DNA of 34,726 bases from an uncultured Candidatus Saccharibacteria bacterium (GTDB taxonomy: Bacteria; Patescibacteriota; Minisyncoccia; Phycocordibacterales; UBA9973). The notes beneath the pieces were generated by a model. It was not told the origin of the DNA. It saw only the letters and a program-made list of their open reading frames with translations, and ran no database searches. Position 1 is the first letter of the stretch. Every line of letters starts with the position of its first letter. The stretch is from NCBI GenBank assembly GCA_964444515.1, contig CAYUGY010000001.1, positions 16,945-51,670 of the forward strand. The letters are read 5' to 3'. This document shows, piece after piece, positions 1 through 34,726 of the stretch. A program made the position numbers and the translations under genes.

Positions 1-138
1 TTGTATATTACATTATAAGATAAACAGGCCTAGCAACCATCAGCAGGTGACAAACAATATAAGAAGTATTCTAAAAAATTTCATTGTATATTACATTATA
101 AGATAAACAGGCCTAGCAACCATCAGCAGGTGACAAAC
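1..138. repeat. 55-bp perfect direct repeat (1-55 = 84-138) at the window edge
   Basis: Both copies read ttgtatattacattataagataaacaggcctagcaaccatcagcaggtgacaaac. Copy 2 covers the last codons and TAG stop (113-115) of the 113..565 ORF plus 29 nt of its 3' flank. Copy 1 is the very start of the window. Confidence 0.9.
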
Positions 139-565
139 CTTTTAGCTCTGCTTCCTCAGTGTTCTCAAAGTATACCCTATTTTCAACCTTTAGTTTTGAG
201 CCAGAAAGACACTGAATGGGGTAATATTTCTTCCCTCTTTTTGAGGCAAAATAACTAGCAGTTGGTTGCGTTGAGCTCATTTGAACCTTGTTTATTGGCT
301 TATTTTGGGCCGATAAAGCACTTTTTGATTGATTATAGGTATTTACACCATAAATAAGGACTGGGTCTTCTGTGGTCTTTTCGTGACTTCCCTTCCCAAC
401 CAGAAAACCACCAACAAAGCTACATATTGATACAATTGTCAATACCATTATCGTCACCCAAAACCCTTTTTGTGTCAGTGCTTTTATAGCCTTGATTTTA
501 TTAGACAAAAGATGTATACTGTCCACACAACTAATTATAAAGCATTTTAGATTTTTAATCATCAT
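113..565 (-). CDS. Membrane-anchored protein with C-terminal Ada-Zn-binding-like (sunset-type) Cys motif
   Basis: ORF track. One N-proximal hydrophobic segment. The C-terminus KYYPIQC..NRVYFENTEEAE..GLSPADGC resembles the Y(H)xxxC..NrvxFxsxxEA..G..PC..C motif. Start is uncertain: ATG at 448 (MVLTIVS..) would leave room for the rpmA promoter. Confidence 0.55.
   Translation of the reverse strand: MMIKNLKCFIISCVDSIHLLSNKIKAIKALTQKGFWVTIMVLTIVSICSFVGGFLVGKGSHEKTTEDPVLIYGVNTYNQSKSALSAQNKPINKVQMSSTQPTASYFASKRGKKYYPIQCLSGSKLKVENRVYFENTEEAELKGLSPADGC
492..520 (+). promoter_or_regulatory. Putative sigma70-type promoter of rpmA
   Basis: TTGATT (492-497), 17-nt spacer, TATACT (515-520), about 48 nt upstream of the rpmA ATG. 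It lies inside the long version of the divergent ORF. Confidence 0.35.
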
Positions 566-567
566 TT

Positions 568-840
568 ATGGCACATAGAAAAGCCGGTGGTTCCGCTAAG
601 AACCTTACCGATTCAAATGCACAATACCTTGGTACAAAGAAGTACGCCGGCGAAAAAGCAATCGCGGGTAACATTATCATTCGCCAACGCGGATCTCGAA
701 TCATTGCAGGTGCTAATGTTGGAACAGGAAAAGACTACACTCTTTACGCTCTAGCAGACGGAACAGTTTCTTACGGAACAAAGAGAAAGAAACACTTCGA
801 TGGTAGTACTCAAGTCAAAAAAGTAGTGCACGTAAAATAA
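568..840 (+). CDS. rpmA: 50S ribosomal protein L27
   Basis: MAHRKAGGSAKNLTDSNAQYLGTKK..IIIRQRGSRI..G.NVG.GKD.TL.A is the canonical L27 N-terminus. Length 90 aa. Confidence 0.96.
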   Translation: MAHRKAGGSAKNLTDSNAQYLGTKKYAGEKAIAGNIIIRQRGSRIIAGANVGTGKDYTLYALADGTVSYGTKRKKHFDGSTQVKKVVHVK

Positions 841-841
841 T

Positions 842-874
842 AAAATAAATCCCGACATTGTCGGGATTTATTTT
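842..874. terminator. Rho-independent terminator after rpmA
   Basis: 15-bp perfect stem aaaataaatcccgac / gtcgggatttatttt with a 3-nt loop. The 3' arm ends in a T-run. Confidence 0.8.
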
Positions 875-943
875 ATTTCGTCAAGCGAGGAACGAATGAA
901 AGTGTTATTGCTTTCATGTCGTCCGAGTCGAAGGCGAAATATA
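874..943. repeat. Intergenic hairpin element, copy A (related to 13601-13696)
   Basis: gcgaggaacgaatgaaagtgttattgctttcatgtcgtccgagtcgaaggcgaaatata aligns at about 80% identity by eye with 13638-13696. Internal hairpin atgaaag/ctttcat (896-917). Outer tatttcg/cgaaata pairing. Confidence 0.55.
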
Positions 944-979
944 GGTTCAATGACTGAGTGCTCTGTACCTGTTGAACCT
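943..979 (-). terminator. Possible terminator hairpin after rplI
   Basis: aggttcaa (943-950) pairs with ttgaacct (972-979) around a 21-nt partly paired loop, directly 3' of the rplI stop. The U-tract is weak. Confidence 0.35.
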
Positions 980-1417
980 TTATTTCTTTTTCGAAACAAG
1001 AATCAATGTTAATTCTTTGTTATCAATTTTAATTGTATGTTTACCAACTTCTTTTAATACGCCGTCTAAATGAATTAACTCTTCTGGAATTGCAATCTTT
1101 TTTATTTCTTTGATAATCTTTGCAATATCAGTCTTATGAAGACCACTCCACATGTGACCTTTTTCATTCGTCAGTACTTCATAAGTAATCGGTTCTAGAA
1201 CAACAGCATCAATCGTTTCTGCGAGCAAGGCCTGCTTAACTTGTTTTCCTGATTGAATAGCTTTTTGTTTGGTAAGGTGTTGTTCCAATACTTTAGGTGT
1301 GGCTTCTACTCCGTAACCATTCTTGATAACAAAATTTCTTCCGTATCCTTCTGCAACTTCTTTGACGTCACCCGCTTGGGCAACTCCTTTCAGTGATTTT
1401 GTAAAAATTACTTTCAT
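980..1417 (-). CDS. rplI: 50S ribosomal protein L9
   Basis: MKVIFTKSLKGVAQAGDVKEVAEGYGRNFVIKNGYGVEAT is a typical L9 N-domain. Length 145 aa. Confidence 0.92.
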   Translation of the reverse strand: MKVIFTKSLKGVAQAGDVKEVAEGYGRNFVIKNGYGVEATPKVLEQHLTKQKAIQSGKQVKQALLAETIDAVVLEPITYEVLTNEKGHMWSGLHKTDIAKIIKEIKKIAIPEELIHLDGVLKEVGKHTIKIDNKELTLILVSKKK

Positions 1418-1420
1418 ATA

Positions 1421-2611
1421 TTATTTCATTAACTCTAATGCTTTTTCTAGTTGTAGGTCCTTTTTGGGATCACTGCCTGATTTTACAATATAGTCAGGCT
1501 GTAGTCCATTTTCAGAAATTGAGACACCGTTTGGAGTAAGCCATTTTGCAACAGTAACTTTCAATGCTGTATCTTTGGTAATTTCAACAACTTCTTGCAC
1601 CGAACCTTTGCCGAATGTTTTTGTTCCGACAAGTTTTGCCTTGCCTTGCTCTTTGAGTGCACCTGCTAATATTTCTGATGCTGAAGCAGATCCTCCGTCA
1701 ACCAAAATCAACAACCGTAACTTATCGTTGAATATATTGTATCCACTACTGTGATAAACAACTGAATCTTTTTTACCACCAAAATCTTCACTAACAACAA
1801 CCGCATCTTTTGGAAGGAACCACGACGCAATATCTACCGCTGATTCGAGATATCCTCCTGGATTACCACGCAAATCAATAATCAATTTTGATCCGCCTGA
1901 TAAGACAAATTGTTTCAAGGCATCTCTGAATGAACTATTTGATTGTTCTCCGAAATTATACAAACGGATTATAAACACATCTCCCTTTTTCTCTGTATCA
2001 ATGATAGGAGGAACAATAGTTGCTCGAGTTAGTGTAATTGAACGAGTATCTTTTTCACCGTCTCGATATATCGTAACATCAACAGCAGTTCCTGCTTCAC
2101 CGCGTATCAAAGCAATAGCATCTTCAACATTCATACCGTTTGTTGATTTGGTTCCTATTTTCAAAATCTTATCACCGCTTTTAATGCCAGCTTTTTCTGC
2201 TGGAGTACCTTTGAGCGGAGCAACCACTGTAATAACCCCGTCTTTCATTGCAACTTCCATTCCAACTCCACCAAAATGACCTTCTATCTGAGATTTGAAC
2301 ATCTTGTTTTCTTCTGGATTAAAGAACACGGTGTATGGATCTTTGAGTGATTGAGCGAGACCTTGTGCGGCACCATAGACTCTTGCTTGCGTATCTGCCT
2401 TATCTTTGTAAACAGATTTTTCATCCAATGTCTTCCATACTTTCCAAAAGACACTCATATCAGCACCGTTTGTTAATTCAGTTCCAATCGTTTGAGCTTC
2501 AACGTTGTGTGTTTTGGTACCAACAAAAAAACCCCCGCAAAACAAAAGAGCTCCGACAATTACGAGAGTTGCTCCTTTGGGTATTTGTTTTTTATTAGTA
2601 CTTATTTCCAT
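1421..2611 (-). CDS. ctpA: Carboxy-terminal processing protease (peptidase S41) with PDZ domain
   Basis: N-terminal TM segment. GGVGME, PDZ-like AGIKSGDKILKI, DLRGNPGG and the catalytic-Ser region GGSASASEI are all present. Confidence 0.9.
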   Translation of the reverse strand: MEISTNKKQIPKGATLVIVGALLFCGGFFVGTKTHNVEAQTIGTELTNGADMSVFWKVWKTLDEKSVYKDKADTQARVYGAAQGLAQSLKDPYTVFFNPEENKMFKSQIEGHFGGVGMEVAMKDGVITVVAPLKGTPAEKAGIKSGDKILKIGTKSTNGMNVEDAIALIRGEAGTAVDVTIYRDGEKDTRSITLTRATIVPPIIDTEKKGDVFIIRLYNFGEQSNSSFRDALKQFVLSGGSKLIIDLRGNPGGYLESAVDIASWFLPKDAVVVSEDFGGKKDSVVYHSSGYNIFNDKLRLLILVDGGSASASEILAGALKEQGKAKLVGTKTFGKGSVQEVVEITKDTALKVTVAKWLTPNGVSISENGLQPDYIVKSGSDPKKDLQLEKALELMK

Positions 2612-2616
2612 AAAAA

Positions 2617-2844
2617 CTAAGCGATTTCTTCTGTTATTTCTTCGTGATATTCCTCTGTTATTGTTTCAGGTACTGCTGTCGCTAATTCATTTTTGATTCG
2701 ATTGTTTCTGATTGAATATGCAATAAAACCAACACAGAGACCGGTAATCAGTAATAATATCTTTCTCCAACTTGGAGGAAAGCCGAGGTTTGGAAAAACA
2801 ATAATCCAAACAGCGAGTATCATCAATAATTTTTCTTTTTTCAT
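2617..2844 (-). CDS. Small membrane protein (2 TM, acidic tail), hypothetical
   Basis: ORF track. Tightly packed between ctpA and rsmI on the same strand. Two hydrophobic segments. Confidence 0.5.
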   Translation of the reverse strand: MKKEKLLMILAVWIIVFPNLGFPPSWRKILLLITGLCVGFIAYSIRNNRIKNELATAVPETITEEYHEEITEEIA

Positions 2845-2862
2845 ACAACAAGTATATCGTAC

Positions 2863-3543
2863 TTACTCTGGTGCAACAATGAGAACAAACTCCCCTTTTT
2901 CTGTTTTAGGATTATTATCCAAATAGTCAATAATCTCTCCTGCGGTACCGTTGATGAATGACTCGTGCATTTTAGTTAATTCTTTTGCGAGAACAATGTG
3001 ACGTTCAGGCATTATTTCAGATAACGAGACAAGGGTCTTTTTGAGACGATGAGTAGACTCATAAAAAACAACAACTTTATCACTTTGTTTTATTTGTTCA
3101 AAAATACTTTGTCGCCCTTTTTTGTGCGGAAGAAAACCAAGGAACGTAAATTCACTACATGGAATTCCGCAAGCGCACAATGCAGTAATCACTGCTGATG
3201 CACCAGGTATCGGTACGATTGTTTCTGGTCCACAATGTGCAATTATTTCTTTAATCAAAAAGACTCCGGGATCAGAAATACATGGCGTTCCCGCATCACT
3301 CACCAAGGCCAAATTTTTACCCTCCTGTAATAGTTCAATTGCTTTTGAAATCGTAGATTGGGTTGTATGAGCATCTGCTCGAATCAATGGTTTTTTGATT
3401 TCATAATGATTGAGTAGCTTACCAGTCATTCTTGTGTCCTCACACAAAACAGCGTCCACTGATTTGAGTGTGTCTATTGCTCGAAATGTAATATCTCCGA
3501 GATTTCCTATAGGAGTAGCGACAATATAGATTTTACCGGTCAT
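2863..3543 (-). CDS. rsmI: 16S rRNA (cytidine-2'-O)-methyltransferase RsmI
   Basis: MTGKIYIVATPIGNLGDITFRAI..LCEDTR is the tetrapyrrole-methylase/RsmI signature. I moved the start to ATG 3543 because the longer ORF (to 3654) runs into the tRNA-Ile gene and its terminator. Confidence 0.88.
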   Translation of the reverse strand: MTGKIYIVATPIGNLGDITFRAIDTLKSVDAVLCEDTRMTGKLLNHYEIKKPLIRADAHTTQSTISKAIELLQEGKNLALVSDAGTPCISDPGVFLIKEIIAHCGPETIVPIPGASAVITALCACGIPCSEFTFLGFLPHKKGRQSIFEQIKQSDKVVVFYESTHRLKKTLVSLSEIMPERHIVLAKELTKMHESFINGTAGEIIDYLDNNPKTEKGEFVLIVAPE

Positions 3544-3594
3544 ATAATGGCAGTATAGCAGGAAGTATGAGGAAATAGTATAAGGGAAAACAAA

Positions 3595-3619
3595 GAGCGA
3601 AAACCTTCGGTTTTCGCTC
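3595..3619. terminator. Terminator hairpin after tRNA-Ile
   Basis: gagcgaaaacc ttc ggttttcgctc is an 11-bp stem with T-rich flanks on both strands. Confidence 0.7.
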
Positions 3620-3630
3620 TTTGTTTTTTG

Positions 3631-3702
3631 TGCGTGTACTTGGAATCGGACCAAGGACCTCTGTCTTATCAGGACAGCGTTCTACCACTGAACTATACAC
3701 GC
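3631..3702 (-). tRNA. tRNA-Ile (anticodon GAU)
   Basis: The reverse complement folds as a 72-nt cloverleaf: acceptor gcgtgta/tacacgc, D arm gttc..gaac, anticodon arm ctgtc-CTGATAA-gacag, T arm cttgg-tccgatt-ccaag. No encoded CCA. The T-loop reads UCCGAUU, so position 55 is C rather than U. Confidence 0.9.
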
Positions 3703-3755
3703 TTTTATAGTTATTTCTATTGGTAAAATATACCAAAAAAACAACTATTTAGCAA

Positions 3756-4724
3756 TTATTCATCACCCGCTTCGCCGACTTCGCCAGCTTGCAGGGCATC
3801 AATAATCTTACCGATATTTCCAGCCATAATACCTGGAAGGTTTGACCAAGACTGTCTGATTCGGTGATCAGTTACTCGATCTTGTGGGAAGTTGTACGTA
3901 CGAATTTTTTCACTTCGGTCCCCTGTTCCAATCTGACTTTTTCGCTCACCAGCATATTTCTTTGCTTCTTCTTCATCTTTCAAGTTTTGTAATTTGTTCA
4001 TCAAAATCGCCATTGCCGTTTCTCTGTTTGCGAGCTGGCTTCTCTCTGATGTAGAACGAACGTCGAGTCCTGTTGGTTTGTGAATGATACGTACCGCTGT
4101 TTCAACCTTATTCACATTTTGTCCTCCTGCGCCACCTGAACGAGAATATTCCATTTCAAAATCTGCCGGATTAACTTCAATGGTTGTTTTTTTACGAAGC
4201 GGCAACACTGCTACTGTTGCAGTTGAAGTATGAATACGTCCATTTTTTTCAGTATCAGGCACCCGTTGTACACGGTGTGTCCCTGTTTCAAATTGAAGCA
4301 TTTTATAAATATCTTTTCCATGAGCCTCAGCAACTACTTCTTTGAATCCACCAACGTCACTATTTGAACGGTCAATAATCTTGAAATTCCAGCCTTTTGA
4401 TTCTCCGTATTTTTGATACATTTCATACAATTCAAAGGCGAACAGTGATGACTCATCACCACCTGCACCAGCACGAATTTCCAAAATAACTTCATTCGGA
4501 AATTCTATTTCTTCTTTTTCTGTATCTAGTATTGCTTTTATTTGAGCAAGGACACCTTCTTTTGTAGTATGTAATGTTTCCAGATCAACTTTTGCCAATT
4601 CTGCCATTTCAGGATCTTCTGACATCAACAACAAATCAGCCTCCTCTTTTTCAAGGCGTTCCAAATATTCTGCCAAATATGCAGTTTTGTGATCTTGTTT
4701 TAATTGTTGTATATCGTATTCCAT
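3756..4724 (-). CDS. prfA: Peptide chain release factor 1
   Basis: [26 protein letters not shown] carries the GGQ motif. [18 protein letters not shown] carries the RF1-type PxT tripeptide, here PDT. Length 322 aa, shorter than typical RF1. Confidence 0.9.
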
Positions 4725-4747
4725 GTTGTGTATGTATTATAGCAAAC

Positions 4748-4774
4748 AAAAAAGCCACATTGTGAGGCTTTTTT
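4748..4774. terminator. Hairpin between rpmE and prfA
   Basis: aaaaaagcc (4748-4756) pairs with ggctttttt (4766-4774). A/T runs sit on both sides, 3' of rpmE. Confidence 0.6.
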
Positions 4775-4786
4775 GTTTGTAAAAAT

Positions 4787-5041
4787 TTATTTTTTAACAG
4801 CTGCTGCGCGCTTCTTGAAACGATCCACACGTCCTGCAGTATCAAGCACCTTTTCATTTCCAGTGAAGAATGGGTGTGAAGCACTTGAGATTTCAACACG
4901 GAAAAGTGGGTATTCTTTACCATCAGTCCATTGTGCAGTTTCTTTACTTGCTACAGTTGACATAACCAAAAAGCGTGCTCCATTTGAGTTGTCTTCAAAG
5001 ATAACGTATCGGTTATTTTCTGGGTGGATTTCCTTTTTCAT
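4787..5041 (-). CDS. rpmE: 50S ribosomal protein L31 (type B, no CxxC)
   Basis: [31 protein letters not shown] is a canonical L31. Confidence 0.93.
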
Positions 5042-5063
5042 AATAGAGCTATTCTAGCATATT

Positions 5064-6446
5064 TTACAGGTTCTGCAATGGGTCAATCATTGTTTCTTGA
5101 ATCTTCTTGGCAATTGCCGTCACACTGTTTCCATAGAATACATTTGGTGGCTTGCGACCATCTTTACAAGCAGCCCCTGAATAATATCGGCAGGCAGCGT
5201 TTCGTTCTGCTGTATACCCTCCTGCAGCAGCTCCTCTATCAGCCAAATAAATTGCAGTAGCCATAATAGCATCTTCTGGGTTCCATGGGTTTGCATGTGC
5301 CTTACCCACCGCAGTAGCAACACGACTACGAATAGATATCCAGGTCGATGGAATGAACTGTGAAGGACCCATAGCTCCTCCCCAACCTCCTCCTGACGGA
5401 CAAGAGAGTGGTGTTGTGTCTGGATCAAGACCAAGCTCATTCACAATTTTCAAGAACAACGACTGATCATCACGACTAGACTTTCCTGATGCAATTTGTG
5501 CCGGACCCGGCATGATGTTTCGGTAACTCTTTGAGGTAGGGTCTCCTGCACGATTACAAGTTCCAACATTTTTTCCCATATTTGATTCTTGAGTCAAAAT
5601 CGCCAAAATGAGCGCAGGGCGAACACCGGTCTTTGCTGATGCTTCTTTTGCATATTCATACGCATCTTTGAATTGAATTGAACCTGAGTCACGCAATTTG
5701 AACAAACTAGTCAAAATTGCATTCTTTCTTTTTTGCCTATCAGCCAATTCACCTTCATACGAAGATTTTTGTTTTTCATTCAAGCTCAACAATTTTTGTT
5801 GTTCTGCCTGAGTTAATTTCAATTTCTTATTTTGACTTTCTAGTTCAACCTTGGCATCTAATTGCTGGTTTTTACTTGTTTCCAGCTGTTTCTTTTCTGT
5901 TTCAGTATCTTGTTTGACTACCTTGATAGTATCAACAGCGCTTTTTACAGAACGTTTCAATGATGCAAATGAATCTAGATCACGATAAAAATCTGAGACT
6001 GTTTTTCCAGACAACAATACATGCATAATATTATTTTGATCAATCTCATTTGTTTTCTTGATCAACTGCGCAAGTGAATCTCGAGACAAATCTATCTTGT
6101 CATCAAGCACATTAATCTTTTCAACATGTTTTGTAATCTCTTTTGAGAGTTTTGTGATAATTGCTGTTTTCTGACTAATCAATGTCTTCAATTTTGTAAT
6201 TTGAGCATTTAATAAATCAATATCCTTTTTGAGTGAACTACTCTTACCTTTTAGATTATCAATAACAACTTGAATATTAGCGATTTCCGCATCACACACA
6301 GGAATACGTAAACGAAGCTCGTCGTCACTCAAGTTTTTTATTTCAGCAGGTGTCGGACAAGTCAAAGTCTCAGCAGTAACGGTATGTATAGCCGGTGAAA
6401 AAACAAGCATCCCTATAACAAAAATAACTAAAATTTTACCTTTCAT
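5064..6446 (-). CDS. Secreted coiled-coil protein with C-terminal lytic murein transglycosylase (MltB/SLT_2-like) domain
   Basis: Signal peptide, then about 230 aa of heptad-rich K/E/L/Q sequence. The C-terminus has ILAILTQESNMG (catalytic Glu context) and GAMGPSQFIPSTW, typical of MltB-like enzymes. Confidence 0.7.
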   Translation of the reverse strand: MKGKILVIFVIGMLVFSPAIHTVTAETLTCPTPAEIKNLSDDELRLRIPVCDAEIANIQVVIDNLKGKSSSLKKDIDLLNAQITKLKTLISQKTAIITKLSKEITKHVEKINVLDDKIDLSRDSLAQLIKKTNEIDQNNIMHVLLSGKTVSDFYRDLDSFASLKRSVKSAVDTIKVVKQDTETEKKQLETSKNQQLDAKVELESQNKKLKLTQAEQQKLLSLNEKQKSSYEGELADRQKRKNAILTSLFKLRDSGSIQFKDAYEYAKEASAKTGVRPALILAILTQESNMGKNVGTCNRAGDPTSKSYRNIMPGPAQIASGKSSRDDQSLFLKIVNELGLDPDTTPLSCPSGGGWGGAMGPSQFIPSTWISIRSRVATAVGKAHANPWNPEDAIMATAIYLADRGAAAGGYTAERNAACRYYSGAACKDGRKPPNVFYGNSVTAIAKKIQETMIDPLQNL

Positions 6447-6500
6447 ATATTGATATATTGTAACATATTCAATATTCGGTCTTGCATAAAATCTGAGGAA

Positions 6501-6532
6501 AGAAAAAATACGACAGGTGTCGTATTTTTTCT
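6501..6532. terminator. Rho-independent terminator after rplY
   Basis: gaaaaaatacgac aggt gtcgtattttttc gives a 13-bp stem, extendable, with a T-run. Confidence 0.75.
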
Positions 6533-6554
6533 TTCTAAAGTATCTTTACTTTGA

Positions 6555-7187
6555 TTATTCAGCGTCAACAGATTCTTCTTTCTTACCTTTCTTTTCCACT
6601 TCAATAGCAGAAAGATCAAGTGGAGCAGATTCTTCTGATTCTTCTTTTTGAGCTGCAACAAGTGCAACAACTTCTTCACCATCAGTGATCATTGTTACGC
6701 CAGCTGGAAGCTTGATATCAGCCACAGTGATTTGAGTGTCCAAATCAACCAAAGTTGAAATATCTACTTCAAGTGTGTGTGGTAAATCTTTTGGAAGGGC
6801 TTCGACTTCAACTTCGTGAAGCACCTTAACCAATGTTCCCAAGTTATTCTTTTCAGCAGGTGCTACACCAACGAATTCAAGTTGGATTGCTACTTCTACT
6901 GGTTTGTTCATATCAACAGCAAGGAAATCAACATGCATAATGTGGCCCTTTACTGGGTGAAATTGTACATCTTGGAAAAGAACGTTTTTCTTTTCACTGT
7001 CATATGAAAGTGCTACTGGAGTACTTTCACCTGCTTCTTTCCATGCTTTTACGAGAATACGAGACTCAATAGCGAGACTCGTAACTTCTGTGTTAGCGCC
7101 ATAGACAACAGCTGGTACCATGCCGTTAGTTCGCAATTGGTCCAACTTGTCTGCCTTACTTCGCTTTGTTGCTGTAATACTTATCAT
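6555..7187 (-). CDS. rplY: 50S ribosomal protein L25 / general stress protein Ctc (long form)
   Basis: R..GMVPAVVYG, FHPVKGHIMHVDF and an acidic C-terminal extension. Length 210 aa. Confidence 0.92.
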   Translation of the reverse strand: MISITATKRSKADKLDQLRTNGMVPAVVYGANTEVTSLAIESRILVKAWKEAGESTPVALSYDSEKKNVLFQDVQFHPVKGHIMHVDFLAVDMNKPVEVAIQLEFVGVAPAEKNNLGTLVKVLHEVEVEALPKDLPHTLEVDISTLVDLDTQITVADIKLPAGVTMITDGEEVVALVAAQKEESEESAPLDLSAIEVEKKGKKEESVDAE

Positions 7188-7268
7188 GGCAATATCTTAA
7201 CACTAAAAAAGATATATATCAATAGTTTATTTTTATATCTTATTTTTTATTAAGGAAATAAGATACTA

Positions 7269-7297
7269 TTGACATAATATATAGTATATGGTATACT
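7269..7297 (+). promoter_or_regulatory. Strong sigma70-type promoter (extended -10), leader copy 1
   Basis: TTGACA (7269-7274), 17-nt spacer, TGgTATACT (7289-7297). The same architecture occurs at 10192-10221 on the minus strand. Confidence 0.65.
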
Positions 7298-7308
7298 ATA
7301 TACAAGTT

Positions 7309-7389
7309 AAGTTCTTTGATATCTTGTTATTTAGTTGGGTGAACAGAGCGGATTTATATCCCTTGTGTCCACCTAATTAAATAAACAAA
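7309..7389 (+). promoter_or_regulatory. Conserved structured 5' leader, copy 1 (candidate cis-regulatory RNA, class unknown)
   Basis: About 85% identical to the reverse complement of 10100-10182. Hairpin 7331-7380 has the P1 helix ttagttgggtg/ccacctaattaa. A compensatory change relative to copy 2 preserves pairing. No U-tract follows. Confidence 0.5.
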
Positions 7390-7704
7390 ATGAAAAATAT
7401 CATATTAATCATTATCTCTCTTGTTGCTTTGGCAACTCAATCTTGCAAAAAAGAAGTATCTCAGGACTATCTTAATAGTCGCTCAAGGATACTTTCCAAG
7501 GAACAACCTAAAGGTTCGTTCAAATATGCATACAAAATTAAGGGGCAAGATTCATCATCAAAAAACCCTAAGACAGGAGAGGTTCGCAGTGAACATGCCC
7601 TCGCAGATGCATTTTCAAACAATGATTATGAGATTGGAAGTGAGGCATCATTTGATCGCACTGACAGCCTCGTAGTTACTGGATACGAAAACAAACAAAA
7701 GTAG
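7390..7704 (+). CDS. Small putative lipoprotein, hypothetical
   Basis: MKNIILIIISLVALATQSC is a signal peptide with a lipobox-like ..ATQS|C. The mature part is hydrophilic. Length 104 aa. Confidence 0.6.
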   Translation: MKNIILIIISLVALATQSCKKEVSQDYLNSRSRILSKEQPKGSFKYAYKIKGQDSSSKNPKTGEVRSEHALADAFSNNDYEIGSEASFDRTDSLVVTGYENKQK

Positions 7705-7711
7705 CACTCAA

Positions 7712-7740
7712 AAAGCCTTGTATTTTATATACAAGGCTTT
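7712..7740. terminator. Bidirectional terminator between convergent genes
   Basis: aaagccttgta ttttata tacaaggcttt is an 11-bp stem. Confidence 0.75.
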
Positions 7741-7746
7741 CTTTAT

Positions 7747-9444
7747 TTATGACCCGTGAACCATATCGTGCTTTTCGAGAATGATATGTGAGGACATATA
7801 TTCTTTGGTAGTACCAACCTTCTTGTTCGGATTGAAAATATTTTCTGGATCAAATAATTCTTTTGTTTGTTTGAACAGATTCAAAATCTCAGGAGAAAAG
7901 ATTTTTCCGAGGTATGGAGTACGGACCAGACCGTCGTTGTGTTCAGCGGTAATCGTTCCATTGAACTCCTTGACCAAATCATAGACCTTTTCAGATAACT
8001 CCATAATCACCTCTTTGGTGTGTGTATCAGTGAAATCCATCAATGGAATAATATGGAAGTTTCCATTTCCTGCATGTCCTGCAATGGTGTAAACCAAGTT
8101 ATATTCTTTCAAAAGCGCGTTCAATCGAGGAAGAAATGCTGGTAAAAATTCTGGCTTGATACACACATCATCAATGAACGGTGCAGTATGCTTGCCTTTG
8201 ACATGTTTGCGGAGCATATTGAAACTCTCGCGTCGCATACGCCAATATTTTTCTCCATCAGCTTTTGACTTGGTTACCCGTGTCTTGAAACCGAATGAGG
8301 CAATTTGCTTTTGAGCATTTCTTGTCGCTCGTTCAACTTCTTGCAAATTGTTCCCGGTAAATTCTGCAATCATGACAAGTTTCGGCACACCGCCAGTTGC
8401 CATCATAAAAGCTTCAGGAATAAATGAAATTCCCATTTTGATAAATTGCCACAATGACATTCGCTTCAAAAAATCCGGCATGAACTTCACTGCCAATTTC
8501 AAACTATAATCATCATAAGATTCGATACTTTCTGGACCAAGTGGAAGAATCGTATCAACCAAATGTCCCAATCGAGAAAGATCATTCATAAATACGACAA
8601 GTAGACGTGATTCTTTGGTCACATCAGTCAGATTGAATGTAATCTCAGTCACGATTCCGAGTGTTCCTTGTGAGCCGACAATCAGTCGACACAAATCAAA
8701 ACTTTCAGTTTCTTTATCATAAATATTCCATAGATAATATCCAGCAGAATTTTTCGATACATTGGGTTTTGCTGCAGTGATCAACATATCGTTGTCATTG
8801 ATTAGTTGCAACAGCTCTTTGTAGAGTTCTGCTTCAACACTGACTTCTGCAACTTTTTGATACAACTCTTTCTTGGTCATTCGCTTGACGGTGTATTCAT
8901 ACCCGTCACGAAAGACCACTTTCAATTCACGAATCCAATCTTCAGTCTTGCCGAATTTGATCGATTTTTCCCCACCACTATTGTTCCCTACCATTCCACC
9001 AACAGCACACAGTTCTTTTGATGCGGTATATGATGGCATTATCAAATTTTCAGCTAGTGTAACTTTTTCAAAGTCTCGGTAGAATGTTCCCGGAAGTACG
9101 GTCGCGTATCCTGTCACTTTGTGACCATACGACATTTCATCAGTCTTTGTAATCTTCCCAATACCATTCATATAACGAGACATATCAAGAATGATTGATT
9201 CATTGATTGAACCACCTGACATACAAGTTCCTGCACAACGTGCAGTGATTGAAAGTGTCGGATCTTCTTTTTTGTGATCATTGACCCATTTGACCAAGAG
9301 ACAAACGTCCGTCCCGTCTTTTGGAAATACAACCACCTTTGGACGAACCACAAAGATACTCGCATCACGAGAATATTTCTCCAACACTTCGTCACTCATT
9401 TCTACATCCCCTCTTATTACTTTTTTCAAATCATCAAAATTCAT
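7747..9444 (-). CDS. FAD-linked oxidase (GlcD / D-lactate dehydrogenase-like, PCMH-type FAD binding)
   Basis: The N-terminal FAD-binding region has VVFPKDGTDVCLLVKW and RCAGTCMSGGS. The C-terminal region has AGHAGNGNFHIIP and TAEHNDG, typical of the family. Length 565 aa. Confidence 0.85.
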   Translation of the reverse strand: MNFDDLKKVIRGDVEMSDEVLEKYSRDASIFVVRPKVVVFPKDGTDVCLLVKWVNDHKKEDPTLSITARCAGTCMSGGSINESIILDMSRYMNGIGKITKTDEMSYGHKVTGYATVLPGTFYRDFEKVTLAENLIMPSYTASKELCAVGGMVGNNSGGEKSIKFGKTEDWIRELKVVFRDGYEYTVKRMTKKELYQKVAEVSVEAELYKELLQLINDNDMLITAAKPNVSKNSAGYYLWNIYDKETESFDLCRLIVGSQGTLGIVTEITFNLTDVTKESRLLVVFMNDLSRLGHLVDTILPLGPESIESYDDYSLKLAVKFMPDFLKRMSLWQFIKMGISFIPEAFMMATGGVPKLVMIAEFTGNNLQEVERATRNAQKQIASFGFKTRVTKSKADGEKYWRMRRESFNMLRKHVKGKHTAPFIDDVCIKPEFLPAFLPRLNALLKEYNLVYTIAGHAGNGNFHIIPLMDFTDTHTKEVIMELSEKVYDLVKEFNGTITAEHNDGLVRTPYLGKIFSPEILNLFKQTKELFDPENIFNPNKKVGTTKEYMSSHIILEKHDMVHGS

Positions 9445-9486
9445 AGGTCTATTATAACTTTTCTTCGTAATTTACCCAAAGTGCAG

Positions 9487-9536
9487 AAAATAAAAAACCC
9501 GCACAATGTACGGGCTTTCCGTGCAAAGTGCGGGTT
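9487..9536 (-). terminator. Terminator after the 185-aa membrane protein gene
   Basis: On the minus strand, aacccgcac...gtgcgggtt is a 9-bp stem with an internal acgg/ccgt helix, followed by ttttttatttt. Confidence 0.6.
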
Positions 9537-9541
9537 GTGAT

Positions 9542-10099
9542 TTAAGCAGCAATTTCTTTTTCTTTAAGTAATTCTGACCATTTAGTGAAGAAAATCTTTC
9601 TCACTAAAAATCCAATTATTGTTGCTAACATCAGAGCCCCTAGAGCAGTGAAAAAATTCGCATCAGGGTTAGCAATAATCCAAAAAAACAGCAGTATAAC
9701 ATTAAGAATAATGCTATATCTTACATGAATAATCGCCAGTATCGTAGATACAGTAAACATAACAATGTAAAGATTTAAGAGTACCCATACATACCAATCA
9801 GGTACGTACCCTTCGTAATTCCAACCGAAAATTTCGAGGATTACTAATAGTAATCCTAATGCTACTGTTATGAAATAACCGGTAGTCCATTTTTTCTTAA
9901 GATCAGGTCTTAAGAAAGGTATCTCAATGAGGGAGATTACCAGTCCCATTACAACGCTCATATACATACAAATTTTGAGTATATAAGAAGTGTAATTTTC
10001 CGGAACAATATCTTTAATTTCACTGGACACAACAGTTGCAATGGCAACAAAAATCATGGATACAATCCAGATTTGGAAATAATTGATTACTTTTTTCAT
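9542..10099 (-). CDS. Polytopic membrane protein (about 5-6 TM), hypothetical
   Basis: ORF track. Hydrophobic throughout. Visibly more AT-rich than neighbours. No family recognised; PnuC was considered but the sequence does not convincingly resemble it. Confidence 0.65.
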   Translation of the reverse strand: MKKVINYFQIWIVSMIFVAIATVVSSEIKDIVPENYTSYILKICMYMSVVMGLVISLIEIPFLRPDLKKKWTTGYFITVALGLLLVILEIFGWNYEGYVPDWYVWVLLNLYIVMFTVSTILAIIHVRYSIILNVILLFFWIIANPDANFFTALGALMLATIIGFLVRKIFFTKWSELLKEKEIAA

Positions 10100-10182
10100 T
10101 TTGTTTTATATTAATTGAGTGGACACAGAGGACAGCATCCGCTCTGTTCACTCAACTAAATAACAACATATCAAAGAACTTT
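10100..10182 (-). promoter_or_regulatory. Conserved structured 5' leader, copy 2
   Basis: The reverse complement reads aagttctttgatatgttgttatttagttgagtgaacagagcggatgctgtcctctgtgtccactcaattaatataaaacaaa followed by ATG. Hairpin spans 10111-10159. Confidence 0.5.
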
Positions 10183-10191
10183 ACTATTGAT

Positions 10192-10221
10192 AGTATACCA
10201 TATAATATACCTATTTGTCAA
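10192..10221 (-). promoter_or_regulatory. Promoter of leader copy 2
   Basis: Minus strand: TTGACA (10221-10216), 18-nt spacer, TGgTATACT (-10 at 10197-10192). Confidence 0.6.
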
Positions 10222-10250
10222 TAGGCGGAACCTTTCAGGTTCCGCCTATT
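10220..10250. terminator. GC-rich perfect palindrome (terminator of the upstream secreted-protein gene), abutting the -35 box
   Basis: aataggcggaacct ttc aggttccgcctatt is a 14-bp perfect stem. Confidence 0.7.
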
Positions 10251-10285
10251 GATTTTACCTATTTTAAGCTTCTATTTAAAGCTTT

Positions 10286-10792
10286 TTAGAGCATTGTTGC
10301 TTCTGACATACTGTTTGGAGCTGTCTCTTCCTTGCCTGTTCCACCACAAGCCTTGATGTCAGCCTTGAATGTATCCCAAGCTGTTTTACGAACTGACTTG
10401 AGTGCTGTACGAGCAGATTTTGAAGCTGTCTCAAATGCCTGACGAGTAGTTTTGCGAGCAGTGTTTCGTTCGTTTGACGTTGTCTTTGCCCATGCATCTT
10501 TCAAACCAGTTGTACGCGCAGTCAAAGCAGTTTTCATTGAAGTATTGAATGTGTCGAGTCCAGCAATCAAAGCATTTTCACGCTTTTCCACTGCTGTTCC
10601 AGCACAAACTGGATCTGCTACGTTTTTCTTGTTTGACATTTTTTCTTTCAAATCACGCATGAGCCCACCCTTGTCTGAATGTTCAACTTCACCTGTTGAT
10701 GAAGCCGATGTTGTTGTAACCATTTCTTCTGCAAAAGCAACGTTACAGAGAATCAAAGAAAGTGCGAATGTTGATACGAGAAATTTTTTCAT
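10286..10792 (-). CDS. Secreted helical protein, hypothetical
   Basis: From ATG 10792, MKKFLVSTFALSLILCNVAFA is a signal peptide. It is followed by T/A/K/R-rich helical repeats (..TALTARTTGLKDAWAKTT..ARKTTRQAFETASKSARTALKSVRKTAWDTFK..). Confidence 0.6.
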   Translation of the reverse strand: MKKFLVSTFALSLILCNVAFAEEMVTTTSASSTGEVEHSDKGGLMRDLKEKMSNKKNVADPVCAGTAVEKRENALIAGLDTFNTSMKTALTARTTGLKDAWAKTTSNERNTARKTTRQAFETASKSARTALKSVRKTAWDTFKADIKACGGTGKEETAPNSMSEATML

Positions 10793-10886
10793 AATTATGA
10801 TGTATGTAGTTATTGGATAATGTTTTAATTGTACCACTTAGGTACAAGACTTATGACGAATGACTTTGTGGAAAATTTCTTGACTG

Positions 10887-11753
10887 CTAACTCAAATGAT
10901 TGAAAAGTTTCAAACGACTTTCTACTACTTTTTCAATTGCCTCAACTGCCGGAGTAAGTAGTTTGGCTGGATTGATTTCGTTTGGTTGAGCTTCGATTGA
11001 TTGCTCTACTGCTTCTTTGTATGCAAGACGAATTTCACTGTTGATATGCACAATCGAAATTCCTGCATTGATTGCGTTGGTAAAATCTTCATCACGAAGT
11101 CCTGAGCCACCATGTAGTACTAGTGGTGTCTTAACTGTCTCTTTTATTTCTTTTACTAATTCTGCATTGATGTGTGGTTTGCCAGATTTGATGAGCCCAT
11201 GAATAGAACCAACTGATGGTGCAAATACATCAACACCTGTTGCGTCTACAAAGGCTTTTGCGTCGGCTGGATTGGTCAACACACCAGCACCTTCTGGAAT
11301 ACTGTCTTTGATATCAGATCCTGAACCAATGTATCCGAGCTCGGCTTCTACCAAAATATCGCGACCAGTCGTAGCAGAAACTTCACGTGCGTAATCTACA
11401 CAGTGTTTTGTCATTGCAATATTTTCATCATTTGGTAATTTGGCTCCGTCGATGATTACCATATCAAACCCTGCATCGATACATTTTTTGACTGATTCAA
11501 AACTGCCGTGGTGATCAGCATTCAAAAAGATTGGATAACTATCACGGTTACGAATTGCATGCACGAGTGCAACAACTTCTTCGAGTCCAGCAAATTTTTC
11601 TTCACCTTCTGAAACACCGATAATGACTGGAAGATTTAGTTTTTTGGCTGCATTATAAATACCGTGCAGTCCTTCTAAATTTGAAATATTAAAATGCCCG
11701 ATGGCAACCTTATTCTCCTCTGCTTCTTTGATGTATTCACGTAATGTCTTCAT
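10887..11753 (-). CDS. fba: Class II fructose-1,6-bisphosphate aldolase
   Basis: AIGHFNISNLE, LNADHHGS and LVLHGGSG..INSE are class II FBA/tagatose-bisphosphate aldolase family motifs. Length 288 aa. Confidence 0.9.
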   Translation of the reverse strand: MKTLREYIKEAEENKVAIGHFNISNLEGLHGIYNAAKKLNLPVIIGVSEGEEKFAGLEEVVALVHAIRNRDSYPIFLNADHHGSFESVKKCIDAGFDMVIIDGAKLPNDENIAMTKHCVDYAREVSATTGRDILVEAELGYIGSGSDIKDSIPEGAGVLTNPADAKAFVDATGVDVFAPSVGSIHGLIKSGKPHINAELVKEIKETVKTPLVLHGGSGLRDEDFTNAINAGISIVHINSEIRLAYKEAVEQSIEAQPNEINPAKLLTPAVEAIEKVVESRLKLFNHLS

Positions 11754-11842
11754 ATAGGGAAAGTATATCAGTAATTAGTATTTAAGTGAAAAGTTTTTAA
11801 AGAAGAGCGATAAAAATTTTTATCGTTTTGACTTCTTAATAT

Positions 11843-12862
11843 CTATCTAGAAAAATGTTCACTGATTGCCGGATAAATATCAACAAGCGCATAAAGCAGA
11901 GAGAGTACTAGCGGACCAAGTAAAAAGCCGAGCGGACCAAAAACAATCAATCCCCCAAAGACAGACATAAGAACAAGGAACGGGTGAATATCGACATCTT
12001 TACCGACAAATATTGGACGAGCAAGATTATCAATCAGCCCAACAATAATAACACCCCAAATACCGAGCCCGATCGCAAGACCGACTGCTTTGATACTCAA
12101 TAGATACACAACAGCAGGAATAATAATGAGTGCTGTTCCAATACCTGGAATAAGTGCCGCGAAAACAGTCAATCCACCCCACAACGCTGGATTTGGAACA
12201 CCAAAAATCCAGAAACCAATTCCTGTCAACAACCCTTGGATACCTGCTACCAAAAGAGATCCTTTGACAATCGCACTAATCGCTTTGCGTTGTTTCTCTA
12301 ATATTTTGTTGTCATACATATCGGAAAGCGGACTAACCTTGATAACAATATCCAAAAATTTTCTACCATCACGTAAAAAGAAAAACAACGAAACAAATCC
12401 GAGGAACAAGAACGGAATAAAACGAAAAATAGATGAAAAGATATTACCAGCACTACCAGTAATCGCCCGAAAGAGTGTTCCGATATAGGAAGACAAATCT
12501 ATAGAAATTGAAGGAGCTATCATACCAACTGAATGAGTTAGTTGTGCAGATATGACAGCAAGCGTGTTGTTGATATTTCCAATATTCAAAGAAAGATTGT
12601 GTGCCTCACTCCATATTCTGCTGATAAAAAAGACAATTGGTATAAGAACTATAATGACAGCAAGTAAGACAGTAAGAAATGCCGAAAGATTACGATTACG
12701 CAAAAATACAACTGTACGTTCGTAAAGTGGATGAAGTACTACCGCAAAAATTGCTACTACGGCAAAAAGTTTCAAGAACGGCAGAAAGATTGCAACGTTA
12801 AGTGCCAACACCAAACCAAAAAGTGCAAGGAAAAAATAGAATTGAAGATTTTTATTTGACAT
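11843..12862 (-). CDS. AI-2E family transporter (UPF0118/PerM-like)
   Basis: Eight-TM-type profile. FAALIPGIGTALIIIPAVVYL and the GLIVFGPLGFLLGPL C-terminal region are typical of the family. Confidence 0.8.
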   Translation of the reverse strand: MSNKNLQFYFFLALFGLVLALNVAIFLPFLKLFAVVAIFAVVLHPLYERTVVFLRNRNLSAFLTVLLAVIIVLIPIVFFISRIWSEAHNLSLNIGNINNTLAVISAQLTHSVGMIAPSISIDLSSYIGTLFRAITGSAGNIFSSIFRFIPFLFLGFVSLFFFLRDGRKFLDIVIKVSPLSDMYDNKILEKQRKAISAIVKGSLLVAGIQGLLTGIGFWIFGVPNPALWGGLTVFAALIPGIGTALIIIPAVVYLLSIKAVGLAIGLGIWGVIIVGLIDNLARPIFVGKDVDIHPFLVLMSVFGGLIVFGPLGFLLGPLVLSLLYALVDIYPAISEHFSR

Positions 12863-13514
12863 ATTCTTGTAGTTCTTGCTCTCGTTGTTTCTTACTTTTA
12901 AAAAGATCGACGATCATAAAGAAGTACGTTGTGCTTCGTGCTGAAACATTGAAGAAGATTGCAAGGGTGAAGAAAATCAAAGCTGATTGTTTATTGTAAA
13001 AAGAAACGACAATAGCAATAATCGCAGCAATAACCGGCAAAAGAATGCGTACATATGCATGCTGGTTTTCACGTTTTGTCACTACAATATTTTCAATATT
13101 CGGCGAACGGAGTACATACACACGCATAGCAAAGAGTGATAAACCGATCAAAATAACATTTGATGCAAAAAACACAATTGCTGTTTCGGTTGTATTATAT
13201 TTTCCAAGTAATTGAGAAGAAAACGGCACCAAACCGACGAACAAAAAGAAGAGTGCATTCAGATTGGTAAAACGAATATCAATATTTTTTGCCAAAACCG
13301 AAGCAATATAATGATGAGACCGCCAATACGTAAACAAAAGTGAGAAACTCAAAAGATACGACAAGAAGAATGGGTACAGTGTCACAATACTTGTCCACAA
13401 GGTCGAACTATCGATTCCTACTGGAAATTCAGGAACCCTGATTTCAAAAACTAACAATGTCATAACGATGGCAAAAATACCATCAGCAAGCGCATCTAAT
13501 CGTGTCTGTTTCAT
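12852..13514 (-). CDS. TMEM175-like (DUF1211) potassium channel family protein
   Basis: From ATG 13514, MKQTRLDALADGIFAIVMTLLVFEIRVP matches the RxxxFSDGVFAIxxTLLV signature helix. 6-TM profile. Overlaps the next gene by 11 nt. The longer ORF (to 13622) runs into repeat element B. Confidence 0.8.
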   Translation of the reverse strand: MKQTRLDALADGIFAIVMTLLVFEIRVPEFPVGIDSSTLWTSIVTLYPFFLSYLLSFSLLFTYWRSHHYIASVLAKNIDIRFTNLNALFFLFVGLVPFSSQLLGKYNTTETAIVFFASNVILIGLSLFAMRVYVLRSPNIENIVVTKRENQHAYVRILLPVIAAIIAIVVSFYNKQSALIFFTLAIFFNVSARSTTYFFMIVDLFKSKKQREQELQEYVK

Positions 13515-13600
13515 ATAGGAATAGTATATCAGATTATAAAATAGACGGAATAAAGAAAAAGTGCGACTGCTTTTATTTGTCCCATTTGAAACCATTCGCC

Positions 13601-13696
13601 TATTTCGTCGAGCATACTCCAAGAGTCATTCCGGTGAATGAGGAGCGAGTGAAAGTGTCATTACTTTCACATTGTCCGAGTCGAGGACGAAATATA
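13601..13696. repeat. Intergenic hairpin element, copy B (related to 874-943)
   Basis: Outer stem tatttcgtc (13601-09) / gacgaaata (13686-94). Inner hairpins are tcattc-cggt-gaatga and gtgaaagt-gtcatt-actttcac (13649-13670). The 3' 60 nt align with copy A. Confidence 0.55.
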
Positions 13697-13784
13697 AAAT
13701 ATCTTTTTGTGTGTTGATATTTTTTATTCGCGCGAATTAGGAAATAAAAAAACCACTTCTTTATGAAGAGGTTTTTAACCCAGA

Positions 13785-13985
13785 CTAATACGGTTTTAGT
13801 TTTTCAATTAATTCTTTTGCTTTTTGTTTTTTAATCTCCAGTTGCTTTCTTTCCATTTCTCCGAGATTTTGATTTTCCATCAGTTCTCGACTAGTATTTT
13901 GAAAGGTTTCATTGAGTGTGTCAACAATAAAAAGTCGATCTTTTTTATCTATTTTTTCCATTACAAAAATTATTACCCATTTCAC
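13785..13985 (-). CDS. Small charged helical protein, hypothetical (start possibly ATG 13961)
   Basis: ORF track only. Followed by a hairpin with T-run at about 13750-13780. No similarity recognised. Confidence 0.3.
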   Translation of the reverse strand: MKWVIIFVMEKIDKKDRLFIVDTLNETFQNTSRELMENQNLGEMERKQLEIKKQKAKELIEKLKPY

Positions 13986-14067
13986 TATATCACATATTAT
14001 TTAATTGTAAACACATTACTTGTTTCCCCCTAGCACCTAGAGCCTAGAGCCTTTATACTGTATCTAT

Positions 14068-15072
14068 ATGGGACTATTTTCAAACAAACAATATGACATC
14101 GTATGTATCGGGGACATTGTGACCGATGCTTTTATTAGAATCAAAGATGCCAACGTGCACTGCAAGCTCGATAAAAGTGCTTGTGAATTGTGTGTACGCT
14201 TTGGCGACAAGGTGCCGTTTGAATCACAAACAATCGTTCGTGCTGTTGGCAACAGTGCCAACGCAGCTGTATCTGCGTTACGACTCGGACTTTCTACTGC
14301 ACTTATTGCAACTGTTGGAGATGATGATGAGGGTAAAAAATGTTTGGAAGAATTGAAGAAAAACAATGTCAGTACTAGTTATATGAGCACTGACAAAAAA
14401 CTACCGACCAATTATCACTATGTACTTTGGTATGATGTTGAACGCACTATTTTGGTCAATCACTCACCTTTCGAAAAACATTTGCCATCAAATTTCAAAG
14501 CACCAAAATATTTGTACCTGACTTCACTTGGAGAGAATACTGAAAACTTTCATCACGAAATAGCTACTTGGTTGGGAGCTCACCCTGAAACAAAATTGGT
14601 GTTTCAGCCTGGAACATTTCAAATGAAATTGGGCAAAGAAAAATTGGCAGACATCTACCAATTGAGTGAACTCTTTTTCTGTAACGTCGAAGAGGCCCAA
14701 AGAATTTTAGGAACACAAGAAGCTGATAAAAAAATATTGATGGGAATGTTGGCAGCACTCGGCCCAAAGATTGTGGTGATGACTGATGGTATCAATGGTG
14801 CGTATGCGCGAGACATTGATGGAACTTGTTACTTTATGTCAGTATATCCACATGATCCATACGAACGTACTGGCGCAGGAGACGCATTTGCTTCGACCGT
14901 TATGTCTGCACTCGCTCTTGGCAAAGATTTGAAAACAGCACTGACTTGGGGGCCAATCAATTCAATGTCTGTCGTACAAAAGATTGGAGCACAAGCAGGA
15001 TTGCTTCCAAGGAAAGAACTTGAAGATTATTTGAGTAAAGCTCCGGAAGATTACAAACTGAAAACAATATAA
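14068..15072 (+). CDS. PfkB-family carbohydrate kinase
   Basis: DIVCIGDIVTDAF is the N-terminal GG/ribokinase-like motif region. ERTGAGDAFAS is PfkB signature 2. Length 334 aa. Confidence 0.85.
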   Translation: MGLFSNKQYDIVCIGDIVTDAFIRIKDANVHCKLDKSACELCVRFGDKVPFESQTIVRAVGNSANAAVSALRLGLSTALIATVGDDDEGKKCLEELKKNNVSTSYMSTDKKLPTNYHYVLWYDVERTILVNHSPFEKHLPSNFKAPKYLYLTSLGENTENFHHEIATWLGAHPETKLVFQPGTFQMKLGKEKLADIYQLSELFFCNVEEAQRILGTQEADKKILMGMLAALGPKIVVMTDGINGAYARDIDGTCYFMSVYPHDPYERTGAGDAFASTVMSALALGKDLKTALTWGPINSMSVVQKIGAQAGLLPRKELEDYLSKAPEDYKLKTI

Positions 15073-15110
15073 AATAAAAATCTCGCTTTTACAAAAGCGA
15101 GATTTTTATT
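15073..15110. terminator. Bidirectional terminator between convergent pfkB-like and tkt genes
   Basis: aataaaaatctcgctttt / aaaagcgagatttttatt is a near-perfect 18-nt inverted repeat overlapping both stop codons. Confidence 0.75.
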
Positions 15111-16122
15111 TTTTTACTTTTCTTAACAAGACTGTTTTTACAGCATTTTCTATATCCGACACATCCATTCCATAGTGAGCAATTAGTTCAGCAGGTGTAC
15201 CTGATTGACCAAACAAATCTTTTACCCCAATAAATTCCATTGGTACTGGATAATATTTTGCGAGGCATTCTGCAACAGCAGAACCAATACCACCAGAAAT
15301 TTGATGTTCTTCGACAGTTACGATTGCACCACATTCTTTTACAAGATTAATAATCGCCTGTTCGTCGAGTGGTTTGATTGTTGCAAGATTGAGGACTTTG
15401 ATACGAGCACCATCACCAGTGATAGCTTTGTCTGTCATTTCTTTGGCTACAATAAGTGCTTTGTGGAGTAATGCACCTGTTGCAATAATACCGACGTCAG
15501 CTTTTTCATCACCACCAAAAACAACTTGTGCTTTGCCGATTTCAAATGGAGTATCTGCTGTTGTGATAACTGGAGTTTTTTCTCGAGCTAGACGCAAGTA
15601 CGCTGGCTTACCAAGTTTTGCTAGTGCCATGGTGGCTTTCTTGGCTTCGATGCTATCGCACGGAGAAATGACAATCATATTTGGAATCACGCGAGTAATG
15701 GCAATGTCTTCGATTGCTTGATGGGTTCCACCGTCTGGACCAACAGAAATTCCTGCATGAGAACCTGCAATAATAACTCCGCGATCATTGTATGCAATTG
15801 TGGTTCGAATTTGTTCCCAGTTTCGTCCTGGAGAAAACATTGCGTATGAAGAGATAAATGGAATCTTTCCCATTGCCGCCATACCTGAAGCAACTGATGC
15901 GAGATTTTGTTCTGCCACACCGACTTGTACGAAGCGATTTGGAAATGCATCTTTGAACAAATTCATTTTAGTACTTTCGGTCAGGTCAGCACAAAGTCCA
16001 ACAATTCGTTCGTCCAACTTCCCTGCCTCAAGAAGTCCTTCACCAAAACCTTGGCGAATTGGAACTTGTTCGACATCTGTATCAAACAACTTCGTATTTA
16101 ATTTTGCATTTGGATTAAGCAT
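15106..16122 (-). CDS. tkt: Transketolase, C-terminal (pyrimidine-binding) subunit
   Basis: FVQVGVAEQNLASVASGMA and GSHAGISVGPDGGTHQAIEDI. Length 338 aa. This is the split-type transketolase. Confidence 0.92.
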   Translation of the reverse strand: MLNPNAKLNTKLFDTDVEQVPIRQGFGEGLLEAGKLDERIVGLCADLTESTKMNLFKDAFPNRFVQVGVAEQNLASVASGMAAMGKIPFISSYAMFSPGRNWEQIRTTIAYNDRGVIIAGSHAGISVGPDGGTHQAIEDIAITRVIPNMIVISPCDSIEAKKATMALAKLGKPAYLRLAREKTPVITTADTPFEIGKAQVVFGGDEKADVGIIATGALLHKALIVAKEMTDKAITGDGARIKVLNLATIKPLDEQAIINLVKECGAIVTVEEHQISGGIGSAVAECLAKYYPVPMEFIGVKDLFGQSGTPAELIAHYGMDVSDIENAVKTVLLRKVKK

Positions 16123-16339
16123 GTTTTATTTTTTGTCTGATAAAATCAAACACTATGATTAAAGTATACATTACCTGTAACAGTATGAAAATTGTATCCC
16201 CCAAATAAATACTATAGGTCAGTAATCCTACACCGCCAACAAAAGAAAATTTATCTCTCGTCCCACGATTCTTTACAAGCATTCCGATGCAAATGAATAT
16301 TAGTCCAATTATTCCTATTATTTTAAATATATTTAACAT
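16115..16339 (-). CDS. 74-aa three-TM protein between the transketolase halves (PQ-loop/SemiSWEET- or LAB_N-like by eye)
   Basis: ATG overlaps the tkt-N stop (TAATG), and its 3' end overlaps the tkt-C start by 8 nt. Three hydrophobic helices. G..LL.YSIYLGD.IFILLQ resembles the last two helices of small PQ-loop/LAB_N proteins, but this is a weak resemblance from memory. Confidence 0.5.
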   Translation of the reverse strand: MLNIFKIIGIIGLIFICIGMLVKNRGTRDKFSFVGGVGLLTYSIYLGDTIFILLQVMYTLIIVFDFIRQKIKHA

Positions 16340-17232
16340 TATTGATGCTCACTACTAATCTTACCTCCTAATGTTCGAAGTCCTGCCAACGCGACTTCAC
16401 CCTGTTTCTCTTTCGGAATTTTATCTGTGGGACCAAGTCCTGGTGGGTTGCCGTGCCAACGAAAATCTCGTTCGAATTCTTTGACTCCTTTACCTGGAAT
16501 TGTTTTGGCGATGATGACTGATGGCTTATCAAAGGTTGCTTTGGCTTTACCAATAGCATCATTAATCATTTCAAAATTATGTCCATCTATCTCTTGTACG
16601 TGCCAGTTGAATGATTCCCATTTTTTGTTGATGTCATTCAACGGCATAATGTCTTCAGTGAAGCCGTCGATTTGAATATTGTTGCGGTCAACAATTGCAA
16701 TCAATTTGTGCAATTTTTCTTTGCCGGCAAGCATGATCGCTTCCCAGTTTTGCCCTTCATCAAGCTCTCCGTCACCGAGCATACAATAAAAATATTTCTC
16801 ACCACTTACTCCATAATCAATACGGTCAGCCAGTGCCATACCAACTGCTTGTGACAAACCAGAACCAAGTGGACCTGATGATGTTTCAAGGCATGGCATA
16901 AATTCGCGGTGTGGATGACCCTGAAGACGAGAACCGAACTTGCGGAGTGTCAGTAGTTCAGATACCGGCATATAGCCTGCATGGGCCATTGTGGCGTATA
17001 AGACTGGATTGATGTGACCATTTGAAAGAACCAATCGGTCACGATCTTCCCACGCAGGATTCTTTGGATCATGGCGAAGTTCATGAAAATATAAGTAGGT
17101 AAAAATATCTGCCATACCAAGTGGTCCGGCAGTATGGCCACTTCCAGCAACGATAAGCATTTCAATAATTGAAATGCGAATATCATTGGCCTTGATTTCT
17201 AGCTCTTTGATTTTTGTGTCAGTAAGATTCAT
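16339..17232 (-). CDS. tkt: Transketolase, N-terminal (TPP-binding) subunit
   Basis: AGSGHTAGPLGMADIF and MLGDGELDEGQNWEA (TPP-binding GDG..EG motif). Length 297 aa. Confidence 0.92.
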   Translation of the reverse strand: MNLTDTKIKELEIKANDIRISIIEMLIVAGSGHTAGPLGMADIFTYLYFHELRHDPKNPAWEDRDRLVLSNGHINPVLYATMAHAGYMPVSELLTLRKFGSRLQGHPHREFMPCLETSSGPLGSGLSQAVGMALADRIDYGVSGEKYFYCMLGDGELDEGQNWEAIMLAGKEKLHKLIAIVDRNNIQIDGFTEDIMPLNDINKKWESFNWHVQEIDGHNFEMINDAIGKAKATFDKPSVIIAKTIPGKGVKEFERDFRWHGNPPGLGPTDKIPKEKQGEVALAGLRTLGGKISSEHQ

Positions 17233-17279
17233 TAATCTTATTATAACAAACTTATACGTTTACTAATTGTGCAAAGTAT

Positions 17280-17714
17280 TTATTTATTAAATATTTGATT
17301 AATATCACCTTTAAGCTTAAAGAGGTCTAAGTCTAGTTTATTTCTTTTTATTTTCTCGTTAAGTAGATCCAGTTTATTTTGGATTGTTGTTTGAAAAAAA
17401 GTTTCTCTATCATCTTCATTAAGTTTAAAAAAGTTTTCTTTATCAAGAACAACTGGAATACCTACAGATTTCTCTTTAGATCTATAGCTTTCAATTTCCA
17501 TCAGATGTTCACGTTCATAAGGAATCGGGTTTACATGAAATTGAAAAAGTATTAAATGGACATCTTGTCCGTAATTTTGCCATTTTAAGGATTTTAATTT
17601 TTCTTTTAATCCATTATTTCCCCATAAATAGTCTTTAACCTTTTCTTGTTCCTGTTCACAGGAATTAAAACCTGCATAAAAACCAATTATATTGTTATCA
17701 TCAGTTGTTATCAT
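17280..17714 (-). CDS. Hypothetical cytoplasmic protein, AT-rich orphan inside the pentose-phosphate operon
   Basis: ORF track. No motif recognised. Composition is visibly more AT-rich than the flanking tkt and rpe genes. Confidence 0.5.
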   Translation of the reverse strand: MITTDDNNIIGFYAGFNSCEQEQEKVKDYLWGNNGLKEKLKSLKWQNYGQDVHLILFQFHVNPIPYEREHLMEIESYRSKEKSVGIPVVLDKENFFKLNEDDRETFFQTTIQNKLDLLNEKIKRNKLDLDLFKLKGDINQIFNK

Positions 17715-17724
17715 GTTCTGTGAA

Positions 17725-18405
17725 TTATATCTTATTAAAAGCTTTTATCGTCTGTGAAATATCTCCACTATTAAAAACTCCTGTTCCTGAGACAAGCCGA
17801 GTCGCACCTGCATCAAAAAGATGTTGTGCGTTTTGCAAACTCACCCCACCATCAACACTAATATCTTTGTTCGGAAATAGTTCTCGGACAGTTGAAATTG
17901 TTTCGTATGTACTCTCTGTCAGATGTGAACCTTGTACACCAATAGTATCCATCCCCATAACTTGTACGAAATCATATTGTTCTATCGAATCTTTGTAAGT
18001 AGTAACATTTTCTTTGTGTGGAAGAATTGCAATCCCCCATTCAATATTTTCTCGGGTATATGAATCTAGTTTCTCCAAAATAGTAAGTGGATCAGATACG
18101 CTCTTTGCATGAATAATAATTCGCTTGGCACCAATACGAAGGAGGTTATCAATAATATCCTGCGGTTCTTTCATCATCAAATCCCATTCGATATCGAGTG
18201 TATCCCAAAATGGCATCGCGATTTCTTCATTGGCGAGCTTTTCAAATTGTCGTTCATTGCCCTGCCAAAATGGCCAAGTTATCGTATGAACAAATCGCCC
18301 GTCACACAAATCTATTTGCACGACTGGAACAAGCCCATTTACTTGGGCCATTTTTTCTGTTATTTCTTCGAATTTTTTGGGCAATATAGCCGGTACGATT
18401 TGCAT
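17725..18405 (-). CDS. rpe: Ribulose-phosphate 3-epimerase-like TIM-barrel protein (divergent)
   Basis: IVPAILPKKFEE...VVQIDLCDGRFV aligns with Rpe I.PSILSADF...VVHFDVMDNHYV, and SVDGGVS with EVDGGV. The two metal-ligand His positions read Q and D here. Confidence 0.65.
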   Translation of the reverse strand: MQIVPAILPKKFEEITEKMAQVNGLVPVVQIDLCDGRFVHTITWPFWQGNERQFEKLANEEIAMPFWDTLDIEWDLMMKEPQDIIDNLLRIGAKRIIIHAKSVSDPLTILEKLDSYTRENIEWGIAILPHKENVTTYKDSIEQYDFVQVMGMDTIGVQGSHLTESTYETISTVRELFPNKDISVDGGVSLQNAQHLFDAGATRLVSGTGVFNSGDISQTIKAFNKI

Positions 18406-18406
18406 G

Positions 18407-18850
18407 TTATTTGTCTATTTCATTAATTCTTCTAACATGTCGGACATCTTCTGAAAATGGTGTTTCGAGGAAAAACTTGACCGCTTGTTTTGCTTCATCG
18501 ATTGAAACAAATCGTGCGCCAAGTGATAGCACGTTTGCGTCATTGTGTTCACGCCCGAGAACAACGATTTCCAAATCACCACCATAGTATTCGATGGCAC
18601 GCACTCCTTCGTGACGGTTAGCGACAATTGCTTCACCTTGCCCTGAACCACCAATAATAATTCCACACACAGCTGTTTGACCGGCGACTTTTTCTGCTAA
18701 GGGATTGATTGTTATTGGATAGTCATCATTTGGATCATATTCATATGGACCCAAGTCTTCTATTTCATAACCTAAAGACTTCACGTATTCAATAAGTGAA
18801 GTCTTGAGTTCATATCCAGCATGGTCTGAGGCAAAATAAACGTTTGTCAT
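18407..18850 (-). CDS. rpiB: Ribose-5-phosphate isomerase B
   Basis: VYFASDHAGYELK and CGIIIGGSGQGEAIVANRHEGVRA are RpiB/LacAB family motifs. ATG 18850 is preferred over the TTG at 18865, which would overlap the upstream ORF. Confidence 0.9.
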   Translation of the reverse strand: MTNVYFASDHAGYELKTSLIEYVKSLGYEIEDLGPYEYDPNDDYPITINPLAEKVAGQTAVCGIIIGGSGQGEAIVANRHEGVRAIEYYGGDLEIVVLGREHNDANVLSLGARFVSIDEAKQAVKFFLETPFSEDVRHVRRINEIDK

Positions 18851-18851
18851 A

Positions 18852-19034
18852 TTATTTTTGTGCAATTATGTTTGGAAAAGTTTTAAAACTCCAAGTGGTA
18901 ACAAATAAACCTGGGCAAGGAGCTTTGATACAGCGAATACTATTTTCTCGAATATACGTAGGAATAATAGGTAGATAAAATCCCAAAATAACATACACGA
19001 ATAATCCATATATGATTATTTGTCTCATTTTCAT
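18852..19034 (-). CDS. 60-aa small membrane protein, hypothetical
   Basis: ORF track. One TM segment. A CIKAPCPG motif. Packed 1 nt from rpiB. Confidence 0.4.
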   Translation of the reverse strand: MKMRQIIIYGLFVYVILGFYLPIIPTYIRENSIRCIKAPCPGLFVTTWSFKTFPNIIAQK

Positions 19035-19037
19035 ATT

Positions 19038-19394
19038 TTATGCAGCCAACTGATGCTCAGTTTCTAAACCAAGTTTCTCTTCGAGTTCTTGAACTTGTGC
19101 TTCAAGTTTTACTCTTTTCACCGGGTCAGTTTCTGAAATCAATTGCATATTGATAGTATCAAGCTTTTCTTGTGTCAACATTTCTTCAGAAAGACTTGTA
19201 ACATCACCGTTTTCAAAAATTTCTTGTTCTATATGACCTTCTTTGTTTATAACTTTGTGTGACAATTCTTGACTTGTTCCGTTTTGATTTAAATCAATTG
19301 GACTATTTTCAGAAGCAGCTTGAGGTTTTTCTTGAGATGAACCTGTTTGCCCTGAAATCTTCTTAAATGTGTTTTCTAGAAAATTAAATTTCAT
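19038..19394 (-). CDS. 118-aa acidic hypothetical protein
   Basis: ORF track. Low-complexity E/Q/S-rich sequence with a C-terminal helix. Confidence 0.45.
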   Translation of the reverse strand: MKFNFLENTFKKISGQTGSSQEKPQAASENSPIDLNQNGTSQELSHKVINKEGHIEQEIFENGDVTSLSEEMLTQEKLDTINMQLISETDPVKRVKLEAQVQELEEKLGLETEHQLAA

Positions 19395-19405
19395 ATTTTT
19401 TTATA

Positions 19406-19483
19406 TTAGTTAGTAATACTATTTCCTGTCTTGATAACATGATCAACAAGCGTATAGGTGTACCCCATTTCATTACGATACCA
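19406..19483 (-). pseudogene. Duplicated 3'-terminal fragment of gap (last 25 codons plus stop)
   Basis: Translates to WYRNEMGYTYTLVDHVIKTGNSITN*, compared with the real C-terminus WYDNEMGYTYTLVDHVIKTGRTINN* (19674-19751). A 21-nt core is identical (19455-19475 = 19723-19743). No upstream gap sequence is attached. Confidence 0.75.
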
Positions 19484-19485
19484 GG

Positions 19486-19659
19486 TTATTTCAATCTTGA
19501 AACATTATAAAGTAATACTATACCAAGTAATACTTCAAAGACTCTCAACACTGCACCATGCTGAAGAAAATCTCCAAATGGTTGCATCTTCCCGGTAACA
19601 CCAGCAATTATGAAGACCAATGCTCCGATAATTGCTAAAACTTTTATAACAAAATTCAT
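19486..19659 (-). CDS. 57-aa two-TM protein (below the ORF-track cutoff), hypothetical
   Basis: My own translation gives MNFVIKVLAIIGALVFIIAGVTGKMQPFGDFLQHGAVLRVFEVLLGIVLLYNVSRLK*. It sits between the gap stop and the gap 3' fragment. Confidence 0.45.
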   Translation of the reverse strand: MNFVIKVLAIIGALVFIIAGVTGKMQPFGDFLQHGAVLRVFEVLLGIVLLYNVSRLK

Positions 19660-19673
19660 AATACTTTTTTTAG

Positions 19674-20729
19674 TTAATTATTAATCGTTCGTCCAGTTTT
19701 GATCACATGATCGACAAGTGTGTAGGTGTACCCCATTTCATTATCGTACCATGCGAGGACTTTGACAAGGTTTCCTCCTACCACACGAGTCATTTCCAAA
19801 TCAGCAATAGAAGCATGACTATTTCCCAAAATATCACTTGAAACCAATGGTTCTTCGGTAACTGCAAAAATTCCCTTCCATTTGTCTTGCAAAGAAGCTT
19901 TTTTGAGTACTTCATTTACTTCTTCTCCTGTCGTGTTTTTCTTTGAGATGAATGTCACGTCGACGATTGAACCTGCTGGTACTGGTACACGGAGTGAAAT
20001 ACCATCAAAGAGTCCTTCGAGTTTTGGATAGGCTTTGGTCACGGCGATTGCAGCACCCGTTGAAGAAGGCACGATATTTTGCGCAGCAGCACGGCCTTCA
20101 CGCAAATCTTTCTTACTTGGTCCATCGACAAGTGCTTGAGTACCAGTGTATGCGTGTGTTGTCGAAAGCACTGCTTTTTCTACCCCAAAGACTTCGTCGA
20201 GAATTCCAATCAGTGGCGATGCGCAGTTTGTTGTACAAGAAGCGTTTGAAGTGATATCACAGGTACCGAACTTTTCTTCGTTAACTCCAAGTAGAATTGT
20301 TTCTCCGTTAACAGAACCGTCCCCTTTACTTGGCGCAGAAATCACTACTTTTTTTGCACCTTGATCGATGTGGAATTTTGCTTTTTCAAATGCAGTGAAG
20401 AGTCCGGTTGATTCGACAACAACATCAATATTCAATTCTTTCCATGGAAGTTTTGTAGTATCTTTTTCTCCAATAAATTTCACCACCTTTCCATCGATAC
20501 TAATTCCACCATCTACTACTTTGACTTCATGAGGAAATTGTTTGTACACCGTATCGTATTTCAACAGATATGCGAGTGATTCGAGCGTCCCTAAATCATT
20601 CACTGCAACAATTTCAATTTCTGGTCTATTCCAGGCAATTTTTAAAAACGCACGACCGATACGACCAAATCCATTAATAGCTACGCGAACCTTTTTGTCT
20701 TTTGATCCAAATAATTTCATATGAATCAA
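19674..20729 (-). CDS. gap: Glyceraldehyde-3-phosphate dehydrogenase
   Basis: VAINGFGRIGR, SNASCTTNC (catalytic Cys) and WYDNEMGY. The TTG at 20729 has a GGTGAG Shine-Dalgarno 8 nt upstream. ATG at 20720 is the alternative start. Confidence 0.95.
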   Translation of the reverse strand: MIHMKLFGSKDKKVRVAINGFGRIGRAFLKIAWNRPEIEIVAVNDLGTLESLAYLLKYDTVYKQFPHEVKVVDGGISIDGKVVKFIGEKDTTKLPWKELNIDVVVESTGLFTAFEKAKFHIDQGAKKVVISAPSKGDGSVNGETILLGVNEEKFGTCDITSNASCTTNCASPLIGILDEVFGVEKAVLSTTHAYTGTQALVDGPSKKDLREGRAAAQNIVPSSTGAAIAVTKAYPKLEGLFDGISLRVPVPAGSIVDVTFISKKNTTGEEVNEVLKKASLQDKWKGIFAVTEEPLVSSDILGNSHASIADLEMTRVVGGNLVKVLAWYDNEMGYTYTLVDHVIKTGRTINN

Positions 20730-20740
20730 TTATATCACTC

Positions 20741-21000
20741 ACCACCCCCGAGACAAACGAAAAACCACCCGAGACAAGCTTGGGTGGGAAAGTTATTCTC
20801 TTTTGCTTTGTGATTTACCGGACTTAGTTTGTTCCCTAAATTTATAAAAAGTCCAACGGACCCCCTTGAAATCAACTGATTCCAATTCACCTCAATACCA
20901 TGAGTTTGGTATTTGTACACAATAATGTACACAGACAACGTGTGTGACCGGATATTTAGTGTCCATCTCCTGTTCGCTCGCTACTACTTGGGACGACAAC
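20741..21000 (-). promoter_or_regulatory. Long structured non-coding region upstream of gap (candidate leader/attenuator or ncRNA)
   Basis: About 360 nt lack a credible ORF. Minus-strand hairpins are aatacca/tggtatt (20894-20913) and tgtaca/tgtaca (20914-20931). A terminator-like ccaccc-11 nt-gggtgg plus UUUUU lies at 20760-20787. The box accaccc(cc)gagacaa is duplicated (20741-56 and 20764-77). Confidence 0.35.
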
Positions 21001-21050
21001 AAAAGAACTTTATTTATGAAGTAGATAATAGCATATTCTAAAGTTTAAAA

Positions 21051-21077
21051 AACCGCTTCAATTCAAAAGAAGCGGTT
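21051..21077 (-). terminator. Terminator after the 21093..21314 gene
   Basis: aaccgcttc / gaagcggtt is a 9-bp stem, followed by a T-run on the minus strand. Confidence 0.7.
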
Positions 21078-21092
21078 GAAAATTCTTTCTTT

Positions 21093-21314
21093 TTAATCGA
21101 TAACCCTATAAAAAGGAACCTGTGAACCTTCTTCATAAAAACGCTCAAGTCTCTGTTCGTAGAGCAAATTGTCGATAAACCACCACAAATCATTTGGGTC
21201 CAACGAATTTTGACTACAAAATTCTTTTTTTAAGACATAATCGGATGGCTTTTTTTCTTTAACAAAAGACAAAAGGGCCTTTTCAGCTTGATGTAATTCC
21301 TGGAGAGTATTCAT
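21093..21314 (-). CDS. 73-aa hypothetical protein
   Basis: ORF track, trimmed to ATG 21314 (MNTLQELHQ..). The longer version would leave only 18 nt for the divergent rmuC promoter. Confidence 0.4.
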   Translation of the reverse strand: MNTLQELHQAEKALLSFVKEKKPSDYVLKKEFCSQNSLDPNDLWWFIDNLLYEQRLERFYEEGSQVPFYRVID

Positions 21315-21365
21315 ACTAGTTAGGTTTACTATAGAACATTTACCCGTAATCATTATATACAAAAG

Positions 21366-21374
21366 TGCTATAAT
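21366..21374 (+). promoter_or_regulatory. Extended -10 element (TGcTATAAT) 6 nt upstream of the rmuC ATG
   Basis: tgctataat aacaat ATG. The spacing predicts a leaderless or near-leaderless rmuC transcript. No Shine-Dalgarno is present. Confidence 0.4.
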
Positions 21375-21380
21375 AACAAT

Positions 21381-22430
21381 ATGAACACAATATTTTTCAT
21401 CGTAATTATTGCATTATTGGCCGGAGTTCTGTTTTTTTTGTTAAAAAAACAACATGCCGCCCCTGCCCCAACTGACCAAAGTGGGCTCAATCTCCTCCTC
21501 CAACAAATCAACGAACTTTCTCGTACGGTGGATGAAAAACTTTCTCATTCACAAAAAGAAGTCGCGGAGAATATGCGCTTCCAAAGCACCCAATCCCAGA
21601 CACTGATTCGTGACATTACCGAAAAACTCACACGCTTAGATGAGACAAACAAGCAGGTCATTTCATTTACCGATCAATTGCAGAGCCTGCAAGACATTTT
21701 GAAAAACCCAAAACAGCGTGGCATCTTGGGTGAATATTATTTGGAAACATTATTGAAGAATGTGCTTCCACCAGGAAGTTATCAGATGCAATATCCATTT
21801 GCAGATGGAACAATTGTCGACTCGGTGGTATTTGTCAAAGACAAAATTATTCCGATTGATTCAAAATTCTCACTTGAAAATTACAATCGTATTTCTGAAA
21901 CAAATGATCCGCAAGAAAAGGAACGTCTGGAAAAAGTCTTCGTGAATGATTTGAAAAATCGTATTACTGAAACAGCAAAATATATCCAACCAGAAAACGG
22001 TACAATGGAATTTGCCTTTATGTTCATTCCTCACGAAGCAATTTATTATGATCTGATTGTGAACAAGATCGGAGCAATGCAAACCGAAGATACAGAAAAC
22101 CTAATTCAGCGCGCAGCATCTAAATATAAAGTTATCATTGTTTCTCCGACCTCATTCCTCGCCTATTTGCAAACAGTACTTCAAGGATTGAAAGCATTAC
22201 AAATCGAAGAAAGTGCAAAAGATATTGTGAAGCGCGTTGACGAGCTCGGTAAACACTTGAAAGCCTACGAAGAATATCACGGCAAGCTTGGCACCTCTCT
22301 CTCAACTGTCATCAATCACTACAACAACTCAAACAAAGAATTGAAAAAAGTAGATAAGGATGTGATGCGAATAACTGGAACTGCGATAGATATAGAGACG
22401 GTAGCGATTGATAAACCGAGTGAAGAATAA
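21381..22430 (+). CDS. rmuC: DNA recombination protein RmuC
   Basis: N-terminal TM segment, a coiled coil, and the nuclease-like core with IVDSVVF..IIPIDSKFSLENY (RmuC D.KFPLE.Y motif). Length 349 aa. Confidence 0.85.
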   Translation: MNTIFFIVIIALLAGVLFFLLKKQHAAPAPTDQSGLNLLLQQINELSRTVDEKLSHSQKEVAENMRFQSTQSQTLIRDITEKLTRLDETNKQVISFTDQLQSLQDILKNPKQRGILGEYYLETLLKNVLPPGSYQMQYPFADGTIVDSVVFVKDKIIPIDSKFSLENYNRISETNDPQEKERLEKVFVNDLKNRITETAKYIQPENGTMEFAFMFIPHEAIYYDLIVNKIGAMQTEDTENLIQRAASKYKVIIVSPTSFLAYLQTVLQGLKALQIEESAKDIVKRVDELGKHLKAYEEYHGKLGTSLSTVINHYNNSNKELKKVDKDVMRITGTAIDIETVAIDKPSEE

Positions 22431-22469
22431 AATAAAAGTGCGATGGACGAAGTCCATCGCGCTTTTATT
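22431..22469. terminator. Bidirectional terminator
   Basis: aataaaagtgcgatggac gaa gtccatcgcgcttttatt is an 18-bp stem with one G-U pair. Confidence 0.75.
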
Positions 22470-22484
22470 TTATTCTTCTCTAGA

Positions 22485-22916
22485 CTAACGATCGTGGATA
22501 ATTTTTCCTCCATTAATCATACCAACAGCTTGATTAAGTATTTTATATTGAGCTTTTAATTCATCTGAGGCAGGCATTGAATTCATTAGAGAGACAATCG
22601 GGATCAGGTCATTCTTGGCTGGGTTTCTCAAGACTTGAGCTTGTGTATCAGCAGGATCTGTTATTGCAAACAAAGCGTCTAGTGGATATTTTTCTTTGAA
22701 TTCGAAAATCAATTTTTCAAACTCAGCTTTTTTGTGTTCGATACCAGACTCAAGATCAACAGGAGCGAATTTCCCAGGATTGTTATTTTCATATTGTTCT
22801 AGCAATTCTCTTCCTTCAGAATCAGGAACATTACTATCTTTTACTTCGAAAGAATGTTCTATTGGTGTTTCTTCTTTTTTAGGTTGTGGGTCAAATTCTA
22901 TGTTCATTTCATTCAT
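22485..22916 (-). CDS. Acidic hypothetical protein
   Basis: ORF track, start trimmed to ATG 22916 (the track start at 22952 is TTG). No motif recognised. Confidence 0.45.
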   Translation of the reverse strand: MNEMNIEFDPQPKKEETPIEHSFEVKDSNVPDSEGRELLEQYENNNPGKFAPVDLESGIEHKKAEFEKLIFEFKEKYPLDALFAITDPADTQAQVLRNPAKNDLIPIVSLMNSMPASDELKAQYKILNQAVGMINGGKIIHDR

Positions 22917-22993
22917 ATGTATATTATAATAACATGAATTGACCAAAGACAAGGAATGTAGTATTGTTTGAAAGGAAATATAATTATAAAAAA

Positions 22994-23428
22994 ATGAATA
23001 ATCTTAACGTTATTTTTATTGGTAACAACAAATTGGATGTAATGCCTTATTTTGACAGAATTGAATTTGAATTCGAAGGAAAAATAAAAGCTGAATTTGC
23101 CAATAATCCGGAAGAAGCTTTAGAAATGATTCCAAAAGAAGGAAACTTTTTGGTAATCACAGAAGCTCTGATTCCACACGGATTTCAATTACCTGCTGAA
23201 TACGGAACAGAAAGAACTGCTGGAACAATATTTTTGATTGAAGCAGCACACCAGAAAAACCCTGAATGTAAAATTATTCTGAATGATTCTGATTTCTTTG
23301 ACCTTGAAAAAGAAATAAAGAAAGAGCGAAAATTTGATTGCTATATCAACAGCCTACACAAAGAGGCATATGATCTTCTTTTTAGAAAAATTCGCGAGTA
23401 TCTCAAAATCAGACAGCTTGTTAATTAA
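22994..23428 (+). CDS. Hypothetical protein with CheY-like (pseudo-receiver) pattern
   Basis: An alternating beta/alpha pattern. NVIFIGNN replaces the acidic pocket. FLVITEALIP replaces DxxMP, with Glu where the phospho-Asp would be. This is a weak, by-eye assignment. Start ATG 22994 is preferred to TTG 22964. Confidence 0.4.
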   Translation: MNNLNVIFIGNNKLDVMPYFDRIEFEFEGKIKAEFANNPEEALEMIPKEGNFLVITEALIPHGFQLPAEYGTERTAGTIFLIEAAHQKNPECKIILNDSDFFDLEKEIKKERKFDCYINSLHKEAYDLLFRKIREYLKIRQLVN

Positions 23429-23436
23429 CAATATCG

Positions 23437-23463
23437 ATCACCTCCTTGGAGGTGATTTTTTTG
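23437..23463 (+). terminator. Rho-independent terminator
   Basis: atcacctcc tt ggaggtgat followed by tttttttg. Confidence 0.7.
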
Positions 23464-23512
23464 TTTTGATTCCATTTTTTATATTTTGTGTTATTATCAT
23501 AGTGTAATAAAT

Positions 23513-23584
23513 GGCTCTATCGTCTATCGGTTAGGACACATCCTTCTCAAGGATGGAAGCAGGGTTCGATTCCCTGTAGAGTCA
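23513..23584 (+). tRNA. tRNA-Glu (anticodon CUC)
   Basis: 72-nt cloverleaf: acceptor ggctcta/tagagtc, D arm gtct..ggac, anticodon arm catcc-TTCTCAA-ggatg, T arm caggg-ttcgatt-ccctg, discriminator A. No encoded CCA. Confidence 0.9.
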
Positions 23585-23590
23585 CAATAT

Positions 23591-23616
23591 AAAAAAGCCT
23601 TCGTTGGGGCTTTTTT
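23591..23616 (+). terminator. Terminator after tRNA-Glu
   Basis: aaaaaagcc ttcgttgg ggctttttt. Confidence 0.6.
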
Positions 23617-23731
23617 ATATTGTAACGAAAAGAAAGCAAAACACTTTGCTTTCGTCAGGAATCGAAAGATTTTTCGGTCTACGAATTTTTGTATCAAAAA
23701 TTTGTCGAAAAATACCTGGCTATGTAGTAGC

Positions 23732-23754
23732 CGATTCCCTGTAGAGTCACAATA
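23732..23754 (+). repeat. 23-bp perfect direct copy of the tRNA-Glu 3' end (partner 23567-23589)
   Basis: cgattccctgtagagtcacaata occurs twice, 165 bp apart. Similarity continues with one indel into the following A-run and terminator start. Confidence 0.9.
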
Positions 23755-23755
23755 A

Positions 23756-23783
23756 AAAAGACCCTTTATTTGGAGGGTCTTTT
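23756..23783. terminator. Hairpin shared by the tRNA-end copy (+) and the histidine phosphatase gene (-)
   Basis: aaaagaccct ttatttgg agggtctttt is a 10-bp stem. Confidence 0.65.
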
Positions 23784-23784
23784 A

Positions 23785-24354
23785 CTAAAAAGTAAACTTA
23801 TGAACTGATCCGTTGTGTGGTGGTTTTTCCAAAAATTCTTGATTTTTTTCTACTTTATAGAGACAGCGGATGACTCCGGCATGAGTAACGACGATAATCT
23901 TTTTACCATAATATTTATATTTCATATCATCGATAAAGGAATAGAGTCGTTCTTTAACTGACCTAAATGAATCACCATGATATTTAGAAAAATCATAATT
24001 GTCTTGGGACGCATATTCTTTTTCATACTGATTCGAATAGAGCTCAGCTATTTGTGTCCATGTTTTTCCTCCAAAATCACCAAAACTAACTTCCGTAATA
24101 CGCTTGTCTGGTTTTAAAAACACAGGAGTATCTAAACTTTTATGGTACATAATGACGGCTGTTTCTTCTGTTCTTTTACAAGGAGAAGAGATAATTGCAC
24201 AGATACCTCGAGGTATCTTTTTAGCAGCTTCTTTTGCTTGAAGCTTACCTTCATCATTTAATGATTCATCTAAGCCATCAGGCAATAGACCTTTAGTATT
24301 TCTCGAGGTTTCACCGTGTCGAACAAAATAGATTATTACTTCTTTTCTTACCAT
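23785..24354 (-). CDS. Histidine phosphatase family protein (phosphoglycerate mutase-like)
   Basis: From ATG 24354, MVRKEVIIYFVRHGETSRN carries the RHGE motif. The second catalytic His lies in VVTHAGVIR. The longer ORF (to 24462) runs through a GC-rich palindrome and promoter-like sequence. Confidence 0.85.
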   Translation of the reverse strand: MVRKEVIIYFVRHGETSRNTKGLLPDGLDESLNDEGKLQAKEAAKKIPRGICAIISSPCKRTEETAVIMYHKSLDTPVFLKPDKRITEVSFGDFGGKTWTQIAELYSNQYEKEYASQDNYDFSKYHGDSFRSVKERLYSFIDDMKYKYYGKKIIVVTHAGVIRCLYKVEKNQEFLEKPPHNGSVHKFTF

Positions 24355-24401
24355 TTTCTTTTTTATTAATTCCGAATTTATATTACATTTATTATACAGA
24401 A

Positions 24402-24432
24402 AGTCAACAGAGCGCGACCGAAGGTCGCGCGG
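24402..24432. repeat. GC-rich palindrome with GTCAACAG flank
   Basis: agtcaacagaGCGCGACCgaaGGTCGCGCgg is an 8-bp GC stem (24412-19 / 24423-30) followed by ttttt on the plus strand. It is related to 26704-26738. Confidence 0.7.
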
Positions 24433-24477
24433 TTTTTCTGGTGAAAAATACTTGTGACACATAATTTCTGACTTATA

Positions 24478-24505
24478 TTGACTTATTTTTATAATATGCT
24501 AAAAT
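24478..24505 (+). promoter_or_regulatory. Putative promoter of the GRDP-like gene
   Basis: TTGACT (24478-83), 16-nt spacer, TGcTAAAAT (-10 at 24500-05). Confidence 0.5.
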
Positions 24506-24600
24506 AATAAACGGAAATGTGTAAAACAGGTGGCACAAAACTTTGTTGTAAAAGACGTATACCTCTACACCTGCAATCTAAAAACAAAATAAAAATTCTA

Positions 24601-25434
24601 ATGTACAAAAACAAAAAAGCACTGTGGCTTGCGTTGCGAGCTTATCATTTCAACCACATCGTTGAAACTCATTTATGGGATCGTATTACTGAAAAATTTG
24701 GTGGTACCGATGCCTCGACCAAAGCCTTCGCTGAAAAATTGGCACGGAAACTGGGCTGGACAAAAGATTTCGCACTAAAGTCAGTTGATGAATACAAAAA
24801 ATTCATCTATCTGGCTGTTACGGCAGACTTTTCAGTAACTCCTTCTAAAATCATTGACCAAGTTTGGCACGAGCACTTACTCTTTACCAAAGGTTATCGT
24901 GATTTTTGTAATGAAACCATTGGGTATCAACTTGACCACGCACCGGAATTAATTCCAGTAGACAGTCAGACTGGCACATTCAATGCTCAGTATTTGGCAA
25001 CACTTAAGCTCTATAAAACAGAGTTCAGTATTGATGCCCCGGAAGAGATTTGGGGGACTCCAAAATTTGATATTGAAAAATTATCAGAAGAAGAGTATAA
25101 ACCAAAAAAGAAAAAGAGACGCGAAGATGTAGGAGGTTCGGAAAGTACTGTTTACTCAAATGATGACACACCTCTATTTATGTACTTTGACTCATCTACT
25201 AATCAGGCACACGGTGCTGAATTTGGTGGATTCGGAGGAGGAGGTTTCAGTGGAGGTGGAGCTGATGGAGATTGGTCGGGTGACAATTCCTCCGATAACT
25301 CTTCCGACACTTCGTCAGATAGTAGTAGTGATTCTTCAAGCAGTTCTTCGGACAGCTCATCTAGCTGCAGCTCAAGCTCTTGCAGCTCAAGTAGCTGTGG
25401 TAGTGGAGGTTGCGGTGGTGGTGGAGGTGACTAA
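24601..25434 (+). CDS. GRDP-like (DUF1399-like) protein with extreme Gly/Ser/Asp/Cys-rich C-terminal tail
   Basis: VTPSKIIDQVWHEHLLFTKGYRDFC matches the D.VWH.HLL.T..Y..FC core that I associate with glycine-rich domain-containing (GRDP-like) proteins. The tail is GGFGGGGFSGGGADGDWSGDNSSDNSSDTSSDSSSDSSSSSSDSSSSCSSSSCSSSSCGSGGCGGGGGD. Start ATG 24601 (MYKNKK) is preferred; ATG 24517 is possible. Confidence 0.65.
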   Translation: MYKNKKALWLALRAYHFNHIVETHLWDRITEKFGGTDASTKAFAEKLARKLGWTKDFALKSVDEYKKFIYLAVTADFSVTPSKIIDQVWHEHLLFTKGYRDFCNETIGYQLDHAPELIPVDSQTGTFNAQYLATLKLYKTEFSIDAPEEIWGTPKFDIEKLSEEEYKPKKKKRREDVGGSESTVYSNDDTPLFMYFDSSTNQAHGAEFGGFGGGGFSGGGADGDWSGDNSSDNSSDTSSDSSSDSSSSSSDSSSSCSSSSCSSSSCGSGGCGGGGGD

Positions 25435-25486
25435 AAATTCACTCATTAGACAAAAAGAAAGCAGATCAATTGATCTGCTTTTTATT

Positions 25487-26653
25487 TTATTCTATTTTTT
25501 TCAAAAATTCCTGAACTGCTATTTCCGACATACTCAAAGTGAGATGGATATCTAAATGTTCTTTGATTTCTTCGGCAATCTTATTATCAAAAATACGAAG
25601 TACCAAACGAATATCAGGATTAAATGATCTGGCATTGAGACCTATTTCAAGATTTTTTGCGTCATCACTAATCACTGATATAACAGCTTTTGCTTTCAGC
25701 ACTCCAGCATCTTGTAATACTTTTGGAATTCGGGCATCTGCAACAAAAAAATATCCTCCGCGATGTCTAAAATAATCAATGTAAGGAGAATTATTATTAT
25801 TTTCCACAATAATAACTTTCTCGCCTTGAGAAACAAGTTTGTCGGCAATAAAATAACCAACCCTTCCAAGTCCACATAAAATGATATGGTCTTTGAGTCG
25901 ATATTTCCTTCTTCCAAGAGACATTTCAACTCTTTGCTTAAGTAATTGATCAATAATAAGTGAGAACGTCACCCAAATAAAAATCATTGAACCGAGCATT
26001 AGAAATATTCCAAATACTTTACTTAAATCACTTGATGAAAGTAAGTTAATGTCTCCGTAACCAACTGTGCAAATTGTTACCACTACAAAATAAAATGAAT
26101 CAAGCCATGATAAGTGATTTTCAAAATGAAAGAATATAGCACTACCAATAATCATTAGAATAAACCCTACTGTCAATTTGATTAATAATTTATCAAACGA
26201 ACGTATGTGAATTGTATTCTCGGGCCTTGGTGGCACATATCTCAAATCATGTTTTACTGACACATGCACAGCCCTAACAAAATCTTCCGCAGCAATCTTG
26301 GCTGGATTTAATACAGTAATATTACTATATGCAGCACGAAGATGTGGAGATACATTTTCATTGAATAAAGAGACTGTGATGGGAATATTTTTCTCTTTTG
26401 AAATAACTGCTAATAAAAATTCCAAATTATGGTTATCTGAATCATCAACAATATATATCATCTTTGAATCAGAAAAATCCACATCATCAAGCAAGATCTG
26501 AACATCAGAAAAAGCACTTTCACTTTCCTTTTTACCTTCTAAAATGGAATGGTGAATATGCGACACTTCATAATCCTTCTCTTCGAGAAGAATTTTGAGT
26601 CTTATGGAAATATGACCAGACCCAAAGACTATTATTTTTTGTTTTTTTACCAT
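25487..26653 (-). CDS. Potassium channel with RCK/TrkA-N domains
   Basis: CTVGYGD is the K+ selectivity filter between two TM helices. ILCGLGRVGYFIADKL is a Rossmann-like RCK domain C-terminal to the pore. A second Rossmann-like segment lies at the N-terminus (IVFGSGHIS). Confidence 0.85.
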   Translation of the reverse strand: MVKKQKIIVFGSGHISIRLKILLEEKDYEVSHIHHSILEGKKESESAFSDVQILLDDVDFSDSKMIYIVDDSDNHNLEFLLAVISKEKNIPITVSLFNENVSPHLRAAYSNITVLNPAKIAAEDFVRAVHVSVKHDLRYVPPRPENTIHIRSFDKLLIKLTVGFILMIIGSAIFFHFENHLSWLDSFYFVVVTICTVGYGDINLLSSSDLSKVFGIFLMLGSMIFIWVTFSLIIDQLLKQRVEMSLGRRKYRLKDHIILCGLGRVGYFIADKLVSQGEKVIIVENNNNSPYIDYFRHRGGYFFVADARIPKVLQDAGVLKAKAVISVISDDAKNLEIGLNARSFNPDIRLVLRIFDNKIAEEIKEHLDIHLTLSMSEIAVQEFLKKIE

Positions 26654-26703
26654 ACTTTAAAGGTATTATTCTCCTCAAAAACAATACTATTTATATAATA
26701 AAT

Positions 26704-26738
26704 AGTCAATAGAGCGCGACCTCCGGTCGCGCTCTATT
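26704..26738. repeat. GC-rich palindrome with GTCAATAG flank (likely ftsI terminator)
   Basis: agtcAATAGAGCGCGACCtccGGTCGCGCTCTATT is a 14-bp perfect stem whose core GCGCGACC/GGTCGCGC is identical to 24412-24430. Confidence 0.7.
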
Positions 26739-26772
26739 CTTATCTTTGTTATTTGCTTATACTTACACTTTT

Positions 26773-28506
26773 TTATCGATCCGGTGGAACTTGATAATAA
26801 TTGATCAAATATTTTGAAATGTCAGCAAATTGTGGGAGCAATGTTTGCGATGCATATTGCGCACCTTTTGGATCACGAATATACATATAGATATAGACAA
26901 TAAATCGAGGCTTACTTGCGGGAAAATAACCGAAGAATGAGTGCATGTGTTTATCGTCATAATATCCACCACCATTTGGCAAAGCGATTTGAGCAGTACC
27001 GGTCTTACCAGCAATACTGTAGTGCGGCAAACTATATTTCCCTTCCAGATATGCTTTGTCGATAATGTGCACCAACATCTCAGTAATCTTCGGAGTTGTT
27101 TCTGGTTTCAACGTATTTCGAGTAGTAGGATATTCCAACACTTTCGAACCAGTATCACTGTATAAAATTTCTTTGGCAATATGCGGGGTCACCAACACAC
27201 CACCGTTAGCAATCGAAGCAAACGCACGAATCGCACCAACCGGTGTCAACGCAATACCTTGACCGAACGATGCATTAGCCAATTCAACGTCATTATTTTT
27301 CTTCAAATTACTGACAAGTCCACCGATTTCAGATGGCAAATCAATACCAGTCTTTTCACCGATTTTGTAACCCAACATATAATCGCGCATTTTTTCTTTA
27401 CCTAGTTGTTGCTCAGCAAAAACCATTCCAGTGTTGAGTGATTGATCAAGCACCATTTGCATTGTTGTCTTTCCTCGCCCTTTTTTGTCGAAGTTGTTAA
27501 TGGTTCTATCTTTGACCTGCACAAAACCTTTGTCCAAGTATGTTGTATCTTTGGTAAGCACACCAGCATCAAGTGCTGCTGCCATCACCAATGGTTTGAT
27601 AACTGACCCCATTTCATAGACTTTTTCAGTCATTGGATTAGTAAAGTTTCCGACAGCAGAATTACTATATTGATTTGGATTAAATGACGGCAGTGAACCG
27701 ATGGCAACAATCTCACCATTGTTTGGATCCATCACAATAATACCAGTTGATTCTGGTTGCCATTTGGTATTCAAATCAATAAGCATTTTTTCGACATACA
27801 ATTGCACTTGTGGTTCGATGGTTGTAATAATATCTCCTTCGCGATTCGTATTCTTGAAAAAAGTTTTACTAATATTGGTAAAAATTTCAGCAAATGGATT
27901 AGTATACGCATCGTCCTTACTACGAGCAAGGGTACTGTCATACGAACGTTCTAACCCATATCTACCAGTCAATAAATCTCCATCAAAACCGACGAAGCCG
28001 AGTGTTTGAGCAGACATACTACCTCCTGGATAAAAACGCCATTTTTCTTTGTACAAAGAAACACCGGTCAAATGCAATCCTTCGACTTGATCTGCTTGTT
28101 CTTTGGAAATACGGTTGGCGATTTCTTCATATGGATCATTTTTGCGAGCAATACTCTTATCAAATGAGGTTCTATCGAGTGGAACAATCGCATTGATCTT
28201 TTGAAAAATTTCTTCAGGATTTACCACTTTTTTGGGATTGATGGCAATACGAAAACCAGTCATCACGGTTGCAGCAGAAACAGTTGCACCGTCTTTTTTT
28301 GAAAAATAAATCGTACCACGCTCGAATACTGAACCAGCAGGAGTAGAATATTGACGATCAGCTTTGTCACTGTACGTTCTTCCATTAACTACTTGTAAAA
28401 AAAATAAGCGTACCACAATAAGCACACCAGTAAAGATAATCAGTATCGAAATCCATCCGATACGATTGAGTTTTGTATGAGTTTTTTTGAGATTAGTGAT
28501 CTGCAT
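26773..28506 (-). CDS. ftsI: Penicillin-binding protein, FtsI-type transpeptidase
   Basis: N-terminal TM segment and PBP dimerisation region. GSVIKP (SxxK) and KTGTAQ (KTG) are present. Its position after mraZ-rsmH-ftsL supports the call. Confidence 0.88.
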   Translation of the reverse strand: MQITNLKKTHTKLNRIGWISILIIFTGVLIVVRLFFLQVVNGRTYSDKADRQYSTPAGSVFERGTIYFSKKDGATVSAATVMTGFRIAINPKKVVNPEEIFQKINAIVPLDRTSFDKSIARKNDPYEEIANRISKEQADQVEGLHLTGVSLYKEKWRFYPGGSMSAQTLGFVGFDGDLLTGRYGLERSYDSTLARSKDDAYTNPFAEIFTNISKTFFKNTNREGDIITTIEPQVQLYVEKMLIDLNTKWQPESTGIIVMDPNNGEIVAIGSLPSFNPNQYSNSAVGNFTNPMTEKVYEMGSVIKPLVMAAALDAGVLTKDTTYLDKGFVQVKDRTINNFDKKGRGKTTMQMVLDQSLNTGMVFAEQQLGKEKMRDYMLGYKIGEKTGIDLPSEIGGLVSNLKKNNDVELANASFGQGIALTPVGAIRAFASIANGGVLVTPHIAKEILYSDTGSKVLEYPTTRNTLKPETTPKITEMLVHIIDKAYLEGKYSLPHYSIAGKTGTAQIALPNGGGYYDDKHMHSFFGYFPASKPRFIVYIYMYIRDPKGAQYASQTLLPQFADISKYLINYYQVPPDR

Positions 28507-28837
28507 TGGTTCTCATTGAAAGAAAGGCAACTCCTGCATTCTTCGAAGCAAAGACAGGGTTAGCGGAAACAAAACCATGAGCATATGCATACGACGTGTC
28601 GATATTATTTGTCGCTTCTAGGTATTGCAACTCGAGATCACCAACTGCAGTACGAACAATTTTGATTTGATTATCGACAGTCTTTTTAGCTACTACAGAG
28701 AACGTAATAAATCCAATAGCTACACAGTACGTAGCGACGAGTGAGAAAAAAGTATACTTTGTCACATTGAAAACTACCCGCTTGTTTTGCAAAAAGGTGT
28801 CAGTAGCAGAGGCAAATTTTGTGTTGACGTAATTCAT
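28493..28837 (-). CDS. ftsL: FtsL-like cell-division protein (single TM)
   Basis: A 114-aa bitopic protein in the canonical slot between rsmH and ftsI. The assignment rests on position and topology only. Confidence 0.5.
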   Translation of the reverse strand: MNYVNTKFASATDTFLQNKRVVFNVTKYTFFSLVATYCVAIGFITFSVVAKKTVDNQIKIVRTAVGDLELQYLEATNNIDTSYAYAHGFVSANPVFASKNAGVAFLSMRTNADH

Positions 28838-28844
28838 ATATTTT

Positions 28845-29741
28845 TTATAATGATACTTTTTCTATAATTCGTAACTTAGCACTACGAGCTCGAGGATTTT
28901 TGTGTGACTCTTCCTCGGTTGGAACAATTGGTTTTTTGGTTATGGATACTCCCCTTCCTTCAACAACTTTTTCACGAAAGAAATTTTTGATAATACGATC
29001 TTCAAGTGAATGAAAACTAATCACGAGCAATCTGCCTTGTGGAGCCAATAGTTCAAATGCTTTCGCGACCCCTTCTTCGATGTTGCCGAGCTCATCGTTG
29101 ACGGCAATACGAATCCCTTGAAAGGTTCGTGTCGCCGGATGAATTCGTCCACGTCGATAGACAGATGGCACAGCGTTCTCGATGATTTTGACCAAATCAA
29201 AGGTTGTTTTGATTGGAGTAAGCTCACGTGCTTCGCAGATTGCTTTGGCAATTTTTCGAGAATAACGCTCTTCACCAAAACCATAAATGATATCAGCGAG
29301 TGATGTCTCACCCCAATAATTGACGACATCGTATGCGGTGACGGTATTTCCTTCGCCGTCTTTGCCCATCGTCATCAACAGTGGCTCATCTTTGCGAAAA
29401 GAAAATCCTCTGCCTGAATCATCAATCTGTGGAGAAGAAAGACCGAGGTCCATCAAAATCACATTGACAGCAGTAAGACCGAGCTCATTTGTCACAACAT
29501 CAAGATTGCGAAACTCTGACAAAACAAATGATTTTTTGTTTTTGAGTATTTTGCAATTTTGTGTTGCACGTTCGATCGCATCAGCGTCTCGGTCAATACC
29601 GATCAGCTGAATCGACAAACCAAATGTTTCTGCAATTGCCTTGGTGTGTCCTCCACTACCAAGCGTGCAATCAAGAAAAATTTCTTTCTCTTTGAGATTT
29701 GTATTATCAATAACTTCTTGTAAAAGAACGGGAATATGCAT
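28845..29741 (-). CDS. rsmH: 16S rRNA (cytosine1402-N4)-methyltransferase RsmH
   Basis: From ATG 29741, MHIPVLLQEV..DCTLGSGGHT..DLGLSSPQIDD..FHSLEDR are RsmH/MraW motifs. The longer ORF overlaps mraZ. Confidence 0.92.
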   Translation of the reverse strand: MHIPVLLQEVIDNTNLKEKEIFLDCTLGSGGHTKAIAETFGLSIQLIGIDRDADAIERATQNCKILKNKKSFVLSEFRNLDVVTNELGLTAVNVILMDLGLSSPQIDDSGRGFSFRKDEPLLMTMGKDGEGNTVTAYDVVNYWGETSLADIIYGFGEERYSRKIAKAICEARELTPIKTTFDLVKIIENAVPSVYRRGRIHPATRTFQGIRIAVNDELGNIEEGVAKAFELLAPQGRLLVISFHSLEDRIIKNFFREKVVEGRGVSITKKPIVPTEEESHKNPRARSAKLRIIEKVSL

Positions 29742-29743
29742 AA

Positions 29744-30178
29744 CTAGAGAGCACCTACAGCGCCTAATTTTTCTGCCAAAGTATCGGCTTCTTTTTCTAC
29801 TGTTTGCTTGTATGACAACCAAGTACTTTCGTCCCAAATTTCGACACGGTCTTGAACGCCAACAAAGACTGCTTTAGCACTGATACCAGCCTTCTCTCGA
29901 AGCGTATCTGGAATCAATACTCTACCGGAAGCATCAATGTCGACAACTCCTGCCTGTCCAAAAAGGAAGCGATTAAATCCGCGATTGTCAGACTGCAAAA
30001 AGGATAACGAAGAAAGCTTGTTTGAAATTTCTTTCCATGAACTCATGGTGAAAATAAACAAACAATTGTCCAACCCTGGAGTAATTACGATTTGCTTGCC
30101 AAGTTCCTTGCGGAATTTACTCGGCAATGAAACGCGTTTTTTATCATCTAGGGTGTGTGTGTATTCTCCGATCAACAT
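29744..30178 (-). CDS. mraZ: Transcriptional regulator MraZ
   Basis: Two SpoVT/AbrB-like halves are present: DDKKRVSLPSKFR and DASGRVLIPDTLRE. Length 144 aa. Confidence 0.93.
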   Translation of the reverse strand: MLIGEYTHTLDDKKRVSLPSKFRKELGKQIVITPGLDNCLFIFTMSSWKEISNKLSSLSFLQSDNRGFNRFLFGQAGVVDIDASGRVLIPDTLREKAGISAKAVFVGVQDRVEIWDESTWLSYKQTVEKEADTLAEKLGAVGAL

Positions 30179-30200
30179 ATTCTCGTGAAATAAAGTCTAA

Positions 30201-30234
30201 CCCACTTTATCCCACCTGTTCCCATTGTACTCCC
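30201..30234 (-). promoter_or_regulatory. Array of 10-bp-phased GTGGG/ATGGG boxes (putative MraZ operator)
   Basis: The minus strand reads gGGAGtacaaTGGGAacagGTGGGataaaGTGGGtta. On the plus strand the boxes start at 30201, 30211, 30221 and 30231, exactly 10 bp apart and 23-56 nt upstream of the mraZ ATG. Confidence 0.6.
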
Positions 30235-30341
30235 TTTTGTACCAATATGCATATGATTGTTTGTGGAAAAGTCTTGATAAAGTAGACAAGAATATAAAAA
30301 ATGATATGCTAATTGAGGAATAGTTCTAACTGGGAAACACT

Positions 30342-30533
30342 ATGCAACAAATGGTACAACCTCCGCCGATTGATAAAAAAAGGCGTACTCATAAATGGTT
30401 TAATTTTATGTATAAATTTGACTTTAGTTCTGGTTCCTTTTTTAGAACACCTGAACATAAATATCCTGAAAAATTAAAACAAATATTAGCACGAGCCAAG
30501 TCAATCTTTGCACAAAAAAACCAATCTTTGTAA
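30342..30533 (+). CDS. 63-aa basic hypothetical protein
   Basis: ORF track only. It ends inside a terminator hairpin (30514-30546). Confidence 0.3.
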   Translation: MQQMVQPPPIDKKRRTHKWFNFMYKFDFSSGSFFRTPEHKYPEKLKQILARAKSIFAQKNQSL

Positions 30534-30546
30534 GACTGGTTTTTTA
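30514..30546. terminator. Bidirectional terminator (small ORF / lysS)
   Basis: accaatctt tgt aagactggt has one mismatch and is flanked by an A-run and a T-run. Confidence 0.6.
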
Positions 30547-30554
30547 TTTTTTAA

Positions 30555-32035
30555 TTAATCATTTTTTTCGTTTTTCAGTATCGGGAAGAAAATAACATCT
30601 CGGAGATTTTTTTGTTCAGTAAACAATGCAACCAATCGATCGATTCCCATTCCGAATCCGGTCATTGGAGGCATACCGTGTTCCATTGCAGTCAAGAATC
30701 GTTCGTCGATTTCCATCGCTTCATCATCCCCTCCTTCCTTTGCTTTGGTCTGAGCTTCAAGTAATGAACGTTGAATTGTCGGGTCAACAAGTTCGGCGTA
30801 TTGATTGGTGATTTCAGCACCAGCAATAACTAGTTGTGCAACACGAGCTGTTCCATCAGTATTTTGAATCGCCAATGGTTTCAAATCACTTGGATAATCA
30901 AGTATGTTGGCTGAATCAAATTGAGACGAACTGACTTTTTGAAAACGTGATCAAGGAGATTTCCTTTACCTGTTTTTTCTGCTTCAGCTTTATCCATACC
31001 GTATTCAATTGCTTTAGCTTTGATATCTTCAATCGACGCAGTCACTTCGATACCAGCGCTTTGTTTAAGTAATTGGTTGAATGGAATACGTGGCCACGCT
31101 GCAGTGAAATCGATTTCGTGAGCGACATCTTCTTTGTCATAAACAGTGAAGGTTGTTTTGCCGACAACATCAGTTGCGAGTTTCTTCAATAATGTTTCAG
31201 TCCAGTGCATATTTTCTTCGAGTGATGCGTAAGCGGCGTACCATTCAATCATCGTAAACTCTTGTATGTGTGTTGGATCACTTCCTTCATTGCGGAAATT
31301 TTTTCCGATTTCATAGACACGATTAAATCCTGCAGTTGTGAGGATTTTGTGATCAAGTTCAAGTGCAATACGAAGCACCATCGGCATTGCATAATCATTG
31401 TGATAGGTTTCAAAGACTTTTGCCATGGCACCACCAGCTTGGTTTTGCAAAATCGGTGTTTCAATTTCCATAAAATCTTTCTCATCGAAAAATGCACGAA
31501 TAGCAGTGATGATCTTTGAACGAAGTATAAATCGTTCTTTGACTTCTTTGTCCATCAAAATATCCAAATAGCGCTTGCGGTATGATTCTTCAACATCTTT
31601 GATACCGTGATATTTGTCCGGTAATTGACGAAGTGCTTTGGTCAACATTTTCCAATCAGTTACGAGCAAACTTTGTGCCCCGCGTTCTGTGGTAAAGATA
31701 GTTCCCGTCACAGCAACAAAATCTGCACCATCAACCGTGTCGACAAATAAAGACATTTTATCTTCTGCCAGAGTGTCTTTCTTGATGACTGCTTGAAATT
31801 CTCCAGTACCATCATTGAGTGGTACAAACAAAATAGCACCTTGTCCACGGATACCCATCACGCGCCCGACAAGTGTCACAATCTCAGCATTGTTTACTAG
31901 CTCATCAAATTGTTCGAGTACTTGTGCAATTGTATGAGTATACGAAACAGAAGAAGCATATGCTTCCATTCCTGTTTCGTTCAGCTTTTCTATTTTTGAG
32001 AGACGGACGTCTCGTAATTCTTCGATTGATGCCAT
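30555..32035 (-). pseudogene. lysS: Lysine--tRNA ligase (class II) interrupted by a frameshift near 30893-30904
   Basis: ORF 30881..32035 carries the anticodon-binding domain and motifs 1-2 and ends ..LIQPTYLIIQVI* (TGA). ORF 30555..30884, in the -1 frame, continues ..(Y)PSDLKPLAIQ..GMPPMTGFGMGIDRLV (motif 3). Together they make about 493 aa, a normal LysRS length. Confidence 0.85.
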
Positions 32036-32036
32036 A

Positions 32037-32504
32037 TTAGTGTATAGATACTATTGTATACGACACATCACCTTTTGGTGTTGTGAGTACTGCAGTGTCA
32101 CCGACTTTTTTTCCGAACAAAATTGCACCAAGTGGTGAATGGTGAGAAATTTTTCCATTCAAAATATCTGTTTCTTCGGCACCAACAATTGAAAATGTTT
32201 TTTCTTCAATGTTGTCTTTTTTGACAACAACGGTTGCACCAACACAAACAACGTCACGTTTTGCATCTTCATCGACAAGAATACTTGTTTTGAGTACATG
32301 ATTGATGTATTTGATACGATCTTCATTTCGTCCTTGTTGTTCACGAGCGTCATGGTATTCAGCATTTTCTGACAAATCACCAAGGGCTTTGGCACTTTCA
32401 AGAGCAGTCAAAATCTCCCGACGACGAGCGCCTTCGAGGTATTCGAGTTCTTTTTCAAACTCAGCCTTGCGACTCTTAGTAATGTATTCTTTGTCGTAAT
32501 CCAT
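32037..32504 (-). CDS. greA: Transcription elongation factor GreA
   Basis: AKALGDLSENAEYHDAREQQG is the GreA coiled-coil signature. The C-terminal globular domain has SHHSPLGAILFGKKVGD. Confidence 0.93.
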   Translation of the reverse strand: MDYDKEYITKSRKAEFEKELEYLEGARRREILTALESAKALGDLSENAEYHDAREQQGRNEDRIKYINHVLKTSILVDEDAKRDVVCVGATVVVKKDNIEEKTFSIVGAEETDILNGKISHHSPLGAILFGKKVGDTAVLTTPKGDVSYTIVSIH

Positions 32505-32555
32505 AGGGCAATCATAGCGTATTTAGGGGTAAGGTTCAAGCGTACAGCGTAGAGG

Positions 32556-32594
32556 AAACAAGGAACGAAAAGCGAAGCTTTTCGTTCCTTGTTT
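32556..32594. terminator. Long perfect hairpin after mrdA
   Basis: aaacaaggaacgaaaagc gaa gcttttcgttccttgttt is an 18-bp perfect stem. Confidence 0.7.
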
Positions 32595-32617
32595 TTAAAA
32601 CATCTACACCCTTGATC

Positions 32618-34309
32618 CTAGCGAAGGTATTCTGGTGCATGCATATTCATCCATTCGAGCGTATATTTCATCGCATGAGAAGCTGAGGTGTGATCATCTG
32701 CTCGTCCACGCTCCATCAAAATCACAAAAGCATATTTCGGATTTTCGTATGGGAAAAATCCAGTAATCCATGAATTGACCTGACTCTTTGAAATACCAAC
32801 CTGAGCAGTTCCAGATTTTGCAGCCACCGTAACAAATGGCAATTTGACTGCACCTCCAGTACCGTCAGTCACCACCATACGCATTCCTTCACGAACAACC
32901 TTGTAGTTTTTTTCATCCTTGATAGTGATCGATGTTGAGTCTTTTGTTGTAGCCATTTCTTTCAATACGTGCGGATTGACCAACGTCCCACCGTTTGCCA
33001 CAGCAGCGACAGCACGAACCATTTCAATCGGAGTTACCTGAAATCCATATTGCCCGATTGCGGTGTGATACGTATCCCCGACTCGCCATGGATCATTTGG
33101 AAACACTTTTTTCTTCCAATCAATACTCGGAATATTTCCAGCGAGTTCATTTGGTAAATCAATACCAGTTTTTTTATTTAATCCAAATTCTTTGGTGTAC
33201 TTTTCTATATTATTAATTCCTAATCCTTTTTGATCTTTGAATCCCCCACCAATCTGATAAAAATACACGTTTGAAGAAACTGCCAATGCGTGACGCATAT
33301 CAACATATCCATGAGCTTTGTTGTCTTTGAAGATAGTATCGTTGCCGGGTGAATATTTGTTTTCAATAACCAGTTGACCGGTACTCAAAATCGATTTGAA
33401 TGGGTCGATAACATTCTCGTGCAATGCAGCGAGTGCAATGTACGGCTTCACAATCGAACCAGGAGTATAGACACCTGACACAACGCGATTGATAAACACT
33501 CGTCTACTATCTGTTATATAGTGATTTATTTTTTCACGATCTTCTCCGAGCGACAGTATTTCACTGTTGTATTCAGGATAACTTGTCAGAGCAAGAATCT
33601 CACCAGTTTGAATATTCATAATAACACCTCCACCACCACGATATCCTGACGCCTGTGCCAAATCTGCAATCCCTTGCTGTAATCCTTCTTGAACCTTTGC
33701 GTCAACCGTCAGAAGTAAATCTTTTCCTCGTTCAGGATTATTGATCATTTGTTCAGAATGAATATTTCCTTTGACATCTTTTTCAAATAACCGTGCACCG
33801 TTTTTACCTTCCAAAAACTTTCCATAGACTTTTTCAACCCCATCTTTACCAATGAAATTCTGTTGCCAAAAATTTCCTGAATCATCTTCTTGTGGATATG
33901 CAACATAACCGAGCAGATGAGCGAAGCCGGGCGTTTTTATGTACTTACGAATTGCAAACTGATCATCTTCCTTGAGTCGTTCATTCCATGCGAGTTCCAC
34001 CATATTGCGATCATAAATAATTCCACGATCTGCAAAAATAGTTATTGATTGCAGACTATTTTTTTCACTCTTTGCAAAATACTCTTCACCTTTGATTATT
34101 TGCAAACTAAAAAGTTTGATACTAAAAACAACAACAATACAGGCAAAGAAAATAAGTACCGCCATGATTGAAGTATGATTGATTGGTTTTTCGAGACGTC
34201 CTTCGAACTGTTGTGTATTAAATTCAGGCAAGTTTTTTGAATCCAAAAATATTTCATCTGGAGCAATTTCTTGATATGTTCTTTTTTTTGAAAATGAAAA
34301 ACGCATCAT
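32618..34309 (-). CDS. mrdA: Penicillin-binding protein 2 (elongasome transpeptidase)
   Basis: GSIVKP (SxxK), SSNVYFYQ (SxN) and KSGTAQ (KxG) are present. N-terminal TM segment. Follows an MreD-like ORF with an ATGA overlap. Confidence 0.88.
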   Translation of the reverse strand: MMRFSFSKKRTYQEIAPDEIFLDSKNLPEFNTQQFEGRLEKPINHTSIMAVLIFFACIVVVFSIKLFSLQIIKGEEYFAKSEKNSLQSITIFADRGIIYDRNMVELAWNERLKEDDQFAIRKYIKTPGFAHLLGYVAYPQEDDSGNFWQQNFIGKDGVEKVYGKFLEGKNGARLFEKDVKGNIHSEQMINNPERGKDLLLTVDAKVQEGLQQGIADLAQASGYRGGGGVIMNIQTGEILALTSYPEYNSEILSLGEDREKINHYITDSRRVFINRVVSGVYTPGSIVKPYIALAALHENVIDPFKSILSTGQLVIENKYSPGNDTIFKDNKAHGYVDMRHALAVSSNVYFYQIGGGFKDQKGLGINNIEKYTKEFGLNKKTGIDLPNELAGNIPSIDWKKKVFPNDPWRVGDTYHTAIGQYGFQVTPIEMVRAVAAVANGGTLVNPHVLKEMATTKDSTSITIKDEKNYKVVREGMRMVVTDGTGGAVKLPFVTVAAKSGTAQVGISKSQVNSWITGFFPYENPKYAFVILMERGRADDHTSASHAMKYTLEWMNMHAPEYLR

Positions 34310-34566
34310 AGAATTTTTGGAATACGAATTTGAGATCTAAAGAACAAGAAGAAGAGAAATAAACCTATTCCGACTATTGAGTATTTCATTGAAATTACCG
34401 TGTTGGCATTGGTAAGTATGTCTGCCGAAAAACCGATAAGTAATCCGATATACCACTGCTCTTCCTGTAAAATAAAACCAGCTATATAAAGTAGACCAAA
34501 AATCCACCAAGGACCAGTGAAGAGCGTTATTATAAGAAGTATATAGAATATAACTTTTCTGAACAT
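34306..34566 (-). CDS. mreD: MreD-like small polytopic membrane protein
   Basis: Three to four TM helices, directly upstream of and overlapping mrdA (the TGA stop overlaps the ATG). The assignment rests on position and topology only. ATG 34566 is preferred to TTG 34596. Confidence 0.4.
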   Translation of the reverse strand: MFRKVIFYILLIITLFTGPWWIFGLLYIAGFILQEEQWYIGLLIGFSADILTNANTVISMKYSIVGIGLFLFFLFFRSQIRIPKIL

Positions 34567-34639
34567 TATGGAGAGATTATAACATGAATACACCAACTGG
34601 TTATGAGCAGGTGTCGGTTATTGCTATTAAACAGAAAAG

Positions 34640-34726
34640 CGGGGGGGCCGGCGGGGGGGGCGCGGTTGGTTTTGGGGTGTTATTTTGTGTTTGGGGTGTA
34701 AAAAAATTATAAAAAAAAAATGAAAA
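34640..34726. other. Poly-G / low-complexity tail, probable read or assembly artefact at contig end
   Basis: gggggggccggcggggggggcgcggttggttttggggtgttattttgtgtttggggtgtaaaaaaattataaaaaaaaaatgaaaa. Its composition is unlike anything else in the window and it lies at the extreme 3' edge. Confidence 0.7.

Follow-up and report, generated by a model that had tools for sequence, protein, structure and literature searches.

Why do two unrelated genes of an uncultured Candidatus Saccharibacteria bacterium begin with the same promoter and the same untranslated leader, and what might that leader do? To our knowledge, almost nothing is known of gene regulation in Patescibacteria. The question arose from a reading of 34,726 nt of contig CAYUGY010000001.1 (the window, i.e. 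the whole stretch of DNA that was analysed), in which a promoter and structured leader were described as duplicated in inverted orientation and put forward as a candidate riboswitch or cis-regulatory RNA.

The duplication itself was confirmed. The two units face inward, copy 1 at 7269-7392 (+) and copy 2 at 10221-10097 (−), and each comprises, in this order, −35 TTGACA, a 17-18-nt spacer, the extended −10 TGgTATACT, ~86 nt of non-coding sequence and the ATG. In window coordinates, the features of the locus are:

7269..7297, plus strand: copy 1 promoter, −35 TTGACA at 7269-7274, 17-nt spacer, extended −10 TGgTATACT ending at 7297
~7304, plus strand: copy 1 transcription start, predicted only
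7304..7389, plus strand: copy 1 leader (5′ UTR), ~86 nt, without Shine–Dalgarno sequence, an A-rich 11-nt spacer preceding the ATG
7309..7320, plus strand: copy 1 5′ leader element AAGTTCTTTGAT
7324-7388, plus strand: AU-rich basal extension of the copy 1 hairpin
7333..7378, plus strand: copy 1 hairpin, 21-nt arms, 4-nt loop, three 1 × 1 mismatches
7390..7704, plus strand: gene of a 104-aa putative lipoprotein behind copy 1, 51% identical to a 108-aa orthologue in locus L001
7712-7740: terminator after the 104-aa lipoprotein gene
7747..9444, minus strand: FAD-linked oxidase gene between the cassettes, with its own −10 TATAAT 6 nt before the ATG, not under the leader
9520-9492: terminator after the 185-aa gene
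9542..10099, minus strand: gene of a 185-aa polytopic membrane protein behind copy 2, monocistronic
10100..10185, minus strand: copy 2 leader, ~86 nt (start predicted), 5′ element AAGTTCTTTGAT at 10181-10170
10113..10157, minus strand: copy 2 hairpin, 21-nt arms, 3-nt loop
10192..10221, minus strand: copy 2 promoter, −35 TTGACA at 10221-10216, 18-nt spacer, extended −10 TGgTATACT ending at 10192
~10217-10252: terminator hairpin of the upstream 168-aa gene, running into the copy 2 −35 box

As inverted repeats the copies flank a 2.8-kb segment, and the longest ungapped inverted repeat between them extends over 49 nt at 94% identity (7305-7353 / 10137-10185). The 29-nt stretch AAGTTCTTTGATATSTTGTTATTTAGTTG occurs exactly twice, compared with 0.00 occurrences expected from shuffles. 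Both promoters match the consensus at 11 of 12 positions and have the TG extension in addition, and they are the two best promoter matches within 7150-10350. Similarity between the copies fades past ATGAAAAA and ends at about codon 3-4.

The leader is attached to unrelated genes. Over the window and its relatives, five families were found behind it (a 104/108-aa lipoprotein, the 185-aa membrane protein, a 223/231-aa secreted protein, a 106-aa membrane protein and a 118-aa lipoprotein), among which BLASTP detected no similarity; the view that the conserved unit is the non-coding leader with its promoter, and not a duplicated gene, is therefore upheld. Their products have signal peptides, lipoboxes or transmembrane segments. 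The 104-aa and 185-aa proteins had no Pfam match, and in a search for homologues the 104-aa lipoprotein retrieved nothing but itself. In the terminator scan, terminators close each leader-driven unit. From the terminator at 9520-9492 and the separate oxidase promoter, it follows that copy 2 serves the 185-aa gene alone and that both units are monocistronic; on the same grounds the FAD oxidase was rejected as a member of the copy 2 operon, and with it the guess of a metabolic ligand.

To compare the leader among genomes, related loci (denoted with the prefix L) were fetched with two markers, the FAD-oxidase protein and, second, the 168-aa gene upstream of copy 2. The assemblies derive from lakes, run SRR12676975 being among the sources. 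The loci with the element are:

L001/L013/L014: MAG ELA612 (GCA_037130655.1), JBAXSP010000002.1; three copies (A, B and variant C); oxidase 97% identical in amino acids and 88.9% in nucleotides
L012 and L019: Logan SRR21915726; one copy each
L009: Logan SRR12762287; one copy
L020/L021: one C-type copy; marker protein 81% identical

Both window leaders fold into the same hairpin, with minimum free energies of −27.2 kcal/mol (copy 1) and −26.6 kcal/mol (copy 2) and z scores of −4.76 and −4.74, respectively, against dinucleotide shuffles; the ~50-nt hairpin predicted for both copies thus exists and measures 45-46 nt. The comparative set, few and closely related, consists of eight distinct hairpin versions from about five related genomes or assemblies. 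All eight align unambiguously with 21-nt arms and a 3-4-nt loop, each gives the same hairpin when folded singly, and RNAalifold recovers it independently. In the type-1 register the stem is 21+21 nt with three 1 × 1 mismatches (A.C, G.G and Y.Y), and this register displaces the perfect distal helix ACAGAG/CUCUGU that had been drawn for copy 2.

The 18 pairs are canonical in every version (144/144 cells), and six of them have changed on both sides. None of 500 shuffles matched the observed paired fraction or covariation score, and pairing falls to 34-50% when the partner strand is slid to other registers. The main subtype has G-C, A-U or U-A at pair 6/41 and G-U, G-C or A-U at pair 5/42; the compensatory changes first noticed in the basal helix, G-C to A-U and G-U to G-C, are real. 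Between positional orthologues every stem substitution preserves pairing, and the loop and mismatch positions vary freely, as had been said of the apical loop (3-4 nt, variable across versions). Four of the six double-change pairs derive from one subtype and probably reflect a single history.

In a second subtype (L001_C and L020) A.C has become A-U and G.G has become G-C, i.e. two of the three mismatches are paired, and it is retained between L001 and the more distant L020 with two pair-preserving changes. Since these mismatches can be paired, the apparently invariant internal core is not required. The internal segment GAACAGAGCGGA is indeed invariant inside the window, whereas relatives read GTACAGAGCGGA, GAACAGAGTGGA or TAAGAGAGTAGA; in the same way, the 25-nt 5′ stretch thought to be invariant is so between the window copies only, and relatives show a 10-nt deletion or substitutions. 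The core AGTTCTTT of the 5′ leader element is kept in seven of eight versions, L001_A having AGTTCATT. All eight versions keep the pyrimidine–pyrimidine mismatch 17/30, and close to the loop there is conservation around GGAU/GUCC.

The strand on which the structure is preserved can also be told. A covariance model built from the hairpins scored 57-71 bits in sense and 24-41 bits in antisense orientation (copy 1, 66.2 versus 27.1; copy 2, 69.8 versus 32.4), the sense strand scoring higher because of frequent G-U pairs, and sense-strand folds are more stable than antisense ones. At 37°C the hairpin has a free energy of −16 to −24 kcal/mol, and the value remains below zero at 70°C. Taken together, the 144 canonical cells, the six double-change pairs and the G-U pairs that favour the sense strand lead us to conclude that the hairpin is a selected RNA structure, kept intact on the sense strand through compensatory and wobble changes; on this point the relatives bear out what had been read from two copies. 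Leaders of different genomes are 77% identical overall, no more than four-fold degenerate sites are (60-82%), thus the case for selection rests on the pattern of change and not on conservation.

The same pattern bears on whether the element is recognized as DNA, either as the operator palindrome of a dimeric repressor or as a recombination site for cassette swapping or inversion. Such a role would suit inverted repeats that enclose a 2.8-kb segment, a gene behind the leader that differs between strains with 97-98% identical oxidase proteins, and a cassette that is absent in L010 and L022. However, a single genome carries symmetric compensatory changes, with G/C in copy 1 where copy 2 has A/T, and the presence of two such variants side by side favours base pairing over recognition of DNA half-sites by a protein; moreover, a G-T wobble is present on one strand only, no genome examined has the segment in the other orientation, and the GTTRRRY-like and RYYYAAC-like ends of the element stand in the opposite order to those of an integron attC site. 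The Pfam scan, which covered 38 window ORFs (all but the four at the right-hand end), found no recombinase, integrase or transposase. We consider a DNA-level function very unlikely. Two specific forms of it were rejected, an invertible-promoter or cassette-inversion switch (no recombinase among the 38 ORFs, and one orientation of the inter-repeat segment in the window, L012, L009 and L013) and an integron attC site (core-like ends reversed, GTTGGGT ... CCTAAT, and no integrase in the scanned window ORFs).

The cassette can be described as terminator, promoter, leader, small envelope gene and terminator, and in strains with near-identical flanking genes it is present, absent or provided with a different gene. 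In L009 and L019 the leader is almost that of copy 2, yet a different gene follows from about codon 5. As a side observation, the site between the FAD oxidase and the 168-aa secreted-protein gene proved to be a cassette slot that varies between strains, its flanking genes being nearly identical. It contains the 185-aa membrane protein, the 223/231-aa secreted protein or the 118-aa lipoprotein gene, and in L010 and L022 it is empty, with a terminator only and the cassette wholly absent. Its coordinates are:

window 9445-10260: variable slot
L009 540-1570: variable slot
L013 9300-10000: variable slot
L019 6510-7400: variable slot
L020 700-992: variable slot
L022 830-900: variable slot
L010 7508-7597: variable slot

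At L022 893-925 the ENA contig k141_1212559 terminates in the Illumina adapter AGATCGGAAGAGCGTCGTGTAGGGAAAGAGTGT, an assembly artefact in the public record. In some strains, large proteins with Por_Secre_tail (PF18962, the type IX secretion sorting domain) are encoded between the oxidase and L25 genes (L009 3305-5059; L013 12272-14005; L015 775-2484); they are absent in the window and unexpected for a Patescibacteria-like genome.

Each genome has two or three copies of the element, each before a different gene, and the motif is confined to one FAD-oxidase locus in a genus-level clade. An oxidase-protein search of genome contigs gave five loci, with the motif in L001 alone. It is absent at L010 and L011 (oxidase 79-80% identical), where the equivalent genes have plain AU-rich leaders of 20-30 nt, and at L022 and the more distant Paceibacterota/‘Saccharibacteria’ loci L002-L005; hence it is missing at ≤80% protein identity. 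Run with filters off on the window and all loci (~168 kb), the covariance model found no copy away from the FAD-oxidase locus, and every copy follows the same promoter in gene orientation. No further copy was found in ~10 kb beyond the right window edge, and a look-up with the gene at the left window edge gave no match. The exact core pattern ACAGAGNGGA..CCNNTGTGTCCAC had zero matches in viral contigs, and three matches to it in JGI metagenomes lie in GC-rich coding sequence and were dismissed as chance matches. A REP or MITE repeat was rejected as well, the copies occurring at the oxidase locus only and always behind the same promoter.

Within the window the paralogous copies are 86% identical, compared with 77% and 70% for positional orthologues; moreover, the copy 2 promoter resembles its positional orthologue L001_C, whereas the copy 2 leader resembles copy 1. 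From this mixed resemblance, and from paralogues being closer than orthologues, we infer that gene conversion or cassette replacement homogenised the copies. The concern that the motif might be unique to this contig, or a recent local duplication, is thus answered in part: it is present and covarying in other genomes, but it is limited to one locus of one genus-level group, and copies within a genome are closer to each other than to their positional orthologues.

These data could also be read as a hairpin without a function of its own, namely a palindromic insertion that hitch-hikes on promoter duplication and owes its similarity to gene conversion. The narrow distribution, the closer resemblance of paralogues and an overall leader identity not above neutral sites would all fit. 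At the four-fold-site identity observed, however, neutral decay should break pairs, and none of the 144 cells is broken; the loop and mismatch positions do change, and subtype 2 was kept between L001 and L020 through pair-preserving changes. We judge this reading to be quite unlikely.

Could the selected hairpin be a riboswitch, i.e. a ligand-binding aptamer that controls translation, as originally suggested? At the gathering threshold, Rfam 15 matched only two tRNAs in the whole window, and on copies 1 and 2 at E up to 10 the best overlapping matches had 12-19 bits (E 0.28 to ~10), far below the cut-offs, in line with the earlier failure to match the element by eye to a set of known riboswitch motifs. 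A conserved, structured leader with no Rfam match, backed by covariation and with the stem base close to the start codon, is what one might expect of an aptamer. Against it, the element is a single hairpin interrupted by 1 × 1 mismatches only, two of three of which are Watson–Crick pairs in subtype 2, with a 3-4-nt loop free to vary. No pseudoknot partner, junction or conserved alternative fold was found; the small hairpin riboswitches and leader motifs of Rfam 15 are likewise short structured elements between promoter and start codon, but the present element has neither pseudoknot, junction nor conserved loop. Moreover, the downstream genes are unrelated, and the element is limited to one locus in a narrow clade. 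We therefore regard the riboswitch proposal as highly improbable, and on present evidence the element is a lineage-restricted structured 5′ leader stem-loop of putative function, not a new riboswitch class.

Other cis-acting classes were tried and rejected. The hairpin is followed by AAAUAAACAAAAUG or AAUAUAAAACAAAAUG, with no U-tract, and the terminator scan omits it yet lists true terminators nearby, which excludes an intrinsic terminator or attenuator, in agreement with the original prediction. An RNA thermometer of the ROSE or fourU type does not fit a hairpin that is stable above 70°C and has no Shine–Dalgarno sequence, with pairing of the AUG at shuffle level. Pairing between the 5′ U-rich segment, with its UUCUUUG element, and the start region was no better than in shuffled 5′ segments in six of seven versions, L001_C being a marginal exception (0.034); thus direct occlusion of the AUG is unsupported. 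A leader peptide was discarded since the short leader ORFs are broken by the 10-nt deletion of L001_B and by loop indels.

The hairpin could instead be where a trans-acting factor (a double-stranded RNA-binding protein, RNase III or a small RNA) binds or cleaves in a regulated manner. Such a factor would co-ordinate the envelope genes that have the element. A helix of 21 bp makes about two turns, the 17/30 pyrimidine mismatch persists in all eight versions, the loop-proximal sequence around GGAU/GUCC is conserved, and the same element precedes two or three genes per genome. On the other hand, no RNA-binding regulator or RNase III was found by Pfam among the 38 window ORFs, nor any transcription factor, and the second subtype loses two of the three mismatches. 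A site of this kind appears rather unlikely to us. The more elaborate proposal, in which the hairpin would be the recognition site of a dedicated trans-acting regulator (protein, nuclease or small ligand) that decides jointly which envelope proteins are produced, at a recombination-driven locus of strain-variable surface proteins in an ultra-small episymbiont, and would represent a lineage-specific new class of regulatory RNA, is in our opinion improbable.

What the leader may do has to be seen against the expression signals of this genome. The window is a housekeeping region, with genes for ribosomal proteins, RF-1, glycolysis, the pentose-phosphate pathway and penicillin-binding proteins. 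A Shine–Dalgarno-like motif precedes only 2 of 42 window genes, and by-eye reading of upstream sequences shows TGnTATAAT 6-11 nt before the ATG of about a dozen operon-first genes. Scarce Shine–Dalgarno motifs and extended −10 boxes close to the ATG indicate mostly leaderless or near-leaderless mRNAs, on which this lineage appears largely to rely. Because most genes look leaderless, a leader of 72-91 nt (the range across versions, with predicted start sites) is exceptional here.

Our preferred explanation, which we hold to have about an even chance of being right, is that the unit is a ligand-independent, cis-acting and portable expression module composed of a strong promoter and a 5′ stem-loop. 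Its first part would be the near-consensus sigma-70 promoter with extended −10, and its second part the 72-91-nt leader, the functional core of which would be the stable, imperfect 21-bp RNA hairpin. The module would have spread by copying to two or three sites around the FAD-oxidase locus, with partial homogenisation of the copies, and the gene that it would drive at each site is monocistronic, varies between strains and encodes a small lipoprotein, secreted protein or membrane protein. The hairpin is proposed to act in cis on an mRNA lacking a Shine–Dalgarno sequence, with no need of a ligand: it may shield a heavily transcribed message from 5′-end-dependent decay, and, alternatively or in addition, may set the rate of translation initiation on the adjoining A-rich stretch. 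In a plausible sub-variant, the two-turn helix would be processed by a double-strand-specific nuclease such as RNase III. The predicted position of the hairpin would speak against this explanation, since it begins 18-31 nt downstream of the predicted 5′ end across versions, and the distance from its 3′ end to the start codon is not fixed, varying from 6 to 18 nt.

Comparable arrangements are found elsewhere. The E. coli ompA leader has a 5′ UTR stem-loop that acts as a stabiliser. S-layer slpA genes combine a strong promoter with a stabilising stem-loop in the 5′ UTR (PMC10221546). The unit described here shares with Lactobacillus slpA and E. coli ompA a strong promoter, a long leader with a stable stem-loop, an envelope-protein gene and portability between genes. 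[quoted passage not shown]

In the vsp, vlp and vsa systems of Mycoplasma, expression is switched by site-specific inversion or by repeat-tract slippage, and the signal peptide is shared among the genes. These systems resemble the present locus in their clustered, divergent small lipoprotein or envelope genes with a near-identical upstream region and strain-variable content, but here similarity ends at about codon 3-4. No inversion variant or slippage tract was found in the loci compared, and no recombinase in the 38 scanned ORFs. RNase III processing hairpins occur in the leaders of rnc and pnp and at R1.1 of phage T7, and the present hairpin is like them in lying in a leader and in its helix, which is imperfect, makes about two turns and has small internal mismatches; the resemblance is one of shape only.

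Amid mRNAs that are apparently leaderless and have no Shine–Dalgarno sequences, the locus thus has an unusually long leader with a compact RNA element backed by covariation. The element accompanies small envelope proteins that differ between near-identical strains, and proteins of this kind are expected at host or phage contact. Its main value is as a source of information on the expression signals of Patescibacteria and on their variable envelope-gene cassettes; if the portable high-expression module is real, it would also be a practical part for the emerging genetic tools in these bacteria.

Several other repeats were noticed in the window. A second structured intergenic repeat, unrelated to the promoter–leader unit, is present at 874-943 (+) and 13632-13700 (+), and also at L012 5772-5841. 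Its consensus is TATTTCGTC-AGCGAGGArCG, a variable inner hairpin and CGTCCGAGTCGArGrCGAAATA, with a predicted energy of ~−30 kcal/mol and compensating changes in the inner hairpin (AUGAAAGUG/CUUUCAU versus UAUGAAUGAG/CUCAUUCAUA); it had no Rfam match at the gathering threshold. The 3′ end of the tRNA at 23513-23584, together with a downstream hairpin (23567-23631), is repeated 165 nt on (23732-23796; 65 nt, 74%), and the repeat may be the scar of an integration or what is left of a tRNA. The window opens with an exact 55-nt direct repeat (1-55 and 84-138). Part of a gene may have been duplicated in the case of a 91-nt direct repeat of 78% identity (19393-19483 / 19661-19751): one copy overlaps the GAPDH gene at its 3′ end, and its partner falls in the 279-nt gap that follows. 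Finally, two similar GC-rich hairpins at gene ends (24387-24430 and 26689-26738; AGTCAAyAGAGCGCGACC..GGTCGCGC) are probably a shared terminator type.

Follow-up and report, generated by a model that had tools for sequence, protein, structure and literature searches.

A promoter and structured 5' leader reused ahead of unrelated, strain-variable envelope protein genes in an uncultured bacterium

Correia and ERIC-type repeats carry promoters, and the hairpins that they contribute to mRNAs are cleaved by RNase III. Stabilising hairpins in the 5' UTR are represented by the leaders of E. coli ompA and B. subtilis aprE and by the stabiliser of phage SP82. In Mycoplasma (vlp/vsa) and Borrelia (erp/mlp), variable surface lipoproteins have conserved 5' regions or upstream homology boxes. 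A further form of promoter reuse, the putative mobile promoter, was described by Matus-Garcia, Nijveen and van Passel in 2012 (PMC3575422) and is defined by an identity of 80% or more across 50 nt or more upstream of non-homologous genes in one genome (PMC3575422). The locus analysed here falls within this definition. Within the window, i.e., the whole stretch of 34,726 nt that was analysed, copy 1 (7280-7353) and copy 2 (10209-10137) of an upstream region share 89% identity over 74 nt, and the two ORFs behind them (hereafter cargo 1 and cargo 2) are unrelated to each other.

The shared unit is a module composed of a near-consensus promoter (TTGACA / TGGTATACT) and a leader of approximately 85 nt, and it occurs in two copies in the window. 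Their features, together with those of the adjoining genes, are the following.

7269-7389, plus strand: whole module, copy 1
7269..7297, plus strand: promoter of copy 1 (TTGACA at 7269-7274, 17 nt, TATACT at 7292-7297, with a TG extension)
7305..7389, plus strand: leader of copy 1, with the ATG at 7390
7310-7320, plus strand: conserved 5' segment AGTTCTTTGAT of copy 1
7331-7380, plus strand: core hairpin of copy 1 (79.7 bits)
7390..7704, plus strand: cargo 1, a lipoprotein-like ORF of 104 aa with a signal peptide and Cys19
7712-7740, plus strand: intrinsic terminator of the cargo 1 unit, from the terminator scan
9486..9536, minus strand: intrinsic terminator of the cargo 2 unit (CCCGCAC..ACGG..CCGT..GTGCGGG and a T-run)
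9542..10099, minus strand: cargo 2, a polytopic membrane protein of 185 aa with approximately 6 hydrophobic segments and 32% GC
10221-10100, minus strand: whole module, copy 2
10192..10221, minus strand: promoter of copy 2 (11/12 match, TG present)
10221-10216, minus strand: -35 box TTGACA of copy 2
10200-10192, minus strand: extended -10 box TGGTATACT of copy 2 (TATACT at 10197-10192)
approximately 10185 to 10100, minus strand: leader of copy 2, with the ATG at 10099 and the transcription start placed from the -10 position
10180-10170, minus strand: conserved 5' segment AGTTCTTTGAT of copy 2
10111..10159, minus strand: core hairpin of copy 2 (GCU loop, 86.6 bits, covariation)
10250-10220, minus strand: upstream GC palindrome with 13-nt arms (AATAGGCGGAACC / GGTTCCGCCTATT)

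The spacer of the copy 2 promoter is 18 nt long and has the TG extension at its end. Copies 1 and 2 are the only promoter matches of 11/12 with a TG extension between 6400 and 11000, and they are the top-scoring matches upstream of any ORF in the window. In a repeat search, a 49-nt stretch of copy 1 is 94% complementary to copy 2. A 29-nt leader pattern has 2 matches vs. 0.00 expected by chance, and a covariance model run with filters off over the 34.7-kb window recovers exactly two copies, copy 2 at 86.6 bits and copy 1 at 79.7 bits. The preliminary description of this DNA had reported the same promoter and leader in two copies, and all of these elements are indeed present in the sequence. 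It had also presented the 185-aa unit as monocistronic and insulated, which agrees with the finding of its own promoter and its own terminator. The terminator scan places the latter at 9520-9492 on the minus strand (13 pairs, T-run), and terminators of the same family are found again behind other cassettes in related strains. The upstream GC palindrome, given earlier as 14 bp, is real and lies at 10250-10220, but its arms are 13 nt long; its 3' arm overlaps the first -35 bases of copy 2, and it is the terminator hairpin of an upstream gene for a secreted protein of 168/183 aa. Other MITE-like repeats are also present in the window.

The closest record is 'MAG: bacterium isolate ELA612' (GCA_037130655.1; lineage unclassified, freshwater), and more distant FAD-oxidase matches are named Candidatus Nomurabacteria. 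Strains were compared at the loci around the FAD-oxidase gene, which sits between copies 1 and 2. The backbone of these loci reads PfkB, slot A, FBA, 168-aa ORF, slot C, FAD oxidase, slot B, L25, SLT, L31 and RF1; three variable slots (A, B and C) are thus set within an otherwise conserved order of genes. The slots of the window and of two 97% strains (those whose flanking genes are 97% identical to those of the window) are occupied as follows.

Window copy 1, slot B: leader, then the 104-aa lipoprotein-like ORF
Window copy 2, slot C: leader, then the 185-aa polytopic ORF
L002 (97% strain) copy A, slot A: 106-aa two-TM ORF
L002 copy B, slot B: 108-aa lipoprotein, with an 11-nt deletion in the leader
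L002 copy C, slot C: 118-aa lipoprotein, with the same promoter, the AGTTCTTT start and a much-diverged hairpin
L014 (another 97% strain), slot C: unrelated 231-aa secreted protein

In slot C, L014 matches the window at 96.6% identity from the promoter across the leader to nt 14 of the ORF. Beyond this point the two ORF bodies are unrelated, and the sequences become homologous again only when the terminator is reached. A further locus (L001) is a mosaic in which a window-type leader and 185-aa gene follow an L002-type upstream region, with the junction at the -35 box. These comparisons show that strains exchange the cargo that follows one and the same leader, with junctions at the promoter/leader and at the terminator. 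The lipoprotein orthologues of the window and a 97% strain are 51% identical, compared with 97% for the adjoining FAD oxidase. In relatives at 80%, 79% and 66% identity, the slots are empty or differently filled; the hairpin is absent there, and the variable ORFs have short A-rich leaders. The earlier observation that one leader precedes unrelated envelope genes holds for the two window ORFs, and the strains add further cargos. Because the leader is more conserved than the cargo, co-expression of these genes is plausible. It is in this form only, as co-expression, that the small regulon of the preliminary description survives, whereas a sensor of one signal is unsupported.

Outside these strains the module is rarely encountered. 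A degenerate pattern of the hairpin core, searched in 185,579 GTDB species genomes, was found in one genome, on the ELA612 MAG contig (copies A and B). A strict hairpin pattern had no match in JGI metagenomes, and blastn had no match in phage and plasmid collections; eight pattern matches in viral contigs are at chance level, with covariance model scores of at most 19 bits, i.e., noise. Each genome has 2-3 copies, all within about 5-10 kb. Given this narrow occurrence in the genome, metagenome, viral and plasmid searches, the element is young and confined to one species-level lineage. As regards the transcripts of its host, approximately ten genes in the window (e.g., those for L25, FAD oxidase and FBA) have a -10-like box that ends 6-12 nt before the ATG and have no Shine-Dalgarno (SD) sequence, which suggests that leaders are missing or very short in most mRNAs here. 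If this is the case, a structured leader of 85 nt would be an exception.

Fold prediction gives one long imperfect hairpin for each leader (-27.7 kcal/mol, z -5.4 for copy 1; -29.2 kcal/mol, z -4.7 for copy 2), and no shuffle of 200 is as stable. MFE and centroid structures agree on this single hairpin. Its core consists of 20 base pairs interrupted by three 1x1 mismatches, and its loop has 3-4 nt; the consensus helix has approximately -22 kcal/mol and whole leaders have -28 to -34 kcal/mol. The distance from the predicted 5' end to the start of the hairpin is 20-35 nt. The segment AGTTCTTTGAT is single-stranded and lies 5' of the core hairpin, and in the leader of copy 2 a lower-stem extension is located between the two. 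Across copies, the end of the core hairpin is separated from the start codon by 6-16 A-rich nucleotides (11 nt in copy 2 and 9 nt in copy 1), followed in both window copies by AUG AAA. Neither leader has an SD sequence before the start or a U-run after the hairpin. Two familiar identities of such leaders were rejected: an intrinsic terminator or attenuator, since the hairpin is followed by AAUUAAAUAAACAAAAUG with no U-run and the terminator scan makes no call, and a leader peptide, since the 8-codon uORF with a TTG start seen in both window copies has no start in copy A and has its frame disrupted in copy B.

The conservation of the hairpin was assessed in a structure alignment of seven sequences that represent five paralogue types from one species-level lineage. 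In this alignment 98.6% of the cells form standard pairs in the 20-pair hairpin, and when the 3' partner is slid by 1-3 columns as a control, pairing falls to 33-47%. Double (compensatory) changes are seen at 6 of the 20 pairs (10 cells), a level reached by none of 500 shuffles. The covariance model scores the sense strand at 80-87 bits vs. approximately 40 bits for the antisense strand, and G-U pairs are conserved in the helix. The loop varies even among near-identical strains (GCT, ACT and GTT), and copy C, which is divergent, has Watson-Crick pairs in place of two of the three internal mismatches (A.C to A-U and G.G to G-C). The stem sequence itself is invariant at 16 of 20 pairs among four paralogues, although their promoter spacers have diverged, and the 5' segment AGTTCTTTGA is conserved as well. 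These data show that the conserved element is a sense-strand RNA hairpin whose pairing is kept by compensatory changes, that its loop is free to vary and that its internal mismatches are dispensable. The G-U pairs and strand scores, the varying loop and the closed mismatches of copy C argue for a helix in the transcript and not for a DNA operator or a ligand pocket. When cmscan was run over the whole window, only two tRNAs passed the gathering threshold, with no Rfam match over the leaders, and at E <= 10 nothing plausible was found over the leaders in 7150-10350.

The proteins encoded behind the leader have few relatives. No Pfam family was found for cargo 1, cargo 2 or the cargo ORFs of the related strains. 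Among 5.8 billion proteins, the 104-aa lipoprotein has no homologue but itself, and the sole match of the 185-aa protein is a twin at 99%. An exhaustive HMMER search for the latter revealed nine distant full-length relatives (27-38% identity), which form a small family without annotation and share the motifs H-x-RY-S-I and R-K-I-F-F-T-K-W-S. Three of them, located in contigs, have strong promoters (TTGACA-17-TGnTATAAT) and leaders of 45-115 nt, and the leader motif described here occurs in none of these three loci examined. The AF2 model of the 185-aa protein was built from ten sequences; it consists entirely of helices, its pLDDT is 66, and Foldseek found no significant neighbour in the PDB (best E = 0.7, TM <= 0.38). 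With no Pfam match, this pLDDT and no fold match in the PDB, the proposal that the membrane protein is a candidate transporter is not borne out. The expectation that homologous genes elsewhere would carry the leader likewise failed for the examined homologues of the 185-aa protein at 27-38% identity. A leader found upstream of random gene classes had been regarded as a sign of a mobile promoter cassette; the unrelated genes behind this leader do resemble the cassette pattern, but they always encode an envelope protein and are not a random class. A type I toxin mRNA leader was rejected, since the cargo proteins are 104-231 aa long, with lipoproteins and a secreted protein among them, and are not hydrophobic toxins of under approximately 60 aa.

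Within the context of the systems introduced above, the module resembles the repeats of the Correia and ERIC type as a repeated intergenic unit that provides a promoter and a long 5' UTR hairpin. However, it has no terminal inverted repeats with target duplication, it is present in 2-3 copies per genome and not dispersed, and its hairpin never occurs without the promoter. With the ompA, aprE and SP82 stabilisers it shares a stable leader stem-loop on a strongly expressed envelope or secreted-protein mRNA, independent of the cargo; those hairpins lie at or a few nucleotides from the 5' end and are accompanied by an SD sequence, whereas the present one is 20-35 nt away and adjoins an A-rich start without SD. 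As in vlp/vsa and erp/mlp, a conserved promoter, 5' UTR and first codons are joined to divergent surface proteins, with recombination between members. Nonetheless, vlp/vsa and erp/mlp are paralogous families, often with phase-variation switches, while the cargos described here are mutually unrelated, and no such switch (repeat tract or invertible segment) was seen at the module loci. The likeness to putative mobile promoters lies in near-identical upstream regions of non-homologous genes within one genome, in the lack of an attached known mobile element and in the potential to carry a post-transcriptional motif (PMC3575422). The differences are that the conserved part here is mainly a transcribed leader with a covarying hairpin, that the copies cluster in three neighbouring variable slots, and that the cargos, all of them envelope proteins, are exchanged from strain to strain. 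We class the module with reused promoter and structured-leader modules.

The reading that we prefer, with a probability of roughly 0.5, is that of a lineage-specific, reused promoter and 5'-leader module whose helix probably acts on mRNA stability or translation. The module heads short monocistronic cassettes, each with its own terminator. Their products are envelope proteins that evolve fast and vary among strains, namely lipoproteins, small polytopic proteins and secreted proteins, and the cassettes fill hypervariable slots between conserved housekeeping genes (PfkB, FBA, FAD oxidase and L25). The hairpin would act in cis on the mRNA, where it may protect against decay in the 5'-to-3' direction and/or mark out or gate the unstructured region at which initiation takes place, and the outcome would be that any ORF placed behind the module is expressed like the other cassettes. 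A role in decay protection or initiation is favoured because the loop and the mismatches are free, the A-rich start adjoins the helix and a very strong promoter is always present. In this respect, the element resembles a portable unit for expression more than a sensor of a metabolite. One point speaks against a stabiliser: at 20-35 nt from the predicted 5' end, the hairpin is not a classical 5'-terminal stabiliser. Moreover, a hairpin of -22 kcal/mol so near the AUG could repress translation instead of promoting it. For this module, the effect on expression, the transcription start and the processing are all deduced from sequence.

The main rival, which we regard as unlikely but worth serious attention, is a regulon governed by a trans-acting factor. 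The stem and AGUUCUUUGA would be bound or cleaved by one RNA-binding protein, by RNase III or by a small RNA, and all leader-bearing envelope genes would be switched in this manner. It owes its rank to the 16 of 20 invariant pairs and the conserved AGTTCTTTGA: an invariant stem and such a segment exceed a generic structural need, and a specific trans-acting factor therefore fits them better than the preferred reading does. Indeed, the stem is conserved in four paralogues beyond what pairing requires, with spacers and loops diverging, and the 5' segment is kept in five paralogues, including copy C with its different hairpin sequence. The length of the helix also appears compatible with an RNase III site, as 20 bp with three mismatches correspond to approximately two helical turns, i.e., the size of an RNase III substrate. 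However, no candidate regulator adjoins the loci, copy C retains the architecture with much of the stem sequence changed and two mismatches closed, and a regulon would have to be built from just 2-3 copies per genome within about 5-10 kb. AGUUCUUUGA was also considered as an anti-start-codon sequence and rejected, since RNAduplex energies are not significant against shuffles (0.19-0.66); in metagenome leaders, the enrichment of such pairing is just approximately 2-fold over shuffles.

The expression module preferred here may have counterparts elsewhere. A metagenome scan for a promoter followed by AGTTCNTT returned at least 120 loci, the pattern being self-chosen and the unselected control consisting of 19 promoters. 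Among the matches listed, about a quarter (unique) have a hairpin of 20-33 bp that starts 12-33 nt downstream and is closely followed by an ORF, and among the same matches this ORF often encodes a small membrane protein or lipoprotein. Also among the matches listed, L033, L074, L127, L057, L056 and L129 have leaders that are approximately 80% identical, and the cargos of L033 and L057 are unrelated small membrane proteins with no similarity. Since the pattern was self-chosen and the unselected control is small, the AGTTCNTT observation is a lead and not a result. It is doubtful whether, taken jointly, the promoter-leader and the recurrent terminator serve as the conserved arms of an expression site at which this lineage swaps hypervariable envelope-protein cassettes by recombination, and the architecture is a widespread translation or stability device. 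Such a device could comprise a strong promoter, a short 5' single strand, a hairpin of 20-30 bp and an SD-less AUG in AT-rich, largely leaderless bacteria. It might work through processing that leaves a near-leaderless mRNA, or through the loading of ribosomes at a 5' segment that is brought to the AUG by the helix.

The remaining explanations fare worse. The element is an imperfect palindrome with arms conserved in sequence, and it is placed downstream of the promoter and upstream of the ATG. It might therefore be a DNA operator to which a dimeric repressor binds and thereby blocks transcription; CIRCE/HrcA is a precedent for a palindromic operator in such a position. This is improbable, because the compensatory changes keep pairing and not the half-site sequence, the conserved G-U pairs work on the sense RNA only, the spacing of the arms shifts with the loop length (3 or 4 nt), and arms of 23 nt are far longer than those of typical operators. 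The CIRCE/HrcA box, the LexA box (GAAC-N4-GTTC) and L25-site mimicry of 5S rRNA were each rejected from the sequences.

Still less credible is a riboswitch: the leader would bind a small molecule and thereby control a small envelope regulon, and the 185-aa protein would serve as the transporter. One structured leader does precede unrelated genes within one genome, and a pocket is conceivable at the 1x1 mismatches that four copies conserve; however, these mismatches are not kept in copy C, and the loop varies freely. The leader forms one highly stable hairpin without a competing fold, a U-run or an SD platform, and it has no Rfam match even at E = 10. The motif was found in a single genome out of 185,579 GTDB species genomes and in no JGI metagenome, its cargo is interchangeable between strains with no coherent gene set across taxa, the examined homologues of the 185-aa protein lack the motif, and the protein itself has no transporter fold or family. 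The preliminary description had proposed a leader regulon controlled by one sensed signal, and the sensing part of this idea is unsupported, with no ligand-sensing features, no Rfam match and no alternative fold in the leaders.

The two weakest readings have about the same, very remote chance. An RNA thermometer, whose hairpin would open on warming and make the initiation region accessible, has precedents in the surface-protein genes of pathogens and could draw on the internal mismatches and on the position of the hairpin next to the start codon of envelope genes, but the helix (approximately -22 kcal/mol; leaders -28 to -34 kcal/mol) is too stable at lake temperatures, the AUG lies 6-16 nt outside the core hairpin with no SD sequence to sequester, and the helix of copy C is almost perfect. 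A ROSE or fourU thermometer was rejected on the same grounds (no SD, AUG 6-16 nt outside the hairpin, helix of -22 kcal/mol). A mobile element or recombination site (a MITE with an outward promoter, or an attC-like site) would explain the spread and the cassette exchange, in keeping with the repetition beside variable small ORFs, the cassette-like replacement between conserved flanks and the other MITE-like repeats in the window, but there are no terminal inverted repeats or target duplications, the unit always extends from the -35 box to the ATG, no solitary hairpins occur in the window or the related MAG, reading the sequence revealed no attC core sites (R''/R'), the window ORFs include neither an integrase nor a transposase, the exchange junctions are not at the hairpin, and matches were absent from phages and plasmids and at noise level in viral contigs. 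A MITE of the Correia, ERIC or REP-like kind was rejected for lack of TIRs, with 2 copies in the window and 2 strict matches in the related MAG; an integron attC site was rejected because the 3' arm has no inverse core site (RYYYAAC ... GTTRRRY), there is no integrase and each unit has its own promoter and terminator.

The leader adds a covariation-supported RNA motif that is absent from Rfam. For annotation, the case illustrates that a structured leader shared by unrelated genes does not amount to a riboswitch regulon without comparative checks. It also bears on how leadered mRNAs without SD sequences are handled in an organism in which most genes look leaderless. If the preferred reading of a reused promoter and leader module is correct, it would show how an uncultivated bacterium with a small genome varies its envelope repertoire between strains, namely by plugging unrelated small surface or membrane genes between a shared, strongly conserved promoter-leader and a shared terminator.

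A terminator of the type CCCGCAC..ACGG..CCGT..GTGCGGG, with a T-run, recurs 3' of differing cassettes (monocistronic envelope-protein units with their own terminators) in the window and in L002 and L014, two loci from related strains whose flanking genes are 97% identical to those of the window. In both of these loci, a box that contains ATTCGCGCGAAT, a perfect palindrome, comes after the terminator, as does a similar promoter for FBA or FAD oxidase, whichever housekeeping gene lies next. In both of these strains, slot B, the variable site between the FAD oxidase and L25 genes, codes for a protein of 577-584 aa that carries a Por_Secre_tail domain (T9SS-type C-terminal sorting); no such protein is encoded in the window.

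Window 9486-9536; L002 7655-7705 and 9870-9915; L014 1432-1475: recurrent terminator
L002 12272-14005; L014 3305-5059: 577-584-aa Por_Secre_tail protein

Among the listed metagenome loci that match the pattern of promoter and conserved 5' segment (L015-L134), many have a strong promoter with AGTTCNTT after it, next a hairpin of 20-33 bp and finally an ORF. Among these listed matches, one family of leaders is approximately 80% conserved between contigs, and its small membrane-protein cargo is unrelated.

L033 4349-4454; L057 3851-3950; L075 5074-5183; L089 11119-11223: example hairpin leaders

The window itself contains further repeats and palindromes. The box TAATTCGCGCGAATA|GGCGAATAG, unbroken in the related strains, is split there by an insertion of approximately 120 nt that houses one of two copies (84% identical; D4 in the repeat search) of a 57-nt repeat; the other sits where the L27 and L9 genes converge, in the space between them. 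This looks like a small MITE-like element. The 3' end of a tRNA recurs 165 nt downstream (D2 in the same search), and this may be what is left of the attachment site of an integrative element. D1, a direct repeat of 91 nt whose copies are 78% identical, adjoins or overlaps the ends of neighbouring minus-strand ORFs and may be a remnant of local duplication. A 55-nt direct repeat with identical copies (100%) and a period of 83 nt opens the window. Two similar GC-rich palindromes (..ACAGAGCGCGACC..GGTCGCGC) are probably terminators; the string ACAGAGCG, which they have in common with the leader hairpin (the 20-bp stem in the leader of two envelope-gene units), is probably a coincidence.

13600-13735 (region with the insertion and one copy) and 887-943 (other copy): 57-nt repeat
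23513-23584: tRNA
23567-23590 and 23732-23755: tRNA 3'-end repeat
19393-19483 and 19661-19751: 91-nt direct repeat
1-55 and 84-138: 55-nt direct repeat
24387-24430 and 26689-26738: GC-rich palindromes

A class II aminoacyl-tRNA synthetase (tRNA-synt_2 and OB anticodon domains) is divided between two ORFs with a 4-nt overlap (30555-30884 and 30881-32035), which could mean that the gene is frameshifted or a pseudogene, or that the assembly is in error.

Finally, in most window genes the ATG is preceded, at a distance of 6-12 nt, by a -10-like box (for example, at 7187, 9444, 11753 and 22430), and a Shine-Dalgarno sequence is lacking. This arrangement suggests that the transcriptome of this organism is largely leaderless.
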